Shown here: in pieces, positions 1-64,000 of the stretch | How positions within the stretch are numbered: the first letter of the stretch is position 1 | Layout: every line of letters begins with the position of its first letter | Source: Cladosporium halotolerans | Lineage: Eukaryota | DNA: 64,000 bases | Direction of reading: 5' to 3' | NCBI RefSeq assembly: GCF_011745625.1 | Contig: NW_027191458.1 | Span: forward strand, 496,001 to 560,000 | Translations under genes and position numbers: made by a program | Notes under the pieces: generated by a model | What the model was told of the DNA's origin: nothing | Databases searched by the model: none | Seen by the model: only the letters and a program-made list of their open reading frames with translations

Positions 1-386
1 TGATGAGCCCCGATGGCAACTCCGGTCGCTTGATCGATCCAAGTCGCGCTGTCATCCGCACTAGCTTCGACAAGTTGCAGAACTTCACCTATCGAAAAGA
101 CCATTTTAATATCTATGTTGGCGACTCCACGACGGACCTGGACTGCCTCCTCGCCGCCGATCTTGGCATTTGCATCCGAGATGATCCGATGAGTTCTAGT
201 TCAAAAGCTCTGGCGGAGACGTTGGCGCGGTTGGGCTACGAAGTCCCGGATGTTAGCAGTCTTGCAATGAGCGACGAGGAAGCAAACTCGAGCACGAATT
301 TGTGCTGGGCGGAGAGTTTTGATGAGATCTTGGTTAACTTGGGAATGCTTGAGCGGAAGTCAAGAGCACCTTCGAAGGCAACATGA
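1..386 (+). CDS. HAD-like hydrolase, 3' part only (runs off the window start)
   Basis: Open frame from the window edge to TGA at 384-386; contains the HAD motif IV-like YVGDSTTDLDCLLAADLGI. Confidence 0.7.
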   Translation, partial: MSPDGNSGRLIDPSRAVIRTSFDKLQNFTYRKDHFNIYVGDSTTDLDCLLAADLGICIRDDPMSSSSKALAETLARLGYEVPDVSSLAMSDEEANSSTNLCWAESFDEILVNLGMLERKSRAPSKAT

Positions 387-1200
387 GAGAACCCGCACTA
401 CTGCGTTCGGCGTTTTTAGCGTACGGCCCTGGCTCAGATGCTGGTTCTATAACGTGGAGTTACAGGGCACCGATCGATCGCCGGGACTTGCGATGGTTAT
501 GTTCACTCAGCTCGGTCATCGGTTCGGGGCCGGTCATGGAAGCTGACGCCTTCGCGGACGAATAGACGGGACGCACAACCAAGCAGGTTGAGGGTCTCGG
601 TTTCCCGGTCGCTGGTAAAAATTGGAACGATGGAAATCTGTTGCGTCCACTCATGTCTATGGTGCAAGCTCAGCTAGGCCTGCAGCTGTCTATCGAGGAG
701 GTCTTGTACTGTGTGGTGCTTCCGCATGAGCCATCAGAGGCCGTTCCCAAGTCCCTGCATGGACGGTCAGCGGCTGTCATCAGCATTCTGAATGCTCTGA
801 CGCATGAAGGGAAGATAATGGGAAATCCAATACAAAACGATGTGAAGACACGAGGCCGTGCAAACTTTGGAAGATACGAGTGAGCGAGGTGCGACGGTGG
901 AATTGGCCCGAGTGGCCAAGATGGAGACAGATCAGAACCGAGAATAGTGCTTCAATGCCGACCAACCTTGTCTCCAGACTCTGAAGCATCTGACAACTTT
1001 TCAAGAGAAGAATATGATCGCCATGGCGGGCGGATACAATGAAGTACAAATGCTGGTCTTTTAGCCATCTGTCGAGTATAGAAGGCGGTCAATTCGTTTG
1101 CATTGGTGCAATACCAGACAATGTCCAATCAGTAAATACTCAAGCATTGCAGTCCGACCATGCTTGTTGTCGGATGGCTAGTGGGAACTAATTCAATATC

Positions 1201-1285
1201 TCATTGCGCCTCAACCGTATTCCCACTGACAAGAGCGTTCAAGCTAGCCTCTGTCGCTTGATCGTCTTCATCGTCCTCATCGCTG

Positions 1286-1319
<34 letters not shown>

Positions 1320-1752
1320 TCCCACCATCCATGAGATCGATCACCAAAACTGACCCCCGACTCATAGCATCCAGCTGAAACCCAGCCTTCAAAATGCTAT
1401 CGGCATCAAAAATACAAGCCGAGAAGTCGAGATTGATGTCTGCGTCTTTGAGCGCAAGACAGACCTGGCGAAAGTGCTCATGATGCGCGTCAGTGAGCTT
1501 TTCTTGATCTGTTTCAGGACCCGCGTTGTCGAAGATGAGAATGCCTTTCCGGAAGGGCAGGCAGAAGCATTCTCTGCTCTCTTTGGGCGTGATCGTCTCG
1601 ATCGCAGATGCTAGTTGCTCGGGTGCTGTTCTGGCCGTGGTGGCGAGTTTGGTGTAAATACGTCCGTTGAGAAGTGCGTTCGCGGCATTTGGGCTTTCCG
1701 GAGAGAAGATGAGAACATTCGGTGGCAAGGCTGGGAGTGCTGATTGTGTCAT
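1201..1752 (-). CDS. Hypothetical protein, 183 aa, with acidic poly-Asp tail
   Basis: ATG-started single ORF with globular-looking composition; poly-D encoded by a (GAT)n run. Confidence 0.65.
1286..1319. repeat. (TCA)n trinucleotide microsatellite encoding poly-Asp
   Basis: tcatcatcatca... run inside the 1201-1752 CDS. Confidence 0.9.
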
Positions 1753-1921
1753 TGTTGTTTTTCAGGCCTGTATAATAAGTTGGGGGCTGCTCCTCATCTC
1801 ATCCGCAGAATAGTCATACCGAGTTCTCATTTAGCAGTATGTCACGGAATGGCGACTAGGGCGAAAGCGAGCAGTGGTAACAACGAGATCTTCATGTCAC
1901 GCTTTGCGTTAGTGAGTGGTC

Positions 1922-1960
1922 AACCCTAACCCTACCACCTGATTCTTTACCCTAACCCTA
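1922..1960 (+). repeat. Two short interstitial telomere-type repeats (ACCCTAACCCTA x2), possible Myb/Tbf1-type binding sites
   Basis: aaccctaacccta at 1922-1934 and accctaacccta at 1949-1960, about 170-210 nt upstream of the divergent gene start at 1752. Confidence 0.55.
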
Positions 1961-2838
1961 GTATGCGGTGACCTACTCACGTTTCACGGGAGTTGTAGGT
2001 GTGTTTTCTGTAAAAGGAAAAATGGAGATGCTTTCAATTGTCTGACAATTTATGATTTGACCAATCGGCATATGTTTTTGGCTAGCATTCGATGGGAACT
2101 TGATATTTGCCCAAACAGAGCCCAGAAGCGTTCTGCAGCTTTTCACTCCCCTTGGCGAACGATATACGGTATTGTACAACGAATCAAATTCATTGGGCTC
2201 AAACGCCTTTAGACAGGCCGCTACTTGACTTGCGATCATATCACACTCTGGCCAGCCAACGACACTTTGCTTAGCGCATACAATGGTTTTCCGATCAGCA
2301 GGCAAAATTGCCGGTTTTCGCCCGAAACTGCGCCTGAGACAACAGCTGACGTGGTATAGTCTCTCACAGACGGACTGCATTTCTTTCAAGGATCACTAGT
2401 ACCCAAGGCTCAATCTGATGCAGTCACCTCACACTAATAAATTGGTGCATAAACGATACAGCCTCTGACACTCTAGGGTTGATCGTCGTCTTCGTGCCTG
2501 TTGAACCGGAACAAAAAGTGCCACCCCGCTTTCTTCCTTCAACCCCACCTTGTGAAATGATGATGGATCACAGGACATGGTTAGCCTTTACGAATACAGC
2601 AACACAACCGGCCAAAGAGGGGTTCATAACGCACTCGCAGATCACCAACCGAGGTAGGGGAGCTAGACGGCGAGCTCCTTCAGCGCAGCTGAGCATATGT
2701 CTGATGAGCATGTATTTGATCGTGCCTTCCCTTTATTAAGGGACGGCGTTGGCTTTCATCTCCATGTTCCATACTATACACCTAGATCCAGATCGACTGT
2801 GAGTTAGAGTATCTTACTATTAGTAGAACAAACGCAGC

Positions 2839-5005
2839 ATGGCTCCAGACTTGAACGCCGTCGCCGGCGGCGAGAGGTTCGACTACTCCCAGCCAGGCTC
2901 TACCGGTTACAACATCAGGAAGGATGCAACGTGGATGGATCCTCAGAACAGACGCTTGAGGGTGTTGAGCATCGGCGCGGGCGTCAGCGGCATCCTCATG
3001 GCGTACCAGATCCAGAAGATGTGCGAGAACGTCGAGCACGTGATTTACGAGAAGAACGAAGACATCGCCGGTAAGCAACCACGAAATATCTTTATATCGA
3101 GCGATGGCCGCTGAAGCTTTCCAGGTACTTGGTTGGAGAACAGATACCCAGGGTAGATGGGCTGCTTCCTGAGGGCGAGTAATCCTAAGCTGACGTTCCC
3201 AGTTGCGCGTGTGACATCCCCTCCCACGCCTACACCTATAACTTCGCATTGGTAAATGCTTTCCACAAGCTATAACCGTATCCAGCCAGCTGACTCACGA
3301 CACAGAACCCCGACTGGCCCCAGTTCTTCTCCAGAGCACCCGCCATTTTCGCCTATCTGGAGAAAATCGTGGAGACCTTCGACCTCCGCAAGTACATGAA
3401 CTTCCACTCTGAAGTCATCGGCTGCACGTGGAACGAGGAGAAAGGCGAATGGCTCGTCAAGATCCGCGAGCAGTCACCTGGGAAGGAGCCAAGGGAGTTC
3501 GAAGACCATTGCCATCTTCTACTACACGGCACTGGCATCCTGAACAACTACAAATGGCCTGACATCCCCGGCTTGAAAGACAAGTTTAGGGGCAAAGTGA
3601 TCCACACCGCGACCTGGCCGAAGGATTACCAAGAGGAGCAATGGGCCAACGACCGCGTCGCCATCATTGGTTCCGGCGCCTCGTCCATCCAGACCGTACC
3701 GACCATGCAGCCGCACACCAAGCATCTGGACGTTTTCGTCCGGACGGGCGTCTGGTTCGTCCAGATGGCGGACCATACCGGGTATAACAAGCCCTATTCT
3801 CAAGAGCAGCGTGACGCTTTCCGTAAGGACCCCAAAGCCCTCGTCGCAGAGGCAAAAAACATCGAGGATCAGATCAACGGCCTATGGGGCGCCTTCTTCG
3901 AAGGCTCGGAGGAGCAGAAGGGCGCGCAGGAGCTGTTCCGCGCACGAATGGCGGAGTGGATCAAAGACGAGCGGCTACTGAAGGGTTTCACGCCGAAGTT
4001 CGATGTTGGATGTCGCAGGATCACGCCTGGCGATCCGTATATGCTTGCTATCCAGGAGAAAAATGTGGATGTCCACTTCACTCCTGTCGTGAGGTGCACT
4101 GAAGATGGTGTCGTCGGTGAAGACGGGGTGGAGAGGAAGGTGGACACGATTGTTTGCGCGACAGGCTTTGACGTCTCGTACAAGCCAAGGTTCCCTATAG
4201 TCGGCAAGGATGGAGTCGACCTGGCGGACAAGTGGAAGGTTTGCCCGGAAGCGTATTTGGGTGTCTGCGTTCCCTCGATGCCCAACTTTGTCACCTTCAT
4301 CGGGCCTAGCTGGCCTGTCGAGAGGTAAGTAATCATCGACCAACTGAACTCCCAGCGTAATCGTGTGCTAATAGACTCGCAGTATGTCAGGAAAGCTAAT
4401 TTATCGACCATAGAGGGCAAGCTAACGTATCCCGCAGATGGCAGCGTAATGGGTCCCTTGCAAGCAGTCGCCGACTATACGATCCAATGGATCAAGAAGA
4501 TGCAAAACGAGAACCTGCGCAGCTTTGCGCCTAGGCAGGAAATCACTGATCAGTTCAACGAGCATGTCCAAGTGAGCAATAAGAGCCTGTCTCCTCGTTT
4601 GAGCGTACCAATTGACCGTTTTGTCAGGAATGGATCAAACACACCGTTTGGAAATCAGACTGCCGCAGCTGGTACAAGAACAATGAGACCGGCCGCGTCA
4701 ACGCCGTCTTCCCGGGCTCCAGCCTGCACTACATGAAGCTGCTGGGCGTGCCGCGCTACGAAGACTTCGAGATTAAGAGCTTCAGCAAGAACCCTTGGGA
4801 ATTTTTGGGATTAGGCTGGACTGTCGAGGGGAGGAAGGGCCCGGCTGAAGCGGACTGCAGCCCGTACCTAGCGTTGGGCAGTGTGGACCCGAAGTGGTAT
4901 GAGGCGTGCGGTGGAGATGTGAAGGTTCTGAAGGAGTTAGCTCAGCAGGAGAGGGAGAGAGAAAGGGAGGTGGAGGGAGGGAAATGGGTTGAGAGGAAAC
5001 TTTGA
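2839..5005 (+). CDS. Baeyer-Villiger / flavin-dependent monooxygenase (class B FMO, StcW/MoxY-like). Exons 2839-3070, 3125-3152, 3203-3251, 3306-4323, 4438-4571, 4628-5005
   Basis: GAGVSG Rossmann motif; [18 protein letters not shown] after splicing; BVMO fingerprint [12 protein letters not shown]; second Rossmann GSGASS; ATGF; WPVENGSVMGPL only after stwintron removal; C-terminal CRSWYK. Confidence 0.92.
4324..4437 (+). other. [D1,2] spliceosomal twin intron (stwintron): internal intron 4325-4382 nested between nt 1 and 2 of the external intron donor
   Basis: G|GTAAGT...GCTAAT...CGCAG|TATGT...GCTAAC...CGCAG. Removing 4325-4382 creates the donor GTATGT, and removing both introns restores the reading frame. 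Confidence 0.85.
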
Positions 5006-5350
5006 AGGGAAATCAAATCTTCTTCTGGCTTGGAGGATCTCTAGCGCTCCTCCATAGACGTACGATAAGTCGGTTTGTATTGTATTACCCGCATTGCTGT
5101 AGCTCCGAAACCACTGACTGCAGTCAAGGTGGCGCGCAATTATCACATGGTAGCGATCGCAGCCACCTCGAAAGACTCGGCGTCGGGCACACCTGGTGTG
5201 TATTCACTTCACTTCGCGCGGCAAGCTTTGACGTTTTGCGCTGGGCCGAATTTTGCTGCCTGAGAGTTTAAATCGCTATTGTGCTCTTCACCATCGAAGC
5301 TACCTCTTCCTACCGCACAACACTTATCAAACAACACCAACAACGGCACG

Positions 5351-6835
5351 ATGGCCAGCGAAAGCATCGAAGCCTCCGCTGCGGGACCCTCACAGACCTC
5401 GCGCAAGCGCATAGCCGACCATCAAGGCAATGACGTGCTCATCATTTGCCCACCGGGACTCAAGTCAACACACAAAGATGATGCTGGATTTGCACCCTTT
5501 CCAATTCAGATCTACATCCTCGACAGCGTGGCAGTCGATGCAAAGGACGTGGAAGCCAATGACATCCCCAAAAGGGTCGGCTCTTTGATCGAGCGCGTCA
5601 TTTCAACGCAACAAAGACCCGTCGAATGCCATCTTCAGCTCTACTTGAAGCCACAAAGATCTATCTTGACGTGCTTAGCACATACGAAATTTGAGACAGT
5701 CCACCGCAACCGTCATGGTATCTGGCCACTGATGGTGCCGCAACCTCCGGCCAGGCCGCTGATAAAGCAAGAGTTTCCGGGATACCATCGGTTCAACCAT
5801 CACAGCTTCTTCTTGGTCATCGACAGATGTGACTGGGAGAAGTCGTTTACGTTGGTCGATTTTGTATGGGAAGACTGGTGGAGCGGCGGCCGAGGGACCA
5901 AGCTGCTTGATGCCAAGCAATTCAATGACATACCAGAAGCACTCGAACAGAATGCACAAAGCAGTTCGAGAGACATCGAAAGGCGCGAACATAGTTCTCA
6001 AGCGAGCCACGCCCTCTCGGAGCAACTATGGTCAATAAACTTTGATCATATGTCTGGATATTTGCGGAAGTGTTACAAGAGCGATACTTCTCCTGGACTG
6101 CTACCAGCGACCCTTGATCATTTCAGATCAAACTTAAGGCTTGCGGAAAAGACGCCAATGAGTCCAAGGAATGAGCCCGTAAATACATGCATGTACACCG
6201 ACTGTGGTGGCATCAACGTCACGTCAGTATGGGCCCAACGGTATGGCTCTGATCGGCCCAAGCTCTCTGTCAGACTCTACCTCGCTGAAGATTGTCCGTT
6301 CTGGCCTGCCGAGGAGTATTACGACATTATCAACCACTTTGACAGATGCGAGACTCCATGGACTTTAGATATTTCTGAAGGGCGGTGGGCTCTTGAAGAA
6401 GCACACGGACACAACACTCAAGATTCATACAAACGCAGACCGACATCTCACCGGCGCCGGGGGCCTACAATGGCAATGATTTTGGCAAAGACTCTGCCCC
6501 AAGAAATGCCTCAAGAGCTCTTTTACCAAATCATGTCATACTTCGCAGTTCCTCTGGTGCCTGATTGGAGCCCATACGCTCCAAAAGTTGCACCGAGATT
6601 CCAAGATGTTTTCCTTTTCCTCAACGCTGCATATGTCACCCAACTTCCACACCAGCGGCCATTGGCCTATTCGGTGACTTCTCAGGACCTTCGGTTGCCG
6701 CTGACAGTAGCTGAGGGCCGAAGCGCAATGACGATCACCGTCTTGGACAAATATGGGAGCATTCAGCGCCAGATACAAGAACTTGTGAGAGGGGCTACTC
6801 GCGATCCTGCAGTACTTTCCTCCATTCTGGAGTAA
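5351..6835 (+). CDS. Hypothetical (probably lineage-specific) protein, about 494 aa
   Basis: Long uninterrupted ORF with first ATG at 5351. Weak F-box-like stretch LPQEMPQELFYQIMSY near the C-terminus. The 3' end could be spliced (GTAAGC at 6832). Confidence 0.55.
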   Translation: MASESIEASAAGPSQTSRKRIADHQGNDVLIICPPGLKSTHKDDAGFAPFPIQIYILDSVAVDAKDVEANDIPKRVGSLIERVISTQQRPVECHLQLYLKPQRSILTCLAHTKFETVHRNRHGIWPLMVPQPPARPLIKQEFPGYHRFNHHSFFLVIDRCDWEKSFTLVDFVWEDWWSGGRGTKLLDAKQFNDIPEALEQNAQSSSRDIERREHSSQASHALSEQLWSINFDHMSGYLRKCYKSDTSPGLLPATLDHFRSNLRLAEKTPMSPRNEPVNTCMYTDCGGINVTSVWAQRYGSDRPKLSVRLYLAEDCPFWPAEEYYDIINHFDRCETPWTLDISEGRWALEEAHGHNTQDSYKRRPTSHRRRGPTMAMILAKTLPQEMPQELFYQIMSYFAVPLVPDWSPYAPKVAPRFQDVFLFLNAAYVTQLPHQRPLAYSVTSQDLRLPLTVAEGRSAMTITVLDKYGSIQRQIQELVRGATRDPAVLSSILE

Positions 6836-7467
6836 GCTCACTCAGGCCTGCAGGTGATGGAGTCAAGCATGAATTCTGAAATTGCACATCACTGCGTCCA
6901 TTGTCGTGTGCCAATTTCGAATGAAAAGATATTCCAAGTACGTCAATGCGGCCAGGACATCAGGGTAGCAACAAGGCCATGCCTCACTGGTAGCTGGAGT
7001 TGTAGGTAGAGCCGAATAAAACAAACTGTATCTTGACTGTCAACGTAATCAAGCGTTCTCGTGCGCGTCGAAATCGGTCAGTGACCATGATAGAGAAGTA
7101 CGTGTGAAAGAATGCCAGGTACTAACGCAAGGCAGTGTAGCAGTGTCTTCTTGCCAAATGCGCTGCGATGCATCCCAGGAATGACTGCCAGCCGTATGGT
7201 GCTTCGCAGTTCCCACGCCAGACTGATTGTGACGAGAATCGTTGCTTCCTTAACTTCGAGCTGCGTCGATAAGTTCGAGAGGTAGGTACCTAGGTAGGTA
7301 AATAGTAACCTCGAATGTACTCGCTCTGCATCTTCCATGACCGGAGCAGCATTGAGACGTCATCTTACCAACGATCACCCTCGCTTTATTGATCGTGCAA
7401 CCATTTGATTCACTGCGTATCTACTCTTCGCTATTGGCACCAGCCCAGTAGCGTCCATTCGACAACA

Positions 7468-8259
7468 ATGGCTCGGGACATCAACAAACAAGACTTCCCT
7501 GGTCGTGCCATCATCACCGGATCCACTAAAGAACAACACCCATCGAGACGTAGTATTCCCGCGCCCGCTCCACGAGGCTATCCAATTGCATCTACCACGC
7601 CGTTGCATATGCACAGCGACCGAAAACCTCGCGCACGAACTCGAATCGCAAAGCCGGATGTCAAGCATACGAGTAAGCAGCCAGCTCTTTCCAACGAGGC
7701 GCCCACAATCCTATATCAAAGACCACCTGCATCCGCAGGAAGAGACATCGAAGCCGTAGGGTTTCATGCTGCCGCATACCCACCAAAGATGGCGCCCGGT
7801 GGCCCACCAGCTGTAGATAATGGCAACAGAGAACAACATCGCAAAGTCAAGGAGACGGAGCGGGAGCAGCCACGGGGAGTGATCACACCACGCTCGAACT
7901 CAGGAAGCGATTGTCCGACGCAATTGCCTTACCGTGATGACAAACTTGACGAAGGATCCGTCTCCAACACAGATGCTTACATCCCCAGACGCAGCCAGCG
8001 TCTGTCCTCGCTACGATTAAGCCAGGAGGACTCGGGCCAGGACGCGGTTGCAGTCGCCTTCCCGGAGTTGCTTGCCAAGATTGAAGGAGCGGTCTGCACA
8101 CGTCACAACCGCATCGGGATCTGGGCGTTGCATTTGCTTATGGTGAATCATCCTCTCATGTACAAATATTTTTGGAGCAGCCTGAAAGAGAAGGTCGAGG
8201 CTGGAGATCGCTGTATTGAGAACGAGCTGTTGTGGAGGAAGTTCGTAGAATTGAGTTGA
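7468..8259 (+). CDS. Hypothetical orphan protein, disordered N-terminus and helical C-terminus
   Basis: About 263-codon ORF from ATG 7468 in ACAATG context; no recognisable domain. Confidence 0.4.
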   Translation: MARDINKQDFPGRAIITGSTKEQHPSRRSIPAPAPRGYPIASTTPLHMHSDRKPRARTRIAKPDVKHTSKQPALSNEAPTILYQRPPASAGRDIEAVGFHAAAYPPKMAPGGPPAVDNGNREQHRKVKETEREQPRGVITPRSNSGSDCPTQLPYRDDKLDEGSVSNTDAYIPRRSQRLSSLRLSQEDSGQDAVAVAFPELLAKIEGAVCTRHNRIGIWALHLLMVNHPLMYKYFWSSLKEKVEAGDRCIENELLWRKFVELS

Positions 8260-8370
8260 CGAGAGACGTCTGGAGCCGAGCGCAGTGCAAACGCAAGAAG
8301 GGTCTGGCGTATGTCGGGAGGAGGACGTTCGTCGCCGATGCAGGGCTTGCTCTCAATGTCGTCGGTCTCT

Positions 8371-10215
8371 TCAATCACCATCAGGGTTCAGTAATAACGA
8401 CTCGTCTTCGTCGTCATCTTCTTGGTGCTTTCCATTCCCACTCTCTGTTTCCTCTTGAGCATTACGATTGCCAGACGTGCGACATGCTTTCTCCTCTTTG
8501 GTGTTCGGTGATCCAGTCACCATCTGTTCCTCATCGTCCACGTCCGGATCGATCTTGTCACCAAGATTGCTCTCTCCAAGGAACTTTCTCTCCTTCAAGC
8601 CCTCAGGCAAGTACTCCTGGGAGACTCTACCCTCCCTAAAGTCAGGGTTGTACTTGTACTCTCCACCATAGCCCAGCTCTTTCATCAGCTTCGTTGGCGC
8701 GTTGCGCAAATGAATCGGAACCGGCAAGCTCGCAACGCCCGGCTCCTTCAAAGCACTGTAAGCTGCGTTCAACCCTCTGTACGCGCGCACCGACTTGGGA
8801 GCCAGAGCCAGTGCTACGGCGCAATGGCCGAGGTTGATGCGACATTCGGGCATGCCGATCTTCTCGGCCGCAGAGTAAGTGGCGGTGGCGAGAGAAAGCA
8901 TGGAGTTATCCGCCAATCCGACGTCTTCGGACGCGATTACGACCATGCGGCGGGCGATGTAGAGCGGGTCTTCACCTGACTGGAGCATGCGGGCAAGGTA
9001 GTACAGAGTGGCGTCTGGATTTGAGCCGCGGACGGATTTGTGGAAGGCGGAGATGGTGTCGTAGTGTTGATCGCCAGCGCGGTCGTAGACGAGGGTTTGC
9101 GTTAGGGAGGCTTTGATGCTTTCGATTGTGGTGGCAGGGTTGGTCGTGAGATCGAGAGCGAGCTCCAGCAGGTTGAGAGCGGTTCGTGCATCGCCTGCAG
9201 CGAAGGTTGAGAGGTAGCGGAGGAGGGCGTAGTCGGAATCGGTGAGGAGGTGGTGGCTGTTGGAGGACGTAGATGAGGCTGGGTCTTCGGATGATGGAGG
9301 GCTCGAAGTTGCTGACGAGAGTTGTGGGATCTCCCTGAACAAAGATCGTTTCAAGATCTCGAAGATATCCTCGTCCCCCAACTTACACAGTGTAAATGTC
9401 CGGCATCGACTCAACAGCGCGCTCACAACTTTGAAGCTCGGGTTTTCCGTCGTTGCGCCAATCAATGTGACTTGCCCTGCCTCAACAGGCGCAAGAAAGA
9501 CGTCCTGTTGGCTCTTACTAAACCTGTGTATCTCATCGCAGAATATGATCGTCTTCCGCCCGGTCAAACGCAACTCATTCTTTGCCTCATCAAACAACCT
9601 CTTACATTCCCCAACACCACTAGATGTGCTGTTGATCTCCACAAACCGACATCCAGCTGTCTGCGCAATCAATCGTGCAATTGTAGTCTTTCCTGTTCCC
9701 GGACCTCCCCAAAGCACCATCGACGGAACTCTGTCCGTCACGATCAAGCCGCGAAGCACTCCATTCGGCCCAACAAGCTCTTGCCCAGCGACTTCATCCA
9801 GAGTCTGGGGTCGCATCCGCTCGGCTAGAGGAGCATGGCTGTTCTTTGCTTTCTTCAGTGCTGGAGCAGATGTAGCCTTTTGGTCTTGTACAGAGGCCTG
9901 AGCATCTTCGTCTGAGGCGGGTCGTTTCGTACCATTCACTGGTTGGGTCGAAAAAACCGGAGGCGCAGGTTTCGCCGAGGGTGCTTGCTGAGTGCTGCTG
10001 AAGCCATTTTGGAGTGGTGAATGACTCGATGGCTGCTCTCTGAAGCTGGCCGACCGTTTGGCGGCGGGCGTAGAAAAGAAAGCCGCAGTCTTCGCTTTGG
10101 GTTGGGTCGCCGGCGGCGGTGATGGTTCGTCGATAAAGTCCCGGCAGTCGGAGTCCAGGTGCCTGTTGATGTTCCTCTCTTTGACTGGCTTGTCACAGAT
10201 CGGACAGTGCACCAT
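8371..10215 (-). CDS. MGS1: DNA-dependent AAA+ ATPase Mgs1/WRNIP1 (RarA family)
   Basis: N-terminal UBZ finger CPIC...INRHLDSDC; PLAERMRP; Walker A GGPGTGKTT; Walker B DEIHRF; GATTENP; YDRAGDQHYDTISAFHKSVRGS; VPIHLRNAPT. Confidence 0.96.
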   Translation of the reverse strand: MVHCPICDKPVKERNINRHLDSDCRDFIDEPSPPPATQPKAKTAAFFSTPAAKRSASFREQPSSHSPLQNGFSSTQQAPSAKPAPPVFSTQPVNGTKRPASDEDAQASVQDQKATSAPALKKAKNSHAPLAERMRPQTLDEVAGQELVGPNGVLRGLIVTDRVPSMVLWGGPGTGKTTIARLIAQTAGCRFVEINSTSSGVGECKRLFDEAKNELRLTGRKTIIFCDEIHRFSKSQQDVFLAPVEAGQVTLIGATTENPSFKVVSALLSRCRTFTLCKLGDEDIFEILKRSLFREIPQLSSATSSPPSSEDPASSTSSNSHHLLTDSDYALLRYLSTFAAGDARTALNLLELALDLTTNPATTIESIKASLTQTLVYDRAGDQHYDTISAFHKSVRGSNPDATLYYLARMLQSGEDPLYIARRMVVIASEDVGLADNSMLSLATATYSAAEKIGMPECRINLGHCAVALALAPKSVRAYRGLNAAYSALKEPGVASLPVPIHLRNAPTKLMKELGYGGEYKYNPDFREGRVSQEYLPEGLKERKFLGESNLGDKIDPDVDDEEQMVTGSPNTKEEKACRTSGNRNAQEETESGNGKHQEDDDEDESLLLNPDGD

Positions 10216-10731
10216 TTGGAGCAGAGAGTAAGATTGTTAGCGAATGGGACAGCTATTTGCTACCTAGTACCTGCGTTTTGCGAGCGCGCTTTGGGAGACG
10301 CGACTTTCGCGCAGCGGACACGCCAAGGCCGAGGTGACGTGAGTGCCGCGGGGCAGGCTTTCAGGGTTCAAAGCATGCAGGGCTCAGTGATGAGGAGCTC
10401 GAAAGGAAGAGAAAACCGGTGCGGAGCCACGTGGTCAGAATGAGATTCTGGAACCTCTGGAAAAGAGATGTTCAGAAGGAGAGGTATCAGGGGGCACAAA
10501 CGCCAGGCAATGAGCCATGAAGCATGTATCTCTCGGCACCTCAAGTAGGTGAGGAGCGGTCACAAGTGCCGTAGAAACAGGCAATGCAATGGGAGAACCA
10601 CGATGCAAGATGTTATGAACATGTCCATACTTTCATTGGATTTCCCTAGTCAAGGCAGTTTGCTTTTTCGTATTCCCGTGGCCGCTTGAGCGTCCGACGC
10701 CGTCTATAGAGAGCTTGGAAGTGTCCGAAGC

Positions 10732-11393
10732 TTACATCTTCTTGTCGTTGATGGCCTTGAGCTGGACATCGCTGTGAAGTACATTAGCAAGGAACTTGCG
10801 TGTGTTGTGATCTGACTGGCGAATACTCACAAGATGAGGGTAGCGTTGGCGGGGATGAGACCAGGGAAGCCACGGTCACCGTAGGCGTAGTCGCTGCAAT
10901 GATGGTCAGTGGTTGATCGCATGTTGGCTACAAGCAACAGCAGCGCTTACCCAGTGATGAGGAGAGTGGCCTTCTCGCCAAGGGTCATGCCGCCGTCGGT
11001 TTCGATGATGCCCTCATCCCAACCTGCAGACTGTCAGCATCGCTGTTCTTGTGTCCACTAAAGTCTCCAATGTGTATAAGTACCCTTGATGAGCTGGCCG
11101 ACACCGATCTTGGTCTTGAAGTCGCCGCGACCGACACTGCTGTCGAACTGCTTGCCCTTGCCGCCGGGAGCGTTGGGGTCGTAGAGGTTGCCGGTGTACT
11201 CCATGGTGATCTGGTCGCCGGCCTTGGGCTTGTCGACGCCGTTGCCGGCGCTGATCTGAGTCTTGGTGACACCCATTCTGAATGCTGATTGAGAGAAGGT
11301 TCTGGTGGTGGTTGGTTTGGAGGTTGGTGTTGAGAGGGAAGTGCGAAGTCCAGGCCCGGGTCGAGAAAAGAAGCTGAGAGCTTTGGAGGCCAT
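10732..11393 (-). CDS. FPR1: FKBP12-type peptidyl-prolyl isomerase with N-terminal mitochondrial presequence; second in-frame ATG at 11276; three introns
   Basis: MGVTKTQISAGNG...YTGNL...FDSSVGRGDF...GVGQLIKGWDEG; downstream exons encode YAYGDRGFPGLIPANATLI and DVQLKAINDKKM; TAA at 10732-10734. Confidence 0.93.
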
Positions 11394-12574
11394 GGCGTCA
11401 GTCGGAAGCAAGGGATTCTATTCGTCTAGGAGGTGCTACGAGGGGCAGACGGAGGGGCAGCGCGCTCAAAGGCCCACATGGCCATTGGACTCGAGCTGGG
11501 GAGAAGCTCGCTTGCCCGCCGCGCCGGGGCCCGCCGCAGACACGACCAATCACTTCTCGTGAACACCCCACCGCAACGACGGCTTTGGTATACGAAACCA
11601 GACTGTCGAAGGTTACAATGCAGATGACGATCGAACGTAGTAGCTGTGCGCGCGTTCAAACGTCAACATCGTTTCTCATAAGTCAGGCTGAGCAGTTCAT
11701 TTGACATCAGACATGCGTGTAGTACTGTGAATTTGAGAGAACATATTCTATCACGTCTTTTAGACCGACACAACACAATGTGGCTGGCATCATGCCATGT
11801 ATGAGCTACCTGTGGTCTCAGCCCAAGCGAAATATTATTACTATATGCCATGGGCCATGCAGCCTTCACCACGAGACAGGACGACCATGACTGATAGCAC
11901 AGACCTAAATCGTTCACCATCAAATCAATGCCAGAAATCGGGTATTCTCGGCTTGTCATTATATCACTTCGATGGTGCCATATTGTGGCGTTCCATACCC
12001 CTCTTTGATTCGTCCTACTGAGCCAATGGAGAAGGTGTGCGTCAAAGACGTACAGAGCAAGGGAACTCTCCAAGCTGATGCCAAAGTTTCAGCAATAGCT
12101 TGCTTTCTCACTTTCTCGCTTTATCGCTAGTCAGTGATTGGACCAGTGTAAGATTCTGCGGGCGATTCCCTTCAGCTGCTGGAGGCGACAATATTGTTTC
12201 TAGCTTGCAAGCCTCCATTTTTCCATGTACCGGAGCAGTTGAGTCTGCAGCCCCAGGCCTATGACACGACGCAACACAAATAAGGCGATCGTGTTGCACC
12301 GTCATCGGATGTTCTTGGCCACGAGTGCTTGTGCTCTCCGAAGCACTATTATTGCTGACTTGAAAGTTCGATGCCATATCAACCTCCATCGATTCTAGAA
12401 TTTGACCCTCCAGCATCATCCTCATGCCTTTCTAATCACCTCATCTTGTTTGGTAATAATACTCCGCCATGAATATCCATGCAGTGTTCCCGTTGTAAAC
12501 GCCTTGCGCCTCGCTAATGATCAGACCATCAAACAGACACTTTTGTGCCAGGACCTAGCCCTAGACCAACATCC

Positions 12575-13222
12575 TTATTTCTCAGGCGCGTCCGGCAGCC
12601 TCTCGATCACATATTTGCCCTTCGCAACGCTCATGATCGGCACACCAGGCACCTTCCTAATCCTCCTCTTGAGATCCCTATCGTTCGTCGCGACCAAGTA
12701 CACTCTCTGCTTGACGACGCGATCCACGATGCAGTCGTCAGCGTACGTGCCCTTGTGATCGCACTTCAAACGCTCGAACTTCTCGTCTCTTGCGATTTGC
12801 AGCGCGATGCGGTATTTCGGTCCTAGTTTCTCCAATTCGGCCATGACGCAGTCGGTGATGATCGGTGTGCAAGAGGCGTAAAGCGTATCCATCATGGTGG
12901 AGAGGAGAGGCAGTTTGTGGTGGACCGTGTGGGAGAGGAAGTTTGTATCGACGAGGATTTGGTACGGCGGTTGGAGGGCGGTGTTGTGCTGGAAAAACAT
13001 GCCACTGGGCGCTTGAGGACTGTAGCATTTGTTGTCAGCAAACATTCGCGAGGTATTCCTATTGTTGCAAAGCACTTACATAGATCTGACAAGCTCATCT
13101 TTGCCGCCCTTCTTCTTCTGCTGGTCTAGAGGCGTTGGCTGATTCTTTTTCAAGCGGTCGTCGCGCTGGCTGATGACGCGCTTGACGGTCGCAAACTTGC
13201 GCGTCTTCTTCTGAACACCCAT
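12575..13222 (-). CDS. FCF1: rRNA-processing PIN nuclease Fcf1/Utp24; intron 13020-13079
   Basis: MGVQKKTRKFATVKRVI start; LVDTNF, CVMAELEKLG, HKGTYADDC, VATNDRDLKRRIRKVPGVP. Confidence 0.95.
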
Positions 13223-13771
13223 GATTGTGCGTGGCGATACCGTGTGAGGCGACTGCGGGCAACTTTTAGAACCGACTTCTTCACAACGTCAAATCTCAAA
13301 ATCTCCAGCCAACCGCCGACCCGAAAGCGGGCTAGCTGCGGGCTGTGCCGCAGAGGCTGCCACTTCCCGGGCCGCGCCACTCCAGAAATAGGTTCCTGGC
13401 GCTCCGCCGCTAAACGTGCTACGGCAACCAGTAAACTGTGCTCGAGCCACGCGTCTGCGATTCGCGGGCATCTGCATACACTCCCGGGACTGCGCACTCC
13501 CCTGCTCTTTGCGTTACCAGCCTGTCTGTCAGCTGCATCTTCCCTCCGCTTACATATCTCCGGTCGCTCGTGCCTGGAACCCTCCGAGGCACAGGGGTTC
13601 AGCATATTTACTGCCAACAATACGGTCGGCGCGGTTTAAGACAAGGAGGCGGGAGAAGGCTGGACATCGAGAAGGACACAACCTGCGAGTACTTGGAGCG
13701 CTCGTAGCACCCGCTCAGCCTCGCCGTCACTGAAGTCGCTCAAGGAACTGCCGCTTAGGGAACAAGGAACC

Positions 13772-14887
13772 ATGGTGCGACTTGCCCGTCAGACGCCACT
13801 GCTGGCACTGCTCGCCCTTGCGGGAGCGCCAATTGTGAGAGCGCAAGACAACCTGCCGAACCTCGACGACCAGACTACGGAAGCAGAATCTTCGACCAGC
13901 GCCCAGACAACCGCTGAATCCACCGCGACCTCCGATGAAACAACAGCGACCGCGACAGATGCTACGACAACTGACGCTTCTGGTACGGACAGCACTGCTA
14001 CGGACAGCACTGCAACTAGCACCTCTGGCTCCTTCGTAGCGACAACCGATGCGGCAGAACCAACTCTCAGCGACCTGCCGACGATTGCGGGCGCTGGCAT
14101 CCCCACCATGGTTGTGCCATACACTGCCAACGCGCCCTTCATGCAGCACTCCACCCTTCCTCAAGGGACTGTCTTCATTGTCGTTGGCGCCGTTCTGGCC
14201 TTCCTCGGCGCATGTGTTCTCTTTTGGCGCGCACTCGTGGCATGGTCTATCAACCGCAGCGTCAAGCAAGCAGCGATTGCATCGATTGCTGGAGGTGACA
14301 AAGCAAGCAAAAACTGGGGCGGCAGCAGCACTGGCTACAACCCGGTGAAGGGCGGTCTCTACAAGGATACAGGATCGAGCATGTCTCTGGAAGCATTGAA
14401 CGCCGCCGGCAAGCCCGTCAAGAACGACCACCACCGCAAATCAGCACCTCCGGATGGCCTCTTCTTCTCTCCCACCGCCCACAACCGCCTGAGCGACGCC
14501 AACCTCGGAACACGCCCCGTCTCCCAGGTCATGGGCAACCGCAGTAGCACATACCTTCCCGCAGGATACTACGCCAACTCATCCTCACAAGCCGCTGGCG
14601 GTGCCGGCGCGACCACCGTCGGTGGTAACCTCGCGCCGTACGCAAGACATAGCACCTACGAGAACTCACCACCAACGACCCCAGGCCAGCCTTCGAGCGC
14701 CCGCCACAGCCACATCCGCCAAGGCAGCCGCGAAGGCATGGGCAGCTCTCGCAACTCCTATCTCGACGTCTCACGCGGCCACGCTCGACCACAGAGCGGC
14801 GAGAACCTCCCGGGCAGCCGAGCACCCAGCGCTTACCTGGAGGATCTCTTCGACAATCACGGCTCCGGTCCTAGGGAGCGGTTCTGA
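13772..14887 (+). CDS. Type I membrane protein (signal peptide, Ser/Thr-rich ectodomain, one TM helix), Csi2/YNL058C-like
   Basis: Signal peptide MVRLARQTPLLALLALAGAPIVRA; S/T-rich stretch; NAPFMQHSTLPQGTVFIVVGAVLAFLG motif; C-terminal RAPSAYLEDL. Confidence 0.75.
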   Translation: MVRLARQTPLLALLALAGAPIVRAQDNLPNLDDQTTEAESSTSAQTTAESTATSDETTATATDATTTDASGTDSTATDSTATSTSGSFVATTDAAEPTLSDLPTIAGAGIPTMVVPYTANAPFMQHSTLPQGTVFIVVGAVLAFLGACVLFWRALVAWSINRSVKQAAIASIAGGDKASKNWGGSSTGYNPVKGGLYKDTGSSMSLEALNAAGKPVKNDHHRKSAPPDGLFFSPTAHNRLSDANLGTRPVSQVMGNRSSTYLPAGYYANSSSQAAGGAGATTVGGNLAPYARHSTYENSPPTTPGQPSSARHSHIRQGSREGMGSSRNSYLDVSRGHARPQSGENLPGSRAPSAYLEDLFDNHGSGPRERF

Positions 14888-15537
14888 TCAACCATAGCGA
14901 GAGGTTGCATTCATGAAATTTAATGTGGGGTTGGGGTTTGCTTTTTCTGCATGTTCGGCATGGCGGTCTTTTGATTGAAAACAAAGATAACACCATTAAA
15001 AATGCCCGGGCCTAGATGCTTGGCTAGAGGCTCGAAGAAGTGCTTCATCATCATTGAGACTCAAAGAAAGGTTGGCGAATCATTTGAAGACGGGGCGGTA
15101 ATCTGCGAGCACAGCACGGGTAAAAGGTTTTTGAGCGTTCTTGTAAATACCTTAGTGACTTAGCTTTTGAAATCATACAGTCTCAGATTGAGTTGGCCTT
15201 GAAATGTTACAAGAAGCGCTCTTTTTTGTCCAAGCTCGATTTCCATGCCTCTGAGCAGCTGTGTTGTTTGTGTCGACAACATGTGAAAAATTCTCGTCTC
15301 ACTTCGTAGGCTTTACCTTGGGATAGTGCTCATGAGCTGCCCATCAGGGCTCGCAGCGTTGTGAAGCCGTGGCGCTCAACATGCCGAGGCAATTCGGCAT
15401 CCCTTCGTTTGACACAACTCATCATGCCGTAACGCGATTCCACAATGTGAATCCAGCACAAGTTGCGTACGCTCTGTCAACATTCTCTCCTACAAGCTCA
15501 TTTCGCGGTAACACTGGATAAAAGTGCGTTCGCAGTC

Positions 15538-16550
15538 ATGGCGTCTTTAGCGAAATCCAGCACGGTGAAGCAAGTCGATTCACATACATACACGGCAGAC
15601 TTCGACCCGGCTTGGACAATTGGATCGGGTATGCTAATAAAAATGTACCCCGGTACGAGATTCGAAACTGATACCCTCCAGTACCACACGGCGGCTACGT
15701 AACATCCGTCTTCCAACGCGTTGTCAGCCTGCACTTCGCCACAACCCTCGCCGCCCAGAAGCAGCCTCACACAATCACCCTCCACCTGGACTTCCTCCGC
15801 CGCACGCAAGTCGGCCTCGCAACCTTCAAAGTCAAAGACGTCAAACTCGGCCGCCAGACCTCCGTCGTCCACGTCACGCTCTCCCAAGACGGCCGCGAGG
15901 AAGTCGTCGGCTACATCACGAACGCCGACATCGCCGCCGAGCAAGGCGTCTCGTTCCAAACCGCCTGGGCTCTGCAGCCTGCGCCCGCGGCTGCGGACGT
16001 GAGCAGGTTCGAAGCTGATACCGACCCTAACTGGGGCGAGCGCAAGCGCTGGCCGTTTGCGGATTTCCGCAAAGCGACGGATAATGTTCGCAGCTGGTTT
16101 CCGCGGGCCGGGCAGCCGTGCGCGGGCGTGATTGACGAGTGGCTGTGTTTGCGGAATGGCGAGAATTGGACGAATGAGGCGCTGGGGTCGGTGGTCGATA
16201 CGTTTCCGCAGGTTGTGGAGACGTTTGTCCTCGAGGAGGATCCGTATAGTCTTGAGAAGGAGCGAAGCGGGGGCAAGAAGTTGGGGGAGAAGGAGAGCGT
16301 TGGATTCTGGTATCCGACGGTGCTGCTGAACCTGGATGTGAAGAAGGCGCTGCCGAAGGAGGGGGTTAAGTGGCTGTTTGTGAGGTTGCAGGCTAAGATG
16401 ATCAAGAATGGGAGGTTTGATCTGGAGATTGTTGTGCTGGATGCGGGCGGAGATCTGGTGGCATTGAGCCACCATGTATGCTTTGCTGTGAGTGCCGCGA
16501 GGAACACAGCAGCAAGGAGAAAAGTCGACAACGGTGGGAGCAAATTGTAG
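15538..16550 (+). CDS. Thioesterase-like superfamily (double hot-dog fold) protein; intron 15629-15681
   Basis: WTIGSVPHGGY after splicing; LHLDFLRRT; WYPTVLLNLDVKKALP; KNGRFDLEIVVLDAGGDLVALSHH. Confidence 0.85.
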
Positions 16551-17241
16551 CCGGACCGAGAGCAGAAGATGATTGGGACGGAGGTCTCAAAAGCATTCCA
16601 CGGTATATATTTGATGATACTGTATGTATAAAATTGATAGGAAATGTAGATGTATATATGTTCCACACAAACTATGGCAACCCACTCAGAAATCATGGGC
16701 ACCTCAAACAAGGTGGGAATTTGTCTTGCAACATGATGGAATACCATCAAAACGCCAGCAAGCTCGTTATCGGAAGGCTTGCTAAGAGGACTGTGTTGCT
16801 TGGTACTTTGACTTCACTGGAAACGATATGAACCCACGCTTTTCTGCAGACGACTACCAGAAGGCAAACATCCCGAAGGCATGATCTGGTTGAGCCTGTC
16901 TAGTCCCATATCCAAAAAACGCATACGCACACCAATAGCCATCAATGGAAGGTGCAATGAGCGTTTCATAGTGGTTTTCGTCGACATGCGATATTTCTCT
17001 AAGGACGAAGAAATCCAAATCTCAGCGGACTTGGAAAAGAGTTGCGGCGTGCATGGACCAAGCCGGCTGGTTGGATGCCATCACCGAAGAGCCTCCTTCT
17101 GCAGGGCAGCCCATCTCGCTAGGCCGAAATCGGGTCCAGTGCCTGACGTTCGGACAAAAGGTTGATGGCGGCTTTCAACGCAAAGAGTTACGAACGAAAT
17201 AAGAACATAGACGACGAAGTATTCACGGACACTCCTTCATC

Positions 17242-18384
17242 ATGGCTTCACGAATTCCTTTGACTATTATTACCGGCTTTGCTGGCTCCGGGAAAACGAC
17301 TCTTATTCTCAACCTGGTTCCGCAACTCCGCGCACAGAACCCGGGTTATAAACTCGCTTTGATAAAGAATGAAATTGGCGATCTCAATGTCGACTCGCAG
17401 TTGGCTGCTGCTGCTGAAATGACTGGATCGCAGGAACTGCTGGGAGACTGCATTTGCTGCACAAACGTTGGCCAAATTGGTGACGCACTTGCCACTCTGG
17501 ATAAGGACTGTAACCCGGACCGAATCATCATCGAGACAAGTGGGAGTGCAGAGCCTTTGAAGCTCGTGTTGGAGGTGAACCGGTTGGCGAAGGAGACTGG
17601 GCGGTATGAACTGGATGGCATCGTCAGCGTGGTCGATGCGGAGAACTGGTTTGTGGCGAACGATTTCTTTGAGGGCTTGTCCGGGTGCTAATGCTTTGAC
17701 TGTAGGGGAGGATATGCAAACACAAGTTTCACTGCGAAGTTGCAGGCACAACAGACCGACTTGATTGTCATCAACAAGTGGGAAGGCATGGACGAGCGCG
17801 CCTTCGACATCTTCCTCGACCGCTTGGGTGACTTGGACGTGGACACACCGCAAACGAAGAGTGATAAGGGTTGGATCAGCAAAGACTTGCTCTTTGGTTT
17901 CGACCCGAAGATGGCCAGAGCCTGGCTTAGCAACAGCCATGACCATAGCCATGGCCACGACCACAAGCACGACCATGACCACCGATCAGAGATGGAATGC
18001 CTATCGGTGACACTATCCTCAACATCAACAGACGTTGGCATTGATCTCGACAAGCTGGAAAAGCTTCTCAAAAGCGCGCCCAAGGATGAAGTCTACCGCA
18101 TCAAGGCCGTGCTCTACTCTCACGGCTCTCCTAAATCGACAGACGGCTCTGACGTTAATGGCGTCAAGAGCGGTCGCTCACGCTATATTCTGAATTGGTC
18201 TTTCGGCCGGTGGACATGGTCACACGACGAAGTTGCCGAAGAAGGCGCACCTGCACTCCGGATGTCGATCTTCACGGCACAGTACGAGAGCACGAAGTGG
18301 ACGAAGAAGATCGAGTCCGGGCAGTTTGTTGCGCTTGATGGCGACGCTGCGGACGGCGCCCTATCTGTGAAGCGCGTACAGTAA
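17242..18384 (+). CDS. COG0523/CobW-family G3E GTPase (putative zinc metallochaperone); intron 17649-17705
   Basis: Walker A GFAGSGKTT; KNEIGD; CxCC motif CICC; IETSG; NKWE; His-rich HDHSHGHDHKHDHDH. Confidence 0.88.
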
Positions 18385-19494
18385 TACACATAAATTGCGG
18401 TTTACACCTTTTTCGATATACTTTAGGCACGCTTCATTCTTTTTGCAAGTCTAAAGCAGCCCATTGTGGGGGTAGACTTACTCAAGACGTTCCATGATCC
18501 ATCTGCTCTCGAGACTCACGAAATAAGTTAGGGCAGCAGCATCCATTACAGACCCTCGAGACCAATTTCCAAATGGAAAGGCTGTGTTCTGCGAGTGATC
18601 GGAGAGCGGCGTGGTAAAAGCCTCATATCAATCTTTGTGTTCTGGGGTTTCGCGAAGTATAGCAGCTACTACCGTCCCCCTTAGACGCTTGAAATTCAGT
18701 TTCGAAGTGAAGGGACTCTCGTTGAAAGCTTGAAAATGATATACGGAAACGTGCTATCATTCTCTCCAGGCCTTGAAGTTTCCTTTTTTCCGCGGAGATA
18801 CAGTGTCCTGTGAACATTGGGAGACGGCTGTTCTTATTGAAGGTGCCTCATTTAGTTTTGCTATTCTCGGCGATTACGGAATACGATGTCGTGCTGCCAT
18901 CCTCTTAGGCCTTCCGGGTTCATTTTGTCCGCGGAGAGCCTGTGCTCTACGGACTGATGCAATTGTACCGAAGGTGATTCGTTCCAAACTTGTTACTCTC
19001 GGGTTTGAAAGACTACAATGCGGTGCTACCATCACCTTCGGACCGTCAACATTGATAATTTTCGTGGAGAATACAGACACTGTTTTCGTGTCCTTTAGAC
19101 TTTGAGAATCACATGTGGTGCTATCATCCCCTCTAGACCATGAAGATTGATTGGTCGCCCGGAGAGCATGCATCACACCGTGCCTAAGCTTGTAAAGACA
19201 TGATCATCTCGGCGATCATATCTGTGGTGCTCTCGGCTTTTGAAAAGTATAAAATGCTGCTGCCATCATCCTCAGATCATCATCATTGACGTTTCCCGCG
19301 AAGAGCATGGATCCAACTAGCTTTGGGACGTGCTGGTTTCGGTGATCATTTCAATTCCCGTGCTCTCAGCATTTTAAAAGTACAGTATGCTGCTACCAGC
19401 CCCTCCAGACCGTCCAGTCCGATTTTTTGCGCCGAGAGCCTGTATCCTACAACACCCCCGAAAAGCATGAGTTGAGGGCATCTGCCCACTCAGA

Positions 19495-20705
19495 CTAAGC
19501 CCTTCTGCGCCTGTTTCGCTGGAACAAGTCCATCTTTGCCTTGCGGCCCATAAAAGAGAAGTACCAAGTCGGCTCTCCGTGCTGAATACGGCAGTCTTCG
19601 TCGTAATTGTCGAGCCGGTCCGCGTGATGCCAGTAATCCTTGTCATCATCACCACTCTTTGAGTGATTCATGCAATCTGCGATACATTAGCCAGGGCCAT
19701 GTCGGATCTACTCGAGGAGGACGGTCTTACCCAGGCACAGGCCGTCGAAGTACCTCTTTGTACGGGCGGCAGCGTTTTTGGCAACTTGGCGAAAGTCCAT
19801 GCCACAAGATTTATCGGTACAGGGGTCCTTGTTTGGGTGAGGGTCGATATACTGGAGGCCCTCGATGCGACTGAGTAACGTCATGATACCCTTTTTAGGT
19901 CCGTGGATCTCGAGCGGCCAGGCATTTGTGCGCTCCAGAGCCGTGAGATAGGCCCACAAGACGTTCTTCTTTTCCGCACAAATCGCGTCATTGAGCAGCT
20001 CGTGAATAGGATCGTACAGACCGCTGTGGAGGATGGTTCTCAGGCGGCCACGGGCGGAGTTCAATGTTCCTGATTACATGGTTAGCTACGACTGTGAAGC
20101 TCGATTGGTCTCGTATACTCACCAATGATGCGCTGATCGAGTCTGAAAGTGGTTTCCTGAATGCAGTGTGGCTTTTGTTCCGTGATGTGTCCAGGAACGT
20201 TGTACACCAGCGCCTTCGTGGTCTCTTTGAATGCCTGGGCATCATGGAACGTGTAGCAAGGGTAAAGCAGCATTGCGTGTTGGTCTATGTCGAAAGGACC
20301 ATGCTGCTTGTACCATTTCGTGAACCAGGCTTTGATTTCACGACACAGCGGGTCAAATTGATACTTGTGCGCGATCAAGAGCACGTGCCAAACCGTGTCG
20401 ATGGTAACCCTGAAGGTATTTTGGTCAGTGCAACCATGGAGGGCCTGGAGCCAGACCTTCCAGCCAGTAGGATCATCTCCTTTCACAAGGTAGGAGGGCT
20501 TCCCAGTGTCTGCGAAACCAGGGGTAAAGACTCGTTGAAAGTACTGCTGCTGGCCGAGAACCTTCTTGGAAACCTCGAATTCGTGTAGCTTTTTGACGTG
20601 ATGAATGTTTCCGCCGCGCTCTTCGGTTGCGGCGACAATGAGGAGGAAGTCGTGTCCTTCGGCAATAGCATGACGCTCATTCGATGGCTGTTCCACGGTT
20701 TCCAT
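19495..20705 (-). CDS. BTB/POZ-like domain fungal protein; three exons
   Basis: N-terminal BTB-like segment (FEVSKKVL...SYLVKGDDP...LLIAHKY). Splicing via GTGAGT/CAG and GTAAGA/CAG gives FDGLCLDCMNHS...CRIQHGEPTWYFSFMGR and TAG at 19495-19497. Confidence 0.75.
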
Positions 20706-21438
20706 GGCTGCGGCCGCAACGATGGAGACGCAGTAGGGACGAATGAGTTAGTCGGTCGGGGATGAGGAAGCAAAGGCAGTCGAGAGTCTCCGCTGCGGGT
20801 GAAAAGCTAGGGTATTTGAATGAAATACGACGCTAACAAGCGGGTCGATGTAACGCTGGAGCCTAGTGAGTGAATTTACATGAGTGAAGTGTGATGGCAT
20901 TGCTCGCGTGGATCCAGACCTCAGTCTTCGGCAAGCCCTCAGCTGGGAGAACGACGACAAGCTCAGTCGCCACGAAAGAACAGACATCACCACCAGTTAT
21001 CCGAGTCTGCGGCATGCAGTACACGAGCATCCCGGGTCAAGTGGTGTTTCTCAATAGTATGAAGGCGATGGTAGCACCTCGTTTTACCTCGCATGCCTCG
21101 AGATGCAGCTCATCCGGAAGTTTAGGTCCGCGACCCATGATGAGTCTCTCCATGCATAGGTGGTTTCTTGAGGGCATGAAGACGAGAGTAGCACCTTGTT
21201 AAACCTCACGTGCCTTGGGATGCTTGTAGTTACAAATGACATCTGTCACACCCTATCAGCTCGAACGATCAAATAGCACACCCACTGTCAGGCCTCATGC
21301 ATCAGACTCTCGAATGTGTGAATATCATAATTGTACACGATGCATGCAGGAGTACTCTCACCGCAACGTGTGCGCTGCAGTATGCTGTCCAACGCCCCGA
21401 ACGCCTGGCGCTCATCCCGTCCATCAAATACCCACTGT

Positions 21439-22158
21439 TTAGGGCGCGTAAACCGGCTTCTCGTCCTCGTATGGCTCCTCCCTGATTCCGTCCTTTGTCA
21501 CAACCTTCACAAGCACACCCTTGAAGTCAATTGGCAACCGTCTCTTCAGCTCATCCGTGCACATCCTGAGAATCTTCATGCCCTGCTCGAAGCTGATGTC
21601 GGGGTGGTGGTGCTTGTCGAGCGTCGATAAGCAGTAGTATTGTGCGTACCCGTGGGCGGCGTATGGGACGCGTGCTGACGACGCGAGGTAATCGACCCAG
21701 TAAAGCTCGGGCTTGTCTGTGATGGGGTCGAAGCCACCCAGCAGCAGGTTGACGTTGTAAGGATTTCTAGATCGGAGCGACTTTGCGAGTTCGCTGCGCA
21801 CGAAAGAGGAGACTTCATACGGCGACAATTCGGAGGCGTTGCGCTTGCTGTACAGCTGAATGTTTGCCTGGACGTACTCGGCGAATTGGACTGGGACGTC
21901 ATGTCAGGTGCGCGCTCTTATCGTATTGACGTATGATGCAACCCACCTGTGTCGCCGGCCTCACCGCTGTAAGCCATGAGGGTGTGCTTGCTGAGAGGTC
22001 GGGTTTTGTCATCGCTGGACTTGAGGACGGTCGGGCCACGCATCGTAGCCTTCGAGGCGGCGACGATGGTGAAGTCCTTTCCAGTGATTCCGAGTAGTAC
22101 CTCCCTATCTCAAGTCAGTAATGAGACATTGTAGACCCAGGGTTCATTTATCGTACAT
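21439..22158 (-). CDS. PRE1: 20S proteasome subunit beta-4; start codon split AT|G by intron 22105-22156, second intron about 21891-21947
   Basis: MEVLLGITGKDFTIVAASK...; RSELAKSLRSRNPYNVNLLLGG; AHGYAQYYCLSTLDKHH; ELKRRLPIDFKG. Confidence 0.95.
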
Positions 22159-22750
22159 TTTGCGTGTTTGTGGTTGTATGGGTTGGGTTTATGATAATGC
22201 GTGTCTATCATACAGCCATCCATCGGAGCTTGAGGTCGGTCGGGAAGGCAGCTGCAGTGACGACGGCGCGACCGGAACGAGGAAGGTCAGCCGAGAGATG
22301 ACATGAACAAGGCCATAGTGAAACACTCCGCTCACGCCGCAGATGGATCTGAAGAATGAATCTATATCCTATGGTGGGTTGTTGTAACACTGTGGATACT
22401 TGGAGTCGTCATGATTTCCCTCATCTCACCTCATTTTCTCGCTATTGCCAGCCTTCCCATCGCTACTTCATCAGTCGCGTTCTCAGATCAAAGAGATTCA
22501 AGGGAATGCCGACAGGCAGCTCACAACGCTTTCTCGAGTAATGCCCTTGCATGTTTATTTGACCTACGAGAATAACTCTCGAGTGAAAGGTCTTGCTAAA
22601 CGGTTGGGTTCGGAGGCTGCTGATGCCAAGAGGTGAGGTTCATTTTGGTGCGAGGCATGAGGCAGGCACGACCTGCTTCGACTACATCTGTCATGTTGTA
22701 AAGCCGCAAGCCACGATGGGCTTGACGACTGACCCCAATATTCTGCAAAG

Positions 22751-25657
22751 ATGCCGCCCCGCCGACTGGCCGCATCGTACACCGAGTCGCCGTTAACTGA
22801 TACTGGAGGCACATCTGGTCTGTTCAATCCCGCAGATCTCCTCAGTCGCGCCGCAACCTCTCGACCGCTGACCGCCCAGCGCATCAGCAAATCGAACCTA
22901 ATTGGGTCAACGTCAAACCCACTCTATACGACCGCAGATTATGCGACTGGAACGTCACATCCTCGAACTGAGCGTCGCAGCACAGGAAGACCAAGCACAG
23001 CAAGGCCTCGAACTGGTTTGTCAACCTTGGGCGTGGAGAACCAAGAGATCATTTGTGCCATCAGCGAGTCTCGCGGAGTCTCACCGGTAGTCGGTTTATC
23101 CTTCGTTAATCTTGACACTGGTGAAGCAATTCTCTGTCAGATCAATGACAGCCAGACCTATGTGCGCACCATTCACAAGCTCATGGTCTTCAATCCAACT
23201 ATGATCCTCATCGTGTCGTCGGCGTCAGATCCAAAGTCAAAGCTATTTTCGATCGTCGAAGACAGCCTTGAAGAACTTGACAGCGATGTGAGGCTTCTCG
23301 ATCGCAGGTATTGGGCCGAAACCGTGGGGCTAGAGTACATCCAGCACCTGGCATTCGCTGAGGACGTGGAAGCAATCAAGACAGCAGTCAGTGGGAACTA
23401 TTACGCTGTGTGTTGCTTTGCTGCGGTCAGTTTGTCGTCGAGCTGATACTTCATAGCAACTGCTGACGCGTTATAGGTCTTGAAATATGTCGAACTGGCA
23501 TTGTCGAAGACTTTTCCTTCAAGATCTCTTCGCATCAAGTATGAACCATCAGAAGGCTCAATGATGGCTGACCTGTCGACCATTCGCTCGCTTGAGCTGG
23601 TCCAGAATCTGACAAATGCGAAGTCCAAAGATTGCTTGTTTGGACTACTGAATGCTACTCACACCCCGATGGGCGGACGCTTACTCCGGAGTAATATCTT
23701 GCAGCCGTTGACAAGTCAGGAGACCATCAGTACGCGTTATGATGCTCTGGAGGAGTTGAGCACGAAGGAGGAGATGTTCTTCGCCGTTCGGCAGGCACTC
23801 AAGCCGTTCCTGGACGTTGACAGAACCTTGACTCAGCTCATCCTGATCAGGACTCAGCCTTCTCTGAAAGACACTGAGCAAGCTGTCAATAATGTCATCA
23901 TGCTCAAGCAATTCATCACGCTCATTCGGCCCGTATTCGAGGCTTTGACCGGAGCGAGATCGACGATGCTGCAAGAGATACGCAATCTCTGCTCCGTCGA
24001 GAACATTGACCCTGTGCAAGCATTGATCGGCGAGACTCTCAACGAGGACATCACATACGCCAGCCAGCCGCTTGATCTTCGCAACCAGCGTACATACGCC
24101 GTGCGTTCTGGCGTCAACGGTCTGCTCGATGTTGCGAGACAGACGTACAAAGAAGCAATGACAGACGCACTGCAGCATATCACCGACATGGCAGATGAGC
24201 ACAATCTACCGCTACAAACAAAGTTCGACAACGCACGCCAATTCTACCTGCGACTGCGCGCTGAGGAGCTCCAAACGCGAGATCTCCCAGCTGTTTTCAT
24301 CAACGTTTTCCGCAAGAGGGACAACATCGAGTGCCAAACGCTGGATCTGCTCAAGCGGAACCAGAAGATCTCTGATGCTCACACCGAAGTCATCCTGATG
24401 AGTGACAAAGCAGTGCAGACACTTATAGCCGACGTTCGCCAGCACATGGGATCGCTCTTTCGTATATGCGAAGGCGTCGCTATGCTAGACATGCTTGCAT
24501 CCTTCGCCCATCTCGTCACCACGCAAGACTACGTTCGCCCGCAGCTTTCTGACACTCTCGCCATCAAAGCAGGCCGCCATCCCATCCGTGAGAAGATTCA
24601 AGAGACGACATATATCCCAAACGACGTTTACGCAACTCAGCAAAAGCGCTTCCAAATCATCACCGGCTGCAATATGAGCGGCAAAAGCACTTACATTCGC
24701 TCCGTCGCCCTCATGCAAGTCATGGCGCAGATCGGGAGTTTCGTCCCAGCCCAATTTGCTTCCTTCCCCATAATTCGCCAGCTCTTCGCTCGCGTCTCTC
24801 TCGACGATAGCATCGAAGCAAACGTATCCACCTTCGCAGCCGAGATGCGTGAAGCAGCTTTCATCCTACGTAACGTCGATAGCCAAAGTATGGTGATCGT
24901 CGACGAGCTCGGCCGCGGCACCAGCACCCGCGACGGACTCGCCATCGCCATAGCCATAGCTGAAGCGCTGGTCGAGAGCAGAGCCCTTGTCTGGTTCGCA
25001 ACGCACTTCCGCGACCTAGCCGCAATCCTCGCTGAGCGCAATGGTGTTGTCAATTTGCACCTCGCCGTCGACAACACCGCTCCCGACAAGATGGAGATGC
25101 TGTATCGAGTCTCCTCGGGGAGTGTTCAAGACGAGCACTATGGGCTGAAGCTCGCGCGCGTCATGCCTTTCCCGCCAGACGTGATCGAGCACGCCGAGCT
25201 CGTCTCCGCCACGCTCGACAGCGCGATGCGCAAGAAGAAGAGCAAAGGTGCATCGCTTGCTATTGTCATTGCGCGCAAGAGAAGGCTTTTCCTGAACTTG
25301 AAGGAGCATCTTGTGCAAGCCAAGAACGGATCCATGGAAGACGAGGACTTGAAAGAGTGGCTCAAAGACTTGCAGCGTGAGTTTCGAACTCACTTGACTG
25401 CATTGGAGGAAGAGGAGCGGTCTCTGCGAGCTCAAGGTGCTCCTGTCGGTCATCGAATGGAGCACGAACATGACGCCACAGCAGCTGATTACACTGTCAA
25501 TGCGAGTATACAGCCATTGACCGAGTACAACGTCTCTCAAGCGACTCAGACGACGGCCAAACATCGCAACAGCGACGACGATATCCTCACCATTCAGCGT
25601 GGTGATCTTAGCACTAGGGCTGCGTCCACGGCAATCAGCTCGCGTGATAACTACTGA
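22751..25657 (+). CDS. MSH4: Meiotic MutS homologue 4; intron 23426-23476
   Basis: CAISESRG...CQINDSQTYVRTIHKL; TIRSLELVQN; VRSGVNGLLDVARQTY; Walker A ITGCNMSGKST; STFAAEMRE; DELGRGTST; ATHF. No MutS-I mismatch-binding domain. Confidence 0.93.
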
Positions 25658-26040
25658 TGACCCGGATTGGACGCTTCGCGAATGCTGTTACCAACTAATG
25701 GCGATGCAACAAGACTTAGCTGAGCGTGATGAAAAGGACATGCTGGTATTTCTCAATCTTCTGTAGCTGGTACTCAACGATGGTCAATGACACTGAAAAC
25801 ACTAATAAATCCGCCCTGTACCTTTCCCTGTCCCATCCGACCTAACCAAGATCATCCTGGCCATGACCATTACCATTACAACCCTTCCCAGATTCCTCCC
25901 GAAATCAACAGACAAACAATGGATATCTTCGTTAGCCAAAAGAACCCGTCGACGTCGTGAACATATAAAATTATCATCCGCCGCCACACAGAAAGCAAAA
26001 AGCTCAGAAACCAAAAACCAAGTCAACAAACGGCCCTCAC

Positions 26041-29000
26041 CTAAACCTCCTCATGAAACTTCGTCTCCCTAGCCGGGCTCGCACTCTTCACCTGCCCGCC
26101 GAAACTCGGCCTCGGCGCCAGGCCCTCATCGAAATGGTCGCGGGCCTCCTCGAATTGGTCGCTGCCCTCCTCGTCGCTCTTGACGCCCTTCGTCGGGCTA
26201 ACGTCCTCGTTCTCAGCCTCAGTCGCCTTCTCCTTGCCCTTGCCGCCCTTCTTCAGGCCTAGAGCGCGCGCCATGCGGCCCGTGCGGCCTTCTTGCAGGT
26301 CGTCTTCTTCGAGACCGGACGACGAGAGGGAGGAGACATCGCCGAGGTCTGTGGAGGATTTGGCGGCGGCGTCGGGGTCGGCATCGTCGGAGGAGACGGC
26401 GCGGTGGCGGGTGAAGCTGGAGGGAGAGGCGGGGCGGGGATCGGAGGCGGTGGGGAGCGCGGCGGGCGCGGCGGCTGCGGTTGTGGTGGTGGGGCTGGTG
26501 GCCTCTTTCTCGGCGCTGCGCTCACCCTTGGAGGATTGGCGGTTGCGGAGCTTGGTGAAGAAGCCGCGGATGCGCTTGCTGTCTTTCTCCTTCTCCTTCT
26601 CGACGTCTGGGCGCGAGGAGGCGGTGCTCTCGCGGGGTTCTTCGACCGACTTGGTGCCGGTCGTGGAAGCGGTGGCGGGAGCGGCGACGACGGGGGCGAC
26701 GACGGCGGGTTCCTCGATGGACTCCTTGGCTACAACGGGCTCATCGTCTTTGACAGCAGCATCCTTGTCTTCTTTATCCTTGGAGCCGCCGGAGAGGAAG
26801 CCGAGCGCGCCCTTACGCTTCTTCTCGCGCTTGCGCTCACGATCTTCTTCGTTGTCGGACTCGGACTCGCTGCTGGTCTCGATGTTCGTGATGTGGCGCT
26901 CGAGGTCAGGCTTGTTCAGCTTGGAGCCACCGGTGTTCACGGGAGACAGCGGCGCGCCGACAACTTCATTGTTATCAGCGCTGGCACGGTTGGGCTCGGT
27001 AGACTCGACGCTCTTTTTGCCCTCCTCTCCGTCAGTGCCGGTGGCGACGGCGCCAGCAGCGGTGCCAGCAGCGACGCCGTCGGCCTCTTCTTTGCTGACG
27101 TTACGGCTCTTTCTCTTGGAAGCAAGTCGCGACAGGAAAGACTTGCGCTCAGGCTTGCCGTCTGCCTCCATCGACTTGCGCTTCTCTTCCTGCGCCTCGG
27201 CGTTCTTGCGAGCCTTCTCCTCCTTTTCGGCCGCCTTGCGCTCGTTCTCAGCAGCCTTGCGCTCGTCTTTCTCCTTCTTGGCGACGGCCTTTTCTTCTTC
27301 TGCGCGGTTGTTAGCCGAGTGTATGTATATTCGATGCTTAATGAACAAGACTCACGCTTAGCCTGCTTCGCCTCCTCCTTCTCCGCCTTCTGCTTCTCCT
27401 TCTCCGAACGCTTCTGGCGCTCCTGCTCCTCCCTGTCCAGCCTCAACTCCTCATCCCTCGCCCTCTTCTTCTCAGCAGTATCGTTGATCTGATCCAGCGT
27501 CGGCTGCAGCCTGCTCTGAGCAATGGCCTCGATCTCCGCCTGATCCATGAACTTGTCACCGCCGACGTGCAGCTTGCCTTGGTTCTGGCCGCGCGCCTTG
27601 GCCTCCTCCTCGGCCTTCTTGCGCGCCTTGGCGGCCCACTCGTCCATCTTGGCCTGCGAGACCTTGCCGGTCGTCTGGAAGACGCGCTCGTCCATGTTGT
27701 CCATGGACTGGTGCACGTTGCGCTGGGCGGCGGCGAGGAGGGCCTTGCGGTCGGCTTCTTTCTTTTTGGCGTCGACATCCGCGACGGCGGTGTTGAAGTG
27801 AGACATCTGGCGGCGCACGCGGCGCGCGCGCTCCTCGTCGTCCGAAGAGTCGTCGTAGTTGTTCTGAGGCTGCTCGCTGGAGGCGCGTTGGCGCGGACGT
27901 CCGCGCATGGAGAGGCGAGAGCGGTGTGGCTCGGCGTCGTAGCCGTAATGCTCGCGGTACTTCATGTGCTCGAGGCCCTTGTCGACCTTGGCAAGGCGTT
28001 CCTGAGCCAGCTTTTGCGCGGCGTCTTGCAGGTGGATGTATCGCAGCGCCTCCTGCTTGAGATCCGGCTGTGATTGGGAGCTAGGAGCGCGTTTCTGCGC
28101 TGCCGATGCGCCAGCTTCGCCGGAAGGATCGGACTCGAGGACTGTGCGGTTCTGGTACTCGTACATCTGCTTCGCCATCGAGACGGCAGACGCGCGAAGA
28201 GCGGCCTTTTGCCTCTGCTCCTCAAGCTCGATCTCAACTGGGGGACGCTCACCCCACATCTCAGGAGCGACGTTCTTGCCGATGTTGTGGACGCGAGCTG
28301 CGCGCATTGCTGCATCGCTGTACTCTGGCTCTTCGACCTTGGCCGGCGATGGGGGTGCCCTGACGGAGCTGCGGTGGACAACGGTCGCCGCATTGAGAGC
28401 ATTCTTCGCGGAGTTGGACTGATCCGGGTAGAGCTCTGGACCAGGCGACGGTGTCATGCCCGCGCGGTCCCGGGTATCTTTTTGCGATTTGGTCGCAGCG
28501 AGGAGAGCGTTACTCTTACCCTGCGCCGTATATCCGCGGTCAAGCTGAGGGCTCAAACCCTTATTGCGCATCGCCAGAGTCGCTGCGGAATTTCCGTCTT
28601 TGCTTGCGGTAGGCTGCCACAGATCAAGCTTGCCGCCATCCCTATGGGCGAGCAGAGCTGCTCGTGAGCCGGCGGAGCTGGTGCCGTCAGGCTTCCACAT
28701 CTCCTTCCCCTTGTAGTCCTTGGCAAGCACGGCAGCAGCACCTGCGGAGCTTGTGGAAATACCAACGCTAGGGAAACTGGGCAGATCCTGTGGTTTGGCG
28801 TATTTGAGCGAAGCCGCGGCACCTGGGGATCAAAAGTCAGCAATGCCGCATTATTCCTGATGCGATCGTGCGACCCACCTTTGGAAGAGAGCTTGCCGTC
28901 CTTGTCGAGAACATCTTCCTTCGCAACAGCAGGGCGACCAGATTTGGAGTTGGGATTGGTCACATAGAGGGCGGCGGTGGATGCCTGCTCGGAGAGCTTG

Positions 29001-29065
29001 TTGTGTTTGTCGTGCATGGACGGGTCCGGACACGGTGTGTCGGTGGTGGCCTTGTCGACGGCCAT
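26041..29065 (-). CDS. Eisosome protein Eis1-like; exons 29065-28879, 28822-27356, 27299-26041
   Basis: AAASLKY, DGNSAATLA, HLQDAAQKLAQERL, LLAAAQRNV...MDERVF, IAQSRLQPTLDQI, followed by a long charged coiled-coil tail ending KFHEEV. Confidence 0.8.
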
Positions 29066-29763
29066 TGTGTTGTCGCGCGGCCGTGCGAGGTTGTGGTCGA
29101 ATGGGCGGTGTTAGTACCTTGTCAAGTCGCAGAGAGGCTTCTGAGACGATTCGACCCGATATATGGGAAATAGAAGTGGGACGGGGGAGATCAGACGGGC
29201 GCGCGGGCTGGACAAACGAGGGCGAGTGTGGGTTTGGCAGCACAGACGATGATGGTCGTCCGGTCGAGGCGAGAGTTCGCATGGTGTATCCGCCTGACGT
29301 CATGCGGCACTGAGATCAGCGGCGCGGCGGCGAAGTCAAGGGACGGCACGACATCAACAAAAGCACGGCCTGGGCACGGCAGGAGTCTGTGCGGACATGT
29401 GTAATTATGCATATTCGTTGCACAGGAAGGACAATGCCAAGTTTACGAAATAGTACAGCAATAGAACGATAAACACATGCGCCAACACCGCCGTATTCAC
29501 GGCAACAGACACAGCGTGACACTTCACTCCAATATTGATCGGCAGCGCCAAACAGATCGGCGCAAGGTTGGCACAGTCCATTTGTGTTTCCCAGTTTATT
29601 GCTCAAGTGATGCTTCAGGTGTGATCCAGACCATGGACCATAGCTGACAGGCAGCACATGTGTTTACGACAACGTCAATTGTCTAAGATACCGCAACCAC
29701 CTTTCAGACAGCCGAGCATCTCATCACTTGACCCGATTTGACACCAACCCTCAGCCACCGACC

Positions 29764-30651
29764 ATGAACGAAAAACAACCCGAACCCAAAATCTCCAACT
29801 TCCGCGACGTCGCCCTCTCAGTAAACGCACCCCCCAGCGGCACCAAGGGAACCCGCCTCAAACCCTGCCTCCTCTACCGCTCCGCCCTCCCCTCCCCCTC
29901 CGCCCTCGCCCACCTCACGCAAACCCACTCGATAAAAACAATCATCGACCTCCGCACCACCACCGAAATCCTCGAACAGCAACAACAACCCAACCCACCC
30001 TCAAACCAGACCTCGGAATCATCCCCCAAACCAACAACCCACCCCATCTCCCTCACCTCCCCAGCCTACACCCTCTCCCTCCTCTCCCACCTCACCTGGC
30101 CCCAACTCCTCCGCCTCGCCTACCTCTACGCCTTCGCGCCCCGCCCCGCCGCCGTCTCCCTCCTCGCAACCCACGTGCTCGCGCCCCGCGGCCTCGCCGG
30201 CCTCGCAATCGACACCCTGACCTACTCCGCCGCCGAAATTGCGCGCGTCCTGACCCTCCTCTCCGACCCGGCCTCCTACCCGGTGCTCGTGCACTGCACG
30301 CAGGGCAAAGACCGGACGGGCTTGGTCTGCTTGCTGGTCTGTCTGCTGTGTGGGGTCGGGGTGGAGGGTTTGGAAGCGGATTATTGGAGGAGTGACGAGG
30401 AGTTGGCGGGGGAGAGGGAGGAGAGGGAGCGGGAGGTGGGCAGGATTGGGTTGCCGGGGGCGTGGGCGGGGTGTGAGGGGGGTTGGGTTGGGAGGGTCAG
30501 GGAGTGGTTGGAGGGGGAGTGGGGGGGTGTGGAGGGGTATTTGGAGGGGGCTTGTGGGTTGGAAGGGGAGGTGGTGGAGGGGGTTAGGAGGGTGTTGGTT
30601 GAGGGGTGGACGGGTGGTGAGGTGGAGGGTGATGATGGGTTTGGAGAATGA
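29764..30651 (+). CDS. Tyrosine/serine phosphatase (IphP / Y_phosphatase3 type)
   Basis: NFRDV, LYRSA, IIDLRT, catalytic HCTQGKDRTG, DYWRS. Confidence 0.88.
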   Translation: MNEKQPEPKISNFRDVALSVNAPPSGTKGTRLKPCLLYRSALPSPSALAHLTQTHSIKTIIDLRTTTEILEQQQQPNPPSNQTSESSPKPTTHPISLTSPAYTLSLLSHLTWPQLLRLAYLYAFAPRPAAVSLLATHVLAPRGLAGLAIDTLTYSAAEIARVLTLLSDPASYPVLVHCTQGKDRTGLVCLLVCLLCGVGVEGLEADYWRSDEELAGEREEREREVGRIGLPGAWAGCEGGWVGRVREWLEGEWGGVEGYLEGACGLEGEVVEGVRRVLVEGWTGGEVEGDDGFGE

Positions 30652-31057
30652 GCGGGTTGTCGTGTCGGGAAAGTGCTTAGAGGGAGCCTGTAGCTCTTTC
30701 GTACAGAAGACATGACAATTCGAAGGTCGAGCGTAGGATAACGAAATGGGATAAGACATTGGTTCTTTTGTAAAGGTTTCTTCAGCTATCTGGGAATTTT
30801 GCCGACGCTTTCGCGGATATAAGAAACAACAAATTACAGCAAAAGAACCCGGCGAGCGCCCAAACAAAGACATTTTCCCAGCGCCGGTCCAAACGATGAA
30901 AATGCCCCAGTACAAAGGCGGGCGAAGATGACTTTTCCGTCCATCGCTCTATCTCATCACGTCACGTCAAGCAAAACATTCTTTTCTTCCTCGTTCTTTT
31001 ACACTTTTCGTCGCCGGTCCACGGCGAGCCGAATCGTAGCGTGGACTATGCGCCGCT

Positions 31058-32634
<1,577 letters not shown>

Positions 32635-32758
32635 TTTGGCCGTCTGTGTGTGATGTTCGAGAGGGAAAAAGGCGGTCGTGTGATCAGAGAGAAGTTGTGG
32701 GGACAGGGTGCGGTGGGGGTTTATATGGCGGAAGGTAAAAGTAGTATGACTGCGGCAA

Positions 32759-32765
32759 TGAGTCA
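32759..32765. promoter_or_regulatory. Gcn4/CpcA response element TGAGTCA upstream of homocitrate synthase
   Basis: Perfect TGA(G/C)TCA about 125 nt upstream of the ATG at 32634; an additional TGACTC at 33087-33092. Confidence 0.6.
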
Positions 32766-33810
32766 ATTGGAGTCGAGGCGGAAGTAAGGATAAGATCAAT
32801 GGCAAGAGAGGCAGGCAAAGCTCTGTGCGCGGCAGAGGCGGCTTGTGTGAGGTCGCTCGTCTCGGCCTCGCTCGCTGGCTGTGACGTGCCGCGCTTTGGC
32901 TGGAAAAATTTGGGCGACTCTTGCCTGCGCGCTGATTGGACCCCCGCGTTTCTGCTGATGCGATCTCGGCCTCTGGCAACGCCTGCTCCGTTTATATGGC
33001 GTAGCCGCGTAGGTCGACTGCAGCAGCAGCTCGGGGTCGAGGATCGCATGGACAGCCGAATCGGTGCATTCCAGCTTCCTCCAGCATGACTCTGTTCATG
33101 GGGGTCTATAGCAGGCTGAGATCACGTGCACAGTGCATCGTCTACGTGACGAGGCACTACCCGAGGCATCCATGCGATCGCCCAGCGCCTTTCTCCATCG
33201 ACACCTCAGGCTTCCCATCATTGACGCGGCAATTGTCAGTCTATCCCAAATCGAGGAAAACAGTGCCGAGCACTATAAGTGCAGCCCTGACTCGACCGCT
33301 CCAGCGATGAGTAAGAAGGAAAAAGCAATAGAATACTTGGCAGTGCCTGCGGCCCCCCTCCGATGAATGTGTCTGGTCGGACATGCACCGCAAAGTCCAG
33401 AAGCCAGAATCCGTCGATTTTCTTTTCTCCGTGCCCTAAAGAGCAGGTTCGAATTCTGGTGAGGCTGTCCAAGGCATGCCAATGACCGAATGCCTTGATG
33501 TCATGGAGGCCCACGGTAGCCTTCCTGTCAGACAAACACCAGGGTTTGTATTGAACCCGCCTCGCAAACAGAGGCCATTGTATTCATTCCCAGCACACCA
33601 AGGTAGAACAATGCATTCACAGTCGAGCCGCAAGGTCGGCAAAACTCCGGAATTGGGCGCTCCGCGTCGCGCTTGCACCCAGCAGTCGCGTCCTCCGCCA
33701 TATAACGACGCGTGAGCTAGCTGCTAGGTAGCTACCTCGAATCGAGCAAACACACGTCCACCCAACAACGCTCTGCCGCATGTATATGTGACAATCCCCG
33801 CAATGCCACC

Positions 33811-35555
33811 ATGAACACCCACACAGACCTGCTCCGAGAGCAGGCTCGCGCAGCCTACAAGCGTGAAGACTACACCAAAGCCGTCGAGCTGTTCAGCCGA
33901 GCCATGGGCCGTTCTCCCACAGTTCCACTCCACGACGGCCGGGCAGCATGCTACGAAAAGCTGGATGACTTGCCTTCGGCGCTTAAGGACGCGAAGAAGT
34001 CCATTCAGCTTTCGGGCGAGGACCCGACTGGGTATGTACGAGCGGGAAAGGTTCTCGTGAAGATGGAGAGGAAGAGTGTGGCGCTCGAGATCTACGCTCT
34101 GGGGTTGAAGAAGGTCAAGCATGTCGGACTAGGCTTCGAGGTAAGATACCTTGCTTGTAGTGGTACGTGTGTGCGGGATACTAATCAGTCATTTAGCATT
34201 TGAAGAAAGTCCACAACAAGCTGATGACCGAGCTATCGCCCACCAAAAGCGTTGATCCACTCACCGTACTCCCACGCGAACTTGCCGAACAAGTCCTGGA
34301 ATACCTAAGCTTCCGACAGCTGATCAACACATGCCGTGTGTCGAAGCAATGGGCCGAATTCATTCGACGAACACCAAACCTCTGGCGGCATCTTGATCTC
34401 ACGCATGCTAGACGGAAGGTAAGAAACGCTTTCGTCAGCCGTGCGATCAACATCGGTCGTCAGAGGCTTACCTCCGCAACGCTCAACAATCTTTTTGATG
34501 TTGACAAAGCGCTCATGGCACTGGTACGATATTGCCCTCTCGAAGAACTGCATCTGCGCAACACCGGTCTTATGTCGGCGGACAATTTTGTCAAAACACT
34601 TGAACCCTTGAAGAGATTGAGAACCCTCCGCATCGACCAGAAGGCTATGCTGGACCCTTCTTTGGTGTCGACGATCCTCAACAATTCTGCTGAGTCTATC
34701 GAGAGCGTTCAGTATGAGCTCACCGAGGTCTCATGGATGATATCTGGGTTGAGCTTTCCGCAAATCGAATATCCGAGACTGCAAAGGTTAGACTTCGTCT
34801 GGTCGATGAGCTGGCCTGGCTTCGACCGCTTGATGCAAAACCTTGACAAGATGCCAAATCTGCGACGCTTGAAACTGCATCAGTTTACAAGTGGCCACCT
34901 ACGAAACCACATGCCTCCCGTCCTTGACTTTCGTGGGCTGAAGCACCTGGAACATCTGGATCTCTTGCTGCCGATCCATGCTGCCGAGTCGCTGATGCTC
35001 CCGTCGAGCCTCAAATCTTTCGCCGTCGGCACAACATTGCCCCATGTGCCGGGATTCTTCGTTGACCCTGTGCGGCATGGAGGCCTGCGGTGGTACCTCC
35101 CACTGTTGGAAGAGCTGAAAATCGGGGTCGCTTTTGTCCCCTTCCACCATCTGGAACATGCACTCAACAACCCTGGCCACAGCAAGCCCGCCTCGATCCG
35201 CACGCTCTCCATGGCGCGAAGCACCGTGACCGAGTCCTTAATTGAGCAAGCACTCTCGCACCCACGCCTTGTGGACCTCGAGGACTTAAGCCTCGAGGCG
35301 TGCCACGACGTGACGGACCGCTGCCTCGAGATCGTGACTTCCACTCTGCCGAGCCTGCGGGCGCTGAATATCAGCAGGACAGAGGTTACTGGTGCTGGGA
35401 TCAAGATGGTCGTCAATAACGGCCTCAAAAAGCTTGTAGCCAACGACTGCCGGTTCATCGGGTTGGATGCCATTCATTGGGCACGCGCGCAGGGTGTGCA
35501 GGTCGAGCATAGGAATGCGGATACTATGACGGGGGGCAAGAAGGTGCGGTATTGA
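33811..35555 (+). CDS. TPR + F-box + LRR protein (Pof3/Dia2-like SCF substrate adaptor); intron 34141-34196
   Basis: TPR helices (YTKAVELFSRA, DGRAACYEKL, GYVRAGKVL); F-box DPLTVLPRELAEQVLEYL...VSKQW; LRRs; C-terminal GGKKVRY. Confidence 0.88.
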
Positions 35556-36148
35556 GGGGTTGTGTATTCTAATGACCAAGGCATGTAATACCTACGAATT
35601 GACGAACAATTATCATGTTGCATGACGCTTGTGACCTCGACGTCAACAACTCTTGCAGACTCCATTCGAAGTGTTGTCCGTTCCCTACCTTTCACATAAG
35701 CATCTCACTGTCATCCAACGCTTACCCGTCGATACCCCACCCAACGTGAAGAAGTGAACGAAACAGAATCGGTAACAGTCATTTTGAAATCTTTTTGAAG
35801 AGGTATCTGATATCTACTCTAATCCTCCGCCCAACCCCCACAGCCACCGAGAGTAGGAAAACCTCACTCAAAGACCCAATTCCCCAACAACGATATGGCC
35901 TGAGAGCTGCACTAGATCAAGGCCCGACCAACCCCATCCCAAATCATATATCGTCTAAGCCTGCCAGAGGAGCTTCCGTCGAAAAGTAAAAGAACAAAAA
36001 CCGAACCTGGTGGGTATAACGCTCCAGAGCGCAGGCGGACCAGGAAAGAACGCCGAAAAAGGAAAAGAGAGAGACAAGGGCAAAAAAACGCCACCAGAGC
36101 GCCAGCCGCTATGCAGAAAGAAAGGGGAAAAAAAGGAAACAACATCCA

Positions 36149-38186
36149 TCAGATCAGCAGGAAATCCCACTCCTTCTCGCGCATGACCTCGCGCCAGTGC
36201 ACGCCGCGGTGGTCGCCGGCCTCCGCCGCCGCGTCGTTGCGCGCCCAGATCGTCGCGAGGATCTCGCGGATGCGGCCGAAGGAGCCGAAGCCCGCGGCGT
36301 CGCCCAGCTTCGCGCAGCGGTCGGCGAACATGAAGCGGAAGGGCGTGCCGGCGGTGGCGCTGGCGCCCGCGACGAGCAGCGGCCAGGCGAGGCTGCGGTC
36401 GAAGCCGTCGGGGCCCTCGGGGATGAAGTTCATGAGCTCGCTGAACTGCGCGAGCAGGTGGCAGACGGCGGGGGAGCGGGGCTCGTAGCCGGGGACCAGG
36501 CTGACGAGGTAGATGCGGGCGGCGAGGCGGAAGACGGCGGTGAGGTTGGTGCGGAGCTGTTTGGGGCGGATGGCGCCGGTGGGGGAGAAGCAGGTGTCGA
36601 CGACGGAGCCGGCGGCGCACTCGAAGGAGCCGATCTCTGTCGCGAGGATCTGCACGTACTTGCAGAGCAGGATGTCGTCGAGGTCTTCGGAGCGCTGGAG
36701 GTCGAGGCAGGCGATCTCGGAGATCAGGAACATGATCTTGTCTTCGCAGCCCATGAGCTCGGCGAGGCCGGCGCTGCCCTGGTTGAGGTTCAGGTTGCGG
36801 TAGGTGTCGGCAAACACGGGCATGCGGCCGACCATGGTGGCACCGAGAATGTCGATCCAGGCGGTCAGAGTCATGTTGAACGGCGGGTGAGAGACGCCAG
36901 TGGTCGACATCTCGACGACGTTGCTGGGCAGCTCTAGTTTGTTCACAAGACTTGTGGCGGCCTGGAAGTGCTGGTGCCATGGAATGTCGGGGAGTGCATC
37001 GTCTGGGCGTCCGACCGAGCACTGGAAGAAGATCATGCCAAGAGTTGCCTCTAAGATACGGTCGTGGTTGGTGTCCCGGTTGAGTGCTTCGCAGAGCTCT
37101 GAAATTGCCGTGTATCGGTGACGGACGATGTCGTTGTCGATTTGCTCGCCAGAAATGCCGTCGGTTGCCTTCATGTGCGTCGCAGCGATGCTCAAACAGC
37201 AGTGGAGGTAAGCCTTGTTTGATTCCAGCGCTGGCAAAACCACGTCAGAGCGAGCTGAGCCGTGCTGATTCGTATCAAGAATGGGGAACACGAGCTTGAT
37301 AACCTTGTCCAAGAAATGGTTCAGGAGGTACTTGTCTCCCTCTTCAATATCAATCACGGTCTCGTGAGTCGGAGTGATTTGACCGTGCGGGAAGTCGAAG
37401 AAGTTGAAGTCGACTTGCTCTTCAGGGAAGGTCTCTTGCAGGTTCTCATGGTATTCTTGCTGTACCCAGCTGTCGGAGGGGTACCCGGATAGACCATTCG
37501 AGCTTGAAGGCGGCTGGTATGTGCTGAAAGTCGATATTGTTGAGTCTCTCCGAGTCTGCACTTCGTTGACGAAGATGGAGCGCTCGGTCTTGATATCGAT
37601 CTCGTAGGGTGAGTACATGGGATACTGCGCATGCGGCGCGGCGTACTGTGGGTGCGGCGGAATCTGGAAGTAGCTGTCCTGCGACACCTGACCAAAGTCG
37701 CAAGGGCCAGTGAAGGGGGTGTCGACTGAAGAAGCGCGGCTTTCAGGCATCGAGTCTGTGTACACCTCTACTGAGGTGGGAGCAGAGGGGATGGAGTGGC
37801 AAAGCGAGGGTGGCGTCGTTACACTTTGCAGCTGAGAAGGCTGCGGACCCTTCTTCGACATCTGCGTGTGCTTGATCACGTCCTTGATGTGTTCCTTTTG
37901 CTGGCGTCTTTGCTCTGTGTTGCCCCACCACATGGGTCGCTTGTAGTCGCAACGAAGGCCGAGATGTCTGCAGGCTTTACATGAAGGCTTGCCCTCCTCG
38001 CATTTCTTCCTGCGGAGTCTGCAAGTAAAGCATCCTGAAACACGATCAGTCCTAGCTCAATCGTGAAGAGCCGGGGTTGTCCGAAGGAAACGTACCAGAT
38101 CGCGATCTTCGGTGCATCTTGGATGCGGTTGTTGGTTTGCTCTCCGCTGAGAGCGCGGATGTTTTTGTTGCTGTTGATACGGCCAT
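36149..38186 (-). CDS. pro1: Zn(II)2Cys6 transcription factor of the Pro1/ADV-1/NosA/RosA family; intron 38035-38095
   Basis: [44 protein letters not shown] after splicing; fungal-specific TF domain (LPDIPWHQHFQA, WIDILGATM, DRSLAWP); C-terminal HWREVMREKEWDFLLI. Confidence 0.92.
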
Positions 38187-41100
38187 CTTCGTGTTGGAGG
38201 TCGACGATCCTGCGCGCGACGCGGAAGAAGACATCTGCTAGTATATGTACAGAAAGAGGTGGATAGCTCCAAAAGGGTAGTCACCACGCCAATCAATGGC
38301 TGGGGTCGAACGGACAGGGAACGGGAAGGACGGTATAGCAGGGCACCAAGGGCCCGGAAGATTAAGCGATAGCGTACTCGGCCTGGCCAGCGGGCTCGAG
38401 TCTTGAAGACGCACGAAGGGAATGAGGGCTAATTAGTCGGTCAACGATGAGCTGGCCGTGAAAGAGGTCGAGGAGAGAGTACCTTATATGCCCTCACTTG
38501 GACAAATGCTCCCAAATTGGCCTGCATTCTATTCTTGGTGACCCGGCAAAGAGCATGGCGGACCGCAAGTGCGTACAGACTATTGAGGTGGCCGGACAGG
38601 AAATGTGAGCTAAATTGTGCAAGTAAGTGGAGGTAATGCAACGCCCAGGATGGGCGCCAAAGTGGCTGCAGATCGTCCAATGACCACCCACCTAGATTTC
38701 GAGCTATTCTTGCGAGCCGCTGCCGTACGACGATCCGACTGGCAGGGCCGGTTAGATGAATGCAGCTTGGCTGCACCTACTGTTCTTCACTCGGACCATT
38801 ATCGCAAGCTTGCATGACAGCGTTGCACCGGGTAAAGCATATGTTGGGAGTCATGCGAATTCTACTAGATCTGCGGGCCCTGGCCCATAGACTTTCTGGT
38901 CCCCTCTGCAGATTTGGGGGAGGCTTTCGGCCCGTAGGCGAAGCGGCGAGCGTCTTGCGGGCCCGCGTCGACTATGAAGACCGTATGCTACGAAGACTGG
39001 CCTTCTATGAGAGTCACCAGGTCCGGTGTGTCCACCGAATGACGGCAACTGCTGCCCAACACAGGTCACGACGACACTCTCAGCCACGGTCTCTCCACAT
39101 GAAGGCAGTCCGGTTGGGTCCCCAGCGCAATCCTACCTGTCAAAAACGGGGCAGGTGGAGCTCGCATGAGAGGCCGGCTAGGACTGCATGCCGTCAGCAC
39201 TGCTGCCACTGGGGACAGGGAGGAGTGCTCTAGCAGGGCCGGATCGTCTGCGGCGTAGACTTCAGGGCCGCGGACGTGGCGTGGAGTACAAGATTGGCCG
39301 GCAGGATGAGGCGATACGGGCCTCGACGGGAGGACGGCGAGGCAGGTGGTCGGTTGCAGGGGAGCAGGGCACGGAGGCACAAGCGCCGGTGGGTGTGATG
39401 GGCAGGATGAGGCTGCAGACAAACTACCGCAGAAGGAATCTGGGGTTGGCGGGAGCAGGGAGTGAGGTTCGAGTAGCGTGTGATGGCGCTTGCGCAATCG
39501 GCCAATGAGCGCGGGGAAGCGGCTGAACGCTGCCCCCACGCTAATCAGGCGTGCAGATGTGGCTGACTCGCCGTTATTGCGCGAGGAGCAGCGACTACCA
39601 CTGCGTGCAGCGCAGCGTGGGCAGCGCGATACCGCCCATACGTGACTCAACAGAGCGTGCGTGCAAAACAGCCTTCCGACGCCGTGGAAGTATGGCACCA
39701 CAGGCTCGTGGAGCGCGCCGCTTCTTCGAGCAAGGGCACTGCAGGCGAGCGTGCGCAGGGCGTCGACGGAAGGGCACAGCACGCGGGCAGCGCTCTTCAA
39801 CCCGTCGTGAATAGATGCATGCTGGTCGAGTCACGCGGGGCCTCCAGCAGCCAGTCGTCGGGTGCGATGCGCCTTGCAGGGCATCATTGGACGCACCGAT
39901 TCGGAGCCGTTGCGAGCGAGTACTGTCGATAGCAGGCCCGCCCTGGGCAATATCAACCACAGCGTTAATCGCTAGGTTCCTGTCTGCCGGCCTAATTAAT
40001 TAGCTGTCCGTTTCGAGCGCAGGCTCCAGACCCCGCCAGACAAGCCTCGTCACGTCTCTTCCGCCGTGAGGCTCGTTGGGGCGCGGGACGCTGGCCGAAT
40101 CGTCATCTCGTCACTTCGCTAGCTCGTCGTGTCGGGATATCGATCCTGCGCCTGCAGCACGCCCATTTCCTCCACTCGGGGACTCGAGCGGTCTGCAGTG
40201 TGCAGCAGGCCGCCGCCCGTGACTATGCCGCCCGGGCGTGACCTCACGCGGCCACACGCAGCCCGGCCACCGCTCGTGGCCGCCGTGTGAGGCGTGTGCG
40301 ACGCGCCCTTGCATGATGGCTTTATGCGAGCACTACCGCTCGCAACGCGTCCTGCGTGAGCCGCCAGAGCTTCAGAGGCCGGTAGCACGCGTCGGGGGTG
40401 CTGTAGCTGTTGTGTTCGAGTGCATGCATAGCTCGCCGTCCAAATACGTTTCCCCTGCAGGCTGTGTGAGGCACTGTGCTGTAGGTGAGGCGTAGTGCCT
40501 GGGAGCGTTATGCTGGGCGTTGCCAACAGTCGGAACGGCAAGGCGGACGTTGCTCCTCCCGCTTCGACCCGATGCGAACCTTCTTGCGCGCACTGACTCG
40601 AAGCGACCTCAGCAGACCATCGCTCGCCTGGCCCATACCACCCGCCATAGGCCAGCAAAGAATAGCAGCTAATTAGCCCGCCGCCAACCTGCGTCCACGT
40701 CGGGGAGCAGATTGTCCGCCGTGCGACTAGACGGCCGAGGGTGGCAGGTAGCTGTGCTGTCGCCAGCCTTAGCGCGGTAACCAGTGCCCAATCGTCTGTA
40801 GCCGCCGGCCTGTGACGGCCATGACAGGCTGCGAGGGAGCAGATGCGCGACCAGGGCCTACGCTCAAGGGTGGATAGAATGCGCGAATCCAGGGACGCTG
40901 CATGGCCCTGATGCAGGCATTGGCCGCGGGCTGGAAGTGAAGGCCCACGCAGCGGCGCAGGATGCTTCGGATGGTGCTCGCAGTTGGCGCCGGCAGCGCT
41001 GTTGTCGTGCATGCGCTTCTGCAGACGCACAACGTGCGTCTGAGCTTATGCGCGCGCGAGAAAGATGGCTGTCGCCCGAGGGTATAGAGGGAGGAAGGCA

Positions 41101-41279
41101 CTCCCTCGCGTACGGAGACCGCCTGAGATCGATCCGCCCTTCCCTCTACGCCGCACGCTTGCATCGGCTACGCGAACGACGGGACTAAGAAACGCAAGTC
41201 GACGTAGAGCAACACCAACTCACACCAGGAAGCAACATCGAACTGTAGACTGGGCTCACGCCGGCACTGTGCCGCCGCA

Positions 41280-43889
41280 ATGCAGGCTACCACACCGGTG
41301 TTGCCGAGGAACGTCGGCGACAAGATGTTCTTGCGGGCAAACAAATATCCCATGATGTCGCCGAGAACACCAACAACTCGCCCGCTGTCAGAAGCTACAG
41401 AGATATTCGACACGGACGGCGATGACGACAGCGAATTCGAGGAAGCACAGGCGATGGCCTACCAACAGCCACCGTCTCCCAGGGAAAGTGTCGGTTCAGT
41501 AAGTCGAATCAGATTATACGTTGGAATCGTCCCGTTACTGACGTAGCAGCAGGACGACAGCAGACGAAGAAGTCAGACCACCGTCTCGTCTTATGAAGAA
41601 GCTCCAACTCCCGATTCCAGCTCAAGTCGAAGTCGAAGGAGGCCTTTCGAGTTGCAGCTCAAGCCCGTGGAAGGACCTAAGGGTCCACACTTGTTCAGGT
41701 CATCTCAGATATCCACAGACTCCAGCTTCGACTATGCTTTGCAGATGTCTCCTTTGCTGCCAAAGCATCCCCCGCCTCGGACAGAAACGGCCTTTTCTCA
41801 AAACACGGTGACTCCGGTTTCCCAGCAACCTGCTATCAGCTTCTCGATCGACGCCCTTATGAACAACCCCTCCGATGACTTCACCTCCGCAGAAGCCGCA
41901 ATACGACAGTGGAACCCTACCCAGGTGATAGACTGGATGGTCGACACCGGTATCGACGAATCAGTCATTGAGTGCTTCGAGAAACACGACATCAGCGGTG
42001 CTGTGCTGTTGGCTCTGCAGTTCGACGACCTCAAGGAGATCGGTATTCATTCTTTTGGCAAGCGCCACCAGCTCTGGGACGCCATCTCAGCCGTACAAGG
42101 CAAAGAGGGTATTGCTCCAGAGCCAACTCCGTTCCAAGACACTAGCCGGCCCTGCACTACCGACACAAGACGCTCACCAAGTTGTTCTCGGAATGCATGC
42201 GACACACCCATCGAGTGCGATGTGCCTGCCCTGGAGCCAACCAAATCGAAAAAACGACGGGGACGAAAGGCGCCCAAAGCACCTGGGCCTACCACGCCCA
42301 TGGAATCAGTTTCCATTGTCGCGATAGAGCAGCTTCTTCCTAAGCCACACACCTGTGCTAAAGGCGAAGATTGCGCCAAGTGGCGTAAGCAGCAACGAGA
42401 GCTGAAACTTCTGCACCAGGAGAACGGCATCGGCAGATTCCCAATCAGCCCGACCAAGGGTGGCCGCATATTCGTACACGGTGACCCTGGCAATGCTGCC
42501 ACGGCGAGGAACATTGTGCCCCGTGAAGTCGAAAGGCAACGTGAAGAATCTTACGAGCCGCATTCAGAGGTCATTCCTTCGATTGTGGCGTCATCTGATG
42601 TCTTCGGTCCAAGCCAGCTTCCTGCTTTTGCGCTGCACGAGGGCATGCTTGAGCGGATCGACAAACGCGATCCACAAGAAAATGTCAAGCAATTCCTAAA
42701 CTTCCAGCACATGCAGTCACCTGTGTCGCCCATGGAAGACCAGTACCTCGACGGGACCTTGACCCCCATCGAGCGGCCGGCCACGTCGCCTCCGCAAAGG
42801 CGAGCTCCCGAGCCACTGCCATTGTTCCCTGAGGAGCATGTAACTCCGTTCCACCCACAGCAGACAGTACTGCAGCCGCTGCAATACAACTCTGGTCCAC
42901 ACCAGCACCTGAAGGCACTGCCGAAGCTTGACATTCCTCGCTCGGCGAGTGCCGCACCTGCGGCAAACTACATCAAGTCACCTGAGACTTCGAACATGAT
43001 TTGTCGGAGCACCACTGCTTCGCCGGGATCAGTCTACCGCCTGGGCACACCATCATCGGAGATGGATGTTCCAGTCACCTTCCAGGATGCCGGTCCCATT
43101 GAACGCGACACTTCACAATCGGTCCCTCCGAGCATGCAGTTCCGCGAGCAGCAACAACTTTCGCGATCGCACTCGCGCGCTCAGCCATGGCACCGCCCAT
43201 CCTTCGCACTGCCTGCTGTCAAGGAGAACGAAGTTTTCTCTCCCGTTTCGGACACGAAGAGCCGCCCAAGTCTGTCCTCTTCTCGTGCAGACAGCTCCAA
43301 CACCGCCAGCACCCGCAAGTCCAGCACATCGTCGATCGACTCCACAGCAAGCACCAAAGCCAAAGACCCCGCCCACCACAGCCCAACGACGCAGCAATTC
43401 GGCTACGGCGCCGAATGCACGCACGCGGGCTGGATGCGCAAGCGCAAGACCAAGATGCTGCGCCACGAGTGGCAAGACGCGCACTTCCGCCTCAAAGGCA
43501 CGCAGCTGGCCATGCATAGCAACGCGCGCCTCAGCGCCGCGGAGCTGGACTCCTTCGACGTCGACAAGTACGCCGTCGCCTGCTCGACGGCGCCCTCGAG
43601 CAGCAAGCTCAGCGCCGCCTTTAAGGGCCTGCACATCAGGAGCGACAGCAAGGGCAACGCCGATCCCGCGCCGTTCGCTTTCCAGCTCGTGCCGAATCGC
43701 GAGGGCGCTGGCGCCGGCGGTTCCGCGATGGGCCGGAAGAGTGCGGCGGACGGCGGCAAGACGCACCACTTTGCTGTCAAGACCAAGGACGAGCGCATCG
43801 ATTGGATGCGCGAGCTGATGCTTGCAAAGGCGCTGCAGCAGAAGGGCAAGGGGTACGAGGTCGAGGTGTACGGTGGCGAGCAGATCTGA
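41280..43889 (+). CDS. SAM- and PH-domain protein (Boi1/Pob1-related); intron 41499-41552
   Basis: SAM domain WNPTQVIDWM...HDISGAVLL...LKEIGIHSFGKRHQLW; PH domain HAGWMRKRKTKMLRHEWQD...HHFAVKTKDERIDWMRELM. Confidence 0.87.
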
Positions 43890-44327
43890 GCGCTTGCTGA
43901 GGCGCGATGGGAGTGCGGTGCATTTCATTTGTTCGTTCTTTTTGCTTGTTCGGCGTTTCGAGGTTGGCCTTGGCTGCATGCAGCCTTGAGCGCTTATGGA
44001 GGATACCCACTGATTTCAGATTTTCGGATTCCAGACGGCCTTGGAGGTAATGCCTGCCACTGGCACATATTAGGTATCTAGAGAAAAAATTTCGACCGAA
44101 GCGGATATGGCATGGGATCAGCTCAGGATAGCTTGACGAGTAAATGAAAACCGAACGTTCACGAGCATCCTGCTGGGCTCTGTCTTGTTGTTCTCGTTGC
44201 GTGCATTAATGGGTATCTTCGAAAAATCTTCCTTCTTCTCGCATGTGGCGTGGCGTGCATCGTCACAGCAAGCGCCGGCACAAAATCTAACCGCCGGAAC
44301 GCCAGGGCTTGTTTCAGCCATTGCCCC

Positions 44328-45152
44328 TTACCAGGCAGTCTTCCTCCTCCTGCCGGTGTATTTTGAGTTCGGCTTCACAATCTTGCCCTTCGCCTCGGAC
44401 TGCGCCTTTTTCCGTGTGATCCAGGCCTTGCTGCCTTTCCGCTCAAACTCCTTGCCTCGCTTCTTGTCCTTCCTTCTGGCATCCTGCACATCGACATCGC
44501 TCATCCTGCTGACGGTGCCCGAGACGTCTCCTCCACCAACCGTGAGCACCAGGTAGACCTTCAAGCTCTTCGTGTCCGGGTCGTCCTCCAGAATACCCGC
44601 GCCGAAGCCGGCTTTGATCGCCGCGTTGGAGATCATGCTCCTCTGCTGCGGGTTCTTGGGGTAGAACTGGCAGACTGCCTTGCCTCCTCGCCTCAAACTA
44701 GCATACAGCCCGTCGAAAAACCTCTTGAGCCTGCCTTCGGGCGTCACATCGCTCGTCTCCGCATTGCAAAGCCACTGGATCGCACTAATCGAAATGGCAG
44801 CGTCGAACGTGCCCGCGCGGAATGGGACTCCCTGCCCCATATCCGCGAGCAGCATGTCGCCCTCCACGTCGCGCTCCAGCGCCTCGCCCAGCATCGAGCT
44901 GGAGATGTCCATGCCGAACCAGGCGTGCGGCCCGCCGTGCTCTTCGGGCACGCCAGATAGGATCTCGCCGCTGAGGCCGGAGCCGCAGCCGACATCGAGG
45001 ATGAGCGAGGGGGTGTCGAGGTCGAGGAGCTCGAGGGCGCGGTTGGTCATGGACGCTTGGATGCTTTTTATGCGGCTGTTGGTGGTGTATTTGCGGGATT
45101 CGATGTCGTTGTAGAAGAGGTCGGGTGGGAGGATGTCTTCGGGGCGAGACAT
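44328..45152 (-). CDS. BUD23: 18S rRNA m7G methyltransferase Bud23
   Basis: MSRPEDILPPDLFYN; LDVGCGSGLSG; DMGQGVPFRAGTFDAAISISAIQWL; CQFYP; KYTGRRRK. Confidence 0.97.
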   Translation of the reverse strand: MSRPEDILPPDLFYNDIESRKYTTNSRIKSIQASMTNRALELLDLDTPSLILDVGCGSGLSGEILSGVPEEHGGPHAWFGMDISSSMLGEALERDVEGDMLLADMGQGVPFRAGTFDAAISISAIQWLCNAETSDVTPEGRLKRFFDGLYASLRRGGKAVCQFYPKNPQQRSMISNAAIKAGFGAGILEDDPDTKSLKVYLVLTVGGGDVSGTVSRMSDVDVQDARRKDKKRGKEFERKGSKAWITRKKAQSEAKGKIVKPNSKYTGRRRKTAW

Positions 45153-45460
45153 GGTGGCGGTTTATGTGTGTGTCGACTGAGGTATCTAGCGAATGTCTGG
45201 GGCAGCGAGTGGATGTGTTGTAGTATTTATTATGAGTAGTTCGCAAACAGCTTCCACTGCCAAAGTTGATTTCGATCTCTAAACTTTTGGCTCTCCAAGC
45301 CGATAAGATAGCACGGACCACTGTCCCGCAAGGAACAAGCGCCAGCAGTGACGAAACCCTGGGCCAAACAGCTGTGCTGATCTGCCCGCCGTGTCTAGAC
45401 TACAGGAATACGTAAAGCACTTGCGCTCCTCGTCCCGTATGCAACAACGATAGCAGCAAC

Positions 45461-46224
45461 ATGTGGATATTACCACTCCTCGTATGTTGCCATTGCAGTA
45501 TCGTTTCAAACGACAGTCTCACTAACACGACCACCAGGGCTACGCCGGCCTACTTCTAGGCTTCCTCTTCCTCACGCTGGCAATAGCCTCCGGCCTCTAC
45601 TACCTGTCCGAGCTCGTCGAAGAACACTCCGTCCTCGCGCGCAAAACCCTCAGCCGCATGATATACACGGTTATCGCGACACAAATTCTCCTCACAGTTG
45701 TCGACCGACTCCCCCTCTCGCTCTCCGCCCTCAGCATCGGCAGCCACATCCTGTACCTTCAGAACCTGCGGCGCTTCCCCTGGGTCAAGCTTACCGACCC
45801 AATCTTCCTCGCCTCCTGCGTGCTCGTGCTCGCGAACCACTACGCATGGTACCGGCACTTCTCGACGCCGCCGAGCCCGCCGCCGCGCTACAACTTCTAC
45901 GACCAGCCCAGCGCGCCGTCCTTCACGGAGATTGCGAGCTTCTTCGGCGTGCAGGTGTGGCTGGTGCCGTTCGCGCTGTTCGTCAGCCTGAGCGCGGGCG
46001 AGAACGTGCTGCCCAGCATGGGGTCGGAGTACGCGACGGGGGCCGGGAGCAGTTTTGTCAGCCCTGGCAGCGGGCCTGCTGGGGAGGTGAAGGCGGGCAG
46101 GAGTAGGGCTGGGACGCAGAATGCGGGGATGGCGAAGGCGGCGGTCAATGGTGTGAGGGAGTGGATTGGGGATACGGGAGAGCTTTTGGGCGCGTGGAAG
46201 GGGGAGAAGACGCGGCCGTTGTAA
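45461..46224 (+). CDS. SVP26: Svp26/TEX261 ER-Golgi transmembrane adaptor; intron 45482-45537
   Basis: MWILPLL|GYAGLLLGFLFLTLAIASGLYYLSELVEEH; IASFFGVQVWLVPFALFVSLSAGENVLP. Confidence 0.92.
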
Positions 46225-46592
46225 GATCATGTACCTGGGCGTTAAGGGTGGGAACCCTCTGAGCAGGCATTCGAAATGGCAAAGGTGATTGAGAACATGC
46301 ATGAGGTCTAGAAAGAATCAAACTTCCATTTTAAGGTTGTGCAGTTATGTAAAAGCAGAAAGCCGCGCGCATTATCAACACACCGACTGACTCTAAGCCC
46401 GATCGAATCAGGGCTGGAGTGTATTGTATCCAGAAGAACCAGAAAAGATAGATGTATTCCACAAGCCGTTGCAAGAAACCCTCGCCAACTTGGAACCGGA
46501 AACGGCCTTGATGGCAAAGATCAGAGCAGCTCGCCGGCTGCCCTTAGAGAAGCTTCACTCGTGAGAGGAAGTTTTTGATGGAAGAGAACATC

Positions 46593-47420
46593 CTATTCGA
46601 GCTTGTAGACGTGCTCGACGGCCTTGTCAAGGGCATCGCCAAGCTGCTGAAGAGAGCGCTCGACAACAGTGCAGTCGCCCTCGGGACCGTTGCACTCAGC
46701 CTCAACCTCGTCGAAGTCGACCTCACCAGCAACGCCGGCGGCGGCAAGAGCGTGGGTGTCGCGAGCGCAGGTGGTGCCAGGAAGACCGCAGAGACCAACA
46801 CGCCACTTCTTCTTCTTGGCCTCGGGCTCGGCGTCACGCTTGACAGCCTCGTGGAAGGCCTCGGCGGCCTTCAGAACAGTGTGGCACTCGCCACCCTCCT
46901 CAAAGCACTCCTCCTTGAAGATTTCGGGGTCGTCCTCCTTGATGAGATCGATGCCGCGCTTCATCCTGGCGCAGGTGATGCCAGGGTAGCCGCAAAGGCC
47001 CAAGCGAGCCTTCTTCTTCTTCTTGGGCTCGGGCTCAGCGGAGCGAGCGCAGGTAATGCCAGGGTAGCCACACAGGCCCGGACGACGCCTAATCGCAGCC
47101 TCAGCCGCAGCGTCGGCGTCACGCTCGAAGACGGTCTCGACGGTGGCATCGAGGGCATCCTCGACGTCGGCGAGGGCGCTACGAGCCTTGTGGCAGGTCA
47201 TGCCAGGGAAGCCACAGAGACCCTTGCGATAGCGGACCTTGGGCTCGGCGGCGGCAAGGGCATCAGAGACGGCGAGGGCCGCACGCTTCGCCTTGTGGCA
47301 GGTCATGCCGGGGAAGCCGCAGAGACCCTTGCGCCAACGCTTCTTGGGCTCGGCCTCGGCGTCGGCGAAGACGCTGGCGGAGAAGGCCAGAATGGCCAGG
47401 ACGGCGCTGGTGACCTTCAT
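46593..47420 (-). CDS. ppg1: Secreted Kex2/Ste13-processed repeat precursor, alpha-pheromone precursor (ppg1/ccg-4) type, 275 aa, five GLCxxPGxTC peptides
   Basis: Signal peptide MKVTSAVLAILAFSASVFA; X-A/X-P spacers (DAEAEP, AAAEP, DADAAAEA, SAEPEP, DAEPEA); KR/R sites; C-x3-G-x2-C cores; acidic spacers CFEEGGEC and CNGPEGDC typical of ccg-4-type precursors. Confidence 0.78.
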   Translation of the reverse strand: MKVTSAVLAILAFSASVFADAEAEPKKRWRKGLCGFPGMTCHKAKRAALAVSDALAAAEPKVRYRKGLCGFPGMTCHKARSALADVEDALDATVETVFERDADAAAEAAIRRRPGLCGYPGITCARSAEPEPKKKKKARLGLCGYPGITCARMKRGIDLIKEDDPEIFKEECFEEGGECHTVLKAAEAFHEAVKRDAEPEAKKKKWRVGLCGLPGTTCARDTHALAAAGVAGEVDFDEVEAECNGPEGDCTVVERSLQQLGDALDKAVEHVYKLE

Positions 47421-47630
47421 GTTGGTGTTGAAGAGTCGAGTTGGTTTGTTTGGTTTGTTCGAAGTTGTAGAAAAGAGCTGTAGTCTTGAATCTAGACCTA
47501 CTGCGATTGAAGTTCGAGGAGCCTGTTGAAAGAATGACTCGTTGGTGAGTGATCGAAAATGAAAACGGCAAGAAGAACGTGTGTTGATATATGGCACAGA
47601 AGAGGAGGAAATGACCGTTGACTGGAGAGA

Positions 47631-48081
47631 TCAATGAACCTATGAAAGAAGACAAGGGCTCTCATGATAGCGGTTCAATGGTTCAGTTAATGGTAGTGAT
47701 CTATTGAGCCCACAATGAAAACGCTATTGACGACCATATTCGGAACTTGGCTAGAGACTGACACGCTCGTCGCGAAATGAAACAAGCGCGTTGTCAATGG
47801 GATCGCTTGACAAGAGTCGTCAGGTGGCGTGGAACCGTCGGTGAATGGGGTTGAGAGGTGTAGATTGATGAGCGTGGCACGATCGTTTCAGGACGCCAGT
47901 TCGTTGGCCTGGGTTGAATTGCTCGTCTAGGCAGTCATCCGAGATCTAATGATAAGGTCAATGTTTCCAGCCTGTTCCCACGTGGAGCAGGGACACAATG
48001 GACCACAGCCGTGTTCGTGTGTTGTGGCAAGGCTGCATGGCTGGTTGTGGTGGGGCTAGTCCGGATTCTGGTCTCAATAAG
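47631..48081. promoter_or_regulatory. Cluster of MAT1-1-1/alpha-box-type (CTATTGAG, TCAATG) and Ste12 (TGAAACA) elements upstream of the pheromone precursor
   Basis: CTATTGAG 47701-47708, CTATTGAC 47724-47731, CTCAATAAG 48073-48081; TCAATG at 47631, 47675, 47794, 47958; TGAAACA 47778-47784; GTTTCA 47885-47890. Confidence 0.65.
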
Positions 48082-48803
48082 CGTTTCGTTGTCTGCAGCT
48101 GCGACGCCACCACGATGTATGCCTACAGACTGGCTCGAGGGTACTGATTTCCACACATGGTTTACGTCGCGAAGAGAGCTGTAGGACCCAACAATCCTCA
48201 TGGTCCCCGAAGATCGCGAGGTGTTGGTGTCACAGCCATTGTAAATAAGAATGCTAGTGAAATCAGAAGGTTGTCATCGTCGCTCGCGTATCATACGAGC
48301 TTTGAGCAGAGCATAGCTGCCATAGCAGCAGCCGCGCCTCAATGCTGCACGATCGCAAGTGAAGTGAGGTCCATTGGCAGCCCGCTAGCTCGGCAGGTGG
48401 CAGTCGGCAAATGCTTTCCTCACTCATCCGACGTCTGTCTTGGCGTTTTGGGTGGTTGTCCGTAGCATCCCGTGCAAAAACAGATGCTGTGTGACGGTTG
48501 GCATGCGGATTGGGCATATGCTTCACTGATTCGTGCGCGATGGCATGAATAGTACTCCACGATCATGAATCAAGATCCAGAGCACGTGGCTGCCAGCAAA
48601 AGTTTGAGGTTGAAGATGTTTGCGTTGCCAATGCTCGCTGGGCCGTAGCTCGCGTGAAGCCAGCTGCTTCCGGCTGTTCCCGACCTATCTCTTCCGCTCA
48701 GCCGCCGAAGCCTGGAGTGCTGTAGACGAGGACTGGCAGCAGAGCTTCTGCAACATTCGTTGTCCATATACCCACGCCCATAACCCTCTCCCCTCCCGTC
48801 AAA

Positions 48804-50122
48804 ATGCTGTACAGAAGCTCCCAACGGGCCGCCTCGGTAAATCGCACAGTTCTCCCTTCGTCCGCTGCCTCTGTCGCTAACCACGTTGCGCGCAGGCTCT
48901 GCTGCGCACCCCCGTTGCAAGCCCTTCGATTGCCGCGCGCAGTATGCAAAAACCCACGCCTCGAACCCCGTAAAACACCCAATTAACCTCTGCGACTCAG
49001 GCTACGCCACCACCGGTACCGACATCTTCAAGCCGAGCAAGTTCGGCGGAAAGTACACCGTCACCCTTATCCCAGGTATGCGCGCGCAAAAAGCAAGGAA
49101 AACCACCGAGGACAGGGCTAAAGACGCAAACAACAGGTGATGGTATTGGTGCCGAGGTTTCCGAGTCGGTGAAGACCATCTTCAAGGCCGACAATGTGCC
49201 CATTGAGTGGGAGCAGGTCGACGTCTCCGGTATGGAGCAGGGCGGCAAGCACTCCGAGGAGCTCTTCCGCGAGTCCATTGCTTCCCTGAAGCGCAACAAG
49301 CTCGGTCTCAAGGGTATCCTCCACACTCCCGTCGAGCGCTCCGGTCACCAGTCCTTCAACGTCGCTCTCCGCCAGGAGCTCGACATCTACGCCTCCATTG
49401 TCCTGATCAAGAACATCCCCGGCTACGAGACCCGCCACAAGAACGTCGACCTGTGCATCATCCGTGAGAACACCGAGGGCGAGTATTCCGGTCTCGAGCA
49501 CCAGTCTGTCCCCGGCGTCGTTGAGTCGCTCAAGATCATCACCCGCGCCAAGTCTGAGCGCATCGCCAAGTTCGCTTTCTCCTTTGCCCTCGCCAACAAC
49601 CGCCGCAAGGTCACCTGCATCCACAAGGCCAACATCATGAAGCTGGCCGACGGTCTTTTCCGCAACACCGTGAAGAAGGTCGGTGAGGAGTACCCCACCC
49701 TCGAGACCGACGACATGATCGTCGACAACGCCTCCATGCAGTGCGTCAGCCGTCCCCAGCAGTTCGACGTCATGGTCATGCCCAACCTTTACGGTGGCAT
49801 TCTCTCCAACATCGGCGCTGGTCTCGTCGGTGGCCCCGGTATCGTCCCTGGCTGCAACATGGGCCGTGAGGTCGCCGTCTTCGAGCCCGGTTGCCGTCAC
49901 GTCGGTCTCGACATCAAGGGCAAGGACCAGGCCAACCCCACCGCTCTCATCCTCTCCGGCAGCATGATGCTCCGCCACCTCGGTCTCGACGACCACGCCA
50001 ACCGCATCTCCAAGGCCGTCTACGATGTCATCGCTGAGGGCACCAGGACCCGCGACATGGGCGGCGCCGCCACCACCCAGGAGTTCACCCGCGCTGTCCT
50101 CAACTCCATGGAGAAGCAGTAA
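48804..50122 (+). CDS. IDH1: NAD-dependent isocitrate dehydrogenase regulatory subunit 1, mitochondrial; three 5' introns
   Basis: Arg/Ser/Ala-rich presequence; VTLIPG|DGIG; ERSGHQSFNVALRQELD; RENTEGEYSG; HKANIMK; DNASMQ; PNLYGGILSN (regulatory-type, lacking the catalytic Asp residues). Confidence 0.96.
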
Positions 50123-50598
50123 GCTCGTGCACAAGACGACCGCTTGCGAGCGCTTTCATCACAGCATAGACGAGCGTAGTGCTGGGCTGGGGGGCGAATT
50201 TTTGTTTGATACCTGTAAATACGAAGGGAGAATTCATTCCTAGATTAAGCGTTCATTGTATCATGTACAACGCAAAAAGAGGCCCTAGATTTCGCAGCTG
50301 TCGATTGATAAGGTTCTGCCCAATATAAGCTAAAATGATCTGGCCATTGCGAAATGCATCGCGATCGATAGTTATCTGATCTGCATCGGCGGCCTCGTTG
50401 ATTTGAGTTCACGTCGTGCGCCCTCCCCGCGTGCCGAATGAGCCTCGGCTGCAACTTGATTATTAGATGGCGAGCATTCTGTCTTGATCAAGAACGCTGT
50501 TTGCAAGCAAACCACGCGTCTCTTACTATACCTCTACTGTTCGATATTCTGAATTTATTGATTACCTTGCCGCTGAAATATTTGTTTGTCTCACCATC

Positions 50599-51627
50599 AT
50601 GCCACGACCAAGACTCACGCTCTTCTTCGACATCGTCAGCCCTTTCGCGTACATGGCTTTCTATGTAACAAGGGTGAGCCTTCTTTTTGCGTTGTTAGAC
50701 AGATTACTTCAGCATCTTGTGATTTCTGGGTACACGCGTCCACTCTGTTGCCACTGTCACCTTCTCTGGTGGCTGCGGCATGCATGAACTCCGCCTTGCA
50801 GACTACTACCTTAAGCAGAATGTGGTCCTACGGGCTGGTTTCTTCCTCGATGAGTAACGATGAACTTCCGTTGAACACCCCTTCTTCGACTCATACCTGA
50901 TTGAGAGCCATCACTGACACGTCACAACCAAGAACTCGCCCGTCTTCAAGCAATGCGACATCAAGTAAATCTCCCTCTTGCTCCTCTATCTCTCAGGCAT
51001 ACGACTAAAACTGGCACAGCTACATCCCCATCTTCCTCGGCGGCGTAATGCAAGCATGCGGCAACACGCCCCCGATCAAGATCAAGAGTACGGCATCCCA
51101 CCGTCTGAAGCCCATGCCGTACCATTGACACCTGTACAGACAAAGACAAATACATCGCACACGACCGCGAACGCTCCGCCGCGCTCTTCAGCATCCCCAT
51201 GGCCACCAAAGTGCCTGAAGGCTTCCCCCCAAACACCCTCCCCGTCCAGCGTGCCCTCTGCACAGTCCAGGCCGAGCACCCCGAGAAGCTCCCCGAAGCC
51301 GCTGCGGCTCTGTACCAGACTTTCTGGGTTGAGGGGAAGCAGATTGGAGAGCTAGAGGTCGTCAAGGCCGGTTTGGCGAAGGTGTTTGGTGAGGGGAAGG
51401 CGGCGGAAATTGTCGCGACGGTCACGAAGCCGGAGGTGAAGAAGCATCTGAACCAGAACACGGAGGCCGCGCTTGAGCGGGGCGCGTTTGGGTTGCCGTA
51501 TTTTGTGGCGACGGATGCGGAGGGGAGGGAGGATGTGTTCTTTGGGTTTGATCGGTTGGCGATGGTTGTGAGGCATTTGGGGTTGAAGGAAGAGGGTGGA
51601 GAGAATGGCTTCAAGGCACTGCTATAG
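50599..51627 (+). CDS. GST-kappa / 2-hydroxychromene-2-carboxylate isomerase (DsbA-like); three introns, the first 50674-50932
   Basis: LTLFFDIVSPFAY; YIPIFLGGVMQACGNTPP; GAFGLPYF; FFGFDRL; ends KAL-L (PTS1-like only weakly). Confidence 0.87.
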
Positions 51628-52513
51628 ATTGTTAAGGAGCTTGGTTGAAGATCCAATAACAACTACAATCAATGTCGCGTTTGAGTTGCACTTTCTCAAC
51701 TGCGCGTGAGAGACTGAGCGCATTGTCTTCTTCGGCCATCGCTCTTTTACACTTCGCATGGTAGTTTACTTGAAGCGGTTGGCGTGCAAACAATCTGTCT
51801 TCGTTTGGTCTTATCGGAAGCGTGGAACAATAGGTAACGGATCGCATGGCCAGCCTCGTTCGGATAAGTAAGGCCTCCCTCAGGCAGCCAGCCTGGTGAG
51901 CAGATTAGACGTGGGTGCCTAAGGCAGGCACCTGATGAGCGCTCACGACGCAGATGTCTGAGGCTTCTAGCAAGCGGGCCGCTAGCGCCTTGGCGCAAAT
52001 CCCGCCCCTATATAAGCCTCGATTTGCTTCGATCTCTTCCAACTTTTCCTTCTTCATACTTACCTTGGGATGTCGCGGGCGATCACGAAGGCCCGTTAGG
52101 CCGTCAAGGCCTCCTGCATTGCACAGCGCGGCGAGGCCTCGGCGATAGTTGGCTTCGGCCACCTATATCTCGCAATTTTTGATGTTTACCGCCACTTTTC
52201 ATCAAGTTGCTGCTGCGTTCTTCATTGATCGCAGGCTTGGAGAAGATGTTGCCACCATCTTTCAATTGCTGTACCCTGCTGTACCGTGTGTGAATGTGTT
52301 GGATCTGTTCTATTGTCACGTCCCTGCCATGCCCATTTGTATTTGTATCAAGCGGCCTGGTCGCTACGGTGCTGAAATGAGGTACGGGTGCTGCCTGCGG
52401 CCCTGGTCACGTGATGATGTAAACACGACCGAGACTTCACTTCACATGCGCACATGTCCAGCACGCGACTGTAGGGACGTACAAGGTATGCACAACAATA
52501 TGTACGTTCTATA

Positions 52514-54780
52514 TCAATATGCCGTAGGCATCACCTTACGTTCAGTGGTTGTCGCATCTTTGTAGTTCCCAATCCCATACTCTGCGAGCAGATCGTCGTA
52601 AAAATCGTAGAACCCGGTGTGTCTCTTTGTATCCGCCGCGAACAGATCACCGCTTGGATGCTGAGCGTGCAATGTTGGTATGACCTCGACCTCCGCGTCT
52701 TGTGTTTCCGTGATCTCTTTGTCCCTCTCTTCCTCGTAAGATGGCAAGAAGGCAATATCGATTGACAAAGACCGCCGGTGTGACGTCGTGGAATCGCGGG
52801 ACCCTTCATTTGGAGGGTGCGCGTTTGCGTTTGCATTTGCGAAGAAGTCGAGGAAGTTCTGTGATTCTTGAGCGCTGTACCTGTTGTCGCTTACTGTAAC
52901 CAGGTCGAAAGGATCGCTCAGTATGCTTGGTATCACTTGCTCTTCACGTCGCGGCGATGGCTTGTCTTCAGTATGGTCTGCTTCCCACGACTCCCGAGAC
53001 TGGCGGTTGCTGCCATGTGAACCTTGCGCTGGCTCGTAAGAGTTTGAGGGCAAAAGGGGAGCGTTAGTGTCACCGAAATCGAAAGCGAAAGGGTTACCTG
53101 GATCTCCGTAGATTGTGTTTCTTACTTTCCGGAGTCTATGCTGGTTCGGCAGCTTGATGTACAAGTCGCCGCCTTTCGCGTCGTCTTCGGGAGACTTCGG
53201 GTTGTGCCCCTTCATCCTAGCTGGAGGAATGTTGACGACATCTTCTAAGGTCACCATGTTAGCCACGTCAATTTCAGGCATCAGCACTTGCAAAATGTTA
53301 GAAAGAGGAGTATTGTGTTTCTTTTTGGGACCAGCCCATTCATTCATACCGTATCATACATTACCTTGACTCAAAAGCGATGGCTTGATGAGCTTCCAGA
53401 ACCCATCCATCACCGAGCAGCCTCATCTCACTTACCTATGAAAGACTCCTGCTGTCTATACTGAAACTTCGAAGTCCTGTAGCACGCGTCGCACAAGCCA
53501 TCCTTGAGGAACGTGCTAAACGGCAGCGAGCAGCCCTTGCCAAAGTTGTGCCCGGGCACGCCGCCGCAGACATACATGGCACCTAGAGGCGCAGAGTCAG
53601 TCATGCCAAAGTCCATGTCAGAGCCATCAGAGTTCCTGCGTTCGCGCTTCATGCCGTCGAGCGCCTTGCTCAACTGCAGGGCGAAGCGGTCGCCCAGCCC
53701 GAACTCCTGCTTCTCGTCCAGCTGCGCGTTCAGCCCCATGCTGTCCAGCGCCTGCTGGCGCTCGAAGCTGTTCAGCGAGTTCGAGGGCGGCGCCCACATG
53801 GCGTCGGGGGGAGTCCTGGGGCGCGGCTTACCTTCGAGAGCGGCCGCGGCGCAGGCCGCGGCGTGCTTCCTGCGCCGGAACTCTGGCGTCTGCTCCTGGG
53901 CCCTGCGGTCCTGGAGAGCGGACTGGTATGCGGTGGTGTAGAGGCCGTCGGGCAGGGGGTTGCCGGTGGCGAGGATGTGCTGCTTCTCGGCGAGGGCCTG
54001 CTGCTGGTGTAAAGGGCGGGAGGAGGGGTTTTGCTGGCGGGCGGCCTCGACCTCGCGGCTGTGGGCCTTCTTGGTCTCCTCGATGAAGGTTTCGCGCTCT
54101 GCCTTGGTCATCGCCAGGATCTCGGCCTTGTTCTTCGCCCACTTACCTGCGTGCTTCGCGGCTTCCGCGATGCTGCTGCGGCGGGAGCCGTTGCGGCTCG
54201 TCAGGCTCTTGAAGCTCCAGCCGCTGGAGGAGCCGGGCCTGGATTCGGTGGCGGGGCCTTGGGGGGTGCATTCTGATAGGAGGGGGCATTCCGGTTCAAT
54301 GATGGGACAATGGGGAGCGGCGCCGGTGTGGGTCCTCGTGCGAAGGTCGAACTTGCCTTCGGCATCGCGGCTGATGAATGGCAGAGTCTCATCCCTAGGG
54401 ATGCGAGGCAGCGGCTTATTGAGGTCTGGCTTGTTAGCGACAGCAGCCTTCTTGCTGCTACCACCAGCCGGCTTGCGGGTGGGAATCTGGGCATACGCAC
54501 CATCTTCAATGTGAGGGAGCGGCTTGTTCAGGTCTGCCTTGTTAGCGGCAGCGGCGTTCTTGCTGCTACCAGCGACCGGCTTGCGGGCAGGGACACGGGC
54601 ATACGCACCGTTGTGGTTGTTCTTGGGCGCGGAGCCAACGGGCTTGCGGTTGGGCACGCGGCCGTTGCTGTCACTGTTGTCGTTCATCGGGGGCTCCTGG
54701 CCACCCTTGACGCCGTAGTACTCACACTGCTTCTCGTGGAATATCTGCGAGGACGTCTTGCAGTCCGCGAAGGTGGGCAT
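52514..54780 (-). CDS. Hypothetical disordered protein, about 705 aa (two track ORFs joined by intron 53287-53435)
   Basis: GTAAGT donor at 53435 and CTAAC...AAG acceptor at 53287 join FI to VLMPEID in frame (2118 nt total). Repeated RKP and LNKPLP motifs; Cys cluster CSLPF...CDAC. Confidence 0.6.
54410..54609 (-). repeat. Imperfect 108-bp (36-aa) tandem duplication within the CDS
   Basis: GAYARVPARKPVAGSSKNAAAANKADLNKPLP versus GAYAQIPTRKPAGGSSKKAAVANKPDLNKPLP; gcatacgcacc at 54491 and 54599. Confidence 0.9.
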
Positions 54781-55247
54781 GGTTGGTTGGTACTTACCTG
54801 CTGGTGATTGAATGATTGAGACCTTGTCAGCCGGAAGTAGAAGTTTGTTGAACAATGAAAGTTGTGGTCTGGAGGAGAGGAAGATCGGGGGACTGAGCTT
54901 CACAATGGGCCTTATATCCTAGCCTTTGACTAAACGTCAAGTTTCACGATGACAAAGAAGTCTTTGTTGCGAGGAAGTCTCACAATAGCCTTGTGCAGTG
55001 GATCTTTATCCGGACCGGTGAAGCGGGTTTTGTCTTTGATAGTACCATTGAGATGCTATGGCATGCTATGGAAGGAAGAAATCTGACTGTATACGTCAGA
55101 GCATGAACGAGGAAAGAACATGCATCTTGTGAAGCAACAAAGAACACCGTCCGAACTCCTAAAGCAAGTCAGTGGCTGGGTACTGTGATCAGAAGTTCTG
55201 ATTGGCTAACCTGTTTTGAATGCCTGTAATTATCATCCATTATTGAA

Positions 55248-56224
55248 TTAGAGTGCGAAGGCAAGGGCCGCGACGATGACAGCCATGGAGATCGAAGAGA
55301 TAAGGCCGAAAGATGAGCCGGCCGCTCCACCCGTGTAGCGTTGAGGAGTGGATGAGTTGCCAGGCGAAGGTGCGCCGGTACCGTGAGGGCAGTGCGCTCC
55401 ACCAGGGCAGCTGTCGTCGCCACCTTTGGTCGGGTAAGGTGGTGTACCGCCGGGCGTGGGGCCTCCAGCAGGGTGGCTGCATTGCGGGCCCGGGCAGTGC
55501 TCGTCTTCCGGTGACGCCGGAGGACGGTTGGCTACTCCATTTCCGCCAGCAGGAGGCGATGACCCGCTTCCAGAAGTTCCAGCGGGCATGTTGCTACCAT
55601 TGCCGCCAGAGGGTGCTAATACATCAATGTTAGCATATGTTTACTGCTTTCTCGTGTATCGGCGAGCTTACGTTGAGATGCTCCGCCAGTGGGAGCAGGA
55701 GGGGGCGTTGGCTTTCCACAGCCATCGTGGCAGGGCTCTGTGATGGTGACAGGAATGGGGGTCTTGTCGCAGACGTCGCATTCCTTGACAGTGACAGTGA
55801 ATCCGGGGGGCACATGGTGTTCCTTCGTGGCTGCCCAGGTAGGCGTCTCCTCGGCACACTCCTCTGTGACCGTGTAGGTCGCCGGCACCAAGCCAGTTGA
55901 GCAGAGCGATTGATACACCGTAGTGTAAACCGTGGTGTGTGATGGGCCCGGAGTGTGGTGACATTCAGGGCAGTAAGTTACAGTGACGCCATTGGTCACA
56001 GTGATCAGAGTCTCAATCGACTGGCTAGGGCAGTCGCTGTATGTGACGGTGACATACGACGCCGGAGTTGAGCTGCTGACGGAAGAGACAGGCGGTGATG
56101 ATTCCGGTGTAGTGTAGGGCGGCGGTGATGGCGGGGTCGAGGATGACTCCGGATCGGGGTACGGTACCAACTGCGCAGACGCACCGCTGATAGCGATCGC
56201 CGCTACAGCGAACCTGTATTTCAT
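55248..56224 (-). CDS. GPI-anchored Ser/Thr/Pro-rich, Cys-containing cell-wall protein; intron 55616-55671
   Basis: Signal peptide MKYRFAVAAIAISGASA; TVTYCPEC, SLCSTGL...YTVTEEC, VPPGFTVTVKECDVC; omega-region YTGGAAG followed by hydrophobic tail ISMAVIVAALAFAL. Confidence 0.85.
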
Positions 56225-57938
56225 GGCGAAGGTAAATTAGGTGATACTCTCGCGTATCGCAGAAGTAGAATCGCGCTGGTAATGAGAAAGTTTGGGCGCA
56301 AGAAATCCGTAGGAAAAAGACAGCCTCGAGGATCGAACGAGTGAAGATCCGCCGAAAGCAGTGGGCAAAGGAGTGTGGGATGGTTGAACCCATTTCCGTA
56401 GGCTACCGAGACTTATACCGACCTCTGTTCGCGGCGTGAGCGTTGTTGATGGGTCACATTCCAGTGGCAGATTGGGGCGATGGCGAGCCCATTCCGCTGC
56501 CGGGCAACAAACAGCCGAACACGGGAAAGCCGAAGCTTATGGAGATGACTAGCGAGATGAAGATGCACATTTGCTGAACAGAGGGCGTTTTACTGTGCAT
56601 GTCCAGAACGTAAGCATCCGTGTTGCCGGTAGAGAATGGATGGTCTTGCAAGCTCCCTAGTTGTCCATTCGGAAAGCTTGGCGAGGAGGCTTGGTCTAGT
56701 ATCAAGTGTGGCTTGAATGTCGAACTACTCGCTGTCCCTCAGTAATGAAAGAAGTGGCATCGTTTGTATGTGTAGCATCTCTTCTCGACCTTGACACTGG
56801 TTGCGTTTCAATATCATGCCAGCGGGACCAGCGGAGGCTCTGCTCAGGACAGACTGCAAGGCGCTTCCGTGCTCACTGCTCACCGTATGGTACCAGTCGA
56901 GATCATTTTCAATCGTACGCCTGGTCTTCGGTAACTGGCCCTACTTCCTGCCGCCGCTGCCGGCGGGGTTTTGCGGCCTGCAGGCGGCGAGGGGTGAGTG
57001 GAAGCCCTGCTAATGTGGCTGGGAAATGGCATTCTACATGCCAGCTCAGATTGGTGATGGGTCGCACGCACACGCATGCATGCAGGCCCGTGACCGAATG
57101 CGTCGGAAGTCCGCGATCTCGATCGAGTGCGTGATTCAGCAGCTCGAGTCGCAGCGTTTCCAATCATCATCGATTTGCGGAGATTGTCCGTGGGGCGATA
57201 TAATATCCGTTTGGGCGCACATCCTGCCACACCGAAACCGCCAAACGCCTCACCGTGGATCTTAAAGTGTCGTGGCACACAACCAGGCCGAGTGGACCTA
57301 ATCGGAAGGAAGAAAGTGTTCCATGCCCAGGACAAGATGAGAAGAACCAGGCGCGTCATTTGTATCATGTCTTCGCACAAGGAAAGCTCCGTCCCTGTAC
57401 TGGCGGCAGCCTACATGCAGCCGAGACTGGTCGTGCGGCCAGGTGCTGCAAGAGAATATTCCGGGAGCCGTTTGCAAAGGAGATCAGAGTCGTCAGAGAA
57501 TTGCGAATCCGAGCGGCAACGAATCACCGAGCGCAGCCCGATGTATCAAGCCTGGTGCTACGAAAGTTCTGTTGCGACCGTGGATGGAGACCGCTGGCCT
57601 GACGGCGGCGGATGAGGGTCAGTGCAGTCTACATTGTCTTTTGGATGGGTCAAGTTCAGTTATGATTTCAACGCTCCGCAGCGAGAATAAATAGCAGTCG
57701 CAGTCCAATGTTTCAGGCAGGGTGTTGCCAGCGGACCCATTGGACCAGAGGGAGCGCTTTGGCCCGAGTGTGAGTGAGTGAGTCAGTTACACCGAAGGGC
57801 GATGTAATCCGTATAGTGTATCCCGAATGTGTAATGCTTGCACGTCTTGGCTGAGCGATTACGGACTGATTGCACATGTCATAGGCCCTCGACCGCCATC
57901 GCCTGTGAGGGGTTTCGTTCAAAAGATCGAAAACCCAA

Positions 57939-58929
57939 TCACCCCAACATCGCAACAACAACATGCAAAAACCCATCCGCGAACCCCGCCACGCGGCCCA
58001 GCTCGCCCAGATTCGCTCCCATCGGCACCACAGCGCCATGCAGCACCGGCTGAGCGAGCAGCGGCGCACGTCTGCTGGGGAAGATGCCTGGAAGAACCGA
58101 GTTGAGTGCCGTGCCCAGCGTCTGCGGCTGTTTAGAAGGCATTTGAAGCGGCACGAGGGCCTGCACGACGCGGATGTGGCCTGGCTGGGGTTCGCTGCCT
58201 TCAGGGAGAGTCTGGGACGTCGACGCCGTCGACGCGGCGGCGGGCAGGTAGAACTTGATCGGCACGTGTTTGACCGTCAGGCCCGGCGGGGCGAGGAGTT
58301 TGGCGTTGACGCTGTTGAAGAGGTCCCAATCATCTGCGCATCCGTCAGCTCTGACATCCTCCCACCCCTCGAAAAGAATGAATTCTCAAAAACAAAAAGA
58401 ACATACGCTCCCTCACCCCCCTCCACAACGCCTCCGAATCCCCCAAACTCAGCCCCATCACCGCCCTCGCGCTCCCGTTCCGCACGAAATCCGCCTCCTT
58501 CACCGCGTTCACGAACATATCCCACACGACCCTGCCGCCGTCGTCGAGCCTCACCAGCCTCTCCTCGGGGAAATCCCCATAGTGCAGCGTCAGCTCCCAC
58601 GCCCCCTGGAACCCCTCCGTCCCCTCCCCTCCGACTCCGGCTGCGGCCGCGCCGTGCAAATCGAACAACAACCCCACCGCCCACCCCCACTTCAGCACGA
58701 CGCCCTGATATTCAAACCAGGCTTCGGAGTCGCGCGCGAGCGCGGGGTCGATGAGGTGGGGCGCGAAGAAGGCGTGCAGGCGCGGGAGGAGGAGGGGCAG
58801 GTGGGAGAGGCGCGGGAAGTGGGTTAGGTAGGGGGGCGTGGAGGTGTAGGAGCGGGAGGCGGCGGGGGAGAGGGTGATTTGGAGGGGGAGGGTGGAGGTT
58901 TGGATGAGGCGTTGGAGGTGGGCGGACAT
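57939..58929 (-). CDS. ATG5: Autophagy protein Atg5; intron 58334-58406
   Basis: LPLQITL...PRLSHLPLLLPRLHAFF; WFEYQGVVLKWGWAVGLLFD; FVNAVKEADFVRNG; KHVPIKFY; TLGTALNSVLP; LHGAVVP; ADGFLHVVV. Confidence 0.93.
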
Positions 58930-59605
58930 TTTTTGGTGGGGTTGTTGGTGGAGTTGGGGAGGGTTATTGCTGGGGGTTTGACATGGTTTGGGTACGATTT
59001 GGGGGGCGGGAGGTCTTTTTTTTTTTTCGAGTGTTTTGGAGAGCTGGTCTGTTGGTTGGGTGGGCGGTGGCGACGGCGTGAGGTTGCTGCTTGCTGCTTG
59101 GTGGTGGTGTTGCCTGTTTAGGCTGGCTGGCTGCGCGAGCTGCGCGAGCTCCGAGCTGGGCTTGCTGGGGTGGGTCCGGGGTCGTGTTGTCGGTTGGGTG
59201 GGGTGGTTTTATGACAAGGACGCCTTGACCGAATGGTAAGAATCACACAGAACTGAGCAATCGGCTCTGAAGATTCAAGGCTACCTTAAACAAAGCCTCG
59301 AACATGGTGTTCCTACACTGCCTCACCTCAACTGCCTCCAAACACACAAAAGACAGAAGCTCCGTCGATTCATCAAAGTGTCCCGGTCCAGTCTACAACA
59401 AACACGCACGTACATGTACGTATGCAAGGAAATCGTATGCGAAACCAACACCCCCAACTCTCTCAAGCACTCACACACGCAAAACGCACAACCAGACAGT
59501 GTATCGCATAAAACATCCTATCCTATCCTATCGCATCGGTATCGTATCGGTATCGTATCGTACACGTACAAATATCTCCCAAATGTATCCAACCAACCCG
59601 ACCGA

Positions 59606-59630
59606 CAAACAAACAAACAAACAAACAAAC
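59606..59630. repeat. (AAAC)n microsatellite in a low-complexity intergenic tract
   Basis: caaacaaacaaacaaacaaacaaac; adjacent (TATCG)-like repeats at about 59520-59560. Confidence 0.85.
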
Positions 59631-60322
59631 GGCGCACCTTTCCCCCTAAAAGCCAAAAGCCAAAACCCAAAGGCCAATCCGACAATGTAACACCCCAACC
59701 CGAACCCGCCCCGTCTCTTCTGTCTACCATTCTAACAAAATCCTCGCGAGGGAAGCAAAAAAAGCCTGGTTGGTCCCGTTGAAACCCATGTTTGAAGACA
59801 GAGAGACAGACGGCGTGTCGAAAACGCCGGGCGCACGTTTGGGACAGAAGACAGAGGAGCGATTTATATCGAAGAGGAGGCGGTTTGGGATCGCCGCGGA
59901 GAGCTCGGGAGGTATCTTTGGGCGCTGGTGAGCGGGGTTAGGTTGTCTGGTCAGAGGGTGGTTGGTGTGGCGTTCGAGCGATGAGGCGCTGCTGAGGCTG
60001 GTCGTGAGCGGCGGTTTTGTGATGTAGGTTTTTACTATTGGTTGGATGCTGGTCGCTGTTTGACTGGCCGAAGCAGGCTCCTCGACTGCGTGCCGTGTGG
60101 GATGGGATCATCGCGGGCCGCAGCAGCGATTGATCACAGCAGTAAGCGCGCATTCGCCGCTCGCGCCCAACTCCAGCGCCGCGCGAGCTCCAAATCGCTT
60201 TCCAGATTATGACCCGCGACCTAGTCGAACGACCTGAACGTTGCACACCGCTAATCGACATCGACTTCGTCCTCGCCCTCGCTCTTCTCCTCCTGATCAT
60301 GATCAGACGACGCTGCACACCG

Positions 60323-61668
60323 CTAATCAGCCTCGTCGTCGTCCTCGTTCTTCTCCGGCTTGCCGTCCTTCCGAATCGGGATCTTGATGCCCTGCGACGC
60401 GAAGACCCTGCTGAGAGGCGTGGTCTCGATGACGCCGGGGAACTTCTTGGCGGAGTAGACCTGGAAGGGCTCGGAGTAGGACCAGGCGAGGACGGGGCAC
60501 TTGCTGCGGTTGAGGCCGGCGCCGCCGGTGGGGTCGCCGACGTCGATGAAGTTCATCTTGAGTCTGGGGGAGGGGGTTAGATGTGCTTTAGTTAGAGAGG
60601 GAGGAGAATGTGGGGAGCTCACCTGAACCAGCCTTCGGTGCGCACGGACAGGTCCTGCAGGACGAACCAGAAGCCGAGCTTTTTCTCCGTGTCTTCCAGG
60701 AGAGATGCGTTGACGGTCAGGCTGCCGATGAGGTTGCGCGTGTACATTGCGTTCGTCTGCGGCTGGACAACGGGCTGCGGGTATTGTGGCATGTACATGG
60801 ATTGCGGGTAGCCTGGTTGGCCGTGGGAGTCGTAGTAGGGCTGGCCGGTCTCTGGTTGGTAGAATACTTGCATTGGCTGGCCGTAGGGGTTCATGACCGT
60901 GCGCTCTTGCGGAGGAGGGTATGAAGTCGTGGTCGCAGTGCTGATGCTAACGGCGGGCGAGGCAGATGAGGCACGGACTATGTTGACCTCGCGCTCTCCG
61001 GCCTTGTCCCAGAGATCGACTTGCAGGATGAAGAACGAGCCCTCCGTGTCATTGGGGCTCACTTCCTGGCCGGTGTCCTTGTGAGTGATGACCAATCGCA
61101 CGCACGGAGGAGGCGTAATGGGCCTCCTGTCTTTGTCGCCGAAACCACACATGCGAGCTCTCTGCGGCTGCTGCTCAACTCGCAGCGTATATCGGTAGTC
61201 ACCCTTGACGCCGCTGAAGGACCATTGCTTGGGCTGGTCCGATTTGATCGCTTGAGGCATGCCTGAAGGTGGCGCGCCGTACATTTGCTGCTGAGGCATG
61301 CCGGAGGGCATTGCCTGGGCGCCAGGCAGGGCAGGCAGTGTGGGAGCAGGCATGCCGGTGTGTAAGGGAGGCAGCATGCCAGATTGACCAGGCGGAGGCA
61401 TGCGCGGCGGCGGTACGGAAGCCTGCATGCCTGGGTAGGCAGGATGTTGGTGATGCTGCTGTGGCTGCTGGTGTTGCTGGGGATGTTGCTGCTGCGACTG
61501 CGGTTGCTGGTGGTAAGGGTACATGTTCGGGCTGGAGTTCTGGCTGTCCACGCCGAACTGCGGTTCCTGCTTGTAGGGCGTGCCGTTGGAATAAGCCGGG
61601 TGAGGTTGCGACGGAGGATGGGCGTGGTAGAACTGGGCGGGCGACGATTGGATTTGCGGCGCTTGCAT
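60323..61668 (-). CDS. velB: Velvet complex subunit B; intron 60564-60622
   Basis: Q/P-rich N-terminus. Split velvet domain: YTLRVEQQPQRARMCGFGDKDRRPITPPP, insert, then NLIGSL...FVLQDLSVRTEGWFR|LK...FQVYSAKKFPGV...FASQGIKIPIRKDG. Confidence 0.93.
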
Positions 61669-61747
61669 GTCGTCGGAGGGACGGGGCAGGTGGTGTCTTG
61701 CGCGAACCGTGGATGCGCCGGGGAGGCCGGTGGCGGCGAGGGAGGGT

Positions 61748-61799
61748 GGGTGCAGACGGCGAGATACGAGGGTGCAGACGGCGAGATACGAGGGTGCAG
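61748..61799. repeat. 22-bp tandem repeat (about 2.4 copies) upstream of velB
   Basis: gggtgcagacggcgagatacga at 61748-61769 and 61770-61791, plus partial gggtgcag. Confidence 0.9.
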
Positions 61800-63545
61800 G
61801 TGGTTCAGAGGCAGTCGGCGGCGGTGGCAGAGCGGTTGGCAGCAATGGCAGGCGGCGCGCGCAGACAGGCTCGACGGGCAGAGGCAGTGGCCGGCGGGCG
61901 AGTCGGAGGGTGAGACAGCGTTGGCAGACGGCGGCGAGGCGGGCGGGTGGCAGCAGTTGAGGTCAGTTGAGGCCGGGGCAGGTCAGCAGCGATCGGTGCG
62001 TAAGGGCAGGCGGGATGGATTTTAGCAGCGCATGCGTCCCAGGTTCTCGGTAAAGTATGAGGCCATCCACCGTCCAGTCGGCACTGCGCGCGAGTCCGGT
62101 GGCGCTGCTGGCCTGCGCTGGCGGGAGTTGGCGTGCTGTGCTGGTGCGGGCGTTGGCGTGCTGTGCTGGTGTGCGGGCTGCTGTCTGAGACACGCGCGGG
62201 TTGACGTGCTGCCGTGTAGCGAGCGGGGGGGAGGGGGGGATGTGAGAGCGAGGAGGGGAGGATGGGCAGGCGTACTGTATGTGATGGTGATGCGTCAGGG
62301 AAATACCAGGCCCCAAAGACGGCAACCCGACAGTCGACTCGCAGCGGTCCGTCAGCAGTAGTTCGCGGTTGGCGCGGTGCACACGCACGAGGACCTCGCA
62401 GTGGCAGAGGCGGCGCTGGCAGCAGCTCCAACAGACGCCGTCGATCGCACGCAGGAATGCGGCGATGGCTGGCGTCGCCAGCTGCACGCAAGCGGGGCCC
62501 GCGCCAGGGCGTGCACCGCCCACGATCGCCCTCCGGCTGCTCTGCCGCCCCACCACCAACCTGCCTGCCTCCATCACATCCTCCTAGGTACCTACCTACC
62601 TGTAGGCTACCTGTAGGCTACCAACTCTCGCTACTCAGGAACAGCATCGCAGACCGCTCCCACAGCCACGCCAAGCCCTTGCCTCCGGTCGTGTCCAGGA
62701 GCAACGGCAGAGCAACCAGGCACACGCGCACAGTACACGCACACGCGTGCAGCACCACAACGCACCCCACCCTTCACTTTCCACCGCATCCAAGCGAGCC
62801 GTGAATCGCGAGATAAAATGAGCAACAGGCCGGGCCCCCTCCGTCCATCTATCAATCCACCCCTCCCTTCCCTTCCTCCCTTCCCTTCCTCCCTCCCTTC
62901 CTCCCTCCCGCCCGCGTCGCACAACCAACATCACGATTACCCCGACGCAGCACAAACGCAACCTGTCATAACCCCAACCCCGGGACGCGCGCAGAGGCAG
63001 GTGTGGTGAGCATGGCAGCCCAGCGGGCCACAAGCGGCGCGCGCAACGCCCAGAACGCGGACTCGGTGCCAGCCCAGCCCGACTGCGGCTCGCCGAAAGG
63101 CGCCTCCACAGGCACTAGTAAGGTAGTAGTGGTGGTGGTAGTTTTGGGCGCAGAAGAGAGACCACCACACAGTTAGTTAGCACCAGTAGTCTCGCGAGCC
63201 CACCCACACCACACCACCGCCCGCTCCCAAGCCAGCGTGTGGTCGTCGCAGCACCACTCACTCACTATCCCATTAGCCAACCGCATCCGCCAACGCCAGC
63301 CAGCCAGCCCGGAGCTCCCCTCCCTCCTCCCCTCCCATAAGATACCTACCCAATCGCCTCGCCTCGCTCGCCTCGCCCTCGGCTGACCCGCCCGAGCACT
63401 ACTGTACACACTAGCCCCACCCACACCACCTACTGCACCCTTAGACCCAGATGCCCTGACAGCGCGCGCCCGGCCGCCCTTCCGAATAGCCCTACGCACG
63501 CACGCGAGCGCAGCAACCAACCTAGGCAACCCGAGCTCGAGGTCG

Positions 63546-63578
<33 letters not shown>

Positions 63579-64000
63579 CTACTTACTGTCCACCGAAACC
63601 CGGCGTCCACGCCCTCGGAGACCGTGACATTTCGCGCGCTGCGCTGTGCCTGCGTTCGGGCCCGGGGCCGGGCGGGGGGGGGGGGGGTGGTGTGGCTTGG
63701 GTGTGGGTGTGGGTGTTGCTGATGGGCTTTTTTTCTCGAGAGCCCGCCTGAGGTGTGCGCGAGTCTGTGCGGGAGGGGCAGGGAGGGTGTGGTTTGGTTT
63801 TGCGGTAGCGAGGATGGGCGGGGGGGCTTGGTTAATTATATGCTAGGTGGCCAGGTAGCCACAGTATTACAGGCAGGTAGGGGCGTAAGGCCGGTAGCGT
63901 GGTGTTTCGATGAGATGCAGGCGAGATGAGAGGGTGCATGGGGGAGGATGTGGGTTTGAACTTTGCTAAATGGAGGGTGCGCAGGGACGATGCGCGATGC

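Follow-up and report, generated by a model that had tools for sequence, protein, structure and literature searches.

A candidate [D1,2] stwintron in a Baeyer–Villiger monooxygenase gene of a dothideomycete-like fungus

Positions 4324–4437 of the window, by which the whole 64-kb stretch of analysed DNA is meant, very probably constitute a spliceosomal twin intron, or stwintron, of the [D1,2] type, located in the gene for a type-I Baeyer–Villiger/flavin monooxygenase in a dothideomycete-like fungus. In transcripts from a close relative, not from this very DNA, exactly 114 nt are removed and 4323 is joined to 4438. In the first of two proposed steps, the spliceosome would excise a 58-nt internal intron (4325–4382), which has a donor GTAAGT preceded by AG, a branch GCTAAT and an acceptor CAG. 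In the second, G4324 would meet TATGT to form the donor GTATGT, upon which a 56-nt external intron, with its branch GCTAAC and a CAG ending at 4437, would be excised in turn. The outcome, seen in those transcripts, is the joining of A4323 to AT (4438–4439), which generates a conserved Asn codon and keeps the frame.

The monooxygenase gene and its nested intron

The host gene lies on the + strand, spans 2839–5005, and comprises six exons, laid out with their introns as follows.

2839..3070, +: exon 1, with the ATG at 2839; an RNA contig has a joint at its 3′ end (3069 to 3124, cut +1)
3071..3124, +: intron 1, 54 nt, GT..AG; joint in X2 and X5 contigs, with a shorter side of only 28 nt
3125..3152, +: exon 2, 28 nt; sequence and contig joints
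3153..3202, +: intron 2, 50 nt, GT..AG; sequence and contig joint, shorter side 28 nt
3203..3251, +: exon 3, 49 nt; sequence and contig joints
3252..3305, +: intron 3, 54 nt, GT..AG; sequence and contig joint
3306..4323, +: exon 4; open frame, the last base being the A of the Asn codon; RNA joint after 4323
4324..4324, +: first base of the putative stwintron, G1 of the external intron's split donor; sequence, also in relatives
4325..4382, +: putative internal intron, 58 nt; GTAAGT at 4325–4330, GCTAAT at 4367–4372, CAG at 4380–4382
4383..4437, +: rest of the putative external intron; TATGT at 4383–4387, GCTAAC at 4421–4426, CAG at 4435–4437; RNA joint before 4438
4438..4571, +: exon 5; its first bases, AT, complete the Asn codon; sequence, RNA joint, homologues
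4572..4627, +: intron 5, 56 nt, GT..AG; sequence and contig joint
4628..5005, +: exon 6; stop codon at 5003–5005

Exon 4 matches the Pfam family PF00743 (FMO-like; E 3.3e-11, above the curated cut-off) and has 219 longer homologues, the top identity of 80% being to Cryoendolithus antarcticus. The nearest named homologues of the monooxygenase belong to the Dothideomycetes, for example Cryoendolithus, Zymoseptoria, and Cercospora. Many homologues carry source names such as sterigmatocystin biosynthesis monooxygenase stcW, moxY, or cyclohexanone monooxygenase, which are annotation names, not assays. The fingerprint of Baeyer–Villiger monooxygenases (BVMOs) is F-x-G-x-x-x-H-x-x-x-W-P/D, and the exon 4 translation contains a 12-letter match to F-x-G-x-x-x-H-x-x-x-W-P. 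The gene product is predicted to be a type I Baeyer–Villiger/flavin-containing monooxygenase, stcW/moxY-like. Directly 3′ of the gene lies a 523-codon open frame (window 5264–6835, +). As a separate observation, the homologues P0060 (66% identity) and P0199 (64%) are filed under the tree genomes Carpinus fangiana and Quercus suber; the first of these is a fusion model of 1954 residues, and both look like fungal DNA inside plant assemblies.

Read base by base, the nested region presents in order the exon end GTC GAG A (4323), G4324, GTAAGT, GCTAAT, CAG, TATGTC (4383–4388), GCTAAC, and a final CAG (4435–4437), after which the sequence continues with ATGGCAGC. Upon re-reading of the sequence, the first-pass annotation, which had proposed the nested intron, turned out to be right base for base as to the end of exon 4, G4324, the 58-nt intron, and the motifs. 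A [D1,2] stwintron opens with a G that runs directly into a complete U2 donor (motif 1, G + GTNNGN), and G4324 followed by GTAAGT is exactly that. The internal branch element GCTAAT stands 7 nt before CAG in an intron of 58 nt, within the published ranges of DYTRAY 4–20 nt before HAG and a length of at least 42 nt. The external intron is composed of G4324 and 4383–4437, 56 nt in all, with its branch element GCTAAC located 8 nt before the CAG at 4435–4437. Its donor GTATGT exists once G4324 meets TATGT, and the sequence confirms the earlier statement that excision of 4325–4382 is what creates it. Both GTAAGT and GTATGT are within the published list of 24 donors. Viewed from the other end, the region contains two bona fide introns, 4325–4382 and 4382–4437, that overlap by one G. 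The alternative [A2,3] route, described earlier as closed, is indeed closed in its strict form because exon 5 starts with A.

A search with the published [D1,2] model A formula (PMC9024468), conducted on both strands of the 64-kb window, returned one match, starting at 4324, and no second stwintron copy; in its greedy form the match runs to 4444. Across 300 first-order Markov surrogates of the window, the mean expectation was 0.09 matches, with at least one match in 8%. As about 30% of raw model A matches were authentic in the published survey (PMC9024468), a formula match alone is weak evidence. The weight of this match lies in its position, exactly where the frame needs it.

Transcript joints and routes of splicing

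Parts of the gene are present in 24 runs, four of which (X1, X2, X5, and X19) were compared at a likeness of at least 90%, all in the form of contigs. X5 is recorded as a metatranscriptome; X2, which stems from a different study, is presumed to be RNA, a presumption supported by its five spliced joints. The mature junction that the first-pass annotation had expected, 4323^4438 with its apparent GG..AG borders, is present in contigs of both studies. It occurs in X2 record 13 (934 nt) and X5 record 19 (898 nt), skips 114 nt, contains 0 ambiguous letters, and leaves 134 nt on its shorter side. The same two records also lack intron 5 (4571 joined to 4628), and introns 1–3 are absent from other contigs of runs X2 and X5. 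Neither the 4325–4437 junction nor the form lacking only 4325–4382 occurs in the X2 and X5 contigs, but assembled contigs lose rare forms, and this absence carries no weight. Differences from the window number 22 in 934 positions for the X2 contig and 16 in 898 for the X5 contig (about 1.8–2.4% in exons), and this divergence of about 2% assigns them to another strain or a sibling species. X19 is a DNA contig identical to the window, in which all introns are kept and G4324 is present, while X1 is a mixture of relatives whose intron bins are covered, with no joint, and with no 4324 indel among the differences listed.

With 4324–4437 (114 nt) removed, 612 codons stay open, and the translation runs ...SWPVENGSVMGPL..., with Asn-Gly at the junction as in homologues; this is the normal BVMO continuation that had been foreseen upon removal of both introns. 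Equally accurate was the forecast that splicing 4325–4437 as one ordinary intron shifts the frame to a premature TAG: the outermost GT and AG used alone leave G4324 in the message and therefore cause a frame shift (+1), with the TAG located at codon 475. Removal of only 4325–4382 leads to a stop at codon 453. One more excision, which the first-pass annotation had not mentioned, is a single canonical GT..AG intron of 120 nt at 4325–4444, which is also in frame (...VESVMG...) and would give a protein without Asn-Gly. It has consensus signals, its end is that of the greedy formula match, and it could also arise via removal of 4382–4437 first and then of the remainder. Yet its joint is absent from X2 and X5, which both show 4323 joined to 4438, and it deletes two residues kept by 120 of 120 homologues among the matches listed. 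In the alignment of these homologues with the 114-nt-removal model, every one carries two ungapped residues at the junction, mostly in the context ..P[VI]ENGS.., and the Asn-Gly pair is restored by the junction 4323^4438 only. The conservation at the junction disfavors the 120-nt intron, which is highly improbable.

The mature junction alone fits removal in one step or in two, such that 4324–4437 could in principle be excised at once as one non-canonical GG..AG intron, bypassing any intermediate. GG is no U2 donor, however, AG|GTAAGT is the consensus, and U2-type splicing at AG|GTAAGT would cut one base 3′ of a start at G4324. Precisely such a consensus donor, GTAAGT preceded by AG, begins right after G4324, which argues against the one-step route. 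Further evidence on this route comes from the DNA of relatives.

The same site in relatives and the possible turnover of its introns

A metagenome contig scan recovered 33 loci, and the same nested layout is present in 10 of them (L001–L008, L013, and L029; 7 distinct sequences; protein identity 76–94%). The survey of orthologues that had been recommended thus shows the position of the nested intron to be shared by seven other distinct relatives. All 10 loci read GAR-A|G|GT.. at the site, and their exon 5 begins AY-GGN. The internal intron of the relatives measures 54–59 nt, ends in YAG, and is followed directly by T(A/G)NGT; their external intron measures 68–202 nt and bears its own branch element 7–11 nt before CAG. 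The eight stwintrons were compared by motif-anchored parsing, as MAFFT placed two subgroups wrongly within the internal intron. From lineage to lineage, the internal introns are no more than 0.59–0.76 identical, and the kept splice signals therefore stand out: the internal branch element, the acceptor, and T(A/G)NGT are in the same place in 8/8 distinct sequences (7/8 by the strict branch motif). In a control set of 33 other distinct putative introns from these loci, just 1 bears a branch element with HAG and T..G behind it. Position 5 of the internal donor is not G in two of the eight distinct sequences (GTAAAG in L006 and GTAACC in L007/L008), and the internal branch element of L029 is GCTAAA; all three variants fall outside the published motif sets. 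To judge from this sequence comparison, the internal splice signals are under selection.

Under the one-step route, the conserved internal branch, acceptor, and T(A/G)NGT would be superfluous; such motifs are found in only one of the control introns, and the rest of the intron has diverged. Moreover, experiments in Hypoxylon showed that [D1,2] stwintrons leave the transcript overwhelmingly in two consecutive reactions (PMC9024468). We infer from this precedent, from the selected internal signals, and from the donor sequences considered above that the internal intron is removed first and the newly formed external intron second; one-step removal is improbable.

A different challenge to the twin-intron reading stems from the fact that one extra base alone separates the layout from that of an ordinary intron, so that G4324 might be an artifact of assembly, or the gene a pseudogene with a shifted frame and a single ordinary intron. 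The contig that confirms the G, X19, may moreover be the window's own source. Against this, the same extra G is present in 10/10 related loci from independent metagenome assemblies, and intact-frame transcripts exist in X2 and X5. The G is also implied by open reading frame (ORF) calls that end ...VER and then stop at the stwintron (P0121, P0123, P0124, P0127, and P0128). Of these, P0121 is 98% identical and originates from a different assembly; its ...VER before the stop implies the same AGG-TAA and the same G. A sequencing error, named in the first-pass annotation as a potential pitfall, is thereby countered, and error or pseudogene together are very unlikely indeed. Two other ORF calls, P0122 and P0126, run on into the stwintron. 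Gene finders restricted to GT..AG and any ORF caller would truncate or misread this gene.

Elsewhere among the 33 loci, the site itself or its immediate vicinity is occupied differently. No intron is present at the site in L009–L011, L016–L018, L021/L022, L024, L025, L027, and L012/L015, the last of which instead carry a pair of introns located a few codons upstream. The intron is canonical and falls at P|V in L032, at E|N in L023 and L030, and at N|G in L014, L031, and L033. The junction motif scan gave no match in L012/L015, L017, L019, L020, L021/L022, L026, and L028; L019, L020, L026, and L028 end before the junction. Homologue introns thus occupy four positions in a span of about 9 nt (P|V, E|N, within the Asn codon, and N|G), a pattern suggestive of a hotspot where introns are gained and lost, with the stwintron as one outcome.

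Two candidate origins of the stwintron were considered and set aside. A canonical intron at exactly the same position was found in none of the DNA of the 33 loci, and no simple path was found from the introns at E|N (1 nt upstream) or N|G (2 nt downstream).

Several local peculiarities were noted in passing. L030 (150–650) has a GAG|GTAAGT donor followed by no recognizable exon 5 and then by a second weak match to residues 409–485, and may be a degenerate or rearranged copy. L002, L003, and L004 contain, around 3497–3572, an additional intervening segment of about 76 nt that lies between ..TF and IGPSWPV, seven codons 5′ of the stwintron, and is absent from the window and the other relatives. 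The two short introns of L012 and L015 (3560–3700) lie inside the Gly and Trp codons of GP-TW-P, and these loci have none at the Asn codon; if they are added to the introns at P|V, E|N, and N|G, at least five intron positions fall within about 30 nt.

Phylogenetic trees were built on the exon 4 region, a quick one with 73 rows and a careful one with 28. Outside the trees are L013 and L029, which carry the stwintron and are too short, and L030, L031, and L033, whose coverage is below 230 residues. All stwintron rows and all ORF proteins ending ...VER form one clade with the window (support 98 in the quick tree and 97/92 in the careful tree), and the sister of this clade is the Cryoendolithus protein. 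Introns 1–3 of the window (3071–3305) are absent in L001, L002–L004, L005, L006, L008, and L020. In relatives without them, the first 435–442 codons form one uninterrupted frame and the stwintron persists; L020 seems to contain a frameshift, and its sequence ends before the junction. Because the distant homologues L014, L018, and L019 share some of their positions, introns 1–3 look ancestral, and they look to have been lost together in one sub-clade.

Within the stwintron clade is nested P0122, known as an ORF-called protein only, which reads ...WPVESELT..., the read-through of the predicted L006 intermediate. This suggests, as a lead, that in the P0122 lineage the internal intron was precisely deleted from the DNA, leaving an ordinary phase-1 intron. 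Grouping the stwintron rows without P0122 is worse by 33.6 log-likelihood units (p-AU 0.033), a lenient figure, as the group was chosen after the first tree. The monooxygenase clade would thereby add a possible case of internal-intron loss. A broader reading, that the clade is a natural series of stwintron turnover with a single origin, retention, one internal-intron loss, and a hotspot outcome, is tentative and falls somewhat short of an even chance. On that reading, the stwintron would have persisted in all the lineages represented by DNA, including those without introns 1–3.

Comparison with described stwintrons

Stwintrons of the [D1,2] kind, although a rare arrangement, are already well described in other fungi. 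One Hypoxylon genome contains 117, and more than 1500 are reported across the Hypoxylaceae (PMC9024468); another 288, similar in sequence to one another, were reported in 14 Xylariales (PMC12403724). The suggestion of the first-pass annotation that a stwintron in this gene may be undescribed therefore stands for the gene, which was not found listed as a carrier in the texts consulted, and falls for the kind, which is described in hundreds. Within the accessible material, a term search of Table S1 of PMC9024468 found as the sole monooxygenase a phenol 2-monooxygenase of another family (pfam01494), with no entry for Baeyer or flavin. The words monooxygenase, Baeyer, and flavin are absent from the main texts of PMC9024468 and PMC12403724 as accessible, as is monooxygenase from the accessible text of PMC5639578. 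The stwintron field gains a transcript-supported, clade-conserved [D1,2] example with Dothideomycetes as the nearest named homologues, and the known working of stwintrons is unchanged by it.

The monooxygenase stwintron closely resembles those [D1,2] stwintrons that are described as "uniquely occurring" in Hypoxylon sp. CO27-5 and other Hypoxylaceae (PMC9024468). Like these, it has an internal U2 intron inserted between G1 and U2 of the external donor and has no sequence similarity to the repeated family. It also fits model A, and at 114 nt it equals the shortest length reported in the accessible part of that work. Its position is kept across related taxa, and splicing at the outermost sites produces a +1 frameshift, both as described for that set. 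Unlike those of the Hypoxylaceae, it resides in a different host gene and in a lineage whose nearest named homologues are Dothideomycetes. The same source emphasizes an underlying symmetry; here, by contrast, no marked RNA fold is predicted (minimum free energy −15.9 kcal/mol, z +1.74, matched or surpassed by 196 of 200 shuffles) and no stem joins the two ends of the stwintron RNA in the fold prediction. Given the lack of a notable fold, the monooxygenase stwintron resembles the "uniquely occurring" rather than the repeated "sister" stwintrons. The latter, known from the Hypoxylaceae and Xylariaceae (PMC12403724, PMC8469720), share its [D1,2] type. They differ from it in that the window holds no second copy and the monooxygenase stwintron no near-terminal stem, and in that its position recurs in orthologues and is not confined to one species.

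Two further systems bear on how such an element originates and disappears. The [D1,2] stwintron in the putative lipase gene lipS of Aspergillus nidulans (PMC5639578) is of the same type and is likewise conserved in a clade. Some lineages have lost stwintrons at the DNA level (PMC5639578), a loss paralleled here by the one protein-only relative, P0122, which suggests it. Unlike the monooxygenase, lipS, a different gene in a different lineage, has a canonical "host" intron at the same position in early-diverging classes (PMC5639578); the 33 loci here show no canonical intron at exactly the same position. The second system is the overlapping [D1,2]/[A2,3] stwintron of a DHA1 antiporter gene (PMC5587772). 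In the window and in all relatives, unlike in the DHA1 gene, the [A2,3] route is closed by an exon 5 that begins with A. The neighboring canonical positions E|N and N|G, moreover, are not those predicted by the one-base intron-shift model set out for that gene (PMC5587772). The monooxygenase site nonetheless has in common with that model that homologues carry canonical introns 1–2 nt away, and with the DHA1 stwintron itself that its two introns overlap by one G.

Follow-up and report, generated by a model that had tools for sequence, protein, structure and literature searches.

A probable alpha-type mating-pheromone precursor with basic peptide leaders in Cladosporium halotolerans

The locus and its neighbours

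The stretch of C. halotolerans DNA analysed here, 64 kb in full and referred to below as the window, contains a small secretory precursor gene between two genes that are readily recognised by their domains:

46593..47420, minus strand: complete single-exon coding sequence of a predicted alpha-pheromone precursor (ppg1/ccg-4 type), 275 aa plus TAG; full-length alignment to homologues, hhalign 99.4%
47364..47420, minus strand: predicted signal peptide, aa 1-19 (MKVTSAVLAILAFSASVFA); family members share this hydrophobic N-terminus, and the structure model gives a helix over residues 3-20
45526..46224, plus strand: main exon of an Erv26/Svp26 cargo-adaptor gene (Pfam PF04148, E 4e-79), convergent with the pheromone gene
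48974..50122, plus strand: last exon of an NAD-isocitrate dehydrogenase (IDH) subunit gene (Pfam PF00180, E 3.5e-83), divergent from the pheromone gene

The frame of the precursor runs unbroken on the minus strand from the ATG at 47420-47418 to the TAG at 46595-46593, and no intron is needed, because homologues of 270-301 aa can be aligned to the whole ORF (100% of its length). The protein begins with 19 hydrophobic residues, the last three being V-F-A, which form a candidate secretion signal with a putative cleavage site at their end. The original prediction, made from the sequence before any search, had described an ORF at 46593-47420 with a signal peptide and five loops; the ORF, a hydrophobic N-terminus and the loops were all confirmed in place. 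No Pfam model recognises the 275-aa protein; the two sub-threshold matches, to DUF4418 (19.1 bits, cut-off 27) and to DUF6811, we take to be noise from hydrophobic and Ala-rich stretches.

The two neighbours had been guessed as SVP26 and IDH1, and Pfam bears this out, with Erv26/SVP26 downstream and NAD-isocitrate dehydrogenase upstream. Contigs from sequencing runs contain the Erv26/Svp26 intron at 45482-45537 as a GT..AG joint, and three upstream introns of the IDH gene as joints. Six metagenome relatives are covered for 1800 bp or more upstream, and in each of them IDH lies upstream and divergent; of three relatives covered for 1900 bp or more downstream, only two have Erv26 there. In two gene models from Pseudogymnoascus, the pheromone precursor is joined to PF00180, the IDH part of the fused model being 87% identical (297/341) to the IDH of the window. 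These fusions imply that the two genes lie on one strand in Pseudogymnoascus, whereas they are divergent here; thus it is the adjacency to IDH that is conserved, and not the orientation.

Architecture of the precursor

Five repeat copies, the spacers between them and a C-terminal module make up the rest of the protein, all on the minus strand:

47295..47345, minus strand: copy 1, aa 26-42 KKRWRKGLCGFPGMTCH; DA-EA-EP before, KAKR after, internal KR
47241..47282, minus strand: spacer 1, aa 47-60 AALAVSDALAAAEP; seven dipeptides, X-A/X-P in six
47190..47240, minus strand: copy 2, aa 61-77 KVRYRKGLCGFPGMTCH; ..AA-EP before, KAR-S after, with no dibasic pair
47046..47096, minus strand: copy 3, aa 109-125 AIRRRPGLCGYPGITCA; DA-DA-AA-EA before, monobasic R-S after
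46968..47024, minus strand: copy 4, aa 133-151 KKKKKARLGLCGYPGITCA; SA-EP-EP before, RMKR after
46884..46907, minus strand: acidic C-x6-C loop 1 (CFEEGGEC, aa 172-179), within a helical spacer, with no flanking cleavage sites
46764..46817, minus strand: copy 5, aa 202-219 KKKKWRVGLCGLPGTTCA; KR-DA-EP-EA before, monobasic R-D after
46596..46694, minus strand: C-terminal module, aa 243-275, CNGPEGDC and then TVVERSLQQLGDALDKAVEHVYKLE; homologous to the Sordariomycete ccg-4-type CNxPGGAC-T..RDLHA module

The copies share a C-G-x-P-G-x-T-C loop, the codons of the first cysteines starting at 47321, 47216, 47072, 46994 and 46790. A loop scan placed all five predicted GLCGxPGxTC cores exactly, and the C-x3-G-x2-C spacing is, as had been claimed, retained in each. 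When all 64 kb were scanned in six frames with the patterns C..[PG]G..C and C...G[QE].C, five of the eight matches fell inside the pheromone ORF, and no second pheromone-like ORF was found in the window. Translation bears out the remaining details of the predicted layout: the leaders KKRWRK, KVRYRK, AIRRRP, KKKKKARL and KKKKWRV, the X-A/X-P spacers (DA/EA/EP dipeptides precede every leader), the C-terminal flanks HKAKR, HKAR-S, AR-S, ARMKR and AR-D, and the extra Cys pairs in the acidic spacers (CFEEGGEC, aa 172-179; CNGPEGDC, aa 243-250).

X-A/X-P dipeptides stand ahead of all five copies and K/R after all five. KR follows copies 1 and 4, and a single Arg follows copies 2, 3 and 5 (KAR-S, AR-S, AR-D). 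A classical dibasic end is thus present in only two of the five copies, so that cleavage after single Arg must be assumed. Further dibasic pairs lie before copy 5 and, as KR, RR or KK, inside four of the five leaders. With its five similar motifs the protein falls within the definition of a Kex2-processed repeat protein (KEP; PMC6339444), which asks for secretion and for three or more similar motifs bounded by KR/RR/KK. The eight residues before the loops carry charges of +5, +4, +3, +4 and +4 in copies 1-5; counted by hand from the last X-A/X-P dipeptide to the residue past the second Cys, the values are +5, +4, +3, +6 and +5. Peptides with their leaders would therefore have charges of +3 to +6 by this count, falling to 0 to +2 (copy 2: +4) if Kex2 cuts the internal pairs.

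Spacer 1 has a length of 14 residues in 23 correctly parsed relatives, and all seven of its dipeptides are of the X-A/X-P type in 12 of the 25 parsed; the regular expression mis-parsed P0025, whose spacer AALAVAEALAEASP also has 7/7 by eye, and left P0027 unmatched. In acidic loop 1, C172, C179 and the intervening GGE are invariant among 11 aligned relatives. The AlphaFold model, with a mean pLDDT of 55, is too weak for a fold search and was used for the placing of helical spacers (pLDDT 60-76) between low-confidence repeats (mostly <50).

Homology and conservation within the clade

A profile built from 15 members of the family matched 74 proteins at E <= 0.001, among them proteins named by their sources as pheromone precursors, although such names are automatic annotations and not experiments: 'pheromone precursor 1' of Fusarium albosuccineum (E 4.3e-27), 'Clock-controlled pherom...' (Cercophora; also Baudoinia) and 'Pheromone' (Pseudogymnoascus destructans, Sporothrix). 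When the clade alignment was compared with seven ccg-4-type proteins by hhalign, 250 columns were colinear (99.4% probability, E 7.8e-22), from the signal peptide through the non-repeat C-terminal module CNxPxGxC-T..R.L. The claim of a pheromone-type precursor is backed by both comparisons. Published descriptions of such precursors give peptides of 9-14 aa (up to 24), a PG/GQ beta-turn and, in Pezizomycotina, a C-x6-C Cys pair (PMC10569646, PMC6339444); short peptides of this kind are represented here by the five C-G-x-P-G-x-T-C copies.

All 26 full-length clade relatives carry such loops, three to eight in each and exactly five in 22, with two acidic loops in 25; the layout of the precursor is therefore not a matter of chance. 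Nearly all 26 have a basic leader, acidic spacers with a Cys pair and a monobasic AR at copies 3 and 5; as this AR end recurs across the clade, it reflects conservation rather than decay. The original prediction had called the precursor atypical, a judgement that the comparison does not support as it stands: it rested on Sordariomycetes only, and loops that lack W had already been reported in Leotiomycetes (PMC10569646). Nor is the diversity of leaders within one precursor an oddity, as had been supposed. It is common in the clade, and the window protein ranks fifth lowest of 22 in leader identity among copies 1-4.

Basic leaders are, as read from these alignments, a clade-wide trait. Typical charges in copies 1-5 of the clade are +3, +3, +3, +3 and +2, and among 26 clade proteins the window protein ranks highest, with +3 to +5 over eight residues. 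KR, RR or KK occurs in the leader of seven of 121 loops of relatives versus four of five in the window protein. At the level of sequence, what is specific to C. halotolerans is thus the top leader charge and the dibasic sites within four leaders. In copies 1-4, leader identity is 0.76 within a protein and 0.50 when the same copy is compared between proteins; the loop gives 0.92 and 0.86. The basic stretch before the loop is part of the repeat unit of the clade and, as leaders resemble each other more inside one precursor than across species, probably stays on the mature pheromone.

Promoter and transcription

Upstream of the start codon, two features stand out:

47630..47800, no strand assigned: cluster of four matches to YYATTGAB (MAT1-1-1 alpha-box consensus), 210-380 bp upstream of the ATG
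47584..47591, minus strand: TATA-like block (TATATCAA), 7/8 columns invariant in a six-sequence promoter alignment; putative function

YYATTGAB is the consensus of A. fumigatus MAT1-1-1 (PMC8022922), a Eurotiomycete motif that was chosen for testing after the gene had been identified. The four sites fall within 171 bp and are the densest cluster in the window, with a fifth match at 48073-48080; neither the 150 simulations of the whole window nor the 3000 at promoter composition ever gave four sites in 200 bp. At least three sites lie within 400 bp upstream in all eight relatives with at least 600 bp of upstream DNA, and two sites fall in invariant blocks of the six-sequence alignment. Judging by this conservation, transcription of the gene is probably under the alpha-box factor MAT1-1-1. 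Among the words that we take to be those of Ste12 and HMG factors, TGAAACA occurs once in the promoter (47778) of seven times in the window and CTTTG once, too few to interpret, and a motif scan of the promoter found no ACAAAG.

A hint of transcription comes from a 225-nt contig over 46580-46804 in an RNA-Seq run, in which spliced IDH contigs indicate that RNA of the organism is present. Run X12 contains spliced IDH and Erv26 contigs as well as a 2771-nt contig that starts in Erv26, spans the gene and extends into the intergenic region; it may therefore be DNA, and the run cannot separate RNA from DNA. Runs X17 and X18 seem to contain DNA or a mixture, and depths in the runs are per contig and cannot rank genes.

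Interpretation and alternatives

Given the homology, the adjacency to IDH, the processing signals, the behaviour of the leader as a functional unit, the promoter cluster and the lack of rival machinery, we consider it very probable that this Cladosporium-like Dothideomycete has here its orthologue of the gene for the alpha-factor-like mating-pheromone precursor (ppg1 / ccg-4 / ppgA).

We infer each step of the route from precursor to pheromone from what is usual in the pheromone family. The signal peptide would bring the pre-pro-protein into the secretory pathway, where a Kex2-type protease would cleave behind the KR of copies 1 and 4 and in front of copy 5; the single-Arg sites, behind copies 2, 3 and 5 and in front of copy 3, would be cleaved by Kex2 or by a monobasic-specific protease. 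A Ste13-type dipeptidyl aminopeptidase would strip the X-A/X-P dipeptides before each copy, and a Kex1-type carboxypeptidase would remove the C-terminal basic residues. The products would be five peptides of 14-19 residues, built on a G-L-C-G-aromatic/L-P-G-x-T-C turn and sensed by a Ste2/PRE2-type receptor of the partner cell. Because of the dibasic sites inside four of the five leaders, Kex2 may trim these leaders in C. halotolerans, giving for example WRKGLCGFPGMTCH. A pro-region that Sordariomycete precursors also have would be made up of the helical acidic spacers together with the C-terminal module.

The charge of the leaders invites a further interpretation, in which the polycationic N-terminal extension makes the peptides membrane-active or antimicrobial, or concentrates them at anionic surfaces, with or without Ste2 signalling, and the acidic spacers neutralise the charge. 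Leader charges of +3 to +5, at the top of the 26 clade proteins, and the strong acidity of the spacers and of the two extra loops would fit this, as would the binding of membrane mimetics by the F. oxysporum alpha-pheromone through its positive charges and Trp (PMC7289986). However, basic leaders of lower charge are found clade-wide beside ordinary pheromone features, so that a new function does not follow from charge alone; KR, RR or KK in four of five leaders means that the processing Kex2 would probably strip most of the charge; acidic X-A/X-P spacers are described as standard for all alpha-factor precursors (PMC10569646, PMC6339444); and the peptides are short and of low confidence in the AlphaFold model. 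We therefore regard a dual function as unlikely, and both the antimicrobial or membrane-active idea and that of a charge-neutralising pro-region as speculation. The same doubt applies to a more elaborate version, a two-part ligand in which a near-invariant C-G-Y/F-P-G-M/I-T-C turn is joined to a retained, species-variable polybasic arm that sets receptor specificity and membrane or antimicrobial activity, the five highly charged versions seen here making a multi-ligand, dual-purpose pheromone; this seems to us improbable.

Since KEPs of pheromone-like layout with other roles have been described (PMC6339444), the protein could be a paralogue of the pheromone precursor that has another signalling or effector role, the true ppg1 lying elsewhere in the genome. 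We think this very improbable, because the colinear ccg-4-type homology includes the non-repeat C-terminal module, the Pseudogymnoascus pheromone gene also lies next to IDH, the promoter contains the alpha-box cluster, each named non-hybrid species, such as Cladosporium fusiforme, gives one match, and the 64-kb window holds no second pheromone-like ORF. Repeated short Tyr/Phe cores between basic sites also recall a dikaritin/ustiloxin-type RiPP precursor, in which the cores are cross-linked by DUF3328 oxidases, and RiPP precursors of the KEP type have the same layout (PMC7329392). A DUF3328 (UstYa) oxidase gene near the precursor is what marks a dikaritin (PMC7329392). Among the 139 ORFs at 36-58 kb, roughly 10 kb either side of the gene, none matched DUF3328/UstYa or tyrosinase at E <= 0.001, and no other tailoring enzyme was found there. 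The aromatic position is moreover Leu in copy 5 and Ala, Pro or Val in relatives, and the neighbours are housekeeping genes in conserved synteny. A RiPP is accordingly disfavoured and hardly credible.

With the mating-pheromone reading preferred, a predicted alpha-pheromone gene is now given for a Cladosporium-like fungus, whose group is seldom observed to go through a sexual cycle. The predicted peptides could be synthesised as probes of mating, chemotropism and quorum effects.

Comparison with known pheromone systems

The window protein shares with the Pezizomycotina precursors ppg1/ccg-4/ppgA (compared in Cercophora, Podospora, Sporothrix and Fusarium) a signal peptide, X-A/X-P dipeptides, repeats with a P-G turn in C-x3-G-x2-C, the K-x-K-R-A-A-E-A junction after a copy, the helical spacers and the C-terminal CNxPxGxC-T..R.L module. 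It differs from them in that its cysteines are not flanked by Trp, with G-L before the first and A or H after the second, in the single-Arg end of three of its five copies, and in an eight-residue basic stretch between dipeptides and loop; the residues before the loop in Sordariomycetes and Leotiomycetes are acidic, with a mean charge of -0.78 over all loops of 26 distant proteins.

Closer counterparts of the loop are the Leotiomycete repeats RCGYPGQPCG, RCGHPGQPCG and WCGRPGQPC (Wilson et al. 2023, PMC10569646), whose C-G-Y-P-G-x-x-C is almost identical to CGYPGITC/CGYPGMTC of the window. The first two likewise lack a flanking Trp, and the same paper stresses the PG dipeptide as the beta-turn of alpha-factor repeats. 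These repeats have one basic residue before the loop where the window protein has a leader of +3 to +5, and QP where its loops have M/I-T before the second Cys. The loop spacing is also that of the Fusarium oxysporum pheromone WCTWRGQPCW (PMC7289986), which is ten residues long, Trp-rich and has a charge of +1. That pheromone, from the best-studied relative, is active only when reduced, its oxidised Cys2-Cys9 form being described as without biological activity, which calls for caution in naming the window peptides disulfide loops; the label given to them in the original prediction is an assumption.

Two-cysteine alpha-pheromone candidates had already been reported for 13 Dothideomycetes outside the Pleosporales (Le Marquer et al. 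2019, PMC6339444, Fig. 6), and Cladosporium fulvum is listed in the same work among presumed asexual fungi that retain sexual pheromone genes. These candidates come from the same class of fungi and are likewise KEX2-processed repeat proteins with two conserved cysteines, resembling the pheromones of Leotiomycetes and Sordariomycetes. The passages of that paper that describe them make no mention of a basic extension, which the window protein has. A search of literature full text with six loop strings of the window protein and its relatives gave no match. The findings leave the picture of alpha-type pheromone action unchanged; what they add at the level of the clade is a predicted basic arm, homogenised within precursors, variable between species and dibasic-free in relatives, together with a conserved alpha-box cluster in the promoter and a C-terminal pro-region module that Sordariomycetes also have.

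A probable ppg1/ccg-4-type pheromone precursor

The gene described here, from a Cladosporium-like fungus, is very probably an orthologue of ppg1/ccg-4, and as such a known kind of gene. No Pfam model recognises its product. A sequence search with this protein returned 31 relatives at E <= 0.01. Among those with a named source, the nearest belong to Cladosporium fusiforme (70% identity), Peltaster fructicola, Meristemomyces frigidus and Phyllosticta capitalensis, which puts the window in a Cladosporium-like Dothideomycete. A profile of 15 members detected 74 proteins at E <= 0.001, including "pheromone precursor 1" of Fusarium albosuccineum (E 4.3e-27), "Clock-controlled pherom..." proteins of Cercophora and Baudoinia, and proteins named "Pheromone" in Pseudogymnoascus destructans and Sporothrix. 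As these names are all automatic annotations, profiles were compared directly: the clade alignment matched seven ccg-4-type proteins with 99.4% probability (E 7.8e-22) over 250 colinear columns. The match extends beyond the repeats to the signal peptide, the K-x-K-R-A-A-x-A junction that follows a copy, and a C-terminal module that releases no peptide (CNGPEGDC-TVVERSLQQL... in the window protein, CNSPGGAC-TYATRDLHAI... in Cercophora). The impression of an "atypical" precursor in the original prediction arose from comparison with Sordariomycetes only.

Features of the precursor gene
47420 to 46593, minus strand: pheromone precursor ORF, uninterrupted from ATG to TAG, 275 codons
47241-47282, minus strand: spacer 1 after copy 1 (residues 47-60), 14 residues forming seven dipeptides
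46884-46907, minus strand: acidic C-x6-C loop CFEEGGEC (residues 172-179), no cleavage sites
46671-46694, minus strand: acidic C-x6-C loop CNGPEGDC (residues 243-250), no cleavage sites

Homologues of 270-301 residues align over 100% of the window protein, and the gene is therefore read as a single exon. Behind an N-terminus of 19 hydrophobic residues lie five C-G-x-P-G-x-T-C loops, numbered from the N-terminus; the codon for the first Cys begins at 47321, 47216, 47072, 46994 and 46790, respectively. Each is preceded by X-A/X-P dipeptides, a basic leader (KKRWRK, KVRYRK, AIRRRP, KKKKKARL and KKKKWRV in copies 1 to 5) and G-L; the C-terminal flanks are HKAKR, HKAR-S, AR-S, ARMKR and AR-D. ORF, loops, leaders and flanks had been described correctly in every detail from the sequence, with core coordinates that match the loop positions. 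Across all six frames of the whole window, the pheromone-type loop pattern occurs eight times, five of them inside this ORF. The two acidic loops look like old pheromone copies retained in the pro-region. Their Cys spacing is identical to that of the pheromone loops, and the second, with the helix behind it, is still conserved in ccg-4-type proteins of Sordariomycetes (CNxPGGAC-T..RDLHA).

All 24 correctly parsed clade proteins have a spacer 1 of exactly 14 residues. All seven dipeptides are X-A/X-P in 12 of 25 parsed proteins (13 if one relative, P0025, is read by eye), while the remainder, including the window protein, have six of seven, the exception being V-S. Invariant Ala or Pro at each second position suggests that a Ste13-type dipeptidyl aminopeptidase trims this stretch stepwise and over an unusual length, although spacer 1 is helical in the AlphaFold model. 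The model is weak (mean pLDDT 55), with segments 1-39, 62-67, 117-148 and 196-223 below 50. Most of the five copies fall in these segments and the best-modelled parts are the helical spacers, as would suit a precursor exposing its peptides between helices.

Gene neighbourhood

As had been guessed from the sequence, the gene lies between an Erv26/Svp26 cargo-adaptor gene (convergent) and an NAD-isocitrate dehydrogenase (IDH) gene (divergent). In Pseudogymnoascus, two public gene models (P0061, P0076) join the pheromone precursor to a PF00180 isocitrate dehydrogenase, probably an annotation artefact that is still useful evidence of adjacency. The IDH portion shares 87% identity with the IDH encoded in the window, so the pheromone gene adjoins the same IDH gene in another fungal class; the fused models imply a shared strand, however, whereas the window genes are divergent. 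Of ten metagenome loci encoding clade relatives, the six that extend at least 1800 bp upstream all have IDH there on the opposite strand, and two of the three that extend at least 1900 bp downstream have Erv26 there.

Further genes in the neighbourhood
36149-38056, minus strand: Zn2Cys6 transcription factor (Pfam)
41547-43889, plus strand: SAM plus PH domain protein (Pfam)
44328-45161, minus strand: WBS/Bud23-type methyltransferase (Pfam)
51109-51624, plus strand: ORF with DSBA-like thioredoxin domain (PF01323, E 2.8e-15), about 3.7 kb from the pheromone gene
57942-58385, minus strand: ATG5 fragment (Pfam)

Apart from the DSBA-like ORF, these appear to be common housekeeping or regulatory genes. 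A RiPP precursor was ruled out, none of the 139 ORFs scanned between 36 and 58 kb matching DUF3328/UstYa or tyrosinase.

Promoter and expression

The MAT1-1-1 alpha-box consensus is given as (T/C)(T/C)ATTGA(G/T/C) in an extract of PMC8022922. This test was picked after the gene had been identified.

Alpha-box matches upstream of the gene
47630-47800: cluster of four matches within 171 bp, 210-380 bp upstream of the ATG
48073: fifth match

The whole window holds 30 matches, and four per 200 bp is its maximum, a density that neither the 150 first-order Markov simulations of the window nor the 3000 with the promoter's own composition ever attained. All eight relatives' loci that offer 600 bp or more of upstream sequence have three or more matches in the first 400 bp, at comparable distances (about 205-220, 232-247 and 319-333 bp), and the proteins concerned are just 53-64% identical. 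In an alignment of six promoters (mean column identity 70%), the site at 47724-47731 and the ATTGA core of 47630-47637 fall in invariant blocks, while the positions of the other two clustered sites are not conserved. A TATA-like block is invariant or nearly so, and an invariant TTCATTGT block at 47712-47719, which may resemble an HMG-box type site, adjoins the conserved CTATTGAC site. Judged by its motifs, the cluster fits control by an alpha-box factor, as demonstrated for ppgA/ppg1 in Aspergillus and Penicillium.

RNA-Seq gives a weak hint that the gene is transcribed. In run X19 a 225-nt contig (46580-46804) covers the 3' end of the ORF, alongside spliced contigs for IDH, and the flanking intergenic DNA is uncovered. 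Run X12 contains, besides spliced contigs for IDH and Erv26, a single continuous 2771-nt contig (45809-48586, 67 differing letters) that takes in the pheromone gene with the intergenic stretches on either side; it may reflect read-through transcription or DNA carried over from another strain.

Basic leaders

Across the 131 C-G-type loops of 26 full-length clade proteins, the eight residues ahead of the loop typically carry +2 to +4, which makes the basic leader a clade trait; its common form is K/R-I-K/R-S-x-x-G/S-L, immediately following E-P or E-A. In the 21 proteins that have exactly five loops (leaving out P0002, a 99% twin), the leaders of copies 1-4 show an identity of 0.76 inside one protein versus 0.50 when the same copy is compared across proteins, and the loops 0.92 versus 0.86. 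Leaders are homogenised inside a precursor and differ between species, as would be expected of a pheromone's specificity-bearing part. KR, RR or KK occurs within eight residues upstream in 7 of 121 loops of relatives, and this avoidance of Kex2-type pairs, with the identity pattern, suggests that the leader belongs to the mature peptide.

No other leaders in the set carry as much charge as those of the window protein (+5, +4, +3, +4 and +4 over eight residues), four of which contain a Kex2-type pair. Cutting by Kex2 inside the leaders would give WRKGLCGFPGMTCH, KVRYRKGLCGFPGMTCH, (R)PGLCGYPGITCA, ARLGLCGYPGITCA and WRVGLCGLPGTTCA, with charges of 0 to +2, or +4 for copy 2 (hand count); leaders left uncut would give peptides of +3 to +6. 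Within-protein leader identity is 0.54, the fifth lowest of 22, and 10 of the 22 proteins stand at or below 0.65, so heterogeneous leaders are not unusual.

In many relatives (L001-L008, P0005-P0022) the leader of the fifth copy is long and conserved, KFKWGPKYWHPKQNPRIKS-x-x-S-S before CGYPG; the window protein and C. fusiforme have a short basic one in its place. Relatives from the lichen-forming Xanthomendoza and Gallowayella (P0055, P0057) carry RRYRGQF and RNYRGRF before the loop; basic extensions are therefore not confined to Dothideomycetes.

Comparison with known pheromones

The original prediction also raised a second, perhaps antimicrobial, use of the leader charge. The membrane idea has a precedent in the F. 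oxysporum pheromone, which binds membrane mimetics via positive charges and Trp residues (extract of PMC7289986), but it gains no support from the present analysis, and we consider a dual function improbable. According to the same extract, the oxidised Cys2-Cys9 form of that pheromone is biologically inactive, and the "disulfide-loop" label is accordingly unproven.

A pheromone role, our preferred reading, has close parallels. A full-text literature search with six loop strings from the window protein and its relatives matched no paper. Two-cysteine alpha-pheromone candidates are reported for 13 non-Pleosporales Dothideomycetes, as in Leotiomycetes and Sordariomycetes, and Cladosporium fulvum is listed among presumed asexual fungi retaining sexual pheromone genes (Le Marquer et al. 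2019, PMC6339444, in extract). Leotiomycete repeats include RCGYPGQPCG and WCGRPGQPC, with emphasis on the PG or GQ turn (Wilson et al. 2023, PMC10569646, in extract); the loop of the former is almost that of the window protein, and it likewise has no flanking Trp.
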